Origin: a virus | Taxonomy: Duplodnaviria > Caudoviricetes | DNA: 51,271 bases | IMG/VR virus record: IMGVR_UViG_3300042325_000241 | Coordinates: 1-51,271 of that record | Direction: 5' to 3' (one strand) | Position numbers and translations under genes: made by a program | The notes under the pieces: model-generated | Database searches by the model: none | What the model saw: only the letters and a program-made list of their open reading frames with translations | Told to the model about the DNA's origin: nothing | Part shown: one piece after another, positions 1 to 51,271 of the stretch | How the letters are laid out: every line of letters starts with the position of its first letter | How positions within the stretch are numbered: the stretch's first letter is position 1

Positions 1-230
1 TGTTGATTGTGATGCACTGCGTAGTACCGAGTGTGGGAAGAGGTAGTCCACTGAAATAGGGTCGATGGTGATCTGCTCATCCTTGTAGCCTAGCTTTTTG
101 AATATGGTTTTGAACAGTGTTTCCCAAGAGGAGCATGAGGGTAGTTGGAAGTCCCCGGTGGTGAAGTTTCTCCAGAAATACCGTGCATCGACTAGGGGTA
201 AAACCCAAATACCACTCAAATGGCTGTAAG
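1..230. repeat. Terminal direct repeat copy 1 (circular assembly overlap, imperfect)
   Basis: Matches 51042-51271 at 221/230 nt; 1-51 and 104-230 (127 bp) are identical. Confidence 0.95.
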
Positions 231-657
231 GAATTCGTGCTACATTTTCTGACATACCTGAGGGCACCCTACGCTGTTGAAACAGGGGCCTAGGTGGTAA
301 CATCCACAACTTAGCCTGGAGGGGTTTGTCACCTTCTACTAGGTCTAGGTTCTTAGCCTCGTATCGGTGCATATAGTTCACCGTGGAGCGTAAACCGCCC
401 ACGGTGTCCTCTGCATCATTTGCACCCGTAATATCATACTTGGGGAGCTTCTCCAGGAAGTCCGAACTAACTAGGAAGAAACCTGCACCAAACCTAGATG
501 CACCCGTAGGCCAGTACAGTTGCCCCAGTTGCAATTTGCTGTAGTGGGGTATTTCCTTGAAGTAGTCTTCAGGTAAAAACATACCATCAGTTTTTGCGTA
601 CTGGAGTACATCTTCGCTGGGGTGCAACAGTGGCGTTCCATCGTAGTAGGCTTGCAT
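1..657 (-). CDS. 5' part of a junction-spanning virion protein (tail hub/baseplate-like), about 867 aa in total
   Basis: Manual translation is open from ATG 657 (TAATG overlap with the upstream stop): MQAYYDGTPLLHPSEDV...LGQLYWPTGASRFG...WMLPPRPL...SGIWVLPLVDARY; in frame with 49095-51260. Confidence 0.85.
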   Translation of the reverse strand, partial: MQAYYDGTPLLHPSEDVLQYAKTDGMFLPEDYFKEIPHYSKLQLGQLYWPTGASRFGAGFFLVSSDFLEKLPKYDITGANDAEDTVGGLRSTVNYMHRYEAKNLDLVEGDKPLQAKLWMLPPRPLFQQRRVPSGMSENVARIPYSHLSGIWVLPLVDARYFWRNFTTGDFQLPSCSSWETLFKTIFKKLGYKDEQITIDPISVDYLFPHSVLRSASQST

Positions 658-2021
658 TAGGCTATTAAGCTATCCAATACGGTTGGGGTTGTAGAGTAGG
701 GTAGGGTGATGCCCTTTGCTGCGGTGGAGAACAGCCTATCAAACAACACTTGGAAGGTGTTATTGGTGTAGGTGCCTGAGCCATTGTCTAAAGTTTTTGT
801 GAGGGAAATGTTGACACGGTTACCTTTGTAAATAGGCTCTGAGTCTAGACCCAATAAGGAGATATAAGGTCCACCCGTGTATAATTGAGACATTTCAGAC
901 AGTACAAGACGGTTTAACTCAACGGTTACACCGTCTTGGTCTGTTCCGTTGCACATCACTCTAAGAAACACGGTGCTAGGTGTTTTAGAACCAACCACAA
1001 AGGTTGCATCAACATCCTGGTACACACCTAGGTTCCCTGCGGTTATGGAGTTGAATAGCTTACTCTTGGCTAGGTAGGCGTTGGAGTTATCTACCATGGT
1101 GTTCCCTGCGGAGTCCACTAGGTCCACGGTGATAGAACCACTGGATACTACGGTAGCGGAGTTGAGTTTAAACCTGAAGTGCAGGTGGTAGACCTTTTTT
1201 GCACTGATTGCGGATGCTGCACTTTGCTGGATGCGGATGTTAGACTTGTTCTGAAACTTCACGCCATTGGCAGATATCAGGTAATGGGTGCCAGGTGTGC
1301 CATAGGTGGCCACAGCATCCCAGTTAGACGGTATGGTGGGTGTTGCTGCGTCAAACAGGTCAAAGTTCCCATTGGTGACCGAGTTACCTTCAGAAGCACT
1401 AGCATTCATGTTCACCCTGGATACATTGATTGCAGAACCTGAACCTGCTGGGTAGTCGTACCCAAACGCACCGTTAGCCTTCTCCTTAGCAATTACATTG
1501 AATGTTTCATTCCCTGCACCTGCACCACCCGTGTAGGAGTCAGCACTAACCTCTAGCCTAAGGTTTTCTGCAAGTGTGTGCTGGTTAACACCACCGTCAG
1601 CGTTCACCATGGCAACATTCACGATGTTTAAATTGGAGTCATCTGAGACAGAGGCTACGGTGGTTAATAGGCGTTGTACCGTGATGTTATTGAGGTACAT
1701 CTGGGAAACTAGCTCTTGGAGACAGTCTGTAACCGTTGCGGGTATTAGTGGGTCGTGTGAGGTCACTGCGTCTATAAGCACACTCTCTGCAACATCGATA
1801 AACACATTAGGTACTAGGTTGCTTACAGTGCTAATTTGGCTATCAATAGCAGGGATATAACCCAGTACGATTTTAGTTTTTCCATTGGATGTGAACCTTG
1901 TGACAAGTGCGGGGGATTTTACATTTACCAGTGATTTCTGGAAGTCGTTGATGCTACTTACAAAACCCCCAATAAGGCCCAGCTTGGTGAATAAACCGTA
2001 GTTCCCTGTGAAATCTATCAT
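657..2021 (-). CDS. Putative tail/virion structural protein (beta-rich, possible carbohydrate-binding-like domain)
   Basis: 454 aa from ATG 2021 with RBS AAGGGG; NGNFD...PSNW motif; tail operon position. Confidence 0.65.
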   Translation of the reverse strand: MIDFTGNYGLFTKLGLIGGFVSSINDFQKSLVNVKSPALVTRFTSNGKTKIVLGYIPAIDSQISTVSNLVPNVFIDVAESVLIDAVTSHDPLIPATVTDCLQELVSQMYLNNITVQRLLTTVASVSDDSNLNIVNVAMVNADGGVNQHTLAENLRLEVSADSYTGGAGAGNETFNVIAKEKANGAFGYDYPAGSGSAINVSRVNMNASASEGNSVTNGNFDLFDAATPTIPSNWDAVATYGTPGTHYLISANGVKFQNKSNIRIQQSAASAISAKKVYHLHFRFKLNSATVVSSGSITVDLVDSAGNTMVDNSNAYLAKSKLFNSITAGNLGVYQDVDATFVVGSKTPSTVFLRVMCNGTDQDGVTVELNRLVLSEMSQLYTGGPYISLLGLDSEPIYKGNRVNISLTKTLDNGSGTYTNNTFQVLFDRLFSTAAKGITLPYSTTPTVLDSLIA

Positions 2022-2031
2022 GTGTTTCCCC

Positions 2032-2571
2032 TTATGCTGTAGGTATTGTTGAGTACTCCATACCACCCATCCAGTCATAGATAAAAGAGGTCCAGTCCTC
2101 TGTGTTCTCCCCATTGAGGGAGGAAGTGTGCGCGAAGCTGTCACTTCCGTCAAATGGTCCCCTAGGGTAGAAAAACCGCTTAGATTTAAGACTATAAATA
2201 TCTGAATATTCTAACATGTAAACGGCTGAACCGCTACAAGAATATTCAGTAGTTGAGGTGCTTATTGAAACCTCAGGCGCGTCCATGGTTATGGTGTGGT
2301 TCAGTAGTATTCTCTTATTAAGCGATGTGTACTGGCTAAGGAAGGATGGGATATCGGGTGGCTTGTTTCTGCGTGAGAATGCAAAGACTAGGGTTTCTGT
2401 AGCTGTGGAGCCTAGTTCAAATATCTTAGAGCTAGACTGTAGGCCTAAAACAGAAGATTGAATAATATTATTGGTCGTACTGTAGGAGATAGATAGCCGT
2501 GCGGAGATGTAGGGGAACCTAACATGTCCAAGGGAGACTAGTACTTTTCGTACATCTGTGTTATCACTCAT
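2032..2571 (-). CDS. Hypothetical tail-region protein
   Basis: ORF coupled to its neighbours; likely start ATG 2571. Confidence 0.65.
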   Translation of the reverse strand: MSDNTDVRKVLVSLGHVRFPYISARLSISYSTTNNIIQSSVLGLQSSSKIFELGSTATETLVFAFSRRNKPPDIPSFLSQYTSLNKRILLNHTITMDAPEVSISTSTTEYSCSGSAVYMLEYSDIYSLKSKRFFYPRGPFDGSDSFAHTSSLNGENTEDWTSFIYDWMGGMEYSTIPTA

Positions 2572-3109
2572 CGTATTGTTCCTCAATTTTGCGTAATAGT
2601 TCGGTTAGATGGAGTCCAGGCATGAACTGTGGGTCATGGTAACCACCGCTCATTAGCTTGTTAATAGCTAGCATCCAGAAGCTTGTTCCACCTAAAGCTG
2701 TAGAACGGTTACCCTGTGCAACTACATCGGATGTTTTGTACAGCTTGTACCAAGTGTTGTAGGACTCGAACCCGGTTTGCATTACATCGTCTTGCACTAG
2801 GTCCTGCTCGATCCAATACTCCCTAGGCTTCTTAGTTTTATCCCATGGGAAGTTTTTAAATATGAAGTTTGAAACCTGCGAATTTAGGATCTTATCAAAC
2901 TGTCTTTTACCCGCTGCACTCAACTCTGAACGCTTAGAGGTTTGCACCGTAGGTATGTCGTTTTTATGGTCTACTTGGAATAGGGGTTTCGGCTTGGGTA
3001 TCGGGGCCTCCCTGTAAAAGCGGATGCTTTTTCTAGGGTAGTCCCCGTTCTCAATATGCATGAAACCCTTTAGATTATTTTTTATTCTGACATAGTAGGG
3101 AGGGAGCAT
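2564..3109 (-). CDS. Hypothetical tail-region protein
   Basis: 181 aa, RBS AGGAG upstream. Confidence 0.65.
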   Translation of the reverse strand: MLPPYYVRIKNNLKGFMHIENGDYPRKSIRFYREAPIPKPKPLFQVDHKNDIPTVQTSKRSELSAAGKRQFDKILNSQVSNFIFKNFPWDKTKKPREYWIEQDLVQDDVMQTGFESYNTWYKLYKTSDVVAQGNRSTALGGTSFWMLAINKLMSGGYHDPQFMPGLHLTELLRKIEEQYDE

Positions 3110-3112
3110 TGT

Positions 3113-4720
3113 TTATTCTCCTAGGTGTTTTTCTGCTAGATTTGGATTTGGGCCATCCTGGTAATATTCGTGAGTGTTTTGGTGTGGGTCCATGGGGTAC
3201 TCTTTGGAGTCGGACCGTATACCCTCAACAAAGATCTGTTCCATGAATGAACCGCGCATCTGGTCTAGGTTTGTCCTAGCGGAGATGTGCGGGAAATCTG
3301 GATCTATTAGAATTGGGTTGATTTGCCCTTGGATGTAGGTCTTATGACAAACACCTTCAATAGACTCATCCACTATACCCATCGCATTTAAATCTGCAAA
3401 AAAGCTAGTGTTTCGCAATCGGTTCAGATTAAACTTGTCCCCTGATATTAGGACGGAGGCATCTAAAAACTTATTGTGTATTGCGTTGTTCTTCTGTTGA
3501 CCTGTTGCATAGGAGGAAAGTCCAGCAACTACGGTATTAGATGTAGTACCTCCTAAATTTACATCTAGGGGGCTACTTAGCCTACTTACTTGGATTCTGG
3601 CATAACTCCCCATAGAGTCGACCTCTAGCTTAAACTCGTACTTTCCTGCTGATCTGGAGTACGGTAGCTTCTTCTGCACAATGTAGTAGATCAGGTACTC
3701 TAGTTCGTGTTTATCAGAGAGGTTGTTTCCATAGACTTGGATATTAAGAGTTTCCACATTTACAGGTACGGTTGCACCAGCAACAGCAAACCCAAGTCCA
3801 GCTTTACCCGTTGTAGTGGGTTTGCCACCGTTATCTTTTTTATCTTTGGCGTACTCTTGAGCATTTGAGAATGCAGATTGTGCTACAGAGTAGGGTGTAG
3901 GACTCATGTTGGAAACACCCTGAGTTATCTCAAGGCGTGTGATGTTTTTCATGTTAGGTAAGAACACATCCCCTAGCATGGTCTTCTTGTCGTTAATTGA
4001 GCGTGTGTCTAAATGGAAGTGTGTCTCCCTATCTAGGAAGGAGTACTCCATTTTCATAGAACCTGGGTGAAGCCTACACTTGACTAGATCCCGCTTCATG
4101 GTTGGTGGTGTGGGGATATTGATTAGCTCTCTAAAATCGTCAGGTGATAGGTTCTCATTTAGCATCACATCGGTTCTAAAGTGGATCAGTCCTGAGACTT
4201 TTCGCGCAGTGTAATAGTCTTGGTCAATGATATGTTCCATGGTGTAACTGTTAGAGAGCACCGGGTACTTAGGTGCTCCAAACAGGTGTGATTCATTTAC
4301 ATCCGTGGAGATGGTGAAGGATACCTGGATACTGTTAATACCGTTAACTTTGTGGATGGTGTACCCTTTAGGTTTAGGCCCGTTGGTACAGTCCACTGGC
4401 GAATACACATCAGGTCTTTCTAATTCAGGGCTTTGCAATAGCACCGTATTACCTACCACATACTTTAAACCTTGGCGGGGTTGTGTTAGGAAGTGTTTAA
4501 TGATGACATCGACCTCGATGGCATCATCTGCAACTTTAAAGGTTTTAAGGTTTACCTCGTTGTCTTGTGCAATCACACCCTCAATACTCAGTGTGTGCCT
4601 AGTGTAGAGGTAGTGTGTTTGCTCTTTATCTGCGTACATAGGCTCGCGCTTGTACTCTTTTACATGCACTAAGTTAATTTTAATTGGACCGTATTCTAGA
4701 TAATTTGCAGAGTTACTCAT
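3113..4720 (-). CDS. Putative tail/baseplate structural protein
   Basis: 535 aa, TAATG coupling, beta-rich pattern, tail operon. Confidence 0.6.
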   Translation of the reverse strand: MSNSANYLEYGPIKINLVHVKEYKREPMYADKEQTHYLYTRHTLSIEGVIAQDNEVNLKTFKVADDAIEVDVIIKHFLTQPRQGLKYVVGNTVLLQSPELERPDVYSPVDCTNGPKPKGYTIHKVNGINSIQVSFTISTDVNESHLFGAPKYPVLSNSYTMEHIIDQDYYTARKVSGLIHFRTDVMLNENLSPDDFRELINIPTPPTMKRDLVKCRLHPGSMKMEYSFLDRETHFHLDTRSINDKKTMLGDVFLPNMKNITRLEITQGVSNMSPTPYSVAQSAFSNAQEYAKDKKDNGGKPTTTGKAGLGFAVAGATVPVNVETLNIQVYGNNLSDKHELEYLIYYIVQKKLPYSRSAGKYEFKLEVDSMGSYARIQVSRLSSPLDVNLGGTTSNTVVAGLSSYATGQQKNNAIHNKFLDASVLISGDKFNLNRLRNTSFFADLNAMGIVDESIEGVCHKTYIQGQINPILIDPDFPHISARTNLDQMRGSFMEQIFVEGIRSDSKEYPMDPHQNTHEYYQDGPNPNLAEKHLGE

Positions 4721-5247
4721 TATGCAACATCCATTATGTATTTGACTTCAAAGTTTAAAAAGCTTCTAGCCATCTGGCGTTGGGCACTCTTATCCGAGTC
4801 TTCCTTGTTGTAATGTGCAATCTCACCCCATGCGCTGTTAGGCTCACTCAATCGCATAGGCTCAATAGAAATTGTGTCCCCTGCTGTGTTAGTCAAGAAC
4901 TTTAGGTGCAAACACTTTAGTATCTGCTCCTCTCGTAGAAGGTGACCAAACACCGGGTCTAGTAGTAGGCGTTCATCCGAGTCACTACGATCAACACCTA
5001 GCCTAGTGCGTATTACTATGGTAACGGTGCGTAGGACTACACTTGCGTTGCGTCCCGCACCCGATACAAAATCTTCCACTGGGAATGGGAGGTTAGCCTT
5101 GATCAGGATGTCAAAGTCTCCTGAGAAAACAGGTAGGTCCTCCCTAGCCACTATTTTTACAACGGTGTCGTTGGTGATGTTTAGGCTGGTTTTAATAGCT
5201 GTTTTAATGGACTTCAGGATATCTGCCACAGGGGACTTAACTTGCAT
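4720..5247 (-). CDS. Putative tail terminator/completion-like protein
   Basis: 175 aa; helix-strands-helix-terminal strand pattern similar to gpU-like proteins; context. Confidence 0.4.
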   Translation of the reverse strand: MQVKSPVADILKSIKTAIKTSLNITNDTVVKIVAREDLPVFSGDFDILIKANLPFPVEDFVSGAGRNASVVLRTVTIVIRTRLGVDRSDSDERLLLDPVFGHLLREEQILKCLHLKFLTNTAGDTISIEPMRLSEPNSAWGEIAHYNKEDSDKSAQRQMARSFLNFEVKYIMDVA

Positions 5248-7779
5248 TTAAAACCCCAGTTCGGTGTAGTAGTTAATCTCTAGGTGCGTCTTTTCAAAGC
5301 TTGGTGCACTGTGTGTGGGAATACCCGTGATCATACTAGGGAAGGATTGCACATTCCCTTGGGGCATCATTAGTGCGGGTATGTTCTGTGGTGAAGTAGG
5401 TTTAGGTTCTTTTTCCCCAGTCTCAACCTTTTTAGGAGGTGGTTCCTCGACTTGCTTTAGTTTAGTTTGAGTTTCTGTTTCAGTCTCTGTGTGAGGACCT
5501 TCTGACTTCTTATTCTCTGTTTCGGTCTTGCTAGTGGTATCTTCTTTAGGCTTAGGTTCTGGTTTAGGAATAGGGTCTGGTACTGGCACAGGCGGTACTG
5601 GTTCTGGTACTGGATCTACCCTTCTATCAGGTACTGTAGGTTTAGGGTGTACCCTTCTTGCAGGTTTAGGTGTTGTTGGTATGGTTGGTACAAATGGATT
5701 GGGTTCACTAGGTTCTGGTTCTTTAAATGGGTTTGGAACCTTTGGGGTCGGTTTATAACGGTTAGGGTTTGTTGGTGGAGGCTTTCTATGAGGGTTGGGA
5801 ACTGGTGGAACTTTAACCGGATCTGGTAGTGGTTTAGGCTCAACAGGTTTAGGTTCTTTTTCCTTGTCTTCTTTTTCCTTCCGCTCTTTTCTTTCCTTCT
5901 TCTCTTTCTTTATGCGTTCGTATGCATCTTTTTTAGGATTAGGAGCAGGTTCTACTGGAGTAGGTTTAACTGGAGTAGGTTCTACTGGGTCTACTGGTTT
6001 AGGTGGTACTTTAGCAGGTGGTGTTTTAACAGGGGGTGGATCTTTTTTTAACCACTTGTGCACTTGGGTTAGGAAGCTAGCTGCTGCAATTGCCCCACCT
6101 ATTGGACCGGGTCCACCTCGCATACCTCCAGGTGCTTCACCACCCATAATTAGCCCAGGTGCAGTTTTAGGTTCCCAATTTGGTCCATTACCTGCACGGT
6201 GTGAGTCATGGGACTCTTGGTTTACTCTAGAGTTTTGCCCCTTTATTGCATTCTTAAATATCTCTTGTGCAGGATTATCATCACCTATTAGGTTCTCACG
6301 CTCATCTAGTTTTTGTAGGTCTTCGTCCCTACCAGCTTCCAACTTAGCAATGTCTTCTTTACTCCAGTGGCTACCACCCATCTCCTCTGAGTCTTTTTCC
6401 TGTTGTTGTCTAATAGTTTTGTTAGCCTTGTCACGCAGTTCTGGGTTAGGGCTATAACCACCTAGTTTCATTAGCTGCTTGTGCAGATAGCTAGGCATTG
6501 CGCGTTGCGCTACTTCATTTTTAGAGTAGCCTTCTGCTTGGTGCATATCACCAGATGGTTTTGGGAACATTGGTTCCTTAGATGCCCTGTGCTCTTGAAC
6601 CACCTGAGCAGGTGTCTTAGGGGCTTCTACTTCTGTAGGACTAGGGCTAGGGGAAGGGCTAGGTGTATTCTCTGCGGACTCCTCAGCTTTAACCTGCTCT
6701 TTGGTTTTAACCACCTCCCCAGGTGTTAGCATGGCTAATTTTGAGTCCGTGTTCCCAAACCCAGGTACTTTTCCACCATCGTTCATCATTAGTGGTTTTG
6801 GCCCATCATCAGCCTTAACCACATTGTTTGAAACCTCAGTTAAGTATCTTTCAAAACTTTCAGGAGATGGGCTATTAGGATCTTTCTTATGATTAATTTT
6901 TAATTGATCTATTACACCTTGGAATCCTTGGACTTGAATAGGTGGTTTTTTTTGAGAACTCCCCCACTTCAACAAGGTTTTAGCATCCCCCTCAAAAGTC
7001 TTTCCCGTATCCCGGTAATAAGCTGACTTTAGGCCAGCTATGTGTGCTCCTACTTCAATAGGGTTTGAGTAGTAGTTGCTGCCTTCTGATTGTCTGTTAT
7101 CTGGGCTATTTTTTTGTAGTGACGCAGGGCCTTCAGATACTTGCCCTTCTTGAGATGTTACATTTTGTAATCCGTGGAAAAGTTCGTGTTGTAAAAGGTG
7201 GGGAACTTTGGCTACAGCGGGTTCCACAAAAACACCTGTGCCATCCCCAGGGGCAAATCCACCTACTTGTGAGTTTTTGTTACTCCCGTCTGTTACCGTT
7301 ATATTCTGACTTTCTGTTAGTTTTCTGAAGTTTGGCATGTGTCTGTAGAAGCGATCCCATATTCGCATATCTGCGCTAGGATTTTTCTTTGTTTCGTTCA
7401 TACTTATCTGTGCTTTGTTAAGCTTACCTTGCATTTCTTCCACAGGCATATTTTGGTAGGCGTTCTGAAGTGCTGTTGCATAGCTAGATGTCCCTGTTGA
7501 TCGCACATTGCCAATATCAAAATTCGGATTCCGTGTAATATTTTCGTTGTATTTTCGTCTTTGATAATTGAACATGTCCTCAGTTGCTTGCTTTTTTGCA
7601 CCGTCCACCGTTTTAAAATCTTTTGATTCTGGCGGGTATGGCACAACATCTGATGGGTATGTATGTTCACTTTTTTCCCCTTGTGTAGGGGGCGCAGGGC
7701 TAGATGGAACATTTAAGCCTAGGGGATTATCCCTAGGCTTATTGTGATCAATCGGAGTCAATTTAAAGGGTTCAGGCAT
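5248..7779 (-). CDS. Large Pro/Lys-rich virion protein with an HExxH metallopeptidase-like domain and a tape-measure-associated motif
   Basis: 843 aa from ATG 7779 (RBS GAGG); LLQHELFHGLQ...YYSNPIEVGAH; GGKVPGFGNTDSKLAMLTPGEVV; long PxP repeats. Confidence 0.6.
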   Translation of the reverse strand: MPEPFKLTPIDHNKPRDNPLGLNVPSSPAPPTQGEKSEHTYPSDVVPYPPESKDFKTVDGAKKQATEDMFNYQRRKYNENITRNPNFDIGNVRSTGTSSYATALQNAYQNMPVEEMQGKLNKAQISMNETKKNPSADMRIWDRFYRHMPNFRKLTESQNITVTDGSNKNSQVGGFAPGDGTGVFVEPAVAKVPHLLQHELFHGLQNVTSQEGQVSEGPASLQKNSPDNRQSEGSNYYSNPIEVGAHIAGLKSAYYRDTGKTFEGDAKTLLKWGSSQKKPPIQVQGFQGVIDQLKINHKKDPNSPSPESFERYLTEVSNNVVKADDGPKPLMMNDGGKVPGFGNTDSKLAMLTPGEVVKTKEQVKAEESAENTPSPSPSPSPTEVEAPKTPAQVVQEHRASKEPMFPKPSGDMHQAEGYSKNEVAQRAMPSYLHKQLMKLGGYSPNPELRDKANKTIRQQQEKDSEEMGGSHWSKEDIAKLEAGRDEDLQKLDERENLIGDDNPAQEIFKNAIKGQNSRVNQESHDSHRAGNGPNWEPKTAPGLIMGGEAPGGMRGGPGPIGGAIAAASFLTQVHKWLKKDPPPVKTPPAKVPPKPVDPVEPTPVKPTPVEPAPNPKKDAYERIKKEKKERKERKEKEDKEKEPKPVEPKPLPDPVKVPPVPNPHRKPPPTNPNRYKPTPKVPNPFKEPEPSEPNPFVPTIPTTPKPARRVHPKPTVPDRRVDPVPEPVPPVPVPDPIPKPEPKPKEDTTSKTETENKKSEGPHTETETETQTKLKQVEEPPPKKVETGEKEPKPTSPQNIPALMMPQGNVQSFPSMITGIPTHSAPSFEKTHLEINYYTELGF

Positions 7780-7789
7780 GACATACCTC

Positions 7790-8482
7790 TTAATCAAAAG
7801 CTGGTAGTGCTGAGAAGTCGAACACGGTTGGGTCTGTGGAGTACAGGCGCAACACATAATCACCTAGCAACATACCCGCATTTGCACCACCCACCCCGGT
7901 AGCTCCAGGCTTCACCACACTAGCGTGTGCCTCAATACCCAGTGCAACCTTTTTGTTGTTGGTTCCTAGTGAACCATTTCCACCTGAGCTAGACTTTGCG
8001 CCCTGTGCATAGGAGAAGCTGCTAGGGAACACGGATGGGAAGAAGTAACCCTTGGGGATCAGTGGATCTATTGGGGTTGCGGTCATTCCAAATTCAAACA
8101 TTAAGGCTAGCCAATAACCTGAGTTAGCTACAGAGGAGTGCGAGTACTCAGAGAGTGAACCAATCTGACCACTGTCTGTAATACCAGGCTGATGTGCCAA
8201 ACCATGTCGTTTTGCCCTAGAGTTAGCATTCCCAACAAAGTTGAGTACATTAGCATCGTTGAACCTACTCAACAGGATATTCAGCTTAGAGGACATACCC
8301 TTGAAGATTAGGTCTATGGGTGCACTACCTGCAATGTCGTTGTTAATGTCACCCCACTTAAACTCTGTTTCAAAGTCTGGAGACTTCTCACAGGTGCCTA
8401 GGTAGAGGCCTTCTGCGGGTAGACTGAGTTTGTGCCCAACATACACATGCGCTGGTCCTGTTACATGAATTTTAGCTGGCAT
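7790..8482 (-). CDS. Tail-tube-like protein, paralog B
   Basis: TGPAHVYVG...YLGTCEKSP...INNDIAG; follows the head-tail adaptor. Confidence 0.55.
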   Translation of the reverse strand: MPAKIHVTGPAHVYVGHKLSLPAEGLYLGTCEKSPDFETEFKWGDINNDIAGSAPIDLIFKGMSSKLNILLSRFNDANVLNFVGNANSRAKRHGLAHQPGITDSGQIGSLSEYSHSSVANSGYWLALMFEFGMTATPIDPLIPKGYFFPSVFPSSFSYAQGAKSSSGGNGSLGTNNKKVALGIEAHASVVKPGATGVGGANAGMLLGDYVLRLYSTDPTVFDFSALPAFD

Positions 8483-8484
8483 AG

Positions 8485-9132
8485 TTAGTTCACCTTTGCT
8501 TTAAGGATGGAGGATACGACCTTGATATGTTTGTACAATTCAAACTCACGGATAGCTATTGGCCCCAATGTTCCATTAGAGTCCGCATTAGTGGTACTCA
8601 TGTACATTTTGGGGATACACTTGAACTCAATTTCCAAGGTACGCGCCCTTGTTCCCATCTCTGAAAGGTTTTCCTTAACAGGTACCACAGAGTTAAAGTG
8701 AATACCTTCTGGGTGGGAGGTTGTGCTAGTTGGTGCCGTACTAGACGCTACGAATCCTTGGTGGAAGGGGAAGTAGAACAAGACATCAAAGTCGAACTGC
8801 ATACCCTGTGCAAGTGCTCCCATCTGCCCACGGGTGATTTCACCACGGTTTAAACCACTACCGTACAAACCTACTGCAATCTTTGCATATACCGACTCAT
8901 CATATCTGTTGAGCATTGTTTTGATAGAACCTATCTGACCTTGGTGCGCGAAGGATATCGGGGTATCACCACCGATATCATTAAGCACATCCTCCTTTAG
9001 TGTTTCAATAGAGATCTCAGGACTTTTTTGACATGTTCCCAAGTACTCCAAAGAATCTAAGGAAGCTAGTAAATCGGGTTCAATCCTACCAATGAAAATA
9101 TGGGCTGGTCCCGTTGTTAGTATCTGTGCCAT
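8485..9132 (-). CDS. Tail-tube-like protein, paralog A
   Basis: TGPAHIFIG...YLGTCQKSP...VLNDIGG; 215 aa. Confidence 0.55.
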   Translation of the reverse strand: MAQILTTGPAHIFIGRIEPDLLASLDSLEYLGTCQKSPEISIETLKEDVLNDIGGDTPISFAHQGQIGSIKTMLNRYDESVYAKIAVGLYGSGLNRGEITRGQMGALAQGMQFDFDVLFYFPFHQGFVASSTAPTSTTSHPEGIHFNSVVPVKENLSEMGTRARTLEIEFKCIPKMYMSTTNADSNGTLGPIAIREFELYKHIKVVSSILKAKVN

Positions 9133-9133
9133 G

Positions 9134-9658
9134 TTAACTCCTTGGGTTAAATAGTTCGTTCGCTGTTGACTGGCGCATACCGAAGTATCTGTCTAGTTCG
9201 TTGGAGAACAGTGATATCTTTCGGCTAACCTGCGCTTGTTGTGGAAGTAAAGCCTGTTCATTTTTCTCAATGTCAAAAACACGATCACCGTTTCTAAACT
9301 GCTCTAGCGCAGCTTCTGATTCTTTTGCCCTAGATGTCATTGCGTCTAAGTCAGCACCACCGTACCCTCTGCGTGATATCAGTAGCCCGTACGCTATGTC
9401 ACAACAAATTCTGTTGAGGTAGGCCTTAGAGTCTGGTGCCATGTCTCGTAGGTCGGCAAGTAGATATCTCTCACCTGCAAGGATTGCACAATTGATCATA
9501 CCCGAAGCGTCAGAAAGGGCGGTCTGTACGACCACCCCCGCTAAACCATTTCCAGTTAGTTCGGCCTCCGTAGCCCGTTGATCAGTGTCTAGCACTAGAT
9601 CCCCAATTCTACGGAGGTCATACCTAGCCAGTAAATCAAGCACCGTTGCGTGTGCCAT
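9134..9658 (-). CDS. Head-tail adaptor, Mu gp36/DUF1320-like
   Basis: HATVLDLLARY...ALSDASGMIN...RY...LNRICCDIAYGLL; directly after the capsid gene. Confidence 0.8.
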   Translation of the reverse strand: MAHATVLDLLARYDLRRIGDLVLDTDQRATEAELTGNGLAGVVVQTALSDASGMINCAILAGERYLLADLRDMAPDSKAYLNRICCDIAYGLLISRRGYGGADLDAMTSRAKESEAALEQFRNGDRVFDIEKNEQALLPQQAQVSRKISLFSNELDRYFGMRQSTANELFNPRS

Positions 9659-10758
9659 TACGACACCACATTGGTGAACTTGAACGCAGTGATAGGTGCA
9701 ACAACTTCAATACCGTAGTCTTCTACGATACGAGCATTGATGCGCCTGTTGTCTGGATCGTCCTTCTGTTCAACAGTCATTTCTTCGTATGCGAACAGGT
9801 GCACGGTGGAGAATGAAGGCGAACCTTCAAACCCAACTAGATCACCTGGTCGTGCAAGAATCCATGCCTCGTTGTCGCCCAACACATAGTCGGTTGCTCT
9901 GGTAGCACCCTTCTTGTTGGATACTTTTACAACATCTTCGATGATGATGTCATAACCGTACAACTTGTCAGGTAAACCATATTTACCATTCATGCTGTCG
10001 GAGTCTCCACGGATCTGAGCAAGTGCCACTGGGGACTCTTTCAGGTAGGTGTGGAGTTCTTTGGAACGGCTAAGTGCATCAGCAACGGTTGGGTTGATGA
10101 TCATGCACATTTCTTTAGGACCACAAGCACCCAGGGTGTCCTTGTTGATCTTTCTAGCCACTGCATTGAGTGCCTGTTTGATAACAGGCCCTTTAGATGT
10201 GCCTTGGTTAGTGTCACCGGAGTCACCACCTATTAGAGCGGTACCACCTGTGTAGGCGTTAGAAGCAGCAATACAGCTAATGGTGGAGATATCATTGATA
10301 CCTGAACCAACTGCGCCCTGCAATTTATCCCAGACTTTAACAACTCGCGCTGTCATAGCCTGTTGAGCATTGATTGCGCTGTAGGAAGCTACGATCTTCC
10401 AATCAGCCTGATCAACTGCTTTATAGCCCAGCCTGAATGGGAACACATACCGTTGGGTATTGAAGTTCAGCCACTCAAACTTTTCATTATTCCACTCCCC
10501 GTGTGGAGCATCATTACCGTCATGCCATACATGATCTTTAAGATCACTGTAAGCAACACGACCAGCTTGTTCTGCATTAAGTTTCAGGTAGTAGCCTGAA
10601 GACTTTTTAACAGGGGTGATGGTGATATACTTGTTCAACGCAAAGTCTTTAGGATTGCGACTGAACGATACCACAAGTTGACCAGTAGCGTCAAAGCTTG
10701 GGATATATGTGTTTGTTCCTGATGGAAACTGGGCATTACCCGATACGAAATCTGCCAT
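9658..10758 (-). CDS. Major capsid protein (HK97 fold)
   Basis: 366 aa; between cement and adaptor genes; IINPTVADAL, LYGYDIII and C-terminal EVVAPITAFKFTNV patterns. Confidence 0.85.
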   Translation of the reverse strand: MADFVSGNAQFPSGTNTYIPSFDATGQLVVSFSRNPKDFALNKYITITPVKKSSGYYLKLNAEQAGRVAYSDLKDHVWHDGNDAPHGEWNNEKFEWLNFNTQRYVFPFRLGYKAVDQADWKIVASYSAINAQQAMTARVVKVWDKLQGAVGSGINDISTISCIAASNAYTGGTALIGGDSGDTNQGTSKGPVIKQALNAVARKINKDTLGACGPKEMCMIINPTVADALSRSKELHTYLKESPVALAQIRGDSDSMNGKYGLPDKLYGYDIIIEDVVKVSNKKGATRATDYVLGDNEAWILARPGDLVGFEGSPSFSTVHLFAYEEMTVEQKDDPDNRRINARIVEDYGIEVVAPITAFKFTNVVS

Positions 10759-10785
10759 GATGTTTATCCTTAATTAGTTAATTTG

Positions 10786-11211
10786 TTAAGCAACAACCAC
10801 AACATGTGGGTTGACTTGGATAAGAACCTTTTCACCTGCATTAACGGTGTTGAGTGCGGTACCACCTACATTGTAAGTACCAGCAGTAACCCCAATGTTG
10901 ATAGCTTTGCCATCAGCATCGGACTTAACCTTAGTACCTGCGGTAACACCACCAGTACCTGCTACGATCATGCAAACATCGCCTAGGCCAAACACCTTAA
11001 GTGTTTTGCCCACACTAGCTGCTACACCACTCTCCGTGCCACCCAACAGGGTTGCAAGGTTAGGTGGTGCAAATGTGCCTTCTTGGGACACACCGATGAT
11101 GGACTGGGTGGAAGCGGAACACTGTGAAATAGTGAACTCGCCTGTGATTCGCACGAAACGCGCAGGGAAAATATCTCCACCTGCAATAAAAGCTGGATTG
11201 TACAAAGGCAT
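10786..11211 (-). CDS. Capsid cement/decoration protein (DUF2190-like)
   Basis: Small Gly/Ala-rich protein; GGVTAGTKVKSDADGKA, GTAL...AGE. Confidence 0.8.
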   Translation of the reverse strand: MPLYNPAFIAGGDIFPARFVRITGEFTISQCSASTQSIIGVSQEGTFAPPNLATLLGGTESGVAASVGKTLKVFGLGDVCMIVAGTGGVTAGTKVKSDADGKAINIGVTAGTYNVGGTALNTVNAGEKVLIQVNPHVVVVA

Positions 11212-11226
11212 GAATTAATCTCCTAG

Positions 11227-12381
11227 TTAAAGTACTTTTTCGGCATTCATTTTACCGAGTGCTTCTTGGTATGAAATGCCATTAGCAGTTGCGTATTCAA
11301 TAGCACTTGCCACTTCGTCCTTGGTTCGCCCACGAGGTCCACCTGAACGGGATTCTTGATAGTATGAGCTTCTTGCACCGAGTGGTGCACGCTGGTAACG
11401 CTTACGAATAATCTGGAGATGGGAACGGTAGGTTGTTTCTGGGAGTGATTGCACAAGTGCAAGCTCTTCACCACGATCCAACATATACCCTTCTGCTTCC
11501 AACTCAATTAGGTCCTTTTCGCGTTCTGCACGCTGGAACTTAATTTTGATAGTACGGATCTCCTTTTGAAGGAGTTGGTTTTCCTGTTCCACCCTGGAGA
11601 GTTTAATCCTGTCATACTTTCCACTACGGGATTGTCTGATAGGTTCTTCTTCTTCGGTGGATTCTTCTGGCATAGGTTCTTCACCACCCTCTTCAGGCAT
11701 TGGAGGTTGTTCACCACCCATGCTAGGGTCTTCCATGCCTTGCTCAGGCATAGGAGGTTGTTCACCGGGCATTCCTTCAGGAGGCATACCACCTTCTTCA
11801 GGTGCACCTTCTGCACCACCCTGTTGAGAGAGTTGGGTAAGAAATTGCCAAACATCCGTTTGTTGGAGTCCTGCTAAAACGCCTTCAATAATTCCTTGTT
11901 GATCATTCATTCCTATAGTCCTTTGATATTTTTTAACCCCGCCCTTAGATAAGCGGAGTAGGCCTAAGTCTCGTTCTGGAGTAGTTGCACCGAGCAAACT
12001 AATCGGGTCTATTTTGTAATCCGATAACCACAGTTCAATGGATCTCCTTGGGAAACCTCGAACCTTATCAGCAGCATGTTTGAAGAACTTGAAAGTTGCT
12101 GTGATGCACTTTCTACCAGTCTTGAAGAAGGGTTCCACCTTTAGGTTGGTTGCGTAACCAACTATCTCAGGCTGATCATCCTCACTAGCATCGTCCTTGG
12201 TGTGACCTATGACGAGTGGTATCTCATCACCAGTACTACCCATGCGCTTATTGTTGACACGAACTATCTCAGATAGCTTCTTCTGGTCGAGCCTAATCAC
12301 CACATTCCCCTTACCATCCTTAAGCTCATGCTCGTCCAGAATTGGTACATGGTGTTTTACAATCATCTCATTGTCTTCCAT
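11227..12381 (-). CDS. Prohead protease/scaffold (Mu gpI-like)
   Basis: PLVIGHT, RRSIEL, ISLLGATTP in the N-terminal domain; acidic linker and coiled-coil C-terminus. Confidence 0.75.
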   Translation of the reverse strand: MEDNEMIVKHHVPILDEHELKDGKGNVVIRLDQKKLSEIVRVNNKRMGSTGDEIPLVIGHTKDDASEDDQPEIVGYATNLKVEPFFKTGRKCITATFKFFKHAADKVRGFPRRSIELWLSDYKIDPISLLGATTPERDLGLLRLSKGGVKKYQRTIGMNDQQGIIEGVLAGLQQTDVWQFLTQLSQQGGAEGAPEEGGMPPEGMPGEQPPMPEQGMEDPSMGGEQPPMPEEGGEEPMPEESTEEEEPIRQSRSGKYDRIKLSRVEQENQLLQKEIRTIKIKFQRAEREKDLIELEAEGYMLDRGEELALVQSLPETTYRSHLQIIRKRYQRAPLGARSSYYQESRSGGPRGRTKDEVASAIEYATANGISYQEALGKMNAEKVL

Positions 12382-15300
12382 TAAACTCCTCGCAGTTTTT
12401 TAATCATATGTGTTAGGTTGGAGTCTTTTTCGAAGCGTTTTACACCATCGTCCTTAGGTGCAAACTGTCCCCCGTTGTACTGCGCTCCCCTGAAGTTCAC
12501 ACCGTGTTTACCTGCACGGTATTGGTCCTTAGCGTGTGCGGACTTCTTAGCAAACTTCTGTGGTTGTGGTGTTCTCATTTTGTCCCAAACCTTTCCTGCT
12601 TTGTTGTACTCCTTCTCTGCTGCCTTTGAGAAGGCGCGCAGTGAAGGTACTGCATGTTTTAGTTCTGCACTGATTGCTTCTAGGGAGAAGTAATCCCCAT
12701 CCTTAGCATCTTCGATCAGGTGTTGAGCATGTTCTGGTATCAACTGTTGCACTTGCAAACTGTCTATTAGCTTCTTTAGCCCACTGCTCTGGAGTACGGT
12801 CCTAGCGTGCTCCTTGCAGTACATTTCTCTTCGGTTAGATTCACTCGTCATATCGTCATAGAGGCTAGGGTCATTACTTAGGCTGTTAACTGCGCCCTCT
12901 ATGTCTTCCCACTTTGCATTTGGTACTAATTGTTGGTATTTAGATAAATGTTCCGGCTTTATGTTACTTAGGTCTTGTTGCAGTAAGTCCCCAACGGGTG
13001 GTAGTTCCTTGTTAGGTGTGTTGTGTTGTCGTAAGAATCCCTCAAGGATTCTTCGACTACGGTCAAATTTTATTTTGGCTTTGGTTGTGGTTTTGCGGGA
13101 GAGTTGCTGGGCTTTCCCTGCGCTTTGATTACCGGCTGGTACGGCATTATTATTGGCTTGGGGTTGGGGTTGACCACCCATCTGTGCATTTTCATATTCA
13201 CCTATTATATTTTGGTAAGCTTGTCTGGACTTTGGAAGTGCACCTGCACTGTTCCAATCTCCATTATGCCCGACAATTTCACCTTGTCCAGAATTTTCTT
13301 CTACATTTAAGTTATTTAATGTAGCAAATTGGGAAACGATGTTTCGCTTCTCCCTGTTTGGATCGAACACCATCACCTTGGTGGACTTCGCTCCAGGCAT
13401 TATTGTCTTGTAGTTTATACCCGCTAGGTCGAACTGTTCTTTAACCGCACCGACATCGGTGTTAGGGTGCTCGATGTGGTACATTGCGTCTGGACCGTTA
13501 GGGTTTGGTGTAAAGACTAGCATGGATTTCTTCTGTCCTGAGATACCGTGCCATGCTGCTAAGTACTTCAGCTTTTGTGCAAGTGTCCCAATAGGGGCCA
13601 TGTGCACGATGGATTCTTCTGACCCAACTGGACCATCATGGATCGCATTCTGAGCACTAGTCTCCACACCAGCCTTGGAGTTGATTTGGTTGCCTAGTGC
13701 GCCCTGGGCTAGGTTCTTGCCACCGGGAGAGCGTGCGATGGAGTTAGCAAAGGGCTTGTTGGTTCTGGTAGCTGCGGGTGTTCCCGTCATACCATTGGGG
13801 GTGGGGGTGAACTGTGCGAACTTGAGTAGTTTCCCAACCTTGCGTTGTTGCACCTTCTCACCTAAAACACCTGCTGCACTTTGCATAAAGGGTTTGCCAG
13901 TACCTGAACCATGGTTAACCGCCATAAGGTTTACAAAGGTTTCAGCGTGTTTGCGTAGTTGTTTGGGGATTAGGTCATAGATCCTAGTTTCTGGACTAAC
14001 CCCACCCCGTTTTATTCCTTCGATGAGTTCTTTAAGGCTCTTATGTGCACGACTCTGCGTGCTGCTAGCCTTAGAAGCATTCGGTGAATTTCCGTGTCTG
14101 GATTGGGTTTTTGCCATAAAGCTGGCAAGCTCTTGATCTTGGTCGGTAGTGCCATGTAAAATCTCCTTACCTATGTTTGAAAATTCTTCAACCTTGTCCA
14201 TGTCTCCCACAGTCATAGTGGTGAGTGCTCCCATCATGGTCATACCTTTGAATGCTGCGTATTCTGTTATTCCCTTTAGGCCACTCCAACCTGAGGCTTG
14301 TATATCTGCTGCTTCCCAGTTGTTTTTCTTTTCAGGGGTGTTGTAATAGCCCGAAGCTGGGTGTTGTTCGTTTACTTGTATCTTATTTAGGATTGCTGCT
14401 TGTTCTTCAAACCCCGCAGCAATGAATTTATAATCTGCATCCATTAGCAGGGTGTTATCTTTTTCATTCCATTTTTGACTAAACCTACCTTGGTTAACTC
14501 CGTGTCGGTACGACTCCCACACATCTAACACACCTTTGTCCATTACACCAAAGCACGCTAGTCGGAAGTTCTCTATTTTAGGTCCACCTTCAAATAATGG
14601 AGTGCTTAAGCCCAGTACCTTTTTATCATCCCCCGTGAGTGCACTAAGAATGGAAGCACCGTACACAGACTCTTTGTCCTTTTTTAGTTCAGGGTCTAGG
14701 AGTTCCTTCTGTTTTCTATCAGGGTCTTTTAACGCCATCCACTTGGCTAGTGGCTTTTTCATATTCCCGTCATCGTCCATACCATCTTCGTCATTGGAGG
14801 ACAGTAGCAAAGGTGCTGTTTTATTCTTCTCCACCCATTTTATAAGTGCAGCATAGTCCTTATGGTCAGCTTTAGGTTCTTTCTCTTTGTACTCTTCCCA
14901 CGCGTCCCATATATGTAACGCAATGACCATATTAGACTTCACTGAGATGCCTGGGGAGGTTGCTGCAAGTACCGCACAGAACCTAGCACTGTCTAAACCA
15001 TTCCTAAGGAAGGGTGTCATGTTTTTAGGGGTTGGGTGTTTCTCCCACCTAGTGTAAGCTTCTTTAACTTTATTTGTAATTGCTGTAGGGTTGTTTTCCT
15101 CATGGTCGGGGCCTTGTCGGTTTTCATGTAAACCAAACATACCGTGGAACAACTTGGCTGAATCGGTGTACCATTTCTTTTTGCTAACCCCAATTGCAGA
15201 AGCACCTGCCATGGTGTTGTTGCTTAGGGTACTGTTATACGCAGCTAGTCCATTCACTAGGGCGTTGTGAGTCACCTTCATGTCATCATTGCTGAAGATC

Positions 15301-16328
15301 TTGTGTGCAATGTGGTCCTCAGGTAGAACCTGTGCTAACTGTTGTCGGGTAATCCCAGTTTTTAAGTCTCCCCCAACATCCTGTAGTTGCTCTTCAAAGT
15401 TGGGGGGGTAAGTTTGGGGTGTTCTGCGTTCTGCAAGCGGGTGGGCTAGGTTTGCTTCTGCATCTATTGCATGTATTCGTGCTGCCTTACTAGGTCCTTT
15501 AGGCGTGTTCTTTATTTTAGAGTTGGCGTACTCCATTGCAGATTTTTTATCTTGGTGCAATGTGCCAGGTATGTTGTCACCCAGTGTGGTGGCTCTTCTA
15601 AACCCATTAGGATCTTGTTTGCGCCATAGGTCTAGTTCTTTTTGTGGAACATTTTGTCCAGACAAGTATTGTTTACCGTTGAGGGTGAACAATCCCGCAC
15701 CTACATAGTAACCGCTATCCCCTTTGACAAAGTCCTCAGGGGACTGTCCAAAGGTTTTTTGTTCCCCGTTGAGAAGTCCCTTATTGCCAGGTATATCATT
15801 TACCCTAGGAAGGCTAGGCACTACGCTTGAAGGTATATGTTGGGAGTAACCCTTCCTAATAGCAGCAGGGGAGAACGCGTACTCTTGGGTGAGTTGGTCT
15901 ATTACATCTTTTTCTTGTGCGCTTCTCTCAGCACCTGGCTTTATAATGTCTTTGAAAAACCTTTTCTCTTTTTTAGGTGAGTTAGCCTTAGTGCTCTTTG
16001 GAATCTGGGCTAACCTTCTATCCCCCTGTTCCATGATGTAGGCCCGTTCCTCTTTACCCAAACGCTTACCGTTAACCCCTACATGTTTAGGGTCGGTTAG
16101 TGCGTGTGCAATATTCCCCCTTAACCAACCTGCACGAAGGTTACCCTCATGGTCACCTAGAGGTTTCTTTTTTTCTAGGGGTTTAGTTTTATCCTTAGGT
16201 GTACCTAACTTAGGTGTATCCACCTTAGGCACAGCTAGTGTCTTAGCTGCAAACTTGAGCGGACGCGGAAAGTTTGCTAGCTTATTGAAGGTTATTACAC
16301 CCTTTAAATATCTTTGAATATTGGGCAT
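12381..16328 (-). CDS. Large multidomain (polyvalent-like) head-associated protein
   Basis: 1315 aa between portal and protease; central KWY...VLAATSP...N...GPKIENF...LDVW...QASGW motifs recall DUF7178/HhH-like domains. Confidence 0.6.
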   Translation of the reverse strand: MPNIQRYLKGVITFNKLANFPRPLKFAAKTLAVPKVDTPKLGTPKDKTKPLEKKKPLGDHEGNLRAGWLRGNIAHALTDPKHVGVNGKRLGKEERAYIMEQGDRRLAQIPKSTKANSPKKEKRFFKDIIKPGAERSAQEKDVIDQLTQEYAFSPAAIRKGYSQHIPSSVVPSLPRVNDIPGNKGLLNGEQKTFGQSPEDFVKGDSGYYVGAGLFTLNGKQYLSGQNVPQKELDLWRKQDPNGFRRATTLGDNIPGTLHQDKKSAMEYANSKIKNTPKGPSKAARIHAIDAEANLAHPLAERRTPQTYPPNFEEQLQDVGGDLKTGITRQQLAQVLPEDHIAHKIFSNDDMKVTHNALVNGLAAYNSTLSNNTMAGASAIGVSKKKWYTDSAKLFHGMFGLHENRQGPDHEENNPTAITNKVKEAYTRWEKHPTPKNMTPFLRNGLDSARFCAVLAATSPGISVKSNMVIALHIWDAWEEYKEKEPKADHKDYAALIKWVEKNKTAPLLLSSNDEDGMDDDGNMKKPLAKWMALKDPDRKQKELLDPELKKDKESVYGASILSALTGDDKKVLGLSTPLFEGGPKIENFRLACFGVMDKGVLDVWESYRHGVNQGRFSQKWNEKDNTLLMDADYKFIAAGFEEQAAILNKIQVNEQHPASGYYNTPEKKNNWEAADIQASGWSGLKGITEYAAFKGMTMMGALTTMTVGDMDKVEEFSNIGKEILHGTTDQDQELASFMAKTQSRHGNSPNASKASSTQSRAHKSLKELIEGIKRGGVSPETRIYDLIPKQLRKHAETFVNLMAVNHGSGTGKPFMQSAAGVLGEKVQQRKVGKLLKFAQFTPTPNGMTGTPAATRTNKPFANSIARSPGGKNLAQGALGNQINSKAGVETSAQNAIHDGPVGSEESIVHMAPIGTLAQKLKYLAAWHGISGQKKSMLVFTPNPNGPDAMYHIEHPNTDVGAVKEQFDLAGINYKTIMPGAKSTKVMVFDPNREKRNIVSQFATLNNLNVEENSGQGEIVGHNGDWNSAGALPKSRQAYQNIIGEYENAQMGGQPQPQANNNAVPAGNQSAGKAQQLSRKTTTKAKIKFDRSRRILEGFLRQHNTPNKELPPVGDLLQQDLSNIKPEHLSKYQQLVPNAKWEDIEGAVNSLSNDPSLYDDMTSESNRREMYCKEHARTVLQSSGLKKLIDSLQVQQLIPEHAQHLIEDAKDGDYFSLEAISAELKHAVPSLRAFSKAAEKEYNKAGKVWDKMRTPQPQKFAKKSAHAKDQYRAGKHGVNFRGAQYNGGQFAPKDDGVKRFEKDSNLTHMIKKLRGV

Positions 16329-16329
16329 C

Positions 16330-17829
16330 TTATCTACGCCCTCGTAGTCGTGGAAATAGGGGCTTTCTTTGTGCAGGTGCCTGTTGTGTCGGTTTAGGGG
16401 TATCTACGACAGGAACGGGGTTATTAGAGGCCTTAATAGTATCTGCAATGGGATTAGACTTACTGATGGGGGGCATCTTGTTTACACCTATCTTAGGCGC
16501 AGGTTTTGCTCTACCCGAACCGAATCCACCAAAACTTGTGTCACCTACAGGACCCCCAATTGGAGCAGGGACTTGTGGTTTACTGGGTATTTGTGGTTTG
16601 CTAGGCACCTCTGGGTTTTCTGGAACCACTAGGTTCTGGTAAGTCTTTCCAGTTGGTTTTGGTGCAGGTGGTTTTTGTGGTACTGGTGGTTGTTGTGGTA
16701 CTACTGCCTTAGGTGGTACAGGTGGAACAATACCCGTCTGTTTAGGCAGCATAGGACGGTCATTCATGTCCTTATTGGGGTTCCTAGGGTTAGGTACCTG
16801 CCCAGTAGGTGGTCGAACAGGTCTTGGGATGTTTCCACGCTCCAGGTTGAAGTCGTGCACATACTTCTGCTCACCCGCACCTAGCTTGGTGTAATCGTCT
16901 GGTGGTCTAGTAGAACCTTCAGCCTTCATGCGTGCATTGTTCTGAGTTTGAAAAGTTGTCATAGCCGTGTTCTGCTCTGGGGATAGACCGCTCCCAGTTG
17001 GTGCAACTTTTGCAGGAGCTTGGTTGTTTAGAGATCCGTCAGGGCGTATTACACCTTGCTCCCGCATTTTTGCAAGGAAGGGATCACCTGAGCCTGGAGT
17101 ACCGTTCCACTGACCCGGTGCAAATGTTCCACCTTGTGGTACAGGGGGAGGCGTTGTCTTTGCAACAGGTGCAGGTGTTGGTGCTGCAAGTGGTGCTTGT
17201 GGAACCCCAGTAGGTCCGTTCTGTTTCACTAGTTGTGCGGATCGTTGTCCATTAGCAGCGTAGTTTGCACCACCTTGATCCATGGAACCCTTTTCCCAAC
17301 CGTTCTTAGCCTCTTCTCTCCTTCTATCACCACTGATGTCAACAGATCTAGAAGGGTTGATGGTGTTAACACGGGAGTTCTGGATACCACCGCTAGACTG
17401 TTCGCGTTTGATATCGGCCATCACACTATTGTGTTGTGAGTGTTGAGTAGATTCAGATCTAGTGTCCCTACTGTTAACACCTGGAGTGTTAGGTTTATAC
17501 CCGTTAGCATCAAGTAGACCCGCTCGTATCATTGCACTGCCAGTACCGGGTCCACCTCGGCCAATCTGTTCTTGATCAACAGCTACCTCAGTATCCTTCT
17601 GTAGCTTATTACCGTAGTTCACGCCTCCGTAAACTGTGTCAGTACTCTGTTGCGGAATAGGGTTGTTCTGGTTCCACTTGTGTTGTGCATCCATACCCGC
17701 TGGTGTGGTAGGGTTATTGTAGATCTGCTGACCCGCAGCATTTGCACCACGCTGTCTAACATTCTGCAATTGTTGTGCATTTGACGCAGATTCACCGGGA
17801 GTTCCTAAACCATTTTCTCTTGGTGGCAT
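16330..17829 (-). CDS. Pro/Gln/Gly-rich disordered protein, possible internal head protein
   Basis: 499 aa of low complexity, coupled to its neighbours. Confidence 0.65.
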   Translation of the reverse strand: MPPRENGLGTPGESASNAQQLQNVRQRGANAAGQQIYNNPTTPAGMDAQHKWNQNNPIPQQSTDTVYGGVNYGNKLQKDTEVAVDQEQIGRGGPGTGSAMIRAGLLDANGYKPNTPGVNSRDTRSESTQHSQHNSVMADIKREQSSGGIQNSRVNTINPSRSVDISGDRRREEAKNGWEKGSMDQGGANYAANGQRSAQLVKQNGPTGVPQAPLAAPTPAPVAKTTPPPVPQGGTFAPGQWNGTPGSGDPFLAKMREQGVIRPDGSLNNQAPAKVAPTGSGLSPEQNTAMTTFQTQNNARMKAEGSTRPPDDYTKLGAGEQKYVHDFNLERGNIPRPVRPPTGQVPNPRNPNKDMNDRPMLPKQTGIVPPVPPKAVVPQQPPVPQKPPAPKPTGKTYQNLVVPENPEVPSKPQIPSKPQVPAPIGGPVGDTSFGGFGSGRAKPAPKIGVNKMPPISKSNPIADTIKASNNPVPVVDTPKPTQQAPAQRKPLFPRLRGRR

Positions 17830-18020
17830 TATTTTTTCCTTAGTTTTGTAGGACCTATTGCGTAAGAACCATCTGGCCTACGCTCCATCCTGTTTGAATT
17901 AGGGTCCCATGGGAGGGGTATTAGTGGGGCCTTCTCAGTGGGTTTAATAGTAGGACCCCCACCTAATTTCGTAGGTGGTAGGGTTTTATTTAATTTTGGG
18001 TTGAGTGAGTCAATAGGCAT
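17829..18020 (-). CDS. Small Pro/Lys-rich hypothetical protein
   Basis: 63 aa, RBS AAGG, TAATG coupling. Confidence 0.6.
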   Translation of the reverse strand: MPIDSLNPKLNKTLPPTKLGGGPTIKPTEKAPLIPLPWDPNSNRMERRPDGSYAIGPTKLRKK

Positions 18021-18035
18021 GGTAATGCACCTTAA

Positions 18036-18368
18036 TTAGCAGGGGCCTGATGAACCGTCTTTACGCTTACCCCAGTTGGGTAAATTGGTGTTAGTACCTG
18101 ATGGGATTGAACCACTACCAGCCTCTGCTTTATATTTTGGCGCAGTGGATTTAGGTCCAAACGCTCTTTGTGACTGGTTATCGGGCCTACCTTTTCCAGT
18201 CATGGCTTTGTAATCATTTCTAGCACGGGCTTGCGAGTTTTTGTTTGTGGTTCTTCGCACTTGATCTTTTACGGTATCCCCTATTTCAGGAGCATCTGTT
18301 TTTTTAGTCACCTTTGTGTCTTTTTTAGTTTGAAACTTTTTGTACTTGTCCTTCTTAGATTCTTCCAT
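18036..18368 (-). CDS. Basic Lys-rich hypothetical protein
   Basis: 110 aa, RBS AGGAG. Confidence 0.65.
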   Translation of the reverse strand: MEESKKDKYKKFQTKKDTKVTKKTDAPEIGDTVKDQVRRTTNKNSQARARNDYKAMTGKGRPDNQSQRAFGPKSTAPKYKAEAGSGSIPSGTNTNLPNWGKRKDGSSGPC

Positions 18369-18418
18369 TGCAAAACTCCTAAGGTTGTAAATAGAACACG
18401 CAGTATTAATATTTCACA

Positions 18419-18451
18419 CAAGGGCAGGGGGCATTAAGCCCCCGCTCCTTG
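18419..18451 (-). terminator. GC-rich hairpin overlapping the portal stop codon (weak terminator or mRNA stabiliser)
   Basis: CAAGGGCAGGGGGC-ATTAA-GCCCCCGCTCCTTG; no clear U tract. Confidence 0.4.
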
Positions 18452-19906
18452 TGCCCCATCCATTGGAGGTTGAGCCGTTTCTGCACCTTGTTCAGGCATA
18501 GGCCCAGGTTGTCCCTGTTGGGGCACCCCTGTAGGCTGGCTACCCATTGTGGATGGGTTTAGTGGCATATTTTGTGCTAATATCGCGTGACCGGGTTGTG
18601 GTCGGCTCAAGCCTAGAATAGCCCTAAGTTCATCCTCGTCTAATGTCCCACCCATGTTGTAGAAGGCTTGTGCTGCCTCTAGTGTGTCCTTGGCATTAGG
18701 CTTGTCTATGTCGAACACAAACTTCATCTGGGGCATTCCAGGGAAGTTGTACTTCTGCAACACAGATACTATTTCGTGTGTAATGGTTTCGGCTAGGTTG
18801 TTCGCATCGTAGCGCACCATTCTGGAGTGCGTATCGCCTAGTGTATCTGCCTCACCACTAGTCATGTCATTGTCGTCAGCACCATGTATAAACCGTCTAA
18901 TCTGCTGGTCAAAGTACGCAGTGATTAGGTCGTATAGTAGTTGTGCTCCTGCGGGAGAAGGGTCGATTCTTTCGATCCCTGGACCCGCAGTAGAGTTATC
19001 TCTGTATCTAGGGAATAGGATGGTGTTGTTTCGCATCTGTTCTTCAGCGCACTGTTTAACTTCTGCTAGGGACTGTGGATTCCCAGCTTCGAAGTAGTAC
19101 ACTGTCAAACCACCTGCACCAATGCGCTCAAGGTAGTCCATGAGAAAGGTCAAAACTTGTGACCTTAGATACCACAACCAATAAATTTTACTGCGTATAC
19201 CCACACCATGAATGCCACCAGCTAGCTCACCCTCATAGAAGTCAGCATCTTCTGGTTCATGTTTGTGGATGACTATTTGTTCCCGTTCAGCAGGATCAAA
19301 GAAGTGCGCTCTACCACGATCTGTAATAGCCCAACTACCATCAAAGGTGGCGTGCACTAGGATTCCAGCCTGGCCCGAATACCTGAAGACTAGTTTGTCC
19401 CCGTTCACAGGCTTGAAATCCTTAATCAACATTCTGCGTTTTGCTGTGGAGTAGTCCCACTCGTAGTTTAATTGCACTGCGTACCTGCCATAGAACATGG
19501 CTTCTAGCAGGTGCATAAGCATTTGCTGCCATCTAGGTGTGGCCTTGAGTATGTCGGTTAGTTCTTTAGCAGCTTCTGTTTGTGCAGTGTCTTCTGGATT
19601 GGATGCGTCTAAATGCCATGAGAGTTGTGCAGTAGGCATCTGTCTAGACCTGATGGACTCCATAATTACTGGGTCCCTACGCATGGCTAATGTGTTTTTA
19701 GCACTATGGCGCAGTGCTTCATCAAAGGTGTATCTGTAGGTTCTAGATGCCCAGTTAACCACCTGGCTAAATGTCATAAAGTGTGGTAGAGGTTGTCCAC
19801 CATCACCAGGAACACGACCTTCTTTAATAGGTGCTTCTGGGAAGTCATACCCTTTTTCTTGGGGTATTTGTGCGAACGGGTCTGGGATTACATCCTCTTT
19901 AGCCAT
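18434..19906 (-). CDS. Portal protein (Mu gp29/DUF935-like)
   Basis: MRRDPVI..SI..R, LLEAMFYG...Y.W; C-terminal LDEDELRAILGL.RP; likely start ATG 19906. Confidence 0.85.
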   Translation of the reverse strand: MAKEDVIPDPFAQIPQEKGYDFPEAPIKEGRVPGDGGQPLPHFMTFSQVVNWASRTYRYTFDEALRHSAKNTLAMRRDPVIMESIRSRQMPTAQLSWHLDASNPEDTAQTEAAKELTDILKATPRWQQMLMHLLEAMFYGRYAVQLNYEWDYSTAKRRMLIKDFKPVNGDKLVFRYSGQAGILVHATFDGSWAITDRGRAHFFDPAEREQIVIHKHEPEDADFYEGELAGGIHGVGIRSKIYWLWYLRSQVLTFLMDYLERIGAGGLTVYYFEAGNPQSLAEVKQCAEEQMRNNTILFPRYRDNSTAGPGIERIDPSPAGAQLLYDLITAYFDQQIRRFIHGADDNDMTSGEADTLGDTHSRMVRYDANNLAETITHEIVSVLQKYNFPGMPQMKFVFDIDKPNAKDTLEAAQAFYNMGGTLDEDELRAILGLSRPQPGHAILAQNMPLNPSTMGSQPTGVPQQGQPGPMPEQGAETAQPPMDGAQGAGA

Positions 19907-19983
19907 AATGTGAACCCCCACCTTTTAAGTAGGGGTTATCTCTAGGTATACCTAAACCGGAAGGGTACAATAACCACCTATTA

Positions 19984-20017
19984 AGGATAACAGTAGTAAC
20001 AATATAGTCAAGACTAT
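19984..20017 (-). promoter_or_regulatory. Sigma70-like promoter for the head operon with an overlapping palindrome
   Basis: Minus strand TTGACT-16-TATCCT with TGn extension; ATAGTC-AA-GACTAT palindrome over the -35. Confidence 0.5.
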
Positions 20018-20030
20018 TTTACGATTGTGC

Positions 20031-20060
20031 TTGTTTTCAACATGTAATTACTGATACAAT
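20031..20060 (+). promoter_or_regulatory. Sigma70-like promoter of the methyltransferase
   Basis: TTGTTT-18-TACAAT with TGn extended -10. Confidence 0.45.
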
Positions 20061-20092
20061 GTATATCCTCTTTGCCTTTTATAGGGATATAC

Positions 20093-20995
20093 ATGAAGTA
20101 TTTATCAGTTTGCAGTGGGATTGAAGCAGCAACCTGCGCTTGGGAAAACCTAGGGTGGCAACCCGCTGGTTTTTCCGAGATAGAACCGTTCCCATGTGCA
20201 GTTTTAAAACACCACTACCCAACAGTAACTAACTACGGAGATATCAATGAGCACGCAAAATGGGATTTACCACCAATCGACCTTTTGGTCGGAGGCACAC
20301 CTTGCCAATCTTTCTCCATCGCAGGACTTAGAAAAGGACTCGAAGACCCTAGAGGTAACATCATGCTTACCTACCTTAGAATCCTTGAAAGTAGAAGGCC
20401 TAAGTGGACTATCTGGGAAAATGTCCCCGGTGTGTTGTCCTCTAACGGAGGAAGAGATTTTTCTACCTTTATCACATCGTTGGGGAACATGGGGTATGGG
20501 TGGGCGTACAGAGTGTTGGACGCTCAATGGTTCGGACTGGCCCAACGCCGTAAGCGTGTGTTTGTTGTCGGATGTCTTGGAGACAGAACAAGTGCATCAA
20601 AGGTATTATTTGAGTCCCAAAGCGTGCAAAGGAATCCTGCGCCGAGCAGATACACGGGGAAAACAACTACCAGAGATATTAAAGAGTGCACTACAGTATG
20701 GCGCGCTGGGGATAACACTAATTCTGAAACTTGTATCAACCATGCTGGAACTCTAAATTGCAACAAAGGGCAGCGTGGGGGAATAGTTGCTATGCAATCA
20801 ACAGCAGTGCGCCGATTAACCCCTACTGAGTGTGAACGACTACAAGGTTTCCCTGACGGTTACACAGCTATTGCATGGCGTAAGAAGCTAACTGCTGATT
20901 GTCCAGATGGGCCTAGATATAAAGCCTTAGGTAACTCAATGGCTGTTCCTGTTATGAAGTGGATTGGTGAAAGAATCAACAACCTAAAGGACTAA
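20093..20995 (+). CDS. DNA cytosine-5 methyltransferase
   Basis: Motifs I (SVCSGIEA), IV (GGTPCQSFS), VI (WENVPG), VIII (QRRKRVF), IX (RRLTPTECERLQGFP), X (YKALGNS). Confidence 0.95.
   Translation: MKYLSVCSGIEAATCAWENLGWQPAGFSEIEPFPCAVLKHHYPTVTNYGDINEHAKWDLPPIDLLVGGTPCQSFSIAGLRKGLEDPRGNIMLTYLRILESRRPKWTIWENVPGVLSSNGGRDFSTFITSLGNMGYGWAYRVLDAQWFGLAQRRKRVFVVGCLGDRTSASKVLFESQSVQRNPAPSRYTGKTTTRDIKECTTVWRAGDNTNSETCINHAGTLNCNKGQRGGIVAMQSTAVRRLTPTECERLQGFPDGYTAIAWRKKLTADCPDGPRYKALGNSMAVPVMKWIGERINNLKD
20247..20756 (+). CDS. Overlapping +1-frame ORF inside the MTase, candidate second MTase polypeptide
   Basis: 169 aa; GGAG 6 nt upstream of its ATG; LSDVLE...RYYLSPKACKGILRRA...GKQLP..L..AL. Confidence 0.55.
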   Translation: MSTQNGIYHQSTFWSEAHLANLSPSQDLEKDSKTLEVTSCLPTLESLKVEGLSGLSGKMSPVCCPLTEEEIFLPLSHRWGTWGMGGRTECWTLNGSDWPNAVSVCLLSDVLETEQVHQRYYLSPKACKGILRRADTRGKQLPEILKSALQYGALGITLILKLVSTMLEL

Positions 20996-20996
20996 C

Positions 20997-21140
20997 ATGG
21001 ACGATAAGCTAATGGAAGTCCTAGAACGCATTGAAACTGCGTTCAGGACTTCTAAACCATTTATACAACTACAAGATGCACTAGTGCTGTACAAATATAT
21101 ACTAGATCTACATGCAAATAGCAGAAAACCAAATAAGTAG
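20997..21140 (+). CDS. Small hypothetical protein (47 aa)
   Basis: Manual translation MDDKLMEVLERIETAF...; RBS AAGGA; follows the MTase stop. Confidence 0.55.
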   Translation: MDDKLMEVLERIETAFRTSKPFIQLQDALVLYKYILDLHANSRKPNK

Positions 21141-21525
21141 GCTTGCCAATTTTTCCAATTTTTATAAGATGGAAATAAGTAGATGGGTCTAATTTTAATT
21201 TTTGTAAATTCTAGGTACCCCCCTTCGGTTCCCCCCTAGTCAGTTTTCGTCACTTTTCGTCACATTTCGCCGTACTCGTATATTAATACTAGATCTATCT
21301 CTAATAGGATAGTAAATAAAATAATAGTCTACTTAGCAGGGTGCTAATAGATGTATTTACATATAAATAATTAAAGATAAAGTTAGGTGCAATATAGCTA
21401 CAAATAATAATAAATATATTACACCTAAGTTAGTCTCTAATGTGCGGGGATATCACCAAACACCTATAAACATAGGCTTTGGTGCATAATAATATATATA
21501 AAGACTAGTTATATCCGCAATTGCA

Positions 21526-23097
21526 TCACCCGAATATCTTGCGCACTGGTACAGATTGTTTTAAGTCCAGGCCAAACATGCCATTAAAATTAGTTTTACG
21601 AATTGAGTAGTCTACAAGCTCTGTCTTAATTAGCTCAGTTGGCTTCACCCATATTGGAGATATACTTTGTCCGGCTAATGTTACCAAGCACATTCCCATT
21701 GACACCGTGCGATCATCATGCAGCAGATATGTATGATCAAACCTATATGCACTCCCGCTTGTCTTAATTATGAGGGCAGCCAATTCATCTGGTAAACATT
21801 CACGCTTTTTGCCAACAACTAGAGGCGCAGGATTCTGATACCAGGCTAACAATCTATTCACTAATAATGATCGTAATAGCTCTGCCATCTCATAGTTTTT
21901 TTTACCTGATCTACCATCAAATCTTTCAACCCTAGATCTATTTTCAAACTTCTGGACGGTGCCCTCCATCTGCCATGGGTCGACAACTATTAGTGGGTTA
22001 TTGTAGTTGTTTATTACTGATTCTAACCAGTCTTCAACACTTGCTATACTTACAGGTCGATCAGGTGTACCCTGGATAATGTCCATTCTGTCAAGCACAT
22101 AAATACCGTCAGCATTGCGATGCATTACAGACATAACTGTACGGTCTTTTCGAGCACCATAATCAACACTGGCTACATACTCTATGCCATGCAGACCGGA
22201 TGTCGTGTATTGCAGGTTTAGTTCTTGCCCCAGTGTTGAACCGATTGCAATATCACTCCTAGTGAGATATCCTGATTCTTCTGAAGGATCAATCCACACA
22301 TTATCTATTACACGCCTAGCAACACCATTGGGTAGCAGTGCACGATCTCTTTGAATGGCTTCTTGATCCATCCAGCTAGTGAGTTGACCGGGTGCTTCAT
22401 ATACCGTCCATGTAGGATCTTCTTTAACTGTTTCTATGATCTCATGTTGCCAGCTTCCCAATGTACCTGCATTTGTAATCACAACAAATACTGCTCCAGG
22501 GCGTTTCTGTCTACCACTCCAAAGCGTGTCCCACAGATCGCGTTTTTTCCAATGTGTTACCTCATCGCAAACGACTAGATCACACCTAAGCCCAAAGCTT
22601 GTTGCACTGTCCGCAGTTAATATTTTTAAGATTCCACCAGGGCCTTTTATGCGCTTTGCACCATAGGTAATTCTTTTAGCTAGCCATGGATTTAGTCGAG
22701 CTTCTGCGCTCATTGATTCTACCAGCAGCGCAGCTTGATCGAAATCCGCTGCTGCTGCTACAATTTCTACAGGTTTGCGTGAGAAGGCTAGAACCCAATT
22801 ACACAATCTTGCAAGCCCAGTTGTTTTATCATGTCCCCTAGGCAGGGTTTCCCATGTGTTGCGTGGCCCATGATATTCAGGCCTTAAACCGCATAAAGCT
22901 TCTATTGGCGGTGTCATGTAGTCTAAGCGTTTCCATTGCCATGCATGTGCGATGTCTTTGAACCGTCTAGGTTCAGGGCGTGAATCTATTACCACAGAAT
23001 CTAAATAACCCTTGATTGATCGTGCACTTGCAACCTCTGCGATTGCATGTGCATTAGCCAGGCGTTGAATCATTTCTTTTCTTTTATCTACCTGCAT
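21526..23097 (-). CDS. terL: Terminase large subunit
   Basis: Walker A LPRGHDKTT, Walker B LVVCDEV, motif III ITNAG, RNase H-like SVDYG...D, VDPWQ, HDD; start is ATG 23097 or TTG 23109. Confidence 0.92.
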   Translation of the reverse strand: MQVDKRKEMIQRLANAHAIAEVASARSIKGYLDSVVIDSRPEPRRFKDIAHAWQWKRLDYMTPPIEALCGLRPEYHGPRNTWETLPRGHDKTTGLARLCNWVLAFSRKPVEIVAAAADFDQAALLVESMSAEARLNPWLAKRITYGAKRIKGPGGILKILTADSATSFGLRCDLVVCDEVTHWKKRDLWDTLWSGRQKRPGAVFVVITNAGTLGSWQHEIIETVKEDPTWTVYEAPGQLTSWMDQEAIQRDRALLPNGVARRVIDNVWIDPSEESGYLTRSDIAIGSTLGQELNLQYTTSGLHGIEYVASVDYGARKDRTVMSVMHRNADGIYVLDRMDIIQGTPDRPVSIASVEDWLESVINNYNNPLIVVDPWQMEGTVQKFENRSRVERFDGRSGKKNYEMAELLRSLLVNRLLAWYQNPAPLVVGKKRECLPDELAALIIKTSGSAYRFDHTYLLHDDRTVSMGMCLVTLAGQSISPIWVKPTELIKTELVDYSIRKTNFNGMFGLDLKQSVPVRKIFG

Positions 23098-23167
23098 TGT
23101 GTGACCCAATAAATTATGCTACATTGTTTCAGTGTTGATAACTGTAACTAGTAACGGAGTGCGAAAC

Positions 23168-23422
23168 ATGAAACGAGATGGCAAAAAGGATACATACCGG
23201 ATAAACTGTATCTTTAATGATGGTACAGACTACCAGTGCGATTGGCAACTAAATAAGCTGAAGATGTATGCTTTTATAGCTAACATCAATCATCATAGGG
23301 GTGATTTATTGAAGTGGGTTATTGAATGTGGCGATGGCACAATAGTTGATTCAGGTTCAATGGAGCGGGGCACATTGCGATTTACTAAAAAGGTTTTGAA
23401 TGATCTTTGCTACGCAGGTTAA
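23168..23422 (+). CDS. Hypothetical protein, divergent from terL
   Basis: ATG 23168 with GGAG RBS; followed by a hairpin terminator. Confidence 0.6.
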   Translation: MKRDGKKDTYRINCIFNDGTDYQCDWQLNKLKMYAFIANINHHRGDLLKWVIECGDGTIVDSGSMERGTLRFTKKVLNDLCYAG

Positions 23423-23440
23423 TTGACTAGTGGTTAATAG

Positions 23441-23480
23441 AGAAGCCCAGGCAGCTTGATGCTGCTGGGCTTTTCTTTTT
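23441..23480 (+). terminator. Rho-independent terminator
   Basis: AGCCCAGGCAGC-TTGAT-GCTGCTGGGCT followed by a T-rich tail. Confidence 0.75.
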
Positions 23481-23511
23481 AATATCTATTCTAGTCTATG
23501 GTATATAACTA

Positions 23512-23554
23512 AAGAAAGAACCCCCTTCGCTTGATGCTCAGAGGGTTCTTTCTT
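23512..23554 (-). terminator. Bidirectional-type terminator hairpin
   Basis: AAGAAAGAACCC...GGGTTCTTTCTT 12-bp outer stem between convergent genes. Confidence 0.7.
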
Positions 23555-23586
23555 ATTAACTAGTATAATTAAAGAGTTGGATGGTG

Positions 23587-23775
23587 TCAAACTAATTCTT
23601 CTGGTTTTGAGTAGGTGTAGGCTTTTGGGTACGCTCTACGGTTGAGATCGTATACCACCTTCCGCCTGTTCAGGTGGCAGGTTTTGCACCATTCTAACCG
23701 CACACCCTGAGAGTTGATTTCAACAACCCTTACATAAGTCCACGCACGATGCCCGCAGGATTTAATCTTGTCCAT
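23587..23775 (-). CDS. Small hypothetical protein, possible Zn ribbon
   Basis: CGH and CKTC; RBS AGGAG. Confidence 0.55.
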   Translation of the reverse strand: MDKIKSCGHRAWTYVRVVEINSQGVRLEWCKTCHLNRRKVVYDLNRRAYPKAYTYSKPEELV

Positions 23776-23789
23776 GTTCAGCACTCCTA

Positions 23790-24305
23790 TTAATTGTTAG
23801 AACTACACAAAATCATACTTTCAATAGCTGGGAGCAACCCTCTATCTGATAGCTGCTCTTGCTCCCTCATCCACGCATTAACCTGGCACCGTAGGTCGTG
23901 TTCATCTGGTTCAGGTTCTGTTGATGCAATAGCCTCATACAAATCAAAACCAAGTTTACCTGCTTTGGACATCCTCCAGGTGATAAACCTGCCATGGCAC
24001 ATACCATAAGGCCCACGCCTATCATTCCCACAAATATAGCTTATCTTTAGCTGTGGTGCAGGTATAATGCACCCAGCACGCAACATCCTAATCCAGTGGC
24101 TATTGGGTGCCTGTTGTTCCACCTCGATCCAATCCCGTATTGCAGATTCTAACTCACATTCATCAGGTAAGATACCTTGGTAGGCATCATCCTCCTCCAG
24201 GTAGAAATCTAACCTGCCTTCCTGAGATATCCAGTGGATGTTAACGCCCTTGCAATATCCATAAGGCCCATCAGCATCGATGCCCTTAATATAAGTAATC
24301 TTCAT
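23790..24305 (-). CDS. Hypothetical protein with an internal two-fold domain duplication
   Basis: KITYIKG.D..GPYGYCKG / KISYICG.D..GPYGMCHG; RBS AGGAG. Confidence 0.7.
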   Translation of the reverse strand: MKITYIKGIDADGPYGYCKGVNIHWISQEGRLDFYLEEDDAYQGILPDECELESAIRDWIEVEQQAPNSHWIRMLRAGCIIPAPQLKISYICGNDRRGPYGMCHGRFITWRMSKAGKLGFDLYEAIASTEPEPDEHDLRCQVNAWMREQEQLSDRGLLPAIESMILCSSNN

Positions 24306-24306
24306 G

Positions 24307-24489
24307 TTATGCACTCCTAATAGGTAATTCTTGTAAAAGTCGTTCACATTCTAAAATATCCATACCCAACTTAAAATGCTTCCTTATAGCCAGGTTATTT
24401 TGTTCAAACCTTTTCTTGTTGGCAATGTTTTTTTCCTGGCAGGTTGCAATTAGCTGCAACCTGCGCTCCCTGAATTCTGCAATAGTCAT
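24307..24489 (-). CDS. Small helical hypothetical protein
   Basis: 60 aa, RBS AGGAG, TAATG coupling. Confidence 0.6.
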   Translation of the reverse strand: MTIAEFRERRLQLIATCQEKNIANKKRFEQNNLAIRKHFKLGMDILECERLLQELPIRSA

Positions 24490-24665
24490 TACTTGACTCC
24501 TAAAATAAAGGCAGTCCGTACATTGAAAATAGCTTGCATCTTAGCTTCGTACACCAAACGCAGGTTGATGCGCTGTTGTATATAGATTTCTTCCATCCTT
24601 AGTTGCTCAGCGCAAAGCGCACTGGTGAGGGCAATACCTTCAGCTTGCATCTGTTCAATAGTCAT
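24489..24665 (-). CDS. Small helical hypothetical protein
   Basis: ATG 24665 with GGAG RBS, downstream of a strong promoter. Confidence 0.6.
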   Translation of the reverse strand: MTIEQMQAEGIALTSALCAEQLRMEEIYIQQRINLRLVYEAKMQAIFNVRTAFILGVK

Positions 24666-24705
24666 TGTCAGCACTCCATAAAAAGTTTTTAATCAACACA
24701 CTATT

Positions 24706-24733
24706 AGTATAGTCAGTGACTATACATAGTCAA
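24706..24733 (-). promoter_or_regulatory. Near-consensus sigma70 promoter with an operator-like palindrome
   Basis: TTGACT-16-TATACT; perfect 9-1-9 palindrome GTATAGTCA-G-TGACTATAC (24707-24725). Confidence 0.7.
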
Positions 24734-24900
24734 GCCTTCTTGGTAGATTTATTTATTATTTTAACTACTGCGTTTAGACTGTATCTAATCGCAGCTACTT
24801 TGGTTGTTAGTCCGTATTCTTTTTGTATCTGTTCTATTTGTGCATCATCCTGGGGGGTTAACCTGAATGTTTGCATAGGTGTAGGTTTATTTGGTTGCAT
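24730..24900 (-). CDS. Ribbon-helix-helix (CopG/Arc-like) DNA-binding protein, 56 aa
   Basis: Not in the ORF track; manual translation MQPNKPTPMQTFRLTPQDDAQIEQIQKEYGLTTKVAAIRYSLNAVVK...; RBS AAGGA. Confidence 0.65.
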   Translation of the reverse strand: MQPNKPTPMQTFRLTPQDDAQIEQIQKEYGLTTKVAAIRYSLNAVVKIINKSTKKA

Positions 24901-25174
24901 TTAACATATCCTTAAAATGAGTGAATATAAACACTGCGCCTGTCTCTACAAACGCACCAACCATGGTACCACCCCAACCCATGTTAGTTGCAAAGTTTTT
25001 TGCTGCCTGTTCGTAGTTTTCTGCGGTTCCAAGTTCATAATCCCAATGTTCAATATTAAAGGTGTGAACATCCCCAGATTTAAAAACTTTTATCCTGGTG
25101 CCCTTGCTGTCGGTGGGGGACATGAAACGACAGCTAATGCCTGTATGGTTGCTCATTGATACTTTCATTGTCAT
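24887..25174 (-). CDS. Conserved small phage early-region protein
   Basis: SPTDSKGTRIKV...WDYEL...ENY..AA...GWGG pattern; RBS AGGAG. Confidence 0.65.
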   Translation of the reverse strand: MTMKVSMSNHTGISCRFMSPTDSKGTRIKVFKSGDVHTFNIEHWDYELGTAENYEQAAKNFATNMGWGGTMVGAFVETGAVFIFTHFKDMLNATK

Positions 25175-25195
25175 AACTCCTAAAAGGTTTAAAGA

Positions 25196-25441
25196 CTAGT
25201 ACTGAAGGTAAACACCACCAACCATGTTGCCATTGAAATCCATGCACCCAAACAGGCGTTGAGGCCCTGCGGGTAGTTCTGTTTCCCTGCGCACCTGGTC
25301 AACATCAGCTAGTCCTCTGCTAAATTGGATTTCAGCAGCTAGGGTGGTAGCTGGCAGGGTTGCCAGTATCCGGGTGATTTCTTCAACCGGATCTATTTCA
25401 AATGCTGCATTGTCGATATTGATTTCAATAAGAATTTTCAT
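25196..25441 (-). CDS. Conserved small phage early-region protein
   Basis: IEINIDNAAFE...EITRIL...DFNGNMVG pattern; RBS AGGAG. Confidence 0.7.
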   Translation of the reverse strand: MKILIEINIDNAAFEIDPVEEITRILATLPATTLAAEIQFSRGLADVDQVRRETELPAGPQRLFGCMDFNGNMVGGVYLQY

Positions 25442-25442
25442 G

Positions 25443-25685
25443 TTAGCTCCTAAACATATTGGTGTTAGATAGATTCAAAGTGGGTACTAGGCCTGGTGCA
25501 TACCATGGCGTTTGGTAGGTCAGTGGCGCATCAGGATCATACGATCCGTGCAATTTTGAGTAAGCGTCCATCTGGGCATTAGCTTGCCTAATAGATAGGG
25601 TGTACACCCTGGGTGCAGGTACTGGGATTTTATCCGCAGTAGTAATGGTAAACCCGAACTTTTTAAACTGCTCGAAAAGATTCAT
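25443..25685 (-). CDS. Hypothetical early protein
   Basis: ATG 25685, RBS AAGGAG, first gene after a promoter. Confidence 0.6.
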   Translation of the reverse strand: MNLFEQFKKFGFTITTADKIPVPAPRVYTLSIRQANAQMDAYSKLHGSYDPDAPLTYQTPWYAPGLVPTLNLSNTNMFRS

Positions 25686-25727
25686 AACTTTGCTCCTTTG
25701 TAACATTGTTGCGTTCTACACAATGTA

Positions 25728-25756
25728 AAGATAGGATCGTGTATAGACATAGTCAA
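25728..25756 (-). promoter_or_regulatory. Sigma70-like promoter
   Basis: TTGACT-17-TATCTT; shares TTGACTATGT with the promoter at 24733. Confidence 0.65.
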
Positions 25757-26075
25757 TACCTTTTAAAAATAAATAACAAAATATATCTTTGCACATTGTG
25801 AAACCCTCTACACTATATGTAAGGCTACTGGAGATATGAACGCAGCAGCTTTCCATGTCTCCACCTGGGTGCAATATGGAATATCTCAAATGCGAATTTG
25901 GGCACATCTTGCACCGGGTTGATACCTAGCCTGTTTTTTTAAGATCATGCAATTTAGGCCCATCCTAGGACATGCACCAAAAAGGGTCGATTTATGGTAA
26001 TATGGGGGTTTCGAGGTGTTTTAGGGGGTCTAGGCCGCCTTCGTGGGTTTTCGCCACTTTTAGTCGGTTTTCCTA

Positions 26076-26324
26076 CTAGTTATTCGTTCGGTCCCTGCGA
26101 TTATTGCCATTAATTAGGATAATTTCCTCAAGAAAATGTGCAGCGGTTCTTAGCCTATATCGTTTCCCAGTGTCGATGTCTTTTGCGTGGTACACGGTGC
26201 GCCATGCTACGCCCTTACGGCTAGGGAACACCGCTAGTTTGATCTGGGTGACACGCAGTAACATCTTTGCACCTTTGACTCTAGAATTATAAATAGTGCC
26301 AGGGATAATTTGGGGAGCGTGCAT
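26076..26324 (-). CDS. Small basic hypothetical protein (SH3-like pattern)
   Basis: 82 aa after an AT-rich promoter-like region. Confidence 0.55.
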   Translation of the reverse strand: MHAPQIIPGTIYNSRVKGAKMLLRVTQIKLAVFPSRKGVAWRTVYHAKDIDTGKRYRLRTAAHFLEEIILINGNNRRDRTNN

Positions 26325-26433
26325 GAATAATCCATTTTAGTTACAAAGTAATAATATTTATAATATTTCAAAGTAGACTAAAGTCTAGGTTAAATCTAAA
26401 ATTGATTTCTATTTTAAAATGAATAATAATTTA

Positions 26434-26469
26434 AATAAAAATACCCGCTTTTAGGGCGGGTATTTTATT
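26434..26469 (-). terminator. Rho-independent terminator ending the replication operon
   Basis: AAAATACCCGC...GCGGGTATTTT stem with A/T tracts on both sides. Confidence 0.8.
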
Positions 26470-26490
26470 GAATATTTAATTCAAAGTTAT

Positions 26491-26715
26491 CTAAAAGTTG
26501 AATCCATTTGCCTGGAGACACGCAACCACGATGGATATCTGTGTGTGGTCTAGTGTTAGACTGTCTTCTAATGTTTTAGTGTCAGTGTTATACAGCGCGA
26601 TGGTGCAACCATCATCTGTATATTTGACATCGACGGTCTTTATGTTTTCACCTGAGGTGTGTTCGACAACAAGTGTTGTGATTTTGCCAGGCATACTAAT
26701 TACTGAACAAGGCAT
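26491..26715 (-). CDS. Hypothetical protein
   Basis: 74-aa ORF preceding the terminator. Confidence 0.5.
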   Translation of the reverse strand: MPCSVISMPGKITTLVVEHTSGENIKTVDVKYTDDGCTIALYNTDTKTLEDSLTLDHTQISIVVACLQANGFNF

Positions 26716-26759
26716 GAGCGATACTTTCTGTAAGTGTATAGAAACACCGGGCTATAAAA

Positions 26760-27257
26760 CTACCGTTCTGGGACATCAGGCTTAAGTTCTATCTGGTCAG
26801 GTGTGTAGGTTATACCCCACATTGATGCCTGTTGTGCTAGTTCTTGGTCTGACATATTCTGATAGGTGACCGTTGCTTCGGTCCGTTTTGGGGCTTCTAT
26901 TCCGAGTAATTTAACCTGCCTGTCGATAATTGCAAGCGCAGAATTTAAAGATTCTCGATTTCCTTTAACAGCCTCCTCATAGTACACCTTTAACAGTTCA
27001 TCAAATCTACTAAGAGTTAGGCTAAGTGCTTTCTCCGCTACTATGTTTCCTTCCTTCAGCATGGAGGTGAATTCGCGTTCAACATAGCTATAGGCAGCCT
27101 GTCGTGAAACCCCCATTTCTCGTCCTATTTCTGCATAAGTTAGACCTCTTTTACGCATGGAGATTGCCTGTAAGCGTCTCTCCTTTTTTACAATTTTGTG
27201 TGGCGACATCCGGTTCTTTTTCCCCGCATTGTTGTCCCCAGTAAAGTCGTCTTTCAT
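26760..27257 (-). CDS. HTH protein, putative terminase small subunit
   Basis: RKRGLTYAEIGREMGVSRQAAY HTH; IIDRQVKLLGIEAP; MSDQEL tail typical of TerS; RBS AGGAG. Confidence 0.65.
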   Translation of the reverse strand: MKDDFTGDNNAGKKNRMSPHKIVKKERRLQAISMRKRGLTYAEIGREMGVSRQAAYSYVEREFTSMLKEGNIVAEKALSLTLSRFDELLKVYYEEAVKGNRESLNSALAIIDRQVKLLGIEAPKRTEATVTYQNMSDQELAQQASMWGITYTPDQIELKPDVPER

Positions 27258-27642
27258 AGTGTTCTCCTAGTTCAACGGGCAGGTTATTATTTTCTATTTC
27301 TTGCATCGTCCACATAGCTGACATCAGGTTCCAGCACGCTGCTGCTAGATGATCTTCGTCCTTGCGTCCCATACAATATTTTGTGATGTGCCTTATCGCA
27401 CTGTTGATATACCTGGAGACAGGTTGTCCCTTCTCCCAGTTTCTATCCCCATACTTCTTCGCACCGTGTTCGGTGTGGATTGCTATCCGTTCTAGTGCAC
27501 AGAAGGGAAGTAAATCGTATCTACCCTTATTCTCCTGCGTGTCTCGTACACTCCCACTGGCGAATGTTTGGCGTGCACCTGAATCAGGTAGGCACCATGC
27601 GTTTGGGTTGTTTTTAATAACATCTAGTTCTTTAGGGGTCAT
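27151..27642 (-). CDS. DUF5664-family dATP/dGTP diphosphohydrolase-like protein
   Basis: KGRYDLLP...GAKKYGDRNWEKG...SAIRH...EDHLAAACWN. Confidence 0.8.
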   Translation of the reverse strand: MTPKELDVIKNNPNAWCLPDSGARQTFASGSVRDTQENKGRYDLLPFCALERIAIHTEHGAKKYGDRNWEKGQPVSRYINSAIRHITKYCMGRKDEDHLAAACWNLMSAMWTMQEIENNNLPVELGEHYERRLYWGQQCGEKEPDVATQNCKKGETLTGNLHA

Positions 27643-29762
27643 GCCTTACTCCATGTTGCAGATAATTGGGCTTCCACTTTAGATCCAACAATACCAAATA
27701 GGACACGATCCATTTGTGTTTCCATCATTTTAACCACCCTATCCATATGAAGTCCCGCCCCTTCGGTAGGGACTTCAACCACCAACTCGTCATGTATGAA
27801 CGCAACCACTGGGTACACTTGTGATACCTCATACAAGGCTAGTTTTGCACCATCGCTAGCTAGTCCCTGGAACTGTGTGTTGCATGATTCTGTGTACTCT
27901 GCTGAACCGCGCACCCTACCTGTTAGTGTGACTACGGTAGAACCAAATAGTCTTCTGCGTAGGTTCTGACTACCTCGTCTAGATCGAATTAAGAAGTCTA
28001 ATCCGTTGTCCCTGTTAACAATGTCTAATGAGTCCCACACATACCTTCTGAAGGTGCTTTGGTAGGCCTTACCCTTAAAGTTCTCCTTCTTCCCCGCAAC
28101 AACATCAGCTATTGCAGAGAATGCAAATATACCTGCACCCTTAATACCAAAACTGTTGCAGATTTCCCCAGGTGTGGACTGAAGGTTGTACGCCATATTG
28201 TTGAGTGTTTGCTGCTCCAAGTACAAAGACAACTCTGGGTAGATCTCTGTGATCATCTTGTTCTTCCACTCTTTAGCCTGGTCTAGTGTCATCTCTACAC
28301 CGTATTGGGCTAGAGAGTAGGCCATGAGTGCCTTAGCTCCCAACCCACCCGGCACACCAAAATTAACTGCTTTAGCTGCCTGTCGGTACTTTGCAAACTT
28401 CTTAGGCTCAGTAGATTTTAACCCCATGAAGGTTTTAAACTCCATGTTTAACAAGCTAGCTGCTGTGTACGCATGTGGGTCAACACCCTCTGCAAAGGTT
28501 TCAGCTAGTCGGCTAAACCCGAACCTAGACTTGCATATTGCTGCTAGACATCGAAGCTCAATAGCGTTGTAATCCGCTATCACAAAGGTGGTGCCATCCC
28601 TAGGCACAAACAGCTTTCTAAACCATTCAGCCTTAGGCATCTGCTGTAGGTTGGGCTTAGAGCATGAGGTGCGCCCAGTACGAACTAATGCCTGGTACTT
28701 AGGGTTCACTGACCCAATCTTAATCTGGTCCACAAAGTTTAACAGGGTAGCTTTGTTAGTCATGTCCTGCCATGCCTGGATGAATGGATGCTTATGCTCA
28801 CTCCAGAAATCACCACTAGTAGTTATCTCCTGTGATTTATCCGTCATGGGAATAGACTTGTTTGGTAAGTTTAGTTCTGCTGCTACACTCAACAGGTAAA
28901 CACGCAGTGCTTTTGAATCTATAGAAGGTACACCTGTTATAGGGTTAACAATTAACTGACCCTTGCGCTTCTTAACCACATCCCGCTTAAACAGGCTAGG
29001 GTAGTGCTCAGTTAGCCAGTTAACCCGATCTTGTATCTGTAGTTTGATTTCAACACCAACTTCTTGCTGTGCTTTCTGGTCTACCTTAATACCAACCTTA
29101 CTACAGTCAGCTAGTGCAATCGCACCCTTGATTTGAGTATGGTGGGTTAGATACCCGAACTCCTCAATGACACAGTTATTATGGCTAGCTAAGTGTTTAG
29201 CCACCGGGTGTAGTTCGTTGTAGAGTTCCCTAGTTGCGCGAGCATCGTGCAGTGCATAGGCTAGGAACTCATCAGGCACTTCCTCTAGTGGTTTCTGGTA
29301 CCATTGGTACCACTCACACTGCAATGCTTTGCTGATGTCTGTGTTCAAGTAGTGTTTGCATAAGTCTAGTAGAGAGGATGGCCTTAATGGCCCATCCTCT
29401 TCTCCATTAGCCAGTCTAATGAGGAAGTCGAGAATCATGGTGTCCCACACACGGTTGTCCTCTACCATCTGTTTCCACACACGGATGTCTTCTACAAAGT
29501 CCAAAGCATGATGTACCACATGGTAATCGAATGCAAAGTTGTGGGCCACTAGGGGGCAACCACTAGCAGCTACCATCTGCACCCATTCAGGCAACTGGTC
29601 AGGGGACACAATGTATGCAGCATGATTAGTCGCAAAGGTGAGTACGATTAGTTCAGGTGTTACACCTGGCTCAATCAACGTGGTTTCAGTGTCGAACGCC
29701 ATTGCACCATCACATGGAACGGGTTGTCCCCTCCATTTATATTTTAGTAATAGTTTGTTCAA
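27639..29762 (-). CDS. Family A DNA polymerase with a 3'-5' exonuclease domain
   Basis: Exo FDTET, HNFAFD, YALHDA; RTGRTSC.KPNLQQMP; motif A DYNAIELR, motif B RQAAKAVNFG, motif C IHDE. Confidence 0.95.
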   Translation of the reverse strand: MNKLLLKYKWRGQPVPCDGAMAFDTETTLIEPGVTPELIVLTFATNHAAYIVSPDQLPEWVQMVAASGCPLVAHNFAFDYHVVHHALDFVEDIRVWKQMVEDNRVWDTMILDFLIRLANGEEDGPLRPSSLLDLCKHYLNTDISKALQCEWYQWYQKPLEEVPDEFLAYALHDARATRELYNELHPVAKHLASHNNCVIEEFGYLTHHTQIKGAIALADCSKVGIKVDQKAQQEVGVEIKLQIQDRVNWLTEHYPSLFKRDVVKKRKGQLIVNPITGVPSIDSKALRVYLLSVAAELNLPNKSIPMTDKSQEITTSGDFWSEHKHPFIQAWQDMTNKATLLNFVDQIKIGSVNPKYQALVRTGRTSCSKPNLQQMPKAEWFRKLFVPRDGTTFVIADYNAIELRCLAAICKSRFGFSRLAETFAEGVDPHAYTAASLLNMEFKTFMGLKSTEPKKFAKYRQAAKAVNFGVPGGLGAKALMAYSLAQYGVEMTLDQAKEWKNKMITEIYPELSLYLEQQTLNNMAYNLQSTPGEICNSFGIKGAGIFAFSAIADVVAGKKENFKGKAYQSTFRRYVWDSLDIVNRDNGLDFLIRSRRGSQNLRRRLFGSTVVTLTGRVRGSAEYTESCNTQFQGLASDGAKLALYEVSQVYPVVAFIHDELVVEVPTEGAGLHMDRVVKMMETQMDRVLFGIVGSKVEAQLSATWSKA

Positions 29763-30087
29763 TGAACGCCTCCCCAGCTAGTTTCTCAACAATGCATGAC
29801 CACAACCACCAAGGTAGTACGACCATGGGATCTTTATTATCTGCCTGGATGTGCAGGATGTCGTTCTGTCCTAGCCAATCGTAAATCTGTTTAAACCCAG
29901 TGGACCTGCATTTCACTTCACCCGTCCACTCGTACACCCCAGCTTGTATTTTTAGATCACCCTTGTAGTTTGCATCAGCACCGCTCAGTGGTACACGGTG
30001 GCAGAATATACCGGGTATTTTCATGTAGCGATGCACAAACTCTCGTTCCCTACGCATACCCTTATCACGGCTAAATTTTCCACTCAT
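29737..30087 (-). CDS. Holliday junction resolvase-like PD-(D/E)xK nuclease
   Basis: SRDKG.RRERE...RVPLSGA...GDL...EVK. Confidence 0.75.
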   Translation of the reverse strand: MSGKFSRDKGMRREREFVHRYMKIPGIFCHRVPLSGADANYKGDLKIQAGVYEWTGEVKCRSTGFKQIYDWLGQNDILHIQADNKDPMVVLPWWLWSCIVEKLAGEAFIEQTITKI

Positions 30088-31799
30088 AGTTCTGACCTGC
30101 CTTTCCAATGGAGTTTAGTGTCTTGCCAATCAGCACCTTCTAGAAACTCAAAAGCCCAGGATGATTGCTTAGGGGCTAGGTTGTTCTTAACCTGACCTAA
30201 TACACGATCACCACTGTCCTCATCGTGCACCATGTAGAGGCACACCCTAGCAGCAGCAACCACCGCGATGCTACCACCACCCTTGTACATCTGGGAAACT
30301 TGAGCACTACCCTTAGTCAGATGTCTAATCATCAACACCGTACAGTTGGTTCTCTCAGCCATCTTCTTTAATGGGGTTAGCATCTGTCTCATAGACTGGT
30401 CTTTGTAACTGTCCACCGTGTCATCTAGGAAGGCTAGTAGTGGGTCAAGTATCACTAGCACAATGCCTAGCTGCTCGATGATGCGCTCTAGTTCAGCTAT
30501 CTGTTTGGGGAATGTTGGGGAATGGTCCCAGAAGTACACCTTGTTTAAATCGGCACCAGCAGCTTTCATCCTAGGTACTGTAATAGAACCTGGGTCATCT
30601 TCTGCACTAAGGAACAACACAGAACCGCAAACAGGTTTATCCGATTCACCTGGGAACGGTGTGCAGGTGGTTAACCTCATGGCTATATCAGCGCACAGTG
30701 TTGACTTACCCAGTGAAGGATCTCCCTCCAACACTACTAGCATACCCTTAGGGAGCCAACCTCTCCACATCCACTCAACTTTTACGGGCTTATATTCAGT
30801 CGCAGGTCTTACATTTGGAATGGATTCATCACTAGGTATGGAACGCAATATTGATATTGGTGAACCCGCTGCAAGGGCATCATCAATGCCCTTATGCGCG
30901 GGGTCCCACACCTCTATTAGTGGTGTAATACCCTCATTCTTTAAAGCGTAGAATAGTTCGGTGAGTGCTGTTTTGACATTGGGGTTAGTCTTCCAGTCGA
31001 TGTCAAACGCAATGTAAACTTCTTTTAATTGGAGTGACCGGGTAACCGGGAGTGCTGACTGCCAGTTAGTAACGCCCGGTACTCCAATTGTTGTGGTGTC
31101 ATCATCTAGACAACACGCAATATCGGCCTTTAATACACCTTCAGTGATCCTAAGTTTCTCTCTACCCACAGCTTGCCATGGTACATGACAACTAACCTTA
31201 GCCTGGGTGTCCCCAGTGAACCAAAGGTATTTAGGATCTCCACCCGTCTTAATCTGGAACCCTGATACCTTACCCTCTAGGCTAACCACTGGCAACAGTA
31301 TTCCAGTTTGGGCCTTAATCCGATACTTACCACTCTTATTTGCAACAAACCCCGGCACACTACCAAGTAGATCCCCATGTTTCTCTTGGAGTTGTAATAC
31401 ACTGCGCTTAGTGGTGGGGTCATTTAAGGAACGGTACCCGCCCAGGTTAACCCACTCCTCACTCAGCCCCCTTGCAACAAGCAAGTTACTATCACTAAGC
31501 GACAGTTTTGATCCTTGTATCAGGTCCTTATATACCTCTCCCCACAGGTCCACATCATCCTCAATAAACAGATCTCTAAAATCTAGATCCATTGCGTGAA
31601 CAATTTCCAATGTCTTGCACCCAGCATGGCAGTGCAACAACACCTGGTTACCCGATTGCCTAATAGAGAGGCTAGGGGATCTGTCCTCATGTGCAGGGCA
31701 GAGGGACTTCCATTCAGTTCCACTGCTCGTCACCTGTTCTAGTTTTTCTAGAATCCCCGAGATGTTTTTTGTTCCACTGTCGTTGCTGTTCAAATACAT
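30084..31799 (-). CDS. Primase-helicase (Zn finger, Toprim/DUF3854, AAA_25 helicase)
   Basis: CPAHEDRSPSL...HCHAGC; ITEGVLKAD, AFDID, KGIDD; Walker A GDPSLGKST; Walker B VILDP. Confidence 0.9.
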   Translation of the reverse strand: MYLNSNDSGTKNISGILEKLEQVTSSGTEWKSLCPAHEDRSPSLSIRQSGNQVLLHCHAGCKTLEIVHAMDLDFRDLFIEDDVDLWGEVYKDLIQGSKLSLSDSNLLVARGLSEEWVNLGGYRSLNDPTTKRSVLQLQEKHGDLLGSVPGFVANKSGKYRIKAQTGILLPVVSLEGKVSGFQIKTGGDPKYLWFTGDTQAKVSCHVPWQAVGREKLRITEGVLKADIACCLDDDTTTIGVPGVTNWQSALPVTRSLQLKEVYIAFDIDWKTNPNVKTALTELFYALKNEGITPLIEVWDPAHKGIDDALAAGSPISILRSIPSDESIPNVRPATEYKPVKVEWMWRGWLPKGMLVVLEGDPSLGKSTLCADIAMRLTTCTPFPGESDKPVCGSVLFLSAEDDPGSITVPRMKAAGADLNKVYFWDHSPTFPKQIAELERIIEQLGIVLVILDPLLAFLDDTVDSYKDQSMRQMLTPLKKMAERTNCTVLMIRHLTKGSAQVSQMYKGGGSIAVVAAARVCLYMVHDEDSGDRVLGQVKNNLAPKQSSWAFEFLEGADWQDTKLHWKGRSEL

Positions 31800-32094
31800 C
31801 TGACATCTCCCCTAAATCTATTTGGTAGCCCGAATGCTTATTGCACTGCCGAGCTAGATGATCTGCTGTTTGTGATAAGTTGCTACTAATGCTGGCAATA
31901 GCCGACCAGTAGGTTACAGCATTCACCAGGAATATATCTGATTTAGCCTTGTCGTATTTTTTGGTGTTCATTCCAAGCTCCTTCTCTAGAGCAGCATAGG
32001 CCTCTAGAGAGTCGGCTTGAATTTTTTTAATACGCTGCGCCCACAATGTGAACGCAGCAGTAAAAACAGCGAACGCTTCCGTGCGATCATCCAT
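31714..32094 (-). CDS. Hypothetical protein
   Basis: 126 aa, TAATG coupling; 3' end overlaps the primase start. Confidence 0.55.
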   Translation of the reverse strand: MDDRTEAFAVFTAAFTLWAQRIKKIQADSLEAYAALEKELGMNTKKYDKAKSDIFLVNAVTYWSAIASISSNLSQTADHLARQCNKHSGYQIDLGEMSDVFEQQRQWNKKHLGDSRKTRTGDEQWN

Positions 32095-32681
32095 TAGTAA
32101 GGTGACCTCTGGTAGGACTTCCCACCCTTAGGAGTTTTAGCAGAAGCAGCTACTTTTTTAGGCGTAGGCTTCGGCTCATCTTCCTCATCCTCATCCGCAA
32201 CCATCGAATTAGATACATTGTTAGCTTCCTCTTGAAGTTTTTGTTGCTCTTTCCTGAACAACAGTCCAAATGTGTGCATGTTCGCTTTGTCAAGTGGTGA
32301 CGCAGCAGGTGCAACTGGGAACATACCCAGTCTTTCACGCATAATACCCTTTTGATCCTCTGCATGTTTGCAACTGATTTTGACCTCAATACCAACTAGG
32401 CCAGATTCACCTTCTTGGTTCATACACAGTCCATCAATGTCATCTGATGTGTAACCTAGAGCAGCTAATGACTTCACTGAGTAGGGAAGAGCTTTCTCAC
32501 TCAGCCAATAAATCACACGCTTAATATCACCATCGCACTCCACTGCCTGACGGTCATTGTCAGTGCCCCTATGTAATCGCACATCTACGACTACTGCGGG
32601 TGTTTTTTTATCCCCAAACTGTGTGAGATCGTGTCCAACGATCTCACCAATGTAACTACCGACTGGAAGTAAACTAGACAT
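32094..32681 (-). CDS. SSB-like OB-fold protein (DUF669-like)
   Basis: LLPVGSYIGEI start, LVGIEVKI, acidic C-terminal region; next to the annealase. Confidence 0.55.
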   Translation of the reverse strand: MSSLLPVGSYIGEIVGHDLTQFGDKKTPAVVVDVRLHRGTDNDRQAVECDGDIKRVIYWLSEKALPYSVKSLAALGYTSDDIDGLCMNQEGESGLVGIEVKISCKHAEDQKGIMRERLGMFPVAPAASPLDKANMHTFGLLFRKEQQKLQEEANNVSNSMVADEDEEDEPKPTPKKVAASAKTPKGGKSYQRSPY

Positions 32682-32682
32682 A

Positions 32683-33411
32683 CTAAGCTCCTTTAGAAGA
32701 ATTGACAAATTGTAACGCTTTTCTAAACTCAACTTCGGTGATAGAATCTATCGATATAATACCCAGGTGCGAACAGAGCTTATTAATCTTGATACCTTTA
32801 TCGCCACACTGTTGAACAAGCTTATAGCGGTCTTCAATACTAACATCTGATGTTCCGCTAAAAGTTTTCTCCGCTGGGGATTCTTCATCTAAAATATCCT
32901 CATTAGAGATAGCTCCACCAAGCTCTTCGGTGGTGTAAAAAGGGAACGCAGTAAGATCTGGACAGTACACCCTTGCACCTGCTGTGATGCATCGTGCAAA
33001 AAGCATAGACTTAGGGTACTTCACCCATACATCCTTCTTCTCCAACCCTGCACGCTTGGCATCTTCCATGGTAAAGCTGTGGTTTCCCACGACCTCCCTA
33101 TCCTCGTAGAAGTCCACCGAACAAGCTAACTGGGTTAGTTCTTTGATGCGGTAGTTGTAACCTGGTCGCGCTTTTTTAATTAACGCAGCTACAAAGTTCG
33201 CACTAAAGGTTGGTGTACCTTGAATCAACTGGATAGCTTTTAGGCTAGCAGCAGCACCTAGACCCAACTCACGACCAACCTGGATACGCACCATGGCACT
33301 AGCAACATCTTTGATGTCCTTATATATGCCTGATTTTACAGCAGCAGTGGCGAATCTTTCCATATCGGAAACATTTGTAAACACCTCAGCTACGGGTAAC
33401 AAATTAGCCAT
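32683..33411 (-). CDS. RecT-like single-strand annealing protein
   Basis: GRELGLG...IQLIQG.P...FTMEDAKRAGL...WVKYPKSMLFAR...YTTEEL. Confidence 0.8.
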   Translation of the reverse strand: MANLLPVAEVFTNVSDMERFATAAVKSGIYKDIKDVASAMVRIQVGRELGLGAAASLKAIQLIQGTPTFSANFVAALIKKARPGYNYRIKELTQLACSVDFYEDREVVGNHSFTMEDAKRAGLEKKDVWVKYPKSMLFARCITAGARVYCPDLTAFPFYTTEELGGAISNEDILDEESPAEKTFSGTSDVSIEDRYKLVQQCGDKGIKINKLCSHLGIISIDSITEVEFRKALQFVNSSKGA

Positions 33412-33706
33412 TATTAACCTCCTCAGTTCTAGGGGCTTCACCCTCTGAAATATACTCACACGAACTATAGTGCAGGAAAACGACCTGCATACTACCTGAC
33501 ACAGTTGAACCTTCTTGAGTTACCACTAGGGGCTGATCAAGTTTTACTAAGTACCCCATCGCGGTGGAGTCACCGTGGTAATAAGGGACTAGGGGTGAAC
33601 AGATCTGCCCGTGGAGAACACTGTCTGGGTGTTCCCCAGACAGTCCCCACACATGCACTTGCGAGTACAAAGGGTAAAACTCGCAGGTGTTCAGAGTCTC
33701 AGACAT
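33404..33706 (-). CDS. Hypothetical protein
   Basis: Likely start ATG 33706 with GGAGG RBS. Confidence 0.5.
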   Translation of the reverse strand: MSETLNTCEFYPLYSQVHVWGLSGEHPDSVLHGQICSPLVPYYHGDSTAMGYLVKLDQPLVVTQEGSTVSGSMQVVFLHYSSCEYISEGEAPRTEEVNNG

Positions 33707-33863
33707 TTTTAAAGTCCTCCCATGTAAGACCATTTGCAGCGATTGCAATCCGTGCTAAAAAATCATCCAATTTTGCAGTTTCCTCAGTGGATAACGGTTC
33801 GTACTCAGGACCGTCATCTTTAAAATCACCCGTGTCAGGTATAGTCTCTTTAATCTTGCTCAT
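33699..33863 (-). CDS. Small hypothetical protein (54 aa)
   Basis: Manual translation MSKIKETIPDTGDF...LTWEDFKNV; RBS AGGAG; TAATG coupling. Confidence 0.6.
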   Translation of the reverse strand: MSKIKETIPDTGDFKDDGPEYEPLSTEETAKLDDFLARIAIAANGLTWEDFKNV

Positions 33864-34066
33864 TAATATTCTCCTTGAAAGTTGTCGTTGTCGTTTGGCG
33901 TATAGTCATCCTCATCCTCTGCGTAGGCATCAGATTTAGATTCTGCTTCCAGTGCATCTTCTGCACTGTCATCTTCAGATTGTTGATAATCTTTTTCGTC
34001 AGACTGATATGCATCCATATCATGGTCATCGTAGGGGTTTGGTTTTTTCCCGAATGGGTTAAACAT
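33863..34066 (-). CDS. Highly acidic small protein
   Basis: 23 of 67 residues are D/E; RBS AAGGAG; first gene of the leftward operon. Confidence 0.65.
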   Translation of the reverse strand: MFNPFGKKPNPYDDHDMDAYQSDEKDYQQSEDDSAEDALEAESKSDAYAEDEDDYTPNDNDNFQGEY

Positions 34067-34265
34067 GCAGCACTCTCCTTGTTTATTGGGTCAACTGGTT
34101 ACAGTTACGATGTAACCACATAGACAAATTTACAAATGTTGCCAGCAGACTGCAAGCCCAATTGACAAATATTTTGCAAATAATTACCGAAAATACATAA
34201 ATACACTTGCAGACAAGGGGTTTTATTTCCTAGAATATTTTTGCTGACTGCCTAAAGGAGTTGAA
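34067..34265. promoter_or_regulatory. Divergent promoter / genetic switch region
   Basis: Intergenic between divergent genes; contains TTGACA and TTGCAG-18-TAGAAT on the plus strand. Confidence 0.5.
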
Positions 34266-34457
34266 ATGGCTGTTAAAAAGAATGACAATGCGGATGAATC
34301 TACTACCACCATGCGTGTAAGTCGTAAAACACTGAGAATGATACAAATTATCGCAGCATGGAAGGATTTGGGTATTAGTGAGTATGTGGACCACCTGGTT
34401 AAAACCCAAGGTGCAAAGGATCTGGACGATATGAAAAAGGGTATAACTAATCTCTAG
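34266..34457 (+). CDS. Ribbon-helix-helix regulator, candidate repressor or excision factor
   Basis: TTMRVSRKTLRMIQIIAAWKDLGISEYVDHLV; RBS AAGGAG; next to attP. Confidence 0.7.
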   Translation: MAVKKNDNADESTTTMRVSRKTLRMIQIIAAWKDLGISEYVDHLVKTQGAKDLDDMKKGITNL

Positions 34458-34464
34458 TATCTAA

Positions 34465-34520
34465 ACTAACTTATAAAAGTGTTTACACTTTTATAAGTTA
34501 GTAGTCTATTTAATAGACTA
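34465..34520. repeat. Adjacent perfect inverted repeats (18-2-18 and 9-1-9)
   Basis: ACTAACTTATAAAAGTGT-TT-ACACTTTTATAAGTTAGT and TAGTCTATT-T-AATAGACTA. Confidence 0.85.
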
Positions 34521-34563
34521 GTGTATATAGTATATTAGTATATATAATAACAAATACCGTGCC

Positions 34564-34587
34564 AAAGTATAGTAAATCCACTATACT
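34564..34587. promoter_or_regulatory. Palindromic arm-type site, left of the att core
   Basis: AAAGTATAGTAA-ATC-CACTATACT; 21/24 identical to 34767-34790. Confidence 0.6.
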
Positions 34588-34667
34588 ATTTAAAATAGTC
34601 CTAAAAAGCATGTTTCCCTAACTACGGAAATGTGTGTTTTCTGGGGCTTTTCGTGCGGTTGTGGTTT

Positions 34668-34714
34668 GCGCTCGTAGCTCAGGGGATAGAGCATCGGTTT
34701 CCTAAATCGAGGGT
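34668..34714 (+). other. Candidate attP core: 5' half of tRNA-Arg(CCU)
   Basis: GCGCTCG-TA-GCTC-AGGGGATA-GAGC-A-TCGGT-TTCCTAA-ATCGA-GGGT gives acceptor 5' strand, D arm and anticodon arm; no T arm or 3' acceptor strand; 33 bp from the integrase stop. Confidence 0.8.
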
Positions 34715-34726
34715 TATCCTCGATTT
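34704..34726. terminator. Hairpin replacing the tRNA T arm
   Basis: AAATCGAGG-GTTAT-CCTCGATTT, perfect 9-bp stem. Confidence 0.55.
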
Positions 34727-34746
34727 TATCCTATAAAACAAGCACT

Positions 34747-35739
34747 TTAGGCTTTTTTGATCTTAGAAAGTATAGTAAGAACACTATACTTTTTTGTAAC
34801 ACTATCGTCTAAAACATAGTGGTCGTAGATCTTTAGGGTGGTCGTTGCGTTAGTGTGGCCCATCCTAGCGGATACCATTCTCAGGTCCGAAGTGCTCCCC
34901 AGCAGGTGTGTTGCACAGGTGTGCCTGAGGTCGTGAATACGCAGTGGTATTTTAAATCTTTTGATAAGTGGTACCCACCACCTTCGCAGGTTGTTGCGTG
35001 CTACCCTAAACCCCAGTGGACTAGTAAATATTGGGGAATTGGGAGAACCCTTTAAACGGTCCAAAATTGCCACTAGGTGATCAGATAGGGTGATAGACCT
35101 GTTTCCCCTAGAAGTCTTAACTGGGACGATTTTAGGCCCCTTCAGTTGATCGTTGTACGCTTTGTTGATATGTACCTTAGGTGCGACATAGTCGGCCCAG
35201 GTTAAACCCAGGGCCTCACCTAGTCTTGCGCCTGTGTCCAGGAGGAATAGCAGTAGTGGTTGGTAGTGGCTACCGTTGTTTAACTCAATGAGTTTAAGTG
35301 TCTGTTCGGGTGTTAGTGCTACACCCCTAGCCCTGGTGATTTTGGGTACGATGCCATAGGGTACGGGAACACCTGCAATCTTGCAGATGGTGATTAAACG
35401 CTTAATTATGCGGTGGGATTTAGAGATGGGAAACATCTTGTTTATTCTAGATACGGTAAGTTGTATATTAGTCTCTGTCATACTGTCACCAGCTAGTGCT
35501 AGACGCAGTGAGTCGATTTCTTGTTTATATCTTCTGAGGCTAGACTCGCGCACATTTCTAGATGTTAAAAACTTGGACAGTGTGTCAGAAAAGAGATGTT
35601 GTTTTTCTGACACGGAGGTCTGAGGCTTCAGGGCCTCAGCCTCCTCCCTGGTGTTGTGGTAGGATCTCACAACCTTGGAGTTTACCTTGTGCTCATACAC
35701 CCATTTGCGTTTAGCCTTGACATAAAATATTGTAGCCAT
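34747..35739 (-). CDS. int: Tyrosine recombinase/integrase
   Basis: TGARLGEALGL (R), VKT (K), HDLRHTCAT (HxxR), MGH, TLKIY (Y); start is ATG 35739 or TTG 35775. Confidence 0.93.
   Translation of the reverse strand: MATIFYVKAKRKWVYEHKVNSKVVRSYHNTREEAEALKPQTSVSEKQHLFSDTLSKFLTSRNVRESSLRRYKQEIDSLRLALAGDSMTETNIQLTVSRINKMFPISKSHRIIKRLITICKIAGVPVPYGIVPKITRARGVALTPEQTLKLIELNNGSHYQPLLLFLLDTGARLGEALGLTWADYVAPKVHINKAYNDQLKGPKIVPVKTSRGNRSITLSDHLVAILDRLKGSPNSPIFTSPLGFRVARNNLRRWWVPLIKRFKIPLRIHDLRHTCATHLLGSTSDLRMVSARMGHTNATTTLKIYDHYVLDDSVTKKYSVLTILSKIKKA
34767..34790. promoter_or_regulatory. Palindromic arm-type site, right of the att core (inside the integrase 3' end)
   Basis: AAAGTATAGTAA-GAA-CACTATACT. 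Confidence 0.6.
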
Positions 35740-35764
35740 ATGTTGGTCATACAATAACTGCCTT

Positions 35765-36199
35765 TCAGAGGTCAAGCCTCATTGTGGTTCCGTTTACATA
35801 GAAACCGAACCCACCATAATACTTTTCTAATGCGGGTGCACAGTCCAGGATGATTTTAAAACACCCCTTATTATGACAATAGTTTATTGCGTGCCTGACT
35901 AAATCTTTCCCTATGCCCTTCTTCCTAAACTCCTCAGCTACTATGAAATCATCTAGGAAGGCATAGGGTTGCCTATAGATCATTTTATCGACTAGCTGCA
36001 CTGTGATGCTGCCCAGTGGCCTACCACAATCACTGAGGTATAAAAAAGTAGGACAGGTCCCCGCAAAGGACCTGTCCAAGTAGCACCGTTTCATCTCTTC
36101 TAGAGTGGTAAAAACTGGTGCGAATTCATTCAGTAAATCCATGTAGTGTTGGTCTAGGTCATGTAGATCGAGCCTTCTGATTTTCGATGTCTTGGACAA
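35765..36199 (-). CDS. GNAT N-acetyltransferase (GNA1-like)
   Basis: LDDFIVAEEFRKKGIGKDLV, GCFKIILDC, YYGGFGF. Confidence 0.85.
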   Translation of the reverse strand: MSKTSKIRRLDLHDLDQHYMDLLNEFAPVFTTLEEMKRCYLDRSFAGTCPTFLYLSDCGRPLGSITVQLVDKMIYRQPYAFLDDFIVAEEFRKKGIGKDLVRHAINYCHNKGCFKIILDCAPALEKYYGGFGFYVNGTTMRLDL

Positions 36200-36761
36200 A
36201 TGATTGCTCCTTCAAAAAAAGTTCTTTGATATAACCTTCATTTGGTAGCATTTCGACTATTGCCAATCGCTCATGGTGCTTGAATTTAGGCACATCACTG
36301 TAGGAAACATAGTGCGCTATCTTCGCCCCTGTTACACCCAGTTGGTGTTGGATCTGTGGGTAGTAATACTTAGGAATCCAACCCCTAAGGGCTTCTGCAT
36401 GAGCACGGTCATTAGGACACTTAATCTCTAAAATAACTTCTCCATCGTCAGTGATTCCGTCCAAGCTAGCCATAAACCATGGAAAGCTTTCATGCTCCAC
36501 ACAAGCGGGAGTCATTTTTAAACCTGTCAAGTCCTCGTACATTTCGCGCACTATTGGTTCTAGGCGTTTACCCCTAGCCATGCGCTCATTCTCGTACATT
36601 TCACTAGCTATACCCAACTTACGATCCCGTAGCTCTTCTGGTTTACACCATGGATTTGCACCCATGAGTACTGCACAATCAGAACCACCTACCCCGCCCT
36701 GTCTCCACTGTAACCACTCTGCACCGCTCTGATCGAGTGTCACAAACTTGCAATTTGACAT
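36159..36761 (-). CDS. YqaJ-like (lambda Exo family) exonuclease
   Basis: EWLQWRQGGVGGSD, G.RLEP, ASLDG, LEIKCP, YYPQIQHQL. Confidence 0.92.
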   Translation of the reverse strand: MSNCKFVTLDQSGAEWLQWRQGGVGGSDCAVLMGANPWCKPEELRDRKLGIASEMYENERMARGKRLEPIVREMYEDLTGLKMTPACVEHESFPWFMASLDGITDDGEVILEIKCPNDRAHAEALRGWIPKYYYPQIQHQLGVTGAKIAHYVSYSDVPKFKHHERLAIVEMLPNEGYIKELFLKEQSFVQDIENQKARST

Positions 36762-36906
36762 GCTTAATATCCTCATTATGATGTAATGGCAACTCTAATT
36801 CAGCCCTAAGCTGCATAAGCAGAATCTTCTCAGGCGAGCCTGGAAGAAACTTAGTTGGCTGATCAGGTAACATTGTAACATCATATACAAGAGGATGTAT
36901 AGCCAA
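36679..36906 (-). CDS. Hypothetical protein with a PT..PGSPEK...RA...LPL.H.ED motif
   Basis: TTG start with AAGGGG RBS; motif recalled from Planctomycetota proteins. Confidence 0.55.
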   Translation of the reverse strand: MAIHPLVYDVTMLPDQPTKFLPGSPEKILLMQLRAELELPLHHNEDIKHVKLQVCDTRSERCRVVTVETGRGRWF

Positions 36907-36918
36907 TTTGCCCCTTTA

Positions 36919-37638
36919 TTACAGTGGATTACTAAAACACCAAGATCCATCCCTACGCCTAGACATTTTTACCTTGCTCTCTGGGGGTGGAATCAGTGAG
37001 TGTATGTGGTCAGCAATAGCCTTAGCCACAGTGGGGCGTGTACGCGATCTATCCGCTCCCCGTTGTGCAGATGGGGCTTCTTTGGGATACACTTTTCCAC
37101 TTTTACCGCGCATCTGATTGTTCCAAACCCCAGAGCTAGGCTTGCTAACTACTTGGGTTGGTTTCATAGGGGGCACATTGCGGGTGTGGAACATAGTCCT
37201 TTTAGACTCTTGCACACCGTGCTGGTAAGGTTGTAGGGAGAAGGTTGGTTTCTCACCTATTATTTTAGATGCGTGCCCATGCATAACCGGGTTCTCTATC
37301 ATCACCCTGGATGCGTGTGGGGTGTTCAACATGCGTTTGAAATCCTCAGCATCCCTTTGCATGTCTTGCATTCGTGTAGGGTAGGCTAGCGTGCCATCTA
37401 CCTTCTTCTGGGTTAGCCTACTCACCGAACTATTGGCCATGTTTGTACATGTTGGGTGGCCTAGAAGCAAATCCCAATGGTGCTTACCATCTAGTAAATC
37501 CCAATAGTTGCCCTGGTAATGATTTGTCTGGTCAACCTCGTTAGGTTTAAAATCAGCAGTAGTAACATGGTGTCCCAGCGTACGCAAGTGCGCTGCAACA
37601 CCATTGCTACATTCTCCAGCAATCAGTATTTTTCCCAT
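36919..37638 (-). CDS. Second, short-type DNA cytosine methyltransferase-like protein
   Basis: ILIAGECSNG, WDLLLGHPTCT, MIENPV, QPYQHG..SKRT, RSRT...AKAIA. Confidence 0.8.
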   Translation of the reverse strand: MGKILIAGECSNGVAAHLRTLGHHVTTADFKPNEVDQTNHYQGNYWDLLDGKHHWDLLLGHPTCTNMANSSVSRLTQKKVDGTLAYPTRMQDMQRDAEDFKRMLNTPHASRVMIENPVMHGHASKIIGEKPTFSLQPYQHGVQESKRTMFHTRNVPPMKPTQVVSKPSSGVWNNQMRGKSGKVYPKEAPSAQRGADRSRTRPTVAKAIADHIHSLIPPPESKVKMSRRRDGSWCFSNPL

Positions 37639-37790
37639 TACGCTACATTCTTTAATGCATTGCGTAGTCCATAGGCAGCTAGGGCAGCTAGAAACGACTG
37701 TCCAGCTTGCTCAAAGTGTCCTTCTGAAAGTTGGAATAGTGCTAACCCAAGTAACCCTGCACAAGCTAAATAAGTTTTATACCCTTCCAT
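37638..37790 (-). CDS. Holin-like small membrane protein (50 aa)
   Basis: Manual translation MEGYKTYLACAGLLGLALFQLSEGHFEQAGQSFLAALAAYGLRNALKNVA; two hydrophobic segments. Confidence 0.6.
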   Translation of the reverse strand: MEGYKTYLACAGLLGLALFQLSEGHFEQAGQSFLAALAAYGLRNALKNVA

Positions 37791-37792
37791 AA

Positions 37793-37975
37793 TTAGACTC
37801 CTTTAAGTTTTTTGAGTTCTTCTTCAACATCAATCACCTTAGACTCCTTAGCTTTTTGGGCTAAGAGTTTGCGTACACCATCAATAATTGGGTGGTCTTT
37901 TGGACGGCAGGTTTCCCGTGCAATCCATCCACCTGCAAAACATACTGCGCCAATAACCAAAGTAATTAAGCTCAT
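37793..37975 (-). CDS. Small membrane protein
   Basis: N-terminal TM segment, basic coiled C-terminus; RBS AGGAGG. Confidence 0.65.
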   Translation of the reverse strand: MSLITLVIGAVCFAGGWIARETCRPKDHPIIDGVRKLLAQKAKESKVIDVEEELKKLKGV

Positions 37976-38700
37976 TATTCAGTCCTCCTAAAAAAGTATG
38001 CGGAAAGACACAGTGTCACAATTGCAATAAACACTAACAGAGATCCATTAAGGGTATCTCTGAGATCTGGATCACCCCCCCTCCGGTAGTTAGGGTCAAC
38101 TTTTCGCAGTGCTGCTGCTAGACCTGGTGCACCATCCTTGTAATCGTTTTGTTTATGAAGCACTGTTCCATCTGGAGATTGCACATAGATTGCCACCTCG
38201 CCCGTAAGCTCAAAGCCTACCCCAGTGACCGACCAGTGGTTAGAAGGGTAGTCCTGCACCACCGTGATGGTTTTAAAGTCCTTGAGTTCTGGCGCATTTA
38301 GTAAGTCATCCCTGATCTGTTTTCTAAGTGCATCTGGGCCAATGATAGTGAGTCTTAGGAACTCACTATCATCCGGTATACCCGTGTTTCCCATGAGTTG
38401 GAGCGCACTCTCCTTAGTAATCGCCCTTCCATTGTGGTAATAGGACTCTGGCCTACCCTTCATCTCAGATAGATCAATACCATAATTAGCGATCTTTTTT
38501 ATAGGAAATAATTCCAAATATTTTTCTGGGATGGGGGTTGGCAACTCAGATGTTTTAAAATCACCTGTTGGGGTCATCTCCAGATACACCCTCTCAGGTA
38601 TTTTAAAAACACCTACCTGCACAGTGTCCTGGTATAGTGCCACCTGACGCGAATCGTCAGTGGGCACCCAACTAAATATGAAATAGGCGAATAACAGCAT
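37975..38700 (-). CDS. Exported membrane-anchored protein
   Basis: ATG 38700 after AGGAG; hydrophobic N-terminus; NYGIDL motif; C-terminal TM followed by RR. Confidence 0.65.
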   Translation of the reverse strand: MLLFAYFIFSWVPTDDSRQVALYQDTVQVGVFKIPERVYLEMTPTGDFKTSELPTPIPEKYLELFPIKKIANYGIDLSEMKGRPESYYHNGRAITKESALQLMGNTGIPDDSEFLRLTIIGPDALRKQIRDDLLNAPELKDFKTITVVQDYPSNHWSVTGVGFELTGEVAIYVQSPDGTVLHKQNDYKDGAPGLAAALRKVDPNYRRGGDPDLRDTLNGSLLVFIAIVTLCLSAYFFRRTE

Positions 38701-38708
38701 GGGAACTC

Positions 38709-39473
38709 CTAGCGTGGTACGGGTGGTGGTGGTGGTGCGAGCCATACGAAGGCCCATCCATTAGAATCATTAGTCCATCTAACCTTAAACTCTTCTGGTG
38801 TCATCCAAATCAACTCTCCAGCAGTGCCGTTATTGTCCCATATAGCTGCCCATTTATCGTCTAGGTGGGCTAGGCATACCATGTGCGCAATGGTGCCAGA
38901 ATAGCGCACCTTGTCGCGTCCTGCGTAGGTAACTGCTGGCATACGACCAGTCTTCAAAGCTAGCCTTAGGAGGTCTAGTTCCTTACCCTCGTACTGCACA
39001 TACTCTGGGGTATTTATTGAGATAGACTGGGAGTATTCTTTGAGTTGTTTATCAACCTTACTGGGGTAACCGCCTCCAGGCTTATTTGCACACCAACTGC
39101 GTAGGCCTCTAACCGTCTCCAGGTTAGACCACCTAGCTGCCATTTCAATAGAGGACATTACACACATACCCGCACCATCCACCCTAGACCCAATATTGGG
39201 AAGGTGCTGTGAGAGTGGGTAGTCAATTTGCAATGGTGTGGAACCGTCTGGAGCGATAGAACCACCTAGGCTAATAGACTCAACTGAGTCCTCTAGGTCT
39301 GTGCCCCATGGTCGTTTGGGTTTAGGCTCATCCGGTTTAATTGGCAGTGGTGCTGGTGGCGTAATCTTTGGCCTAAGCAGTGGAATAGGGTCAAACTTCA
39401 GTGTGCCAAAATAGACCTCGTTGGCTAGAACTAGGCCTACCACAATAACTAGCATTCCCATAACTTTGTTCAT
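38709..39473 (-). CDS. Exported papain/C39-like cysteine peptidase
   Basis: N-terminal TM/signal; GMCVMSS (Cys), AHMVCL (His), WDNN (Asp), WMTPEEFKVRW. Confidence 0.65.
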   Translation of the reverse strand: MNKVMGMLVIVVGLVLANEVYFGTLKFDPIPLLRPKITPPAPLPIKPDEPKPKRPWGTDLEDSVESISLGGSIAPDGSTPLQIDYPLSQHLPNIGSRVDGAGMCVMSSIEMAARWSNLETVRGLRSWCANKPGGGYPSKVDKQLKEYSQSISINTPEYVQYEGKELDLLRLALKTGRMPAVTYAGRDKVRYSGTIAHMVCLAHLDDKWAAIWDNNGTAGELIWMTPEEFKVRWTNDSNGWAFVWLAPPPPPVPR

Positions 39474-39634
39474 GCGGATCTCCTATTGGTTAGAAGGAAC
39501 AAAACAAAGAACGCAATACCTCCCATAGTCACTCCGTCCTTAAATCCCCACCAATATATTCTATCAATAGTCCACTTTAAAGGTAGCAAAATATCCTCTA
39601 ATAACTCAATTGGGGGTAGATCCTGAGGTGTCAT
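39470..39634 (-). CDS. Small membrane protein (54 aa)
   Basis: Manual translation MTPQDLPPIELLEDILLPLKWTIDRIYWWGFKDGVTMGGIAFFVLFLLTNRRSA; ATGA overlap with the peptidase. Confidence 0.55.
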   Translation of the reverse strand: MTPQDLPPIELLEDILLPLKWTIDRIYWWGFKDGVTMGGIAFFVLFLLTNRRSA

Positions 39635-39989
39635 GTTCACTCCATTTCCCCAGCGGACACTTTTCAGTGGTCCAACTGGACTTGGTGTTTAAAAAACAAC
39701 CACAAACTCCACATTTATCTTCTTTTTTAAATTCACAGGCATCACACACACTTAGGCGCGATTCAACCACGGTCATGGGAACCCGTGTGCAACCTGCGAA
39801 TCCCCATTTCACAATGGAGGATATGAGAGATCCGGTTTGCTCTAGCATAGGTGGTACGACTATTGGCTCATCATCATCCCATGCCCGCCTGATGCGGTCA
39901 TTGTGGTGATAATGCCAACACATCTGACACTGGGAGATGTCGTACACAGAGTCGGGTATCACATTATTACAAGTACATGGTCTTGCCAT
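39606..39989 (-). CDS. Cys-rich protein (DUF6171-like C-terminus)
   Basis: RLSVCDACE...CGVCGCFL..K......CPLGKW; follows the fibre gene. Confidence 0.7.
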   Translation of the reverse strand: MARPCTCNNVIPDSVYDISQCQMCWHYHHNDRIRRAWDDDEPIVVPPMLEQTGSLISSIVKWGFAGCTRVPMTVVESRLSVCDACEFKKEDKCGVCGCFLNTKSSWTTEKCPLGKWSEHDTSGSTPN

Positions 39990-39991
39990 TT

Positions 39992-42900
39992 TTAGCTCAT
40001 CCATAATGAGAAGGAATTGTAGCCCATACTAGACCCAACAAAGGTTACTGTCACTGTCTGACCTGCGGTAAGTGCGGTAGTTCCAGTATCTGGCATACTG
40101 GTGGTAGCGGTTTTTATAACGGTTGTATCGACCTTTAAGCTGATGCTAACTTCAGACCCGCCCATCATGTCGTACGCATACATGGAGTAGTTAAGGGTCC
40201 CTGTATTTCCTGCGGTGAATACCAGTGTTTCGGGTGATCCATAGGAATACATTTGGCCTGTTAGTTGGCTTCCTGAGTTGTCACCGCTACCACTGTAGCT
40301 AGCACTGTTAGAATTGCTAACCAAGTTGAATGGTACAGAAGGATGCAATATAACACTAGCTGTAGCACCTGCACCGTTTGATGTTATAGCTCGTATTAGG
40401 ACGGTGTTATCTGACCCAACGGTCATACTGTACACAGAGATTGTGCCGGGTGAGGAACTGTAGGTACTCTGCCATGATCCACCGTTCACATTGTATTCGT
40501 AATCTGTAATATACGAACCACCATCAGAGATAGGTGCACTAAAAGTAACTGTCCCAGGCATCATGGAACCATCCCCAGATGTACTAGCTGTGATAACAGG
40601 TGCGGATGGGGTTGAGGATGGTGCGTTGTAGGTGAACAGTGTGTTAGCTGCGTTGGTACCACTGGGTGTGGTAACTAGAACACTAGTTGCACCAGCGGTT
40701 CCAGCAGGTGATGTTGCGGTAATGGTGGTTTCATTTACCACGGTTACACTTGTTGCTGCAACCCCGCCTATGGTAACCGCAGTAGCTCCGGTTAGGTTAG
40801 TTCCAGTAATAGTCACGGTGGTGGCACCTGCTGTAGAACCTCCTGATGGGGAGATACTAGTCACAGTAGGTGCTGGTGGTAATGGTAGAGAAGTAGCACT
40901 CACCTGTGCTGTACCATTGGCGTACCCGGTGCGTGTGGTGTTCACTGTCACGGTGGAGGAGGTGTTAGCTGCAACCCCTGTTACCGTGATCTTCCCAGTA
41001 CTGTTAATAGTAGCAGTGCCCACAGACGCAGATGGGGTGTACACGCTAATACCGTTGTAGCTGGTCACTTGCACCGTGAACCCGGTGGTGGTTGGAGTTG
41101 GTGTGCCAAAGGTTATTGCATCGTCTGTTAATGGGGTCGGTACGGCACTTCCCCAAGTAATGGTAGCCGTGTAATCTACATTGTTAGTTGTAAAGGTGTA
41201 AGTGTTAGTGCCGTTAGGTGTGATTTCCCCGGCTATTAAAGGTATAGAAGTACTCACAATTCCTCTGATACTGAATCCCCAACTAACAGTCCCATTTATA
41301 TTTCGATACACCATCAACATTCTATCCGCATTTCTCCAGTCCAGAGTGTGGTATCCGTTAGTCACATAGGAAAGAACCCAATTACCTGGGTTTCCGTTGG
41401 ACAGTGTATCTTCAAATACCAAGTTGTAGGTGTTGCCAGAATAGCTAAGTGTTCCCGTGAGAGGCACACACATTGTGAGACTTGTAGAAGGAACCCGTGT
41501 AGGAGTTGTAGGAGTTGTCGGGGAGCAATACCTGTGCCATGCAAAACTGTTCCAGAACCATGCCCTACCTGCAAAGGAGTAGATCTCATTTAGAATAGGG
41601 GATAGTGGGAACTCAAAGGGGTTAGAGTTGGTATTGGGTGGTGCCAAACAGGTCCCTGTTTGCACCCCACTAGGTGTGGGTGTGGTAGATGTGTTAGTGC
41701 AACCTAGCACGAGGACCCTCCTCCCCATTCTATCAAATTTACTTACAACAAAGTAACTGCCGTTATTGTTGTATTGTGGTCTATCCCAGTTCACAATACT
41801 AATCATCTCACCTATGGCAGGGTTTAAATCCGCACTGTTGTAATTAAAGATGTCTAAAATTGTAAATGTTAGCGTAAAATTTACTTTGTCCAACTCCCAA
41901 GCATGTATATAGGGCGCAAGGAACAATGTGCCACCTTGGGTGGTTATCCCTGGGCCAGTTGGTCCAGCTATATCTGAATCCAAACTTCCAAAGTCCCACC
42001 CTGCTCTACAATCGGTGGTAAGTACCGGGGTTGTTGGTACCACTGGAAAAGTTGTATTTGTAGGGGGTACATAGGGTGGTGGGTACACGGCTTCAGGTGG
42101 ATAACAGTACAGACTACTGTTGCTCAAGCGTATCGCGTAGCCCGCAGGACCTGTTGGGGTCTTAATATATATGTCTTGGCCAGCTATGTCGGTTTGTGCA
42201 GGGACTGTAATAACAGCCTGTGTGTCGGATGTAACTGAAATAGTCAACCCTGGAATACTGGTGGTGGTTACCCCTGTGAAGTTAAACCCGGTAAGGGTAA
42301 TGGTTCCACCATTGTCGTATATGCAGGGTGATGTCTGAACATTAGAAACCGTAGGCATAGGCTCAGGAAACTTCTCTAGTGTCACTGAGATGTACGCAGT
42401 GGTTTTAATCATTGCGGTTGGTGCAGGTGTCCACCAGCTATCCTTCCCATAGGGGTTATTCCCACCTGTTGCACACTGACCCCCATAGGTAGAGTTCAAT
42501 TTATAAACTTGAGCCGGTGGCCACACATACTTTCCTGCCAATAAGTCAAAGTCATATCCAAGATAAATACTATACTTAGGCCAAAATGATTGACATGCAC
42601 GGGTCATCTGCCCAGCACTGTTGTACTGTGCCGATATGTACTCTTGCCCATGTTGAGCGTAGGTGGGGTTTTGTGCAGTTACATATACCGATTCATAGCC
42701 ACCAAGACCCATAACCTCAGGGCTTAAAGTGAAGGATGGTCTAGCTGCCTTAATCGCTGTGAATGTATCCTTCCGTGACAAGCTTATATTTAAGCTGTCT
42801 ACACCATCTGCGTTATTGTACTCGCCAATTACAAAATTAGGTCGGCTAGAGTAAGCTTCCCCTGCGGATGTCTTGTAGTCAAAGGTGACAGGGTAGTTCA

Positions 42901-43504
42901 AGTACCTAGCCCCACCACGCCAACTTCCACCCCCCATATTTAGACCAGAGACATCACTTATCTTAATACCACGGGACCCCCAAACTTGATTACTTGCACT
43001 GTTCCCGTTTACGGTTAGTGCTGAAACATAATCGGTACTGATTGTGTACCACATGTACCCTTTGAAACCAGCAGGAGGTGCAAAGCTGACAGAAGCTGTT
43101 CCGTCCTCTCCATCGCCTACAGTTTCAACAACTGCATTAAACTGCTGGACTAGTCCGTCCCCTGACCATGAAATGGCTAGACCCCCACTCGCACTAGCAC
43201 TTACGGTGGGTTGTGGTGGATCTTCCCCAGTTATAAGCCTACCAATTTCTATGGTGATGAATAAAGCTCCAGGCCCTGTGTTACCCGCATCCTTCTCCCA
43301 TGTTTGTGATATGTTGTTGGATACACCGTAGGAGAAGTTACTGTTGTTCGATCCAACTGGGTACGAGGTTGCAGTACCACCGCTAGGAGCACCATTGATG
43401 TTGTTGGATACCCAGTGGTATCCAGCAGGTGCATTGACTGCCCCAATAGTGACGGTTCTGCCACCACCACCAACGGGTATATAAGGGGGATTAAGTGTTG
43501 GCAT
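39992..43504 (-). CDS. Tail fibre/adhesin with Ig-like (IPT/TIG, FN3) domains
   Basis: PTVTSISPSGGSTAGATTVTITGTNL (IPT); PSAPVIT...DGGSYITDYEY (FN3); 1170 aa. Confidence 0.8.
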   Translation of the reverse strand: MPTLNPPYIPVGGGGRTVTIGAVNAPAGYHWVSNNINGAPSGGTATSYPVGSNNSNFSYGVSNNISQTWEKDAGNTGPGALFITIEIGRLITGEDPPQPTVSASASGGLAISWSGDGLVQQFNAVVETVGDGEDGTASVSFAPPAGFKGYMWYTISTDYVSALTVNGNSASNQVWGSRGIKISDVSGLNMGGGSWRGGARYLNYPVTFDYKTSAGEAYSSRPNFVIGEYNNADGVDSLNISLSRKDTFTAIKAARPSFTLSPEVMGLGGYESVYVTAQNPTYAQHGQEYISAQYNSAGQMTRACQSFWPKYSIYLGYDFDLLAGKYVWPPAQVYKLNSTYGGQCATGGNNPYGKDSWWTPAPTAMIKTTAYISVTLEKFPEPMPTVSNVQTSPCIYDNGGTITLTGFNFTGVTTTSIPGLTISVTSDTQAVITVPAQTDIAGQDIYIKTPTGPAGYAIRLSNSSLYCYPPEAVYPPPYVPPTNTTFPVVPTTPVLTTDCRAGWDFGSLDSDIAGPTGPGITTQGGTLFLAPYIHAWELDKVNFTLTFTILDIFNYNSADLNPAIGEMISIVNWDRPQYNNNGSYFVVSKFDRMGRRVLVLGCTNTSTTPTPSGVQTGTCLAPPNTNSNPFEFPLSPILNEIYSFAGRAWFWNSFAWHRYCSPTTPTTPTRVPSTSLTMCVPLTGTLSYSGNTYNLVFEDTLSNGNPGNWVLSYVTNGYHTLDWRNADRMLMVYRNINGTVSWGFSIRGIVSTSIPLIAGEITPNGTNTYTFTTNNVDYTATITWGSAVPTPLTDDAITFGTPTPTTTGFTVQVTSYNGISVYTPSASVGTATINSTGKITVTGVAANTSSTVTVNTTRTGYANGTAQVSATSLPLPPAPTVTSISPSGGSTAGATTVTITGTNLTGATAVTIGGVAATSVTVVNETTITATSPAGTAGATSVLVTTPSGTNAANTLFTYNAPSSTPSAPVITASTSGDGSMMPGTVTFSAPISDGGSYITDYEYNVNGGSWQSTYSSSPGTISVYSMTVGSDNTVLIRAITSNGAGATASVILHPSVPFNLVSNSNSASYSGSGDNSGSQLTGQMYSYGSPETLVFTAGNTGTLNYSMYAYDMMGGSEVSISLKVDTTVIKTATTSMPDTGTTALTAGQTVTVTFVGSSMGYNSFSLWMS

Positions 43505-43512
43505 GATATCTC

Positions 43513-44844
43513 CTAGGTATTAAATTGCACCCATGCGCTGCCGTAGTAGGTGTAGAGTATTGCGTCCGTAGTATTAACCCATCTGTCACCCTGTCCTGGG
43601 GAAGTTGGTGCTGTTGAACCCGTGTTAAACAATGTTCCTGATCCACCCCCACTACTTCCTGTAGCGTCTGTAGCATTAATCCACTTGCTGGTGGCGGTGT
43701 CATATTTTAAAACTTGTCCGTTGGTGGGTGTTGTAACCACCACATCTGTTAGACCAGTTAATACGGTTGATCCTCCACCGCTGCCTGTTGCATCGGTGTC
43801 GTTAATCCATTTACTAGTGGAGGCGTTGTATTTTAGAACCTGTCCGTTAGCAGGTGTGGTAAGCACCACATCCGTAAGTCCAAGTAGTGCCGTAGCCCCA
43901 CTACTACCAGTTGCATCCGTATCATTAACCCATTTACTAGTTGATGTGTTGTACTTTAAAACCTGCCCGTTAGATGGTGTTGTGATAACAACATCAGTTA
44001 AGGCTACTAGGGTGCTAGACCCACCACCAACCAATGCATCACCGTCCACAATAAGAATAGGTGTCCCAGTTTGGTCAGCGCACCATAGTTGTTTATCTGG
44101 AATATTTATGCAGATCTCAAATGGTACTAGATCCGTGGATAGGGGAACCTTACCCGCAACAATACTGCGTCTAGGTTTAATAATGTCTGTGTAGGACAGG
44201 TCTAGCTCTAGTATGGCTGGTATAAGCCCAGGTGCGCCAAAGCTGATGAGCACATGTGCCCCTGACGAGAATGTCAGGGCACTGAATATCACATAACCAC
44301 TGGCGTTAGTAACTAGGGTGGTGGTACCACTGACATTTGCACCAGATGCGGTTGCAACTATGCTCACACCGTCTAATGGTATGGAGTTATTGGAGGAGTC
44401 TTTTAGTTGCAGCTTAATAGGTATCTGGAGGGTTCTATTGATGATCGCAGTGGTAGGTATAGGCGTTGATGTGATAACTAACTTAGATGCGTTCGATATT
44501 GAAAATGTGATTGAGGATATTACATTCAAATTAGTCGTGGTAAACGACAGTGATGCTGGTGCAATGTCTAGGGTGCTATTAGACGAGTCCGGCACAAAGC
44601 CCAAGTTGGTGAATGCTGCAACACCGCTTACAAACGGTATGGACAGTGTACCGCTTAGGTTATATCCTGCATTACCCACACCCTCAACGACTAGGACCGT
44701 ACCAACAAAACCCGCATCTACCGTGAACGCATTAGTAACCGTGTCCAGGTTGCCAACTTGGATAACAGGTTGGGTGCTAAGGGTAGCGTTGTACCGTGCG
44801 CCCTGTGGCTGAGTTAGTATTTTTAGTGCTTTGATAATAGCCAT
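43513..44844 (-). CDS. Tail fibre protein with three tandem repeats of about 41 aa
   Basis: LTDVV.TTP.NGQVLKY...SKW.N.TDATGS x3. Confidence 0.75.
   Translation of the reverse strand: MAIIKALKILTQPQGARYNATLSTQPVIQVGNLDTVTNAFTVDAGFVGTVLVVEGVGNAGYNLSGTLSIPFVSGVAAFTNLGFVPDSSNSTLDIAPASLSFTTTNLNVISSITFSISNASKLVITSTPIPTTAIINRTLQIPIKLQLKDSSNNSIPLDGVSIVATASGANVSGTTTLVTNASGYVIFSALTFSSGAHVLISFGAPGLIPAILELDLSYTDIIKPRRSIVAGKVPLSTDLVPFEICINIPDKQLWCADQTGTPILIVDGDALVGGGSSTLVALTDVVITTPSNGQVLKYNTSTSKWVNDTDATGSSGATALLGLTDVVLTTPANGQVLKYNASTSKWINDTDATGSGGGSTVLTGLTDVVVTTPTNGQVLKYDTATSKWINATDATGSSGGGSGTLFNTGSTAPTSPGQGDRWVNTTDAILYTYYGSAWVQFNT
43650..44016 (-). repeat. Three degenerate coding tandem repeats, approximate bounds
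   Basis: Repeated peptide unit in the fibre protein. Confidence 0.7.
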
Positions 44845-46046
44845 TAGTAGGAGTCTCCATCAATTACCAGACCTGCGGAACCTGTAGAGGGTGCTCCGGT
44901 GGTACCGGGTTGCCAACGACTATTTGTTGCGCTCCAGACTAGGGACTGTCCGTCCACCGCACCATTACGCCCAATTAGGAGTTTTAATGTGCTCATATTG
45001 TACTCTAGCGGATAGGTTGGTGTCAACACTTCCATATTATCTTGGGGTCGCCATTCTAATGCGACACTGTCCCAACCTAGTACCTGTCTGTCCGTAGCAC
45101 CGGATTGTGCAATTTTGAGTACGCTTCCTGCGGGTGTGTAGGTCAGTGGCAGTACAGGGTTTATCCCTAGTCCTGCCCCACCGTTGGATACAGAGGTTGC
45201 CATGTAGGACGCTAAGTAGTTATCAATGTTTTGGAATGTTCCTGAGTCACTCCACCAGCTTTGGTTTGGTGCAAGCTCGCCATCAAACATATATCCTTGT
45301 AGGTCGGTGGAGCTTGGTGGTCCAAACCCTAATTTTATACGCACTGTTTTTGAACTGGAGTTATAAACACAAATTTGCTTGATTACGGTGGCTATGAAAC
45401 CACCTGCTATAGGCAGCTTATAGATAGAGCTTACGCCTGTGCCGTTAGTGATCTTTTGAGCGATCTGTTCATCAATTCCCCAGGTTGTTTGCCCGGTCAC
45501 ACCGTGCGACATGGTCACATGCACATGGTCATCAGCCGTGAGTGTTTGCACCCCGGTTGGTGCAACGACTATAGAAATCTCCTCGATGTTTTCACTGTCT
45601 AGAACTATTACAGAAGGGTAGCTTAACAAGAAAGCTTCTGAGAATCTCCACACCTTTAATGAGGGTATGTCCATGTCAATCATACAGGTGTCGATGTAGT
45701 TGAGTGGATCATCTAGCTTACCCGCATCCGTGCCTGGTAATAGGGTGATGTTGGTGTAGGTTCTAATCCGAAGACTGTAGGTCTGTGCGGTGATTGCGTT
45801 ATTATAAAGGTAGATTTCCTTGACCACACGCTTACCTTCGGTGGCGTACTCCACCAAGGTATTCACACTGTTTGTTGAAGGAACACTGTAGAAAATACGC
45901 TCGTAGTTCTCCTCACCACCACCGTCTGGATAGTTGTTGGAGTCGGTAGTAAACTCCATTAAATGGGTCGTTGCGGTTACATTACACGCAACACCTTGGG
46001 ATTTAATATATAACCTTGTTTTTGGGCCTAGTATTAGAGTTTTCAT
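44844..46046 (-). CDS. Putative tail/fibre-associated structural protein
   Basis: 400 aa; GATDRQVLGW and GAVDGQSLVW fibre-type repeats near the C-terminus. Confidence 0.6.
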   Translation of the reverse strand: MKTLILGPKTRLYIKSQGVACNVTATTHLMEFTTDSNNYPDGGGEENYERIFYSVPSTNSVNTLVEYATEGKRVVKEIYLYNNAITAQTYSLRIRTYTNITLLPGTDAGKLDDPLNYIDTCMIDMDIPSLKVWRFSEAFLLSYPSVIVLDSENIEEISIVVAPTGVQTLTADDHVHVTMSHGVTGQTTWGIDEQIAQKITNGTGVSSIYKLPIAGGFIATVIKQICVYNSSSKTVRIKLGFGPPSSTDLQGYMFDGELAPNQSWWSDSGTFQNIDNYLASYMATSVSNGGAGLGINPVLPLTYTPAGSVLKIAQSGATDRQVLGWDSVALEWRPQDNMEVLTPTYPLEYNMSTLKLLIGRNGAVDGQSLVWSATNSRWQPGTTGAPSTGSAGLVIDGDSY

Positions 46047-49000
46047 AGTCCAAAAAAGCTCCTTCTTTGGGCCGAGTTGTTAGGCCTTGGTTTTAGGGTT
46101 AGTGCGTTACCGTTCATATAAAAGAGTCCGTTTGTGCCTAGTTCGAGTGCAAGGTAGGGGTTTGCAGAATTTGCAATACTTTTGAGAACTAGGCCTGTGC
46201 CTGTAATAGTCCTTACAGCTAGTGCGGGGTTCTGTGTGGTGCCCGTGTTGAATAGACCACCCGTAATATCTGCTGTGGTTGGGTTTACAGTTGGTCCAGC
46301 GGGACCGACTGCCCCGCTAGCCCCAGTTGGACCACTTGCTCCCCTAAGATTTACAGGTGTTCCCCAAGGATCTGTTCCTGAAGTGGTTTTTGGACCAAAC
46401 AAATAACTACCAACATACTCACCGCTGGAGGTATTAAGTATTGTAATGTGGAGATCACCAACAGCACCTAGGGAGGAGGACGGATCGTCTGGAATAGCTG
46501 TATTTGCATTGATTGTTGCGTAGTGGATCATCTGACCCGACTGAGGCCCAGCCACACCTTGGATACCTTGGATTCCTTGTACCCCTTCTGTTCCTTTTAG
46601 CTCAATGTAGGTGCTAGTAGGCCATGCGTTGTTAGCCTTTGGACCGTACCACCGTACTGAGTAGCTAGAGTTTAATAGTAGGAAGTCCCCGTTGTTTCCA
46701 ATGTAGTTGTAGTTGGTATTTGGAGGCATGGTGGTGACATCACCAACATGATCTATTTTGCGAATTAGGTTGGATGTTGATAAACCCTGTGCGCCCGTAT
46801 TTCCCATTACACCCTGAACACCTTGTACGCCTTGTATTCCAGCAGCCCCAGTATTTCCAATAGGCCCAACTAAATTTACAGGTGCTTGGATGCTTGTCCA
46901 TTTGTTGTTCAAACAACCACTACACTTAGGCCCATACAGATAGTGTCCGATGGTGTCGATGTAGAAGTCACCAGAGTGCCCTAGTCCTTGCGGTGGTACA
47001 CCCTCACCCCATAGGATAGTAGGCCTAGAGTGGTCATGTGGAACACCTGCAACCCAGTTAACACCATCAAAAACTAAAACCTCACCAGCATTGGCATCTA
47101 TACCAAAGGCTAGAACCTGTGCGACAGAATCCCAGTATAAGGGGGTGTTTGCAGTGATTTTTGCGCTGGGTAAATCCGACACATTCCACGCCTTAGTGGT
47201 TTGGTTCCATAGGAGGGTTTGGTTGGTTTTTGTACCGTCCCCGATTTTAAGTGTGGATGTGCCACTCGTCCAGTTGAGTGGTGATGTTGCGTTTAATTCT
47301 TTTACCGTGTTGGAGTTAGCCCAGTTTACACCGTTGAATACTAGTGCTTGTCCGTTGACAGGTGCGGTGATGACCACATCAGATAGGGAGTCTATGGTGA
47401 TTTCACCATTGATCCACTTGGTGCCGTTGTAGGTTAGTACCTCACCCGTTTTAGAGGAGGCTAGTGTGACATCCGTGAGTCCTGAGAGTACTGCGTTAGG
47501 TGTGATAAACTCCCACGCCTTACTAGTGTTGTTCCAGGTCATTACCTGACCTGTCACACTCCCACTAGACAGTGCGATGGTGATACTACCCGCAGTGGTT
47601 ACACTTACTGGGTAGGTTCCGACTAGATTTGCTGGTTCACCCTGTTCACCCTTAGCAACTAGTAGATCCCAGTTAAGAGTCGTGTTTGGTGTGATGTTTA
47701 GGGTGTTGTTGATTTCACAAATATAAATACCACCCAGGTAGTACACCACCGCGCCCTTGGAGTAGTTTACTAGGCTGCTCCATGTTCCATTCCATTCCAT
47801 CCCTGCGGTGCCATCAGCACCAGCAGGACCACCTATTCCATTTTGTCCAGAAGCCCCTAGAAGGGACACACCTGAACCCCATGCACCACTTACCTTAGGC
47901 CCAAACAACTTGGGTGCACCAGTACCCGCCATCTGCATATAGAAGTCACCGTCCACACCATTTTCAACTATAGGTGCACCCGTACCAGAGAGTATGGACT
48001 TCGCTGCTACGCTAGTGCTAGCTACCCAGTTAGTGCCGTTGTAGGTGAGCACATTGCCTGTTACCGCATCTGGAACACTAAATGAGATTGTGGATGTTGC
48101 AGAGTTCCAATTGATGGGAGAATCTGCAATTATGTTAGCCACACCGCTACCGGAACCGCCAGAACCCTTGAGTGCAACGAGTCCCCAGTCAGCAGCATTT
48201 GAGGGGCTATTGGAAGTGGATTTTAGTGAGACATAGCTCGAACCACCGGACTCTACCACTGAGCCAATGGGGTAGGTGGTACCTGATGCCCAGGTTCCCT
48301 TCCACTCTAGTCCGGCTGTTCCAGAAGGGCCACTAGGACCGACTGGACCAGCTAAACCCAATAGACTTACACCTGCTCCCCATCCTTGTGAGGTGGTATA
48401 ACCACCGTACAATCTACCTGTGAGGAGGTTGATGTAGAAGTCTCCTTCCCTGCGCTCTAATGAGCTAGGGAAGAGGCTAGTTGGTGCTTCATTACCATAA
48501 AATATTTTTGAACCTGCGGGTCCAACCGTACCAACACCGGGAATACCCTGAGCACCAATGTCCCCTGTTTCACCCTTGAGGCTAATTGCACCACCCCAAC
48601 TAGAAACACCCCCAGTGGTCGTTCTAGGCCCATATAAGCTCTTGGTAGTAGTATGTAGGTAATAGTCCCCATCGTTTGCTGTAGTGCTACTGGTGGGCAC
48701 ACTAGAACCGGATAGGAAGGATGCACCGCGCACGCCCTGGGTTCCACTAGGCCCAATCGGACCTGCAACTCCAACCCCACCACTAGGCCCAGCGGGTCCA
48801 ATTGCTCCACCGGATAGGACTCGCACCCATGCACCTACACCACCTGCATATTTCCAGATGTGTAGATAACTGTTGAGTGTGTCAAACCAAAATGCCTTTG
48901 CTGTGGTTGGGTTAACAGGATCTGCGGGTTGTGTGTTCTGGATGATGTAATCAGCACCCGTGGACAACAACACACCCCCAATATAGAGGTTGTTGGTGTT

Positions 49001-49093
49001 GGTGGAATAAGCTGGTTCACCTACTAAATAAGCACCCGCTAGTGAGTTGGCTTCAACGACAGAACTTGGTCCATTTTTAAATTGGATATTCAT
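46043..49093 (-). CDS. Collagen-repeat tail fibre protein
   Basis: Several Gly-X-Y runs; repeated GD(F/Y)Y...LYGP...W modules; W.GTW....Y..G.VV repeats. Confidence 0.85.
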   Translation of the reverse strand: MNIQFKNGPSSVVEANSLAGAYLVGEPAYSTNTNNLYIGGVLLSTGADYIIQNTQPADPVNPTTAKAFWFDTLNSYLHIWKYAGGVGAWVRVLSGGAIGPAGPSGGVGVAGPIGPSGTQGVRGASFLSGSSVPTSSTTANDGDYYLHTTTKSLYGPRTTTGGVSSWGGAISLKGETGDIGAQGIPGVGTVGPAGSKIFYGNEAPTSLFPSSLERREGDFYINLLTGRLYGGYTTSQGWGAGVSLLGLAGPVGPSGPSGTAGLEWKGTWASGTTYPIGSVVESGGSSYVSLKSTSNSPSNAADWGLVALKGSGGSGSGVANIIADSPINWNSATSTISFSVPDAVTGNVLTYNGTNWVASTSVAAKSILSGTGAPIVENGVDGDFYMQMAGTGAPKLFGPKVSGAWGSGVSLLGASGQNGIGGPAGADGTAGMEWNGTWSSLVNYSKGAVVYYLGGIYICEINNTLNITPNTTLNWDLLVAKGEQGEPANLVGTYPVSVTTAGSITIALSSGSVTGQVMTWNNTSKAWEFITPNAVLSGLTDVTLASSKTGEVLTYNGTKWINGEITIDSLSDVVITAPVNGQALVFNGVNWANSNTVKELNATSPLNWTSGTSTLKIGDGTKTNQTLLWNQTTKAWNVSDLPSAKITANTPLYWDSVAQVLAFGIDANAGEVLVFDGVNWVAGVPHDHSRPTILWGEGVPPQGLGHSGDFYIDTIGHYLYGPKCSGCLNNKWTSIQAPVNLVGPIGNTGAAGIQGVQGVQGVMGNTGAQGLSTSNLIRKIDHVGDVTTMPPNTNYNYIGNNGDFLLLNSSYSVRWYGPKANNAWPTSTYIELKGTEGVQGIQGIQGVAGPQSGQMIHYATINANTAIPDDPSSSLGAVGDLHITILNTSSGEYVGSYLFGPKTTSGTDPWGTPVNLRGASGPTGASGAVGPAGPTVNPTTADITGGLFNTGTTQNPALAVRTITGTGLVLKSIANSANPYLALELGTNGLFYMNGNALTLKPRPNNSAQRRSFFGL

Positions 49094-49094
49094 T

Positions 49095-51271
49095 TTAAGC
49101 CTCTTTAATGACTATTTTGGTGGAGGAACCGGAGCACGCAAGAGGGTCTAGATTTCCATCTGCAAATACTATTTTAAAAGGTGTGCAAACACAGGTCATC
49201 CCGGTGACAAGGTGCACCTCTGGTTTTGCAACATTCACAATGTCTTTAATAATCAAGTTGAAACTGTTGTTTGCACTGGTGGTTAGCTTGACCTGCACAA
49301 TATCTTTAGTGGGTCCAAACTGGTCGTGAATACCTGCCCAACCACCATCAAAGGCTGACTGCTGTAGTGGGATCACCACATCCTTTAAGTATTTGCAAGA
49401 ATCGGGAGGTGTCTCAAAGGTTAGGACTAGGTTTGCGGGTATGTTGCAGAGTGTGCCACCGCAATCAAAGGTTGCATCCACTGCGTCACTGATACATACA
49501 GCGGTGTTTGGTATTAGTCCACCACTTGTACCGGGTATATTGATGGGAATACTGGTAAACATCCCCAGGGTGAAGATACCACCAACCTCGTCTAGCTTCT
49601 GATCGCACGCCACTGCCCTAGGTGCAGGGTAGGGTTGGGAGTCCACACACCTCATATTCATGTACCAGTTTTGGTTCTGGAGTAGCTGTTCATCGGAGTC
49701 GTAGGAGTTTACCTTCTCTACGATCACGGTGGCGTACGCAGGGCTTTTTGCAGTTTTTGCAAAGGTTAGTCTTCCCCAACACTGCGCGCAACCTTGGCAG
49801 GTGAAAGACTTCCCACCGTTGATCTGTCTAGATGTTACCTTGCTACCGTTCCAATACACCGTGACCATAGCTTGTGTTTGGAAGTGGTAATCGAGCGCAA
49901 CATTTCCCACCGCATTACCTAGGCAGAATTTGACCACATAGGGTGGCTTGTGGTAGTTCGGGTAATCGGCTGGGATTGCATTAGAGGGTAGGGTGGTGCT
50001 CTGTGTTTGCACCGCAGAGTAGGGGAGGAACATGCTAGAGTTTCCAAACCCATACAGTTGGGATGTCACACTACCAGCTTGCATACCCTTGCACTGACCA
50101 CATGGGGCAGCATCTGCATCACAACCGGATTCATCACCTAGGTAGGACTCAATAAATATGTCTTGTGGTTGCTCGTTGTACGGTGCCCTAGCCACCTTAG
50201 TAGCTATGTTAGCTATGTCGTACATCACATAATCGAACATGCCCGTAGGATCTACCTGCTCAATACCATTGAGGATCAGATTAACATCAGACATCTGGTA
50301 CAGAATCCAGTCGTTCTTATACACCTCTATGTAGTTCTTTATCTGGAGTTGGCTAAACTCCTTGTCCGTCTTATTAGAGGGTTTTTTGGCATAGTCAGGG
50401 CACTGGTTGACCTTAGTCTTGTAGCTCGATGCATTCACCTTCAAGTACTTGGATGGTAGGCTTTCCCCAGAGGAGGGTTCACCCCAGGTAGTGGTGTAGG
50501 GGTAGAGTAGTCTCTTCCTAAGGTCGTAGGCGTAATCACCGGAAACAGGTGTAATGGGTTCTTCGGTTGTACCACCTACATTGCGTGTGAATGCGGGTGG
50601 TGTAAGGTCCTCATCCGTGGAGGTGAAGTAGTACACTTGCCCACCACCCATGAGTGCGGAGAAGGTGTTGTCATCACCTTCGTCCGTAACTGGGGTAATA
50701 CCGTCTGTGGTTACCGTAGCGTACACGGTGCCTGATACTAGGAAGCTCAACGACCTGGGTATTACACCAGCAGTATCGCGCATGATAGACTTTAGCTTTT
50801 TAAACTCTGTCTCACTCTTGGTGATATCCGCAGCAGTGGAGTAGTTATTCCCAATGTTGGTTTTAGAGGTGGAGATAAGGCTACCGAAACCACCTGCTTT
50901 TTGGGTGTTGCTAGTGGAGTAGCGTGTAGAGTCCTCCTCAAAGGACTTTGTTGCGTTCATTACCCTTACTGTGCCATCGTAGTTTAGGATCACCCTGGTA
51001 CCGCATGAGTGCGCGATGGTGTCTAGCAGGGCCGGAACCTCTGTTGATTGTGATGCACTGCGTAGTACCGAGTGTGGGAAGAGGTAGTCCACCGAAATAG
51101 GGTCGATGGTGATCTGTGCTTCTGTGTACCCCAGCTTTTTGAAGATGGTTTTGAACAGTGTTTCCCAAGAGGAGCATGAGGGTAGTTGGAAGTCCCCGGT
51201 GGTGAAGTTTCTCCAGAAATACCGTGCATCGACTAGGGGTAAAACCCAAATACCACTCAAATGGCTGTAAG
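49095..51271 (-). CDS. 3' part of the junction-spanning virion protein, Cys-rich C-terminus
   Basis: Continuous in frame with 1-657 across the terminal repeat. Confidence 0.85.
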   Translation of the reverse strand, partial: YSHLSGIWVLPLVDARYFWRNFTTGDFQLPSCSSWETLFKTIFKKLGYTEAQITIDPISVDYLFPHSVLRSASQSTEVPALLDTIAHSCGTRVILNYDGTVRVMNATKSFEEDSTRYSTSNTQKAGGFGSLISTSKTNIGNNYSTAADITKSETEFKKLKSIMRDTAGVIPRSLSFLVSGTVYATVTTDGITPVTDEGDDNTFSALMGGGQVYYFTSTDEDLTPPAFTRNVGGTTEEPITPVSGDYAYDLRKRLLYPYTTTWGEPSSGESLPSKYLKVNASSYKTKVNQCPDYAKKPSNKTDKEFSQLQIKNYIEVYKNDWILYQMSDVNLILNGIEQVDPTGMFDYVMYDIANIATKVARAPYNEQPQDIFIESYLGDESGCDADAAPCGQCKGMQAGSVTSQLYGFGNSSMFLPYSAVQTQSTTLPSNAIPADYPNYHKPPYVVKFCLGNAVGNVALDYHFQTQAMVTVYWNGSKVTSRQINGGKSFTCQGCAQCWGRLTFAKTAKSPAYATVIVEKVNSYDSDEQLLQNQNWYMNMRCVDSQPYPAPRAVACDQKLDEVGGIFTLGMFTSIPINIPGTSGGLIPNTAVCISDAVDATFDCGGTLCNIPANLVLTFETPPDSCKYLKDVVIPLQQSAFDGGWAGIHDQFGPTKDIVQVKLTTSANNSFNLIIKDIVNVAKPEVHLVTGMTCVCTPFKIVFADGNLDPLACSGSSTKIVIKEA
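51042..51271. repeat. Terminal direct repeat copy 2
   Basis: Matches 1-230 with 9 substitutions, corresponding to positions 52-103 of copy 1. Confidence 0.95.

Follow-up and report, generated by a model that had tools for sequence, protein, structure and literature searches.

A +1-frame gene nested within a phage C5 DNA methyltransferase gene: a conserved family and a predicted partner subunit

The window, i.e. the whole stretch of 51,271 nucleotides analysed here, is a complete 51-kb phage genome. Between the phage portal and terminase genes it carries an orphan gene whose product, termed alpha, is a C5 DNA cytosine methyltransferase by family profiles, motifs and predicted fold. The open reading frame is listed as 20072..20995 on the + strand, but the likely start is the ATG at 20093, which gives a protein of 300 amino acids (20093..20995). 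Alpha matches PF00145 (E 4.7e-59; 200.9 bits, cut-off 22), TIGR00675 (E 3.8e-59; 201 bits, cut-off 100.65) and phrog_116 (E 1.7e-94), and the best PDB match of its AF2 model (pLDDT 78.9) is M.HhaI (2uz4_A; E 5.3e-16, TM 0.64, Foldseek). The catalytic motifs are all in frame 0, with PCQ (IV), ENV (VI), QRRxR (VIII), RRLTPxE...FPD (IX) and GNS (X), and the catalytic-motif columns are invariant or nearly invariant in 40 relatives. Motif VIII (QRRKR) is at 20543..20557 (+), residues 151–155, with R152, R153 and R155 invariant. Motif IX (RRLTPTECERLQGFPD) is at 20810..20857 (+), residues 240–255, and motif X (GNSMAVPV) is at 20930..20953 (+), where columns 280–287 are invariant. The numbering is presumptive, as motifs were assigned by consensus. 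An earlier note on this DNA had remarked on the short variable region of the main frame, and this agrees with the length of alpha, 300 residues compared with 272–514 in relatives (414 in the nearest, L005). Alpha residues 188–229 have a pLDDT below 50 when the protein is modelled alone.

A second gene, termed beta, lies wholly inside alpha in the +1 frame of the same strand (20247..20756, +). It has 169 codons and a stop, starts with ATG, and is preceded at a distance of 6 nt by GGAG, a Shine-Dalgarno-like sequence (20237..20240, +). Both are present as the earlier note described them, and the peptide quoted there for approximately 20481–20696 is exact in the translation. Residues 1–75 of beta (20247..20471, +) overprint alpha motifs IV–VI and are weakly conserved; residues 1–56 have a pLDDT below 50, and synonymous-site entropy of alpha over residues 1–75 is slightly down (1.33 versus 1.54). 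Residues 76–105 (20472..20561, +) include a predicted strand that pairs with the strand of alpha motif VII, and here the third-position entropy of alpha drops to 0.98. Residues 106–150 (20562..20696, +) form a conserved basic core of two helices, with the elements LSDVLE, YYLS, GILRRA, RGKQLP and SAL. The pI of residues 100–150 is 9.2 and the pLDDT of residues 121–150 is 94–98. The tail, residues 151–169 with the stop (20697..20756, +), overprints the start of the alpha variable region. These 19 residues are hydrophobic (GRAVY 1.47) and particular to the window phage; the tails of relatives vary in length and sequence, and the DNA of the window and of L005 diverges completely from 20697 onward.

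Nine beta residues are invariant (W79, L107, L111, L122, S123, A126, G129, R133 and L149 in window numbering), and eight of the nine invariant columns of the alignment (A1) are within the core. Another 20 columns are at least 90% conserved in the same numbering. In the predicted strand region, G83 and M84 are conserved in at least 90% of sequences, 48 having been compared for M84. The ATG of Met84 (20496..20498, +) may serve as an internal start; this methionine requires the TAT codon of alpha Tyr135, where third-position entropy is 0.25. The start of beta is present in all 42 alignable relatives, as ATG in 21 and TTG in 21, and is found 71–79 codons before W79. A Shine-Dalgarno-like site lies 4–11 nt ahead of the aligned start in 38 of the 42. 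Since this site and some of the conserved beta residues fall within codons for conserved alpha residues, their conservation may be partly a by-product.

Over nucleotides ∼20561–20692 it is the +1 frame that is under purifying selection. This is based on 47 non-redundant genes, less than 80% identical, in which entropy was determined by codon position. Upstream, the entropies at alpha positions 1, 2 and 3 are 0.69, 0.49 and 1.54, and downstream they are 0.74, 0.50 and 1.51. In the stretch encoding alpha residues 157–200 (20561..20692, +), the values are 1.15, 0.68 and 0.64. The most variable codon position therefore moves from alpha position 3 in the flanks to position 1 in this stretch, where the +1 frame is constrained and alpha is largely a passenger. 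Over the same residues beta is the more conserved protein, with an amino acid entropy of 1.07 compared with 1.62 for alpha.

The +1 frame is also depleted of stops. It contains five stops in alpha codons 0–44, none in codons 45–219 and seven in codons 220–298. In synonymous-codon shuffles, which leave the alpha sequence and codon usage unchanged, the nested reading frame was stop-free in 1 of 5000, with 6.42 stops expected, and the part of beta upstream of the core was equally stop-free in 12 of 5000. The 175-codon open stretch of the window was reached by none of 500 shuffles, the shuffled mean being 69.8 codons. Among distinct relatives, 49 of 67 have an open stretch reached by at most five of 500 shuffles; the test is non-significant in GC-rich relatives, such as L088 (286/500), L086 (78/500) and L043 (107/500). 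Frequent +1 stops in homologues, named beforehand as the sign against a nested gene, are absent: the frame is open in all 84 loci examined, with stretches of 145–200 codons in the 81 loci with the strict motif and 160–165 codons in the other three. A chance open reading frame is rejected because of the shuffles, the frame-specific selection on codon positions, the conserved start signals and the wide distribution of beta.

The +1 peptide matches 182 phage records, and by tblastn the beta core is found in 137 phage records and 531 plasmid records. Among 182 classifiable distinct loci the core is +1 of motif VIII in every one, and 175 display the layout of the window. Nine annotated phages that were inspected, those of Roseobacter, Vibrio, Mycobacterium (two), Streptococcus, Akkermansia, Burkholderia and Faecalibacterium, together with P1 and its dmt gene, all have beta +1 of motif VIII. 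The nested frame is conserved in genes of 38% to 64% GC and in phages with hosts from several phyla. A search with the beta profile gave 6017 cluster representatives at E≤1e-3 and 4601 at E≤1e-10. In addition, 52 database proteins of near length match beta, with E values down to 1.1e-64, and phrog_16143 matches with E 2.6e-9. The window reading frame is thus one more member of a family that has been called as phrog_16143 and as thousands of 'hypothetical proteins'. It resembles the +1 reading frame of P1 dmt and of other phage C5 methyltransferase genes in frame, position, core motifs and length, but differs from members of the P1 dmt type in that the main enzyme is shorter (300 amino acids) and the tail of the nested protein is longer and hydrophobic. 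The profile search also found longer proteins with the core, of 302–344 amino acids; a word-based search had found none, and that negative result is worthless in view of the later finding.

A nested +1 gene of this type escapes routine annotation. Scans of beta with Pfam and NCBIfam gave nothing significant, including no match to PF00145, and searches of PDB sequences with beta and its profile gave matches at chance level only. A protein atlas search with beta gave only unnamed viral clusters. The segment LSDVLE...YYLS had been likened in the earlier note to one that follows motif VIII in frame in many single-chain enzymes. This likeness does not hold, as the segment was never found in frame after motif VIII at the loci classified above, and hhalign of the beta profile with Escherichia coli K-12 Dcm gave a probability of 0.17%, i.e. 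no likeness. Because beta matches neither a Pfam or NCBIfam family nor, by sequence or profile, a solved structure or Dcm, its role in the fold rests on the structural model. A literature search found no paper describing a +1 nested protein family of phage C5 methyltransferase genes. A promoter and terminator scan gave seven promoter-like sites, compared with 4.4 ± 2.4 expected.

Modelling of both products together predicts that beta binds alpha. The complex model has an ipSAE of 0.79 (0.78, 0.80 and 0.79 in separate runs), a score that is the model's own confidence, and the best of three controls has 0.00. As a benchmark, 58 of 80 solved complexes and two of 110 mismatched pairs attain this mark, counts that hold only roughly because the authors' own alignments were used. 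The runs share at least 89% of contacts, and the pLDDT of the partner is at least 79. The predicted interface on alpha consists of motifs VII and IX, and the contacts of least expected error are those of beta residues 81–86 with alpha residues 136–141.

A second indication comes from relatives in which the division of the enzyme differs. The alpha frame of L211 and L243 ends ∼40 residues past the overlap, and it is the beta frame that is stop-free through the variable region and motifs IX–X. Five of the best 150 profile hits have this form, with a beta chain that runs into the recognition domain and motifs IX–X; two proteins of this type, P0128 and P0170, are found on 33 and 19 contigs respectively. 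Any enzyme encoded in the layout of L211, L243, P0128 and P0170 requires translation of the +1 frame. A search of viral contigs with P0128 found no relative. Five other loci (L092, L097, L100, L102 and L115) were suspected of a fused form, but on reading have the layout of the window.

The complex model and the L211-type relatives together suggest that beta is a partner subunit of alpha. Of the earlier proposal of a nested second subunit, the nested gene stands on selection, stop avoidance, start signals and spread, and the subunit part is suggested by the model and the relatives. It is probable that the locus is a dual-coded gene, which encodes alpha and an independently started beta, and that the active enzyme is the alpha–beta pair. 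In the proposed mechanism, frame 0 would yield the 300-residue alpha with motifs I–X and a very short recognition region that folds poorly alone. Translation of the +1 frame would begin on its own at ATG 20247, which follows GGAG, and might also begin internally, for instance at Met84. The first ∼75 residues of beta may be a disordered by-product of overprinting alpha motifs IV–VI, and the last ∼75 conserved residues would form a strand and a basic two-helix unit. Beta would dock against motif IX and on the edge strand that motif VII contributes to the alpha catalytic domain, and so complete or stabilise a small DNA-recognition domain; hence the proposal that the pair is the active enzyme. Beta is presumably translated, and methylation presumably requires it.

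A two-chain C5 methyltransferase of the alpha/beta type, M.EcoHK31I, was reportedly described by Lee, Kam and Shaw in 1995. M.EcoHK31I of E. coli HK31, which recognises YGGCCR, is an alpha/beta enzyme (PMC2836561, PMC3404938), and its beta chain is encoded in another frame inside the alpha gene, both chains being required (PMC2836561). The N-terminal 42–67 residues of that beta chain are described as removable, with internal Met codons acting as starts (PMC2836561). The small chain has motif IX, and the large chain has motifs I–VIII, motif X and the recognition domain (PMC2836561, PMC3404938). On these accounts, the parallel drawn in the earlier note holds for gene layout: the small chain is encoded wholly within the large-chain gene in a different reading frame. 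The partly dispensable N-terminus of M.EcoHK31I beta, as there described, also fits the disordered first ∼56–75 residues of window beta. The parallel fails for motif IX, which in the window is in the large chain, and beta has no PF00145 match. Window beta differs further in its conserved part, which comes immediately after motif VIII and resembles none of the known motifs. The window gene is a phage orphan, whereas M.EcoHK31I is part of a restriction-modification system. A literature search on H.EcoHK31I found nothing, and methyltransferases are not mentioned in PMC8788219.

M.AquI, specific for CYCGRG, is described in PMC3404938 as a C5 methyltransferase of two polypeptides, whose division falls within the variable region that separates motifs VIII and IX. 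On that description, L211 and L243 have an M.AquI-type division, with one chain carrying motifs I–VIII and the other motifs IX–X together with what remains of the variable region. The window differs in that the large chain is complete (I–X) and the small chain consists of the ∼75-residue core and an overprinted N-terminal part; moreover, the second chain begins ∼100 codons inside the first gene and not near its end. Viral overprinted genes, as outlined in PMC8227390, are written over an older gene in a different frame and encode a second protein, the overlapping part of which is disordered and of odd composition. Window beta is similar to these in being written in another frame and in its disordered N-terminal part. 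Compared with viral overprinting in general, as outlined there, the overlap here extends over ∼500 nt and is conserved in phages whose hosts belong to several bacterial phyla, and its product appears, by prediction, to bind the protein of the overlapped frame.

An alternative that is unlikely but carries some weight is that beta is a real and conserved protein other than a catalytic partner, which binds alpha or DNA to a different end. It might regulate or inhibit the methyltransferase, set the timing of its activity in infection, or serve an unrelated phage function whose gene happens to share the DNA. Alpha keeps motifs I–X in one frame and, having all ten, might be active alone; beta shows no likeness to known methyltransferase segments, its atlas matches are unnamed viral clusters, and its core is basic and helical, as in many small DNA-binding regulators. 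Against this, the chain that holds the core in L211, L243, P0128 and P0170 also includes the recognition domain and motifs IX–X, so that core and enzyme are physically linked. In addition, the predicted interface is with motifs VII and IX, and the beta chain of M.EcoHK31I provides a precedent as an activity subunit, as described in PMC2836561.

A programmed +1 ribosomal frameshift, or transcriptional slippage, just past motif VIII is improbable. No separate beta would then be made; the products, a suggestion that is equally improbable, would be motifs I–VIII joined to the beta core in the window and a full single-chain enzyme in L211-like relatives. In the DNA the core does follow motif VIII immediately, a +1 shift there in L211 and L243 would give a complete single chain, and the database proteins P0044, P0050 and P0051 switch from the alpha to the beta frame. 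However, these three proteins join at three different places, and the shifted product of the window would stop at 20756 without motifs IX–X. A frameshift would need neither an open +1 frame upstream nor a start, so the ∼105 stop-free codons upstream of the core (matched by the 12 of 5000 shuffles) and the conserved start and Shine-Dalgarno-like site, 71–79 codons before W79, both count against it. The frameshift product that the earlier note offered as a second possibility is accordingly not favoured. A pair of compensating programmed frameshifts, by which the core would become part of a single chain in the window, was also considered and rejected. That the reading frame is an untranslated by-product of the conserved enzyme's amino acid and codon composition is very improbable: shuffled genes keep fairly long +1 open stretches (the mean of 69.8 codons in the window) and the observed length is unremarkable in GC-rich relatives, but codon-position entropy shows the +1 frame and not alpha to be constrained over 20561–20692, a single shuffle of 5000 is stop-free, and conservation extends over genes of 38% to 64% GC and hosts of several phyla.

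The preferred reading, a dual-coded gene for an alpha–beta enzyme, leads to a more tentative proposal, for which the prospects fall somewhat short of even. Many orphan C5 methyltransferases of phages and prophages, P1 Dmt included, might be obligate two-chain enzymes with an overprinted +1 chain, in which a module consisting of the recognition domain and motifs IX–X is on either chain and is moved by single-base insertions or deletions at the end of the core, the window and L211/L243 representing the two arrangements. If such module switching occurs, it would offer phages an easy means of re-wiring the enzyme or switching it. Should beta function as a subunit, the current annotation and expression of thousands of methyltransferases as single genes, including the model enzyme P1 Dmt, would misrepresent them, and codon-optimised (recoded) clones would lose the partner unnoticed. 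Among the long same-strand overlaps known from bacterial viruses, the nested genes would rank with the most widespread, and their product would bind the protein encoded by the gene in which they lie. The finding may be of use in methylome prediction, in the study of phage anti-restriction biology and in the design of split methyltransferases.

The methyltransferase gene lies on the plus strand between the portal gene (18434-19921; phrog_113, E 1.1e-21) and the large terminase gene (21526-23109; phrog_9, E 4.5e-28), both of which are on the opposite strand. The record represents a whole virus of 51,271 bp, with a completeness rating of 100%. The gene extends from the ATG at 20093 to a stop at 20995 and encodes a C5 DNA cytosine methyltransferase of 300 amino acids, here termed alpha, which matches PF00145 (E 4.7e-59), TIGR00675 (E 3.8e-59) and phrog_116 (E 1.7e-94). 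In the translation, the motifs PCQ, ENV, QRRKR, RRLTP..FPD and GNS, which we take to define the C5 methyltransferase family, are all within the single alpha frame. A 47-codon open reading frame on the same strand (20997-21140) begins 1 nt past the methyltransferase stop and has neither a significant Pfam match (best E 0.24) nor a PHROG match. A 385-nt AT-rich gap (21141-21525) separates the methyltransferase operon from the terminase gene. The gap has C-runs at 21220-21236 and a short tandem repeat at about 21244-21269, made up of two copies of TTTTCGTCAC and a partial third copy, and may serve in packaging or replication.

The +1 frame of alpha contains an open reading frame of 169 codons (20247-20756, plus strand), here termed beta, with a Shine-Dalgarno-like GGAG at 20237-20240, 6 nt ahead of the ATG at 20247. 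The earlier note had described this arrangement, which is confirmed, and the +1 peptide quoted there matches the translation exactly. Across alpha, five stop codons interrupt the +1 frame over its first 45 codons and seven over its last 79; the 175 codons between are stop-free. Synonymous codons were shuffled among positions that share an amino acid, which retains both the enzyme and its codon usage. Under shuffling the nested reading frame acquires 6.42 stops on average and is stop-free in one of 5000 shuffles; the open length observed in the window is equalled in none of 500. In 49 of 67 distinct relatives the observed open length is matched by at most five of 500 shuffles. The 18 exceptions, of which locus L088 is the extreme (286/500), are mostly GC-rich genes, a class in which long open frames arise easily. 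The nested open reading frame is almost certainly a real gene.

Sequence variation points to the same frame. Entropy was determined by alpha codon position in an alignment of 47 relatives that are less than 80% identical. The flanks of the nested reading frame display the normal coding-frame pattern, with values at positions 1, 2 and 3 of 0.69, 0.49 and 1.54 upstream (alpha residues 1-50) and 0.74, 0.50 and 1.51 downstream (residues 235-300). Inside it, third-position entropy falls steadily, from 1.33 over the N-terminal part of beta (alpha residues 52-120) to 0.98 over the middle part (residues 121-156) and 0.64 over the conserved beta core (residues 157-200, nt 20561-20692). Positions 1 and 2 of this last segment have entropies of 1.15 and 0.68; the most variable position is thus alpha position 1, the wobble position of the +1 frame, and variation here follows the +1 frame. 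Amino acid entropy over the segment is 1.07 for beta versus 1.62 for alpha, beta being the more conserved, and a few columns are fixed in both frames, e.g. alpha VLFE over beta YYLS. Such a pattern marks the +1 frame as protein-coding in its own right and subject to purifying selection.

Start signals are also conserved. All 42 relatives that can be anchored on the invariant W79 of beta have a start codon 71-79 codons upstream of it (21 ATG, 21 TTG), and 38 of them have a Shine-Dalgarno-like site, most commonly AGGAG, 4-11 nt before the aligned start. The window has ATG with GGAG. This conservation may be partly a by-product of conserved alpha residues encoded by the same nucleotides. Met84 of beta, conserved in at least 90% of sequences, could act as an internal start, and its conservation forces a TAT codon on alpha Tyr135 (third-position entropy 0.25).

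The +1 peptide is found by tblastn in 182 phage records (best match 64% identity over 72 residues, E 4e-23), compared with 60 records and weaker matches (45% identity, E 4e-8) for the alpha-frame translation of the same DNA. The 50-residue core alone is found in 137 phage records and 531 plasmid records, the latter mostly P1-like. In each of the nine annotated phages inspected the peptide is offset +1 from motif VIII: Roseobacter phage CRP-821, Vibrio phage 1.046.O, Mycobacterium phages Lucky2013 and Schatzie, Streptococcus phage Javan105, P1, Akkermansia phage Chantilly, Burkholderia phage Bcep22 and Faecalibacterium phage FP_Toutatis. Gene callers often call the nested reading frame (52 near-length clusters). 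Searched against 1.84 billion sequences, a beta profile matches 6017 representatives at E<=1e-3, a number that drops to 4601 at E<=1e-10 and to 793 at E<=1e-30. Beta corresponds to phrog_16143 in PHROGs, and no family entry was found for it in Pfam or NCBIfam. A literature search of limited coverage found no paper on a nested gene across phage methyltransferases.

The nearest relative, locus L005, delimits the conserved part of the gene. Window 20093-20700 and L005:1332-1940 share about 93% DNA identity as far as the core end, with nearly 100% over columns 225-500. Identity then ends abruptly; the sequences beyond are unrelated and differ in length (enzymes of 300 and 414 amino acids). This divergence places the boundary of the conserved module at the core end, with an exchangeable recognition module beyond, and the sequences appear as if the recognition region past the core had been exchanged as a unit. 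The hydrophobic 19-residue tail of the window's beta is simply this gene's recognition region translated in the +1 frame.

In the window layout, beta is +1 of motif VIII and stops before motif IX, which is in the uninterrupted alpha frame. Among the window, loci L004-L083 and L092-L171 and seven annotated loci, this layout is present in 122 distinct cases; one locus, L003, has motif IX in the +1 frame with stops, and 21 fell outside the classification patterns. Loci L172-L251 yielded 53 with the window layout, two with a fused layout (L211 and L243), three with motif IX in the +1 frame and stops in both frames, and one with a stop in the enzyme frame; eight were unclassified and 13 duplicates were set aside. 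The earlier note had likened the LxDxLE...YYLS element to a segment in frame after motif VIII in single-chain enzymes. This is never so among the classified loci, none of which has the core in the same frame as motif VIII.

In the fused loci (L211:1141-2877 and L243:1141-2973), inspection by eye shows the enzyme frame ending shortly past motif VIII, about 40 residues beyond the overlap, with the +1 frame spanning the core to motif X. These are two-gene enzymes with an overlap of about 100 codons, and no enzyme can be made without translation of the +1 frame starting within the first gene. Database proteins reveal the same arrangement: five of the best 150 of 6017 profile matches (P0092, P0128, P0133, P0170 and P0200; 302-344 amino acids) have the N-terminal part and core of beta extended, without a change of frame, by a recognition region and motifs IX-X, and their C-terminal parts match PF00145 (E 1.3e-8 to 2e-11). 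P0128 is found on 33 contigs and P0170 on 19, and therefore the fused proteins are not one-off errors. Since both layouts occur, the module of recognition region and motifs IX-X can be carried by either chain, which is what would be expected of two chains acting as a single complex. A single-base insertion or deletion at the core end could interconvert the layouts.

Several other arrangements are found. L003 (Lucky2013, 1089-2289), L172, L190 and L214 have motifs IX-X in the +1 frame with stops between these and the core, and would be enzymes in three pieces or decaying ones; in L172, the frame change is accompanied by a short tandem amino acid repeat where the recognition region begins. L087 (Schatzie, 321-1844) has an HNH endonuclease gene (821-1438) just past motif VIII, annotated as an intron with undetermined boundaries. 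It breaks both frames at once, and downstream of it the core keeps its +1 offset from the enzyme frame. The annotation of L089 (FP_Toutatis, 1078-2489) splits the methyltransferase into two genes. In the first, motifs IV-VI are joined in frame to the nested core; in the second frame a motif I-like stretch comes after motif X, suggestive of a gene order that is permuted or wrapped. Proteins P0044, P0050 and P0051 switch from the enzyme frame to the beta frame at three different junctions, and are either genuine indel variants or artefacts of assembly.

The portions of the literature consulted describe M.EcoHK31I as having a beta chain whose coding sequence lies entirely within that of alpha, in a different frame, with both chains needed; loss of 42-67 N-terminal residues of beta is tolerated and internal Met starts are used (PMC2836561). 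Motif IX is on beta and absent from alpha (PMC2836561, PMC3404938). The parallel with this enzyme proposed in the earlier note holds for a small chain nested in another frame and fails for motif IX, which in the window is on alpha; on that definition, taken from the published description, the window gene is not classed as an M.EcoHK31I member. In M.AquI, as described, the chains divide between motifs VIII and IX (PMC3404938), which resembles the L211/L243 layout and not that of the window.

Modelled alone, alpha has a pLDDT of 78.9, is confident except at residues 188-229, the recognition region, and best matches M.HhaI in the PDB (E 5.3e-16). Beta modelled alone (48 sequences) has pLDDT below 50 at residues 1-56, which are predicted to be disordered, and 94-98 at residues 121-150. 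Predicted helices span residues 124-137 and 143-168, and the conserved part is basic (pI 9.2, residues 100-150). Prediction of a complex between alpha and beta residues 70-155, with custom alignments, gave an ipSAE of 0.79 (runs 0.78, 0.80 and 0.79) versus 0.00 for the best of three controls. Among solved complexes 58 of 80 attain this mark, as do two of 110 mismatched pairs; these figures are a rough guide only, as custom alignments were used. Contact agreement between runs is at least 89% and partner pLDDT at least 79. Beta 81-86 is predicted to pair with alpha 136-141, the motif VII strand, and beta 97-122 to contact alpha 141-150 and 236-250, the latter including motif IX. The modelling supports binding of beta to alpha. 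Beta is most likely a small subunit that docks on alpha and helps to form the DNA-recognition domain.

Follow-up and report, generated by a model that had tools for sequence, protein, structure and literature searches.

Integrative elements that target a tRNA gene usually carry its 3' portion, for which the standard explanation is a need for continued expression of the gene from the host promoter; exceptions to the 3'-type arrangement put this explanation to the test. An element attributed to Zhao and Williams (in 2002) is said to carry the 5' portion of a tRNA, with a crossover centred on the anticodon and a target orientation reversed relative to the integrase. Among genomic islands, Islander tabulates a 5' tDNA fragment in 159 of 3919 and a 3' fragment in 3760 (PMC4383910, Table 1), and the elements of the 5' minority class carry the 5' portion of the tRNA gene and have the intact gene at their far side. 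In the pelagiphages HTVC021P, 022P, 109P and 120P (HTVC019P-type), tRNA integration junctions were verified by PCR and sequencing (Zhao et al., 10.1101/410191), while in HTVC028P (HTVC010P-type; Du et al., 2021, PMC8477408) the core, 40 bp long, is identical with the tRNA-Asn 5' end. The pelagiphage attP stands just downstream of a tyrosine integrase gene, its core matches the 5' end or the middle of a host tRNA gene, tRNA-Arg included, and the genomes look lytic, with genes mostly on one strand. In the T7-like cyanophages P-SSP7 and S-TIP37, which also look lytic, a tRNA-identical attP (tRNA-Leu) follows the integrase gene, and integration requires both the integrase and attP (Shitrit et al., 2021, PMC8776855); these phages integrate without stable lysogeny.

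The locus described here belongs to IMG/VR record IMGVR_UViG_3300042325_000241, a whole virus record of 51,271 bases with a completeness estimate of complete, hereafter the window. It shares with these pelagiphages and cyanophages a lytic-looking genome and an attachment site just after a tyrosine integrase gene, and with the 5'-fragment islands the possession of a tRNA 5' portion, although the case is known from its attP form only. It differs from the pelagiphages in its host, probably a freshwater planctomycete rather than marine SAR11, in the status of its junctions, none of which was seen for its clade, and in its phage type (51 kb; DNA polymerase A, primase-helicase, RecT and YqaJ-like genes). 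As in the cyanophages, integration may proceed without stable lysogeny. With a probability of about 0.65, we read positions 34564-34794 as a working 5'-type attP, which the integrase would recombine with the host tRNA-Arg(CCU) gene. Such a geometry is rare but already known, so that the locus brings no new principle but one more example, placed in an evolutionary setting; its contribution is a pair of matched clades of opposite polarity at one gene, together with the host link.

The attachment region and its tRNA-Arg(CCU) fragment

Nearly all long frames of the phage lie on the - strand; they include terminase, portal and tail fibres, as well as a replication/recombination block with DNA polymerase A, a primase-helicase, a RecT-like protein, a YqaJ-type exonuclease and a GNAT acetyltransferase, within which the integrase gene has the RecT-like gene on one side and the GNAT gene on the other. 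Since phage genes flank positions 34564-34794 on both sides, the site is in the attP form and is not a prophage end; its earlier designation as attP is borne out by this setting in a complete record and by the integration of a sister clade at the same tRNA (contig L003, see below). A megablast search of positions 33500-36500 against GenBank phages gave no match. The stretch is present, whole or in part, in 24 lake or freshwater sequencing runs, seven of which may be its source, and this lake phage would be temperate, or at least integrating. In run X1 the attP form is covered by a single contig of 31.6 kb, and contigs from runs X5, X8 and X9 break at the 49-nt block shared with host tRNA genes; the loose contig ends at 34671-34714 correspond to tRNAs of other organisms or to a host-type T arm, the contig then stopping within the block. 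The contigs of these runs (Logan) are 31-mer assemblies, which cannot bridge a 49-nt repeat and are uninformative on integration. No joints were reported in the contigs of X1, X5, X8 and X9.

The longest integrase frame (34747-35775, - strand) starts at TTG 35775, and alignment points to ATG 35739 as the start conserved in relatives (Table 1). Its product matches PF00589 (E 1.1e-18) and phrog_1 (E 3.5e-44). The frame is intact, and the Arg, His-x-x-Arg, His and Tyr positions, which we take to be the catalytic residues, stand in invariant alignment columns. As the sequence-only reading had stated, the integrase stop is 33 bp away from the end of the tRNA fragment at 34714, the frame ending at 34747. 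The 12 relatives of the integrase at E <= 1e-40 are all of metagenomic origin and none belongs to a named genome, which counts against the preferred reading. A narrow scan of a genome collection with the integrase alignment, relying on two peptide patterns only, found no close relative; the lone match in that collection, 29% identical and from a Lachnospiraceae genome, was discarded as distant and irrelevant.

Table 1. Features of the attachment region and its surroundings, with positions in the window
Feature	Position	Strand	Basis or detail
Small conserved ORF, 63 aa	34266..34457	+	Homologues in both clades
Perfect 18-bp inverted repeat, terminator-like, immediately 3' of the small ORF	34465..34502	+	-20.5 kcal/mol, z -5.2
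Left (P-arm) palindrome, candidate arm-type or operator site	34564..34591	.	AGTATAGT-n6-ACTATACT
Hairpin then T-rich run, terminator-like toward the tRNA fragment	34608..34635	+	Terminator scan
Conserved phage-specific block directly 5' of the tRNA fragment	34636..34665	+	Alignment of three phages
Identity block with host attB	34666-34714	+	2 nt, then tRNA-Arg(CCU) nt 1-47 (34668-34714)
Anticodon loop TTCCTAA, putative strand-exchange (overlap) region	34699..34705	+	Inferred
9-bp hairpin, anticodon-stem 3' strand and variable region with rebuilt former T arm	34704..34726	+	Repeat search, folding
Decayed remnant of T arm and acceptor 3' strand	34715..34746	+	Alignment with sister phages
Tyrosine integrase, 330 aa from conserved ATG 35739	34747..35739	-	PF00589, phrog_1
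Right (P'-arm) palindrome	34767..34794	.	AGTATAGT-n6-ACTATACT, within the last 15 integrase codons

Against the Rfam tRNA model, the fragment aligns with positions 1 to about 45, i.e. the acceptor 5' strand, the D arm and the anticodon arm (CCT), and lacks the T arm. Its score of 21.2 bits (E 0.32) lies under the gathering score of 29, and ARAGORN makes no tRNA call across the whole 51,271-nt window; no full cloverleaf, with its acceptor stem paired and its T arm present, is seen there. As this covariance score is not significant on its own, the tRNA identity rests on the exact host match and on the relatives. The 49 nt of the identity block match letter for letter tRNA-Arg(CCU) genes on host-like lake metagenome contigs and, together with the Rfam alignment, confirm the earlier recognition of a 5' half of tRNA-Arg(CCU). 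As measured by letter-by-letter extension of a 41-mer match (tRNA nt 7-47), the exact blocks among 17 host loci are longest, at 49 nt, in L042, L036, L034 and L033, the shortest being 42 nt.

Compared with the host genes, the window block starts 2 nt ahead of tRNA nt 1 and ends at nt 47, and the blocks of the two phages of the same type, L035 and L041, have the same ends over 48-49 nt; those of the classical sister phages, 69-72 nt long, begin at nt 7 or nt 4 and end 2 nt beyond the 3' end. Recombination needs just a short overlap and core sites, whereas a block that reaches the end of the gene is expected from selection for a repaired gene. With the block of each clade ending no more than 2 nt from a gene end, this pattern bears the signature of selection for rebuilding the gene. 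Among the three window-type phages, 46 of 47 tRNA positions are invariant, the sole variable one being nt 5 (T or C), for which both alleles occur in host genes. Against this, parts for which repair creates no need are kept in both clades, namely nt 36-47 in the window clade and nt 7-34 in the sister clade, so that repair must account for only part of the conservation, the rest being due e.g. to integrase binding.

Beyond the block, the remnant can be aligned with the intact 3' part of the sister phages, from which it differs by a gap of 2 nt and by numerous replacements of G/C by A/T. The 9-bp hairpin noticed earlier at the break is perfect (arms 34704-34712 and 34718-34726, 9 nt each and 100% complementary, with a 5-nt loop), has a centroid fold of -11.3 kcal/mol and is directly followed by TTTTAT; it was not called by the terminator scan, and could stop host-promoter transcripts at the broken junction. 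It is invariant across the three window-type phages save for one loop base, and, as the decayed T arm and the hairpin are common to all three, the arrangement is old and stable.

Two nearly identical palindromes had been described on either side of the fragment; they are 28-nt copies, 86% alike, each with an 8-bp stem (AGTATAGT / ACTATACT) around 6 nt, but the right one lies in the integrase frame and not in a spacer. In each relative, lineage-specific half-sites are common to both palindromes, which thus co-vary across lineages, and the C-terminal tail of the integrase varies between lineages exactly where the right palindrome does. Regarding the stretch between the left palindrome and the fragment, the terminator-like hairpin keeps its stem TTTCC/GGAAA in the three window-type phages while its loops vary, and the phage-specific block that follows is nearly invariant among the three phages, which are only about 86% identical overall, and is unrelated to the host upstream sequence.

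Related phage clades and the host gene

An integrase search matched six viral records, and a second scan, based on the alignment, again gave the same five. Three phages are of the window type, namely the window, L035 and L002 (the same as L041), with DNA about 85-86% identical around the site; L002, whose integrase is 79% identical, carries the same 5' half and the same ruined T arm, and was the only record matched when viral contigs were searched for the pattern of a 5' half followed by a decayed T arm. The sister clade, which comprises L003-L007 and L024 and has integrases 59-60% identical to that of the window, keeps the opposite part of tRNA-Arg(CCU), from nt 7 (or nt 4) to 73 plus 2 nt, and has let nt 1-6 drift. 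Its tRNA sequence occupies the position of the window fragment and is oriented likewise to the integrase, and the two clades also have in common homologous arms, paired palindromes and the small ORF. Regarding this orientation, which in the window is the same as in the classical sister clade, the locus differs from the element that Zhao and Williams reportedly described. ARAGORN calls a tRNA-Arg(CCT) at the site in five of six related loci, the acceptor 5' strand is unpaired in the four sister phages L004-L007, and L004 and L005 differ in the T stem by compensatory changes, each version being found in host genes.

In L003, the tRNA is perfect and located at a contig end, and the sequence beyond its 5' end departs from that of the other phages and equals the host upstream flank, which makes L003 an integrated copy. 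Its tRNA combines host nt 1-6 with a phage-type T arm, and the integrase adjoins the intact gene, i.e. the classical geometry, by which the sister clade, carrying the usual 3' portion and seen in its integrated form, differs from the window. By joining host upstream sequence, a full tRNA and the integrase, L003 identifies the tRNA-like sequence as the attachment site in this integrase family. In a further clade, with integrases 40% identical, tRNA-Arg(CCU) nt 29-73 directly follow the integrase gene with 41/45 identity and run in the same direction as it, the block beginning 3 nt ahead of the anticodon loop; the 3' half in L052 and L053 was recognized by pairwise alignment only, Rfam giving no score. 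As all three clades are tied to parts of tRNA-Arg(CCU), the integrase family targets this gene. The window and sister clades form a matched pair, with homologous integrases, the same gene and the same host population but opposite gene parts, of which few can exist, and which opens experiments on the transcription of 5'-type sites and on polarity switching.

On the host side, a metagenome collection was searched for the invariant 41-mer (tRNA nt 7-47), and the 24 loci obtained were sorted by their flanks. Thirteen are ordinary tRNA-Arg(CCU) genes with common host flanks and four have variant host flanks; two have the common upstream flank with other DNA downstream (L030, L038), and two associate a host tRNA with a prophage remnant in which only the final 38 codons of a related integrase are left (L039, L043). 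The others are attP sites, one classical (L024) and two of the window type (L035, and L041 on the L002 contig). Regarding the side of the tRNA occupied by related prophages, which had been proposed as a check, the sister prophage L003 occupies the classical side, with the integrase by the intact gene, and window-type attL or attR junctions were found in none of the 24 metagenome loci and none of the six viral records carrying the 41-mer (0/30); a pattern for the predicted intact window-type junction had no match in viral contigs. Both results count against the preferred reading.

Upstream of the host tRNA is the gene of a magnesium transporter of the MgtE type, whose relatives at least 83% identical include MAG proteins labelled Planctomycetota at NCBI, one of them Gemmataceae. 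A Verrucomicrobiota assignment of the host-flank gene (Protein Atlas) was rejected on the ground that the named proteins at least 83% identical are labelled Planctomycetota. The G+C content is 40-46% in the host flanks and 45.6% in the phage. Judging from a real junction (L003) for the sister clade and from the att match only for the window clade, a freshwater planctomycete is the likely host of the phage. The locus would thereby link an otherwise unassigned phage group to freshwater Planctomycetota, by virtue of the exact match of its att site and of the sister contig seen in integrated form.

Proposed integration and transcription of the rebuilt gene

Strand exchange is expected to occur within the common 49-nt block, most likely in the anticodon loop. 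One junction would then lead from the host promoter through the host 5' part into the phage hairpin and the antisense integrase gene, i.e. a broken tRNA copy, while in the other, phage DNA and the phage 5' part would precede the host 3' part and its terminator, giving the only intact tRNA-Arg(CCU). The prophage would thus stand upstream of the gene it repairs, in a mirror image of the common arrangement. These two junctions are predicted because the identity of the phage copy with the host gene begins just before nt 1 and stops at nt 47, and because the T arm of that copy is ruined. As any exchange inside 34666-34714 would pair the phage 5' part with the intact host 3' part, and the host 5' part with the ruined phage 3' part, the exact crossover point is irrelevant to the geometry. 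A crossover in the anticodon loop, as proposed in the sequence-only reading, is plausible: the junction of L003 bounds it only to between nt 7 and about nt 50, and the block of the 40%-identical clade starts at nt 29, so that the anticodon loop is common to the three attP types (nt 1-47, 7-73 and 29-73) and is the best candidate.

The reversed geometry put forward in that reading is right if integration occurs, insofar as the shared block is the 5' part and the intact copy would receive a phage-derived 5' part; its novelty was overstated, the pelagiphages and the Islander collection providing earlier descriptions. The further proposal that the prophage controls expression of the tRNA is unsupported by the sequence. 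On the + strand, no sigma-70-like promoter was detected within 70 nt upstream of the fragment, a consensus that may not fit planctomycete promoters, and the terminator-like hairpin of Table 1 lies 33 nt upstream of it; a TAGAAT box precedes the host tRNA gene by about 20 nt, whereas the phage upstream sequence has no similar box. Lacking a recognisable promoter and preceded by a terminator-like hairpin, the rebuilt gene may be poorly transcribed. Besides, the AGG codon, presented earlier as often rare, makes up 150 of the 573 Arg codons in the long frames of the phage (26%) and 79 of 319 in the ORFs of the host flanks (25%, in a small and redundant sample). With AGG this common, loss of tRNA-Arg(CCU) would plausibly be costly to the host.

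Competing explanations, polarity and a neighbouring ORF

The same lack of a recognisable promoter and the same upstream hairpin would suit a decaying or transient attP, in which the 3' part was lost from a near-full tRNA copy; integration, if any, would be brief, as in the T7-like cyanophages, and would effectively break the tRNA gene, the rebuilt copy being promoterless, and the 5' part would persist for integrase binding or by gene conversion rather than for repair. To this can be added that no lysogen junction was found in viral contigs or at the 30 loci, that the genes are one-stranded but for one, with the integrase embedded among replication genes, and that the single contig of run X1 spans the attP form. 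There are also precedents, since integration without lysogeny was demonstrated for a similar layout (PMC8776855), and the pelagiphage paper includes cases of simple disruption of a host tRNA (10.1101/410191). Decay nevertheless fits poorly with the exact retention of nt 1-6, at least 25 nt away from the anticodon loop, in three phages differing at about 14% of their flanks, with a block ending at the first base of the gene, and with the drift of exactly nt 1-6 in the sister clade, and we regard it as unlikely.

The fragment might also be what is left of a tRNA gene encoded by the phage and unconnected with integration, the phage integrating elsewhere or never. Relatives carrying a full tRNA at this place had been named in the sequence-only reading as evidence for such decay, and were found in part: the sister phages carry nt 7-73, and ARAGORN calls the almost complete sequence a tRNA in five of the six related loci. 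Those nt 7-73 are, however, shown to be the attP of the sister phages, so the window site is more than a phage tRNA in decay; those relatives have a mismatched acceptor 5' strand, the sequence is the very junction point of the integrated contig L003, 46 of 47 positions are identical in three diverged phages despite the ruin of the other half, and the place by the integrase stop, between paired palindromes, is that of an attP, all of which makes this origin highly improbable. Little credit can likewise be given to a true core located in the block 34636-34665 or in a palindrome, with an unrelated host target and the tRNA fragment as a passenger: while this 30-nt upstream block is nearly as conserved as the tRNA part, no host sequence resembling it lies beside any of the 17 host tRNA loci, and the integrase family is linked to tRNA-Arg(CCU) sequences down to 40% identity.

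Beyond the preferred reading of a working 5'-type attP, a more speculative scenario, possible though doubtful, concerns its origin. Within one integrase lineage at one gene, the polarity of tRNA repair would have switched without the site being turned around. The ancestral attP would have been a copy of almost the whole tRNA-Arg(CCU), of which the first six bases decayed in one clade and the last 26 in the other; the window clade would then have remade the dead T arm as a hairpin and T run, which would close off the orphaned 5' half of the host gene and protect the integrase gene against transcription from the promoter of the host tRNA. The sole working copy of this commonly used AGG-decoding tRNA would come to lie behind phage DNA, with its supply dependent on prophage transcription. 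If true, the polarity switch would provide a natural before-and-after pair for the origin of 5'-type sites, and the prophage would hold a host tRNA hostage.

Close to the left palindrome, the 63-aa ORF is the sole + strand gene nearby and reads toward attP. Pfam and PDB sequence searches with its product gave nothing credible (at best Geminin with E 0.012 and a lyase with E 1.4), and its AlphaFold model, of low confidence (pLDDT 64), has an extended stretch followed by two helices, for which ribbon-helix-helix would be a guess, no fold being claimed. Homologues of this ORF stand at the same place in both clades, with 98% and 60% identity, and its product is a candidate DNA-binding accessory protein, i.e. 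an excision factor or a repressor.

Arms and orientation of the attachment site

The palindromes flanking the attP core share their half-sites within each phage, and these half-sites differ by lineage, being TATAGT in the window and TGTACC or TATACC in its relatives. The right-hand palindrome and the C-terminal tail of the integrase vary together between lineages. Close to the attachment site, a 63-aa ORF converges on a predicted promoter of the opposite strand, an arrangement that looks like a small regulatory switch. Pfam and PDB sequence searches for family membership of this ORF found none.

In a more distant clade, whose integrase is 40% identical to that of the window, the tRNA-Arg(CCU) segment is co-directional with the integrase, which means that, in the course of the family's divergence, the att site has been turned round relative to this gene. 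Of the clade's five contigs (L051-L055), L051, L054 and L055 end 3 bp past the integrase.

Features at the attachment sites, in the host loci and at the record ends
Feature	Location	Strand or direction	Remark
Palindrome pair	window 34564-34591 and 34767-34794		equivalents in L002 (window-type relative) and in L004, L005 (sister-clade phages)
63-aa ORF	window 34266-34457	+	kept in both clades; only + strand gene nearby
Predicted promoter	window 34565-34537	-	
tRNA-Arg(CCU) nt 29-73	L052:2519-2563	same as integrase	contig of the distant clade
MgtE gene	L029:924-1940		host attB contig
Last 38 integrase codons	L039:922-1035; L043:607-720		after host tRNA-Arg(CCU)
Open reading frames at record ends	window 1-657; 49095-51269	-	

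Likely host, and remnants and possible other elements at its tRNA gene

Upstream of the host tRNA-Arg(CCU), an MgtE gene is found in L029 and other attB loci (L022, L025, L040 and others), and its relatives at no less than 83% identity come with labels that place them in MAGs of Planctomycetota or Gemmataceae. Considering these labels together with a G+C content of about 45% in host and phage alike, the phage group can be tied to freshwater Planctomycetota.

At two host loci, a related integrase is reduced to its C-terminal end, and these ends are degraded prophage remnants at the same tRNA site. In L030 and L038, the upstream flank and the tRNA are unchanged but the downstream DNA differs, with no relative of the window integrase in the 2 kb examined; this DNA may correspond to other elements at tRNA-Arg(CCU), or else to strain variation.

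Record ends and abundance

At both termini of the record, reading frames are left open, and the sequence probably represents a circle, permuted or cut open, and not a genome whose termini are genuine. In the public run X5, word depth over window 34000-35400 was about 850 on phage contigs vs. 5.5 on a contig with a host-type T arm; although contig depth is a poor measure, phage DNA seems far more abundant in this sample than that host allele.
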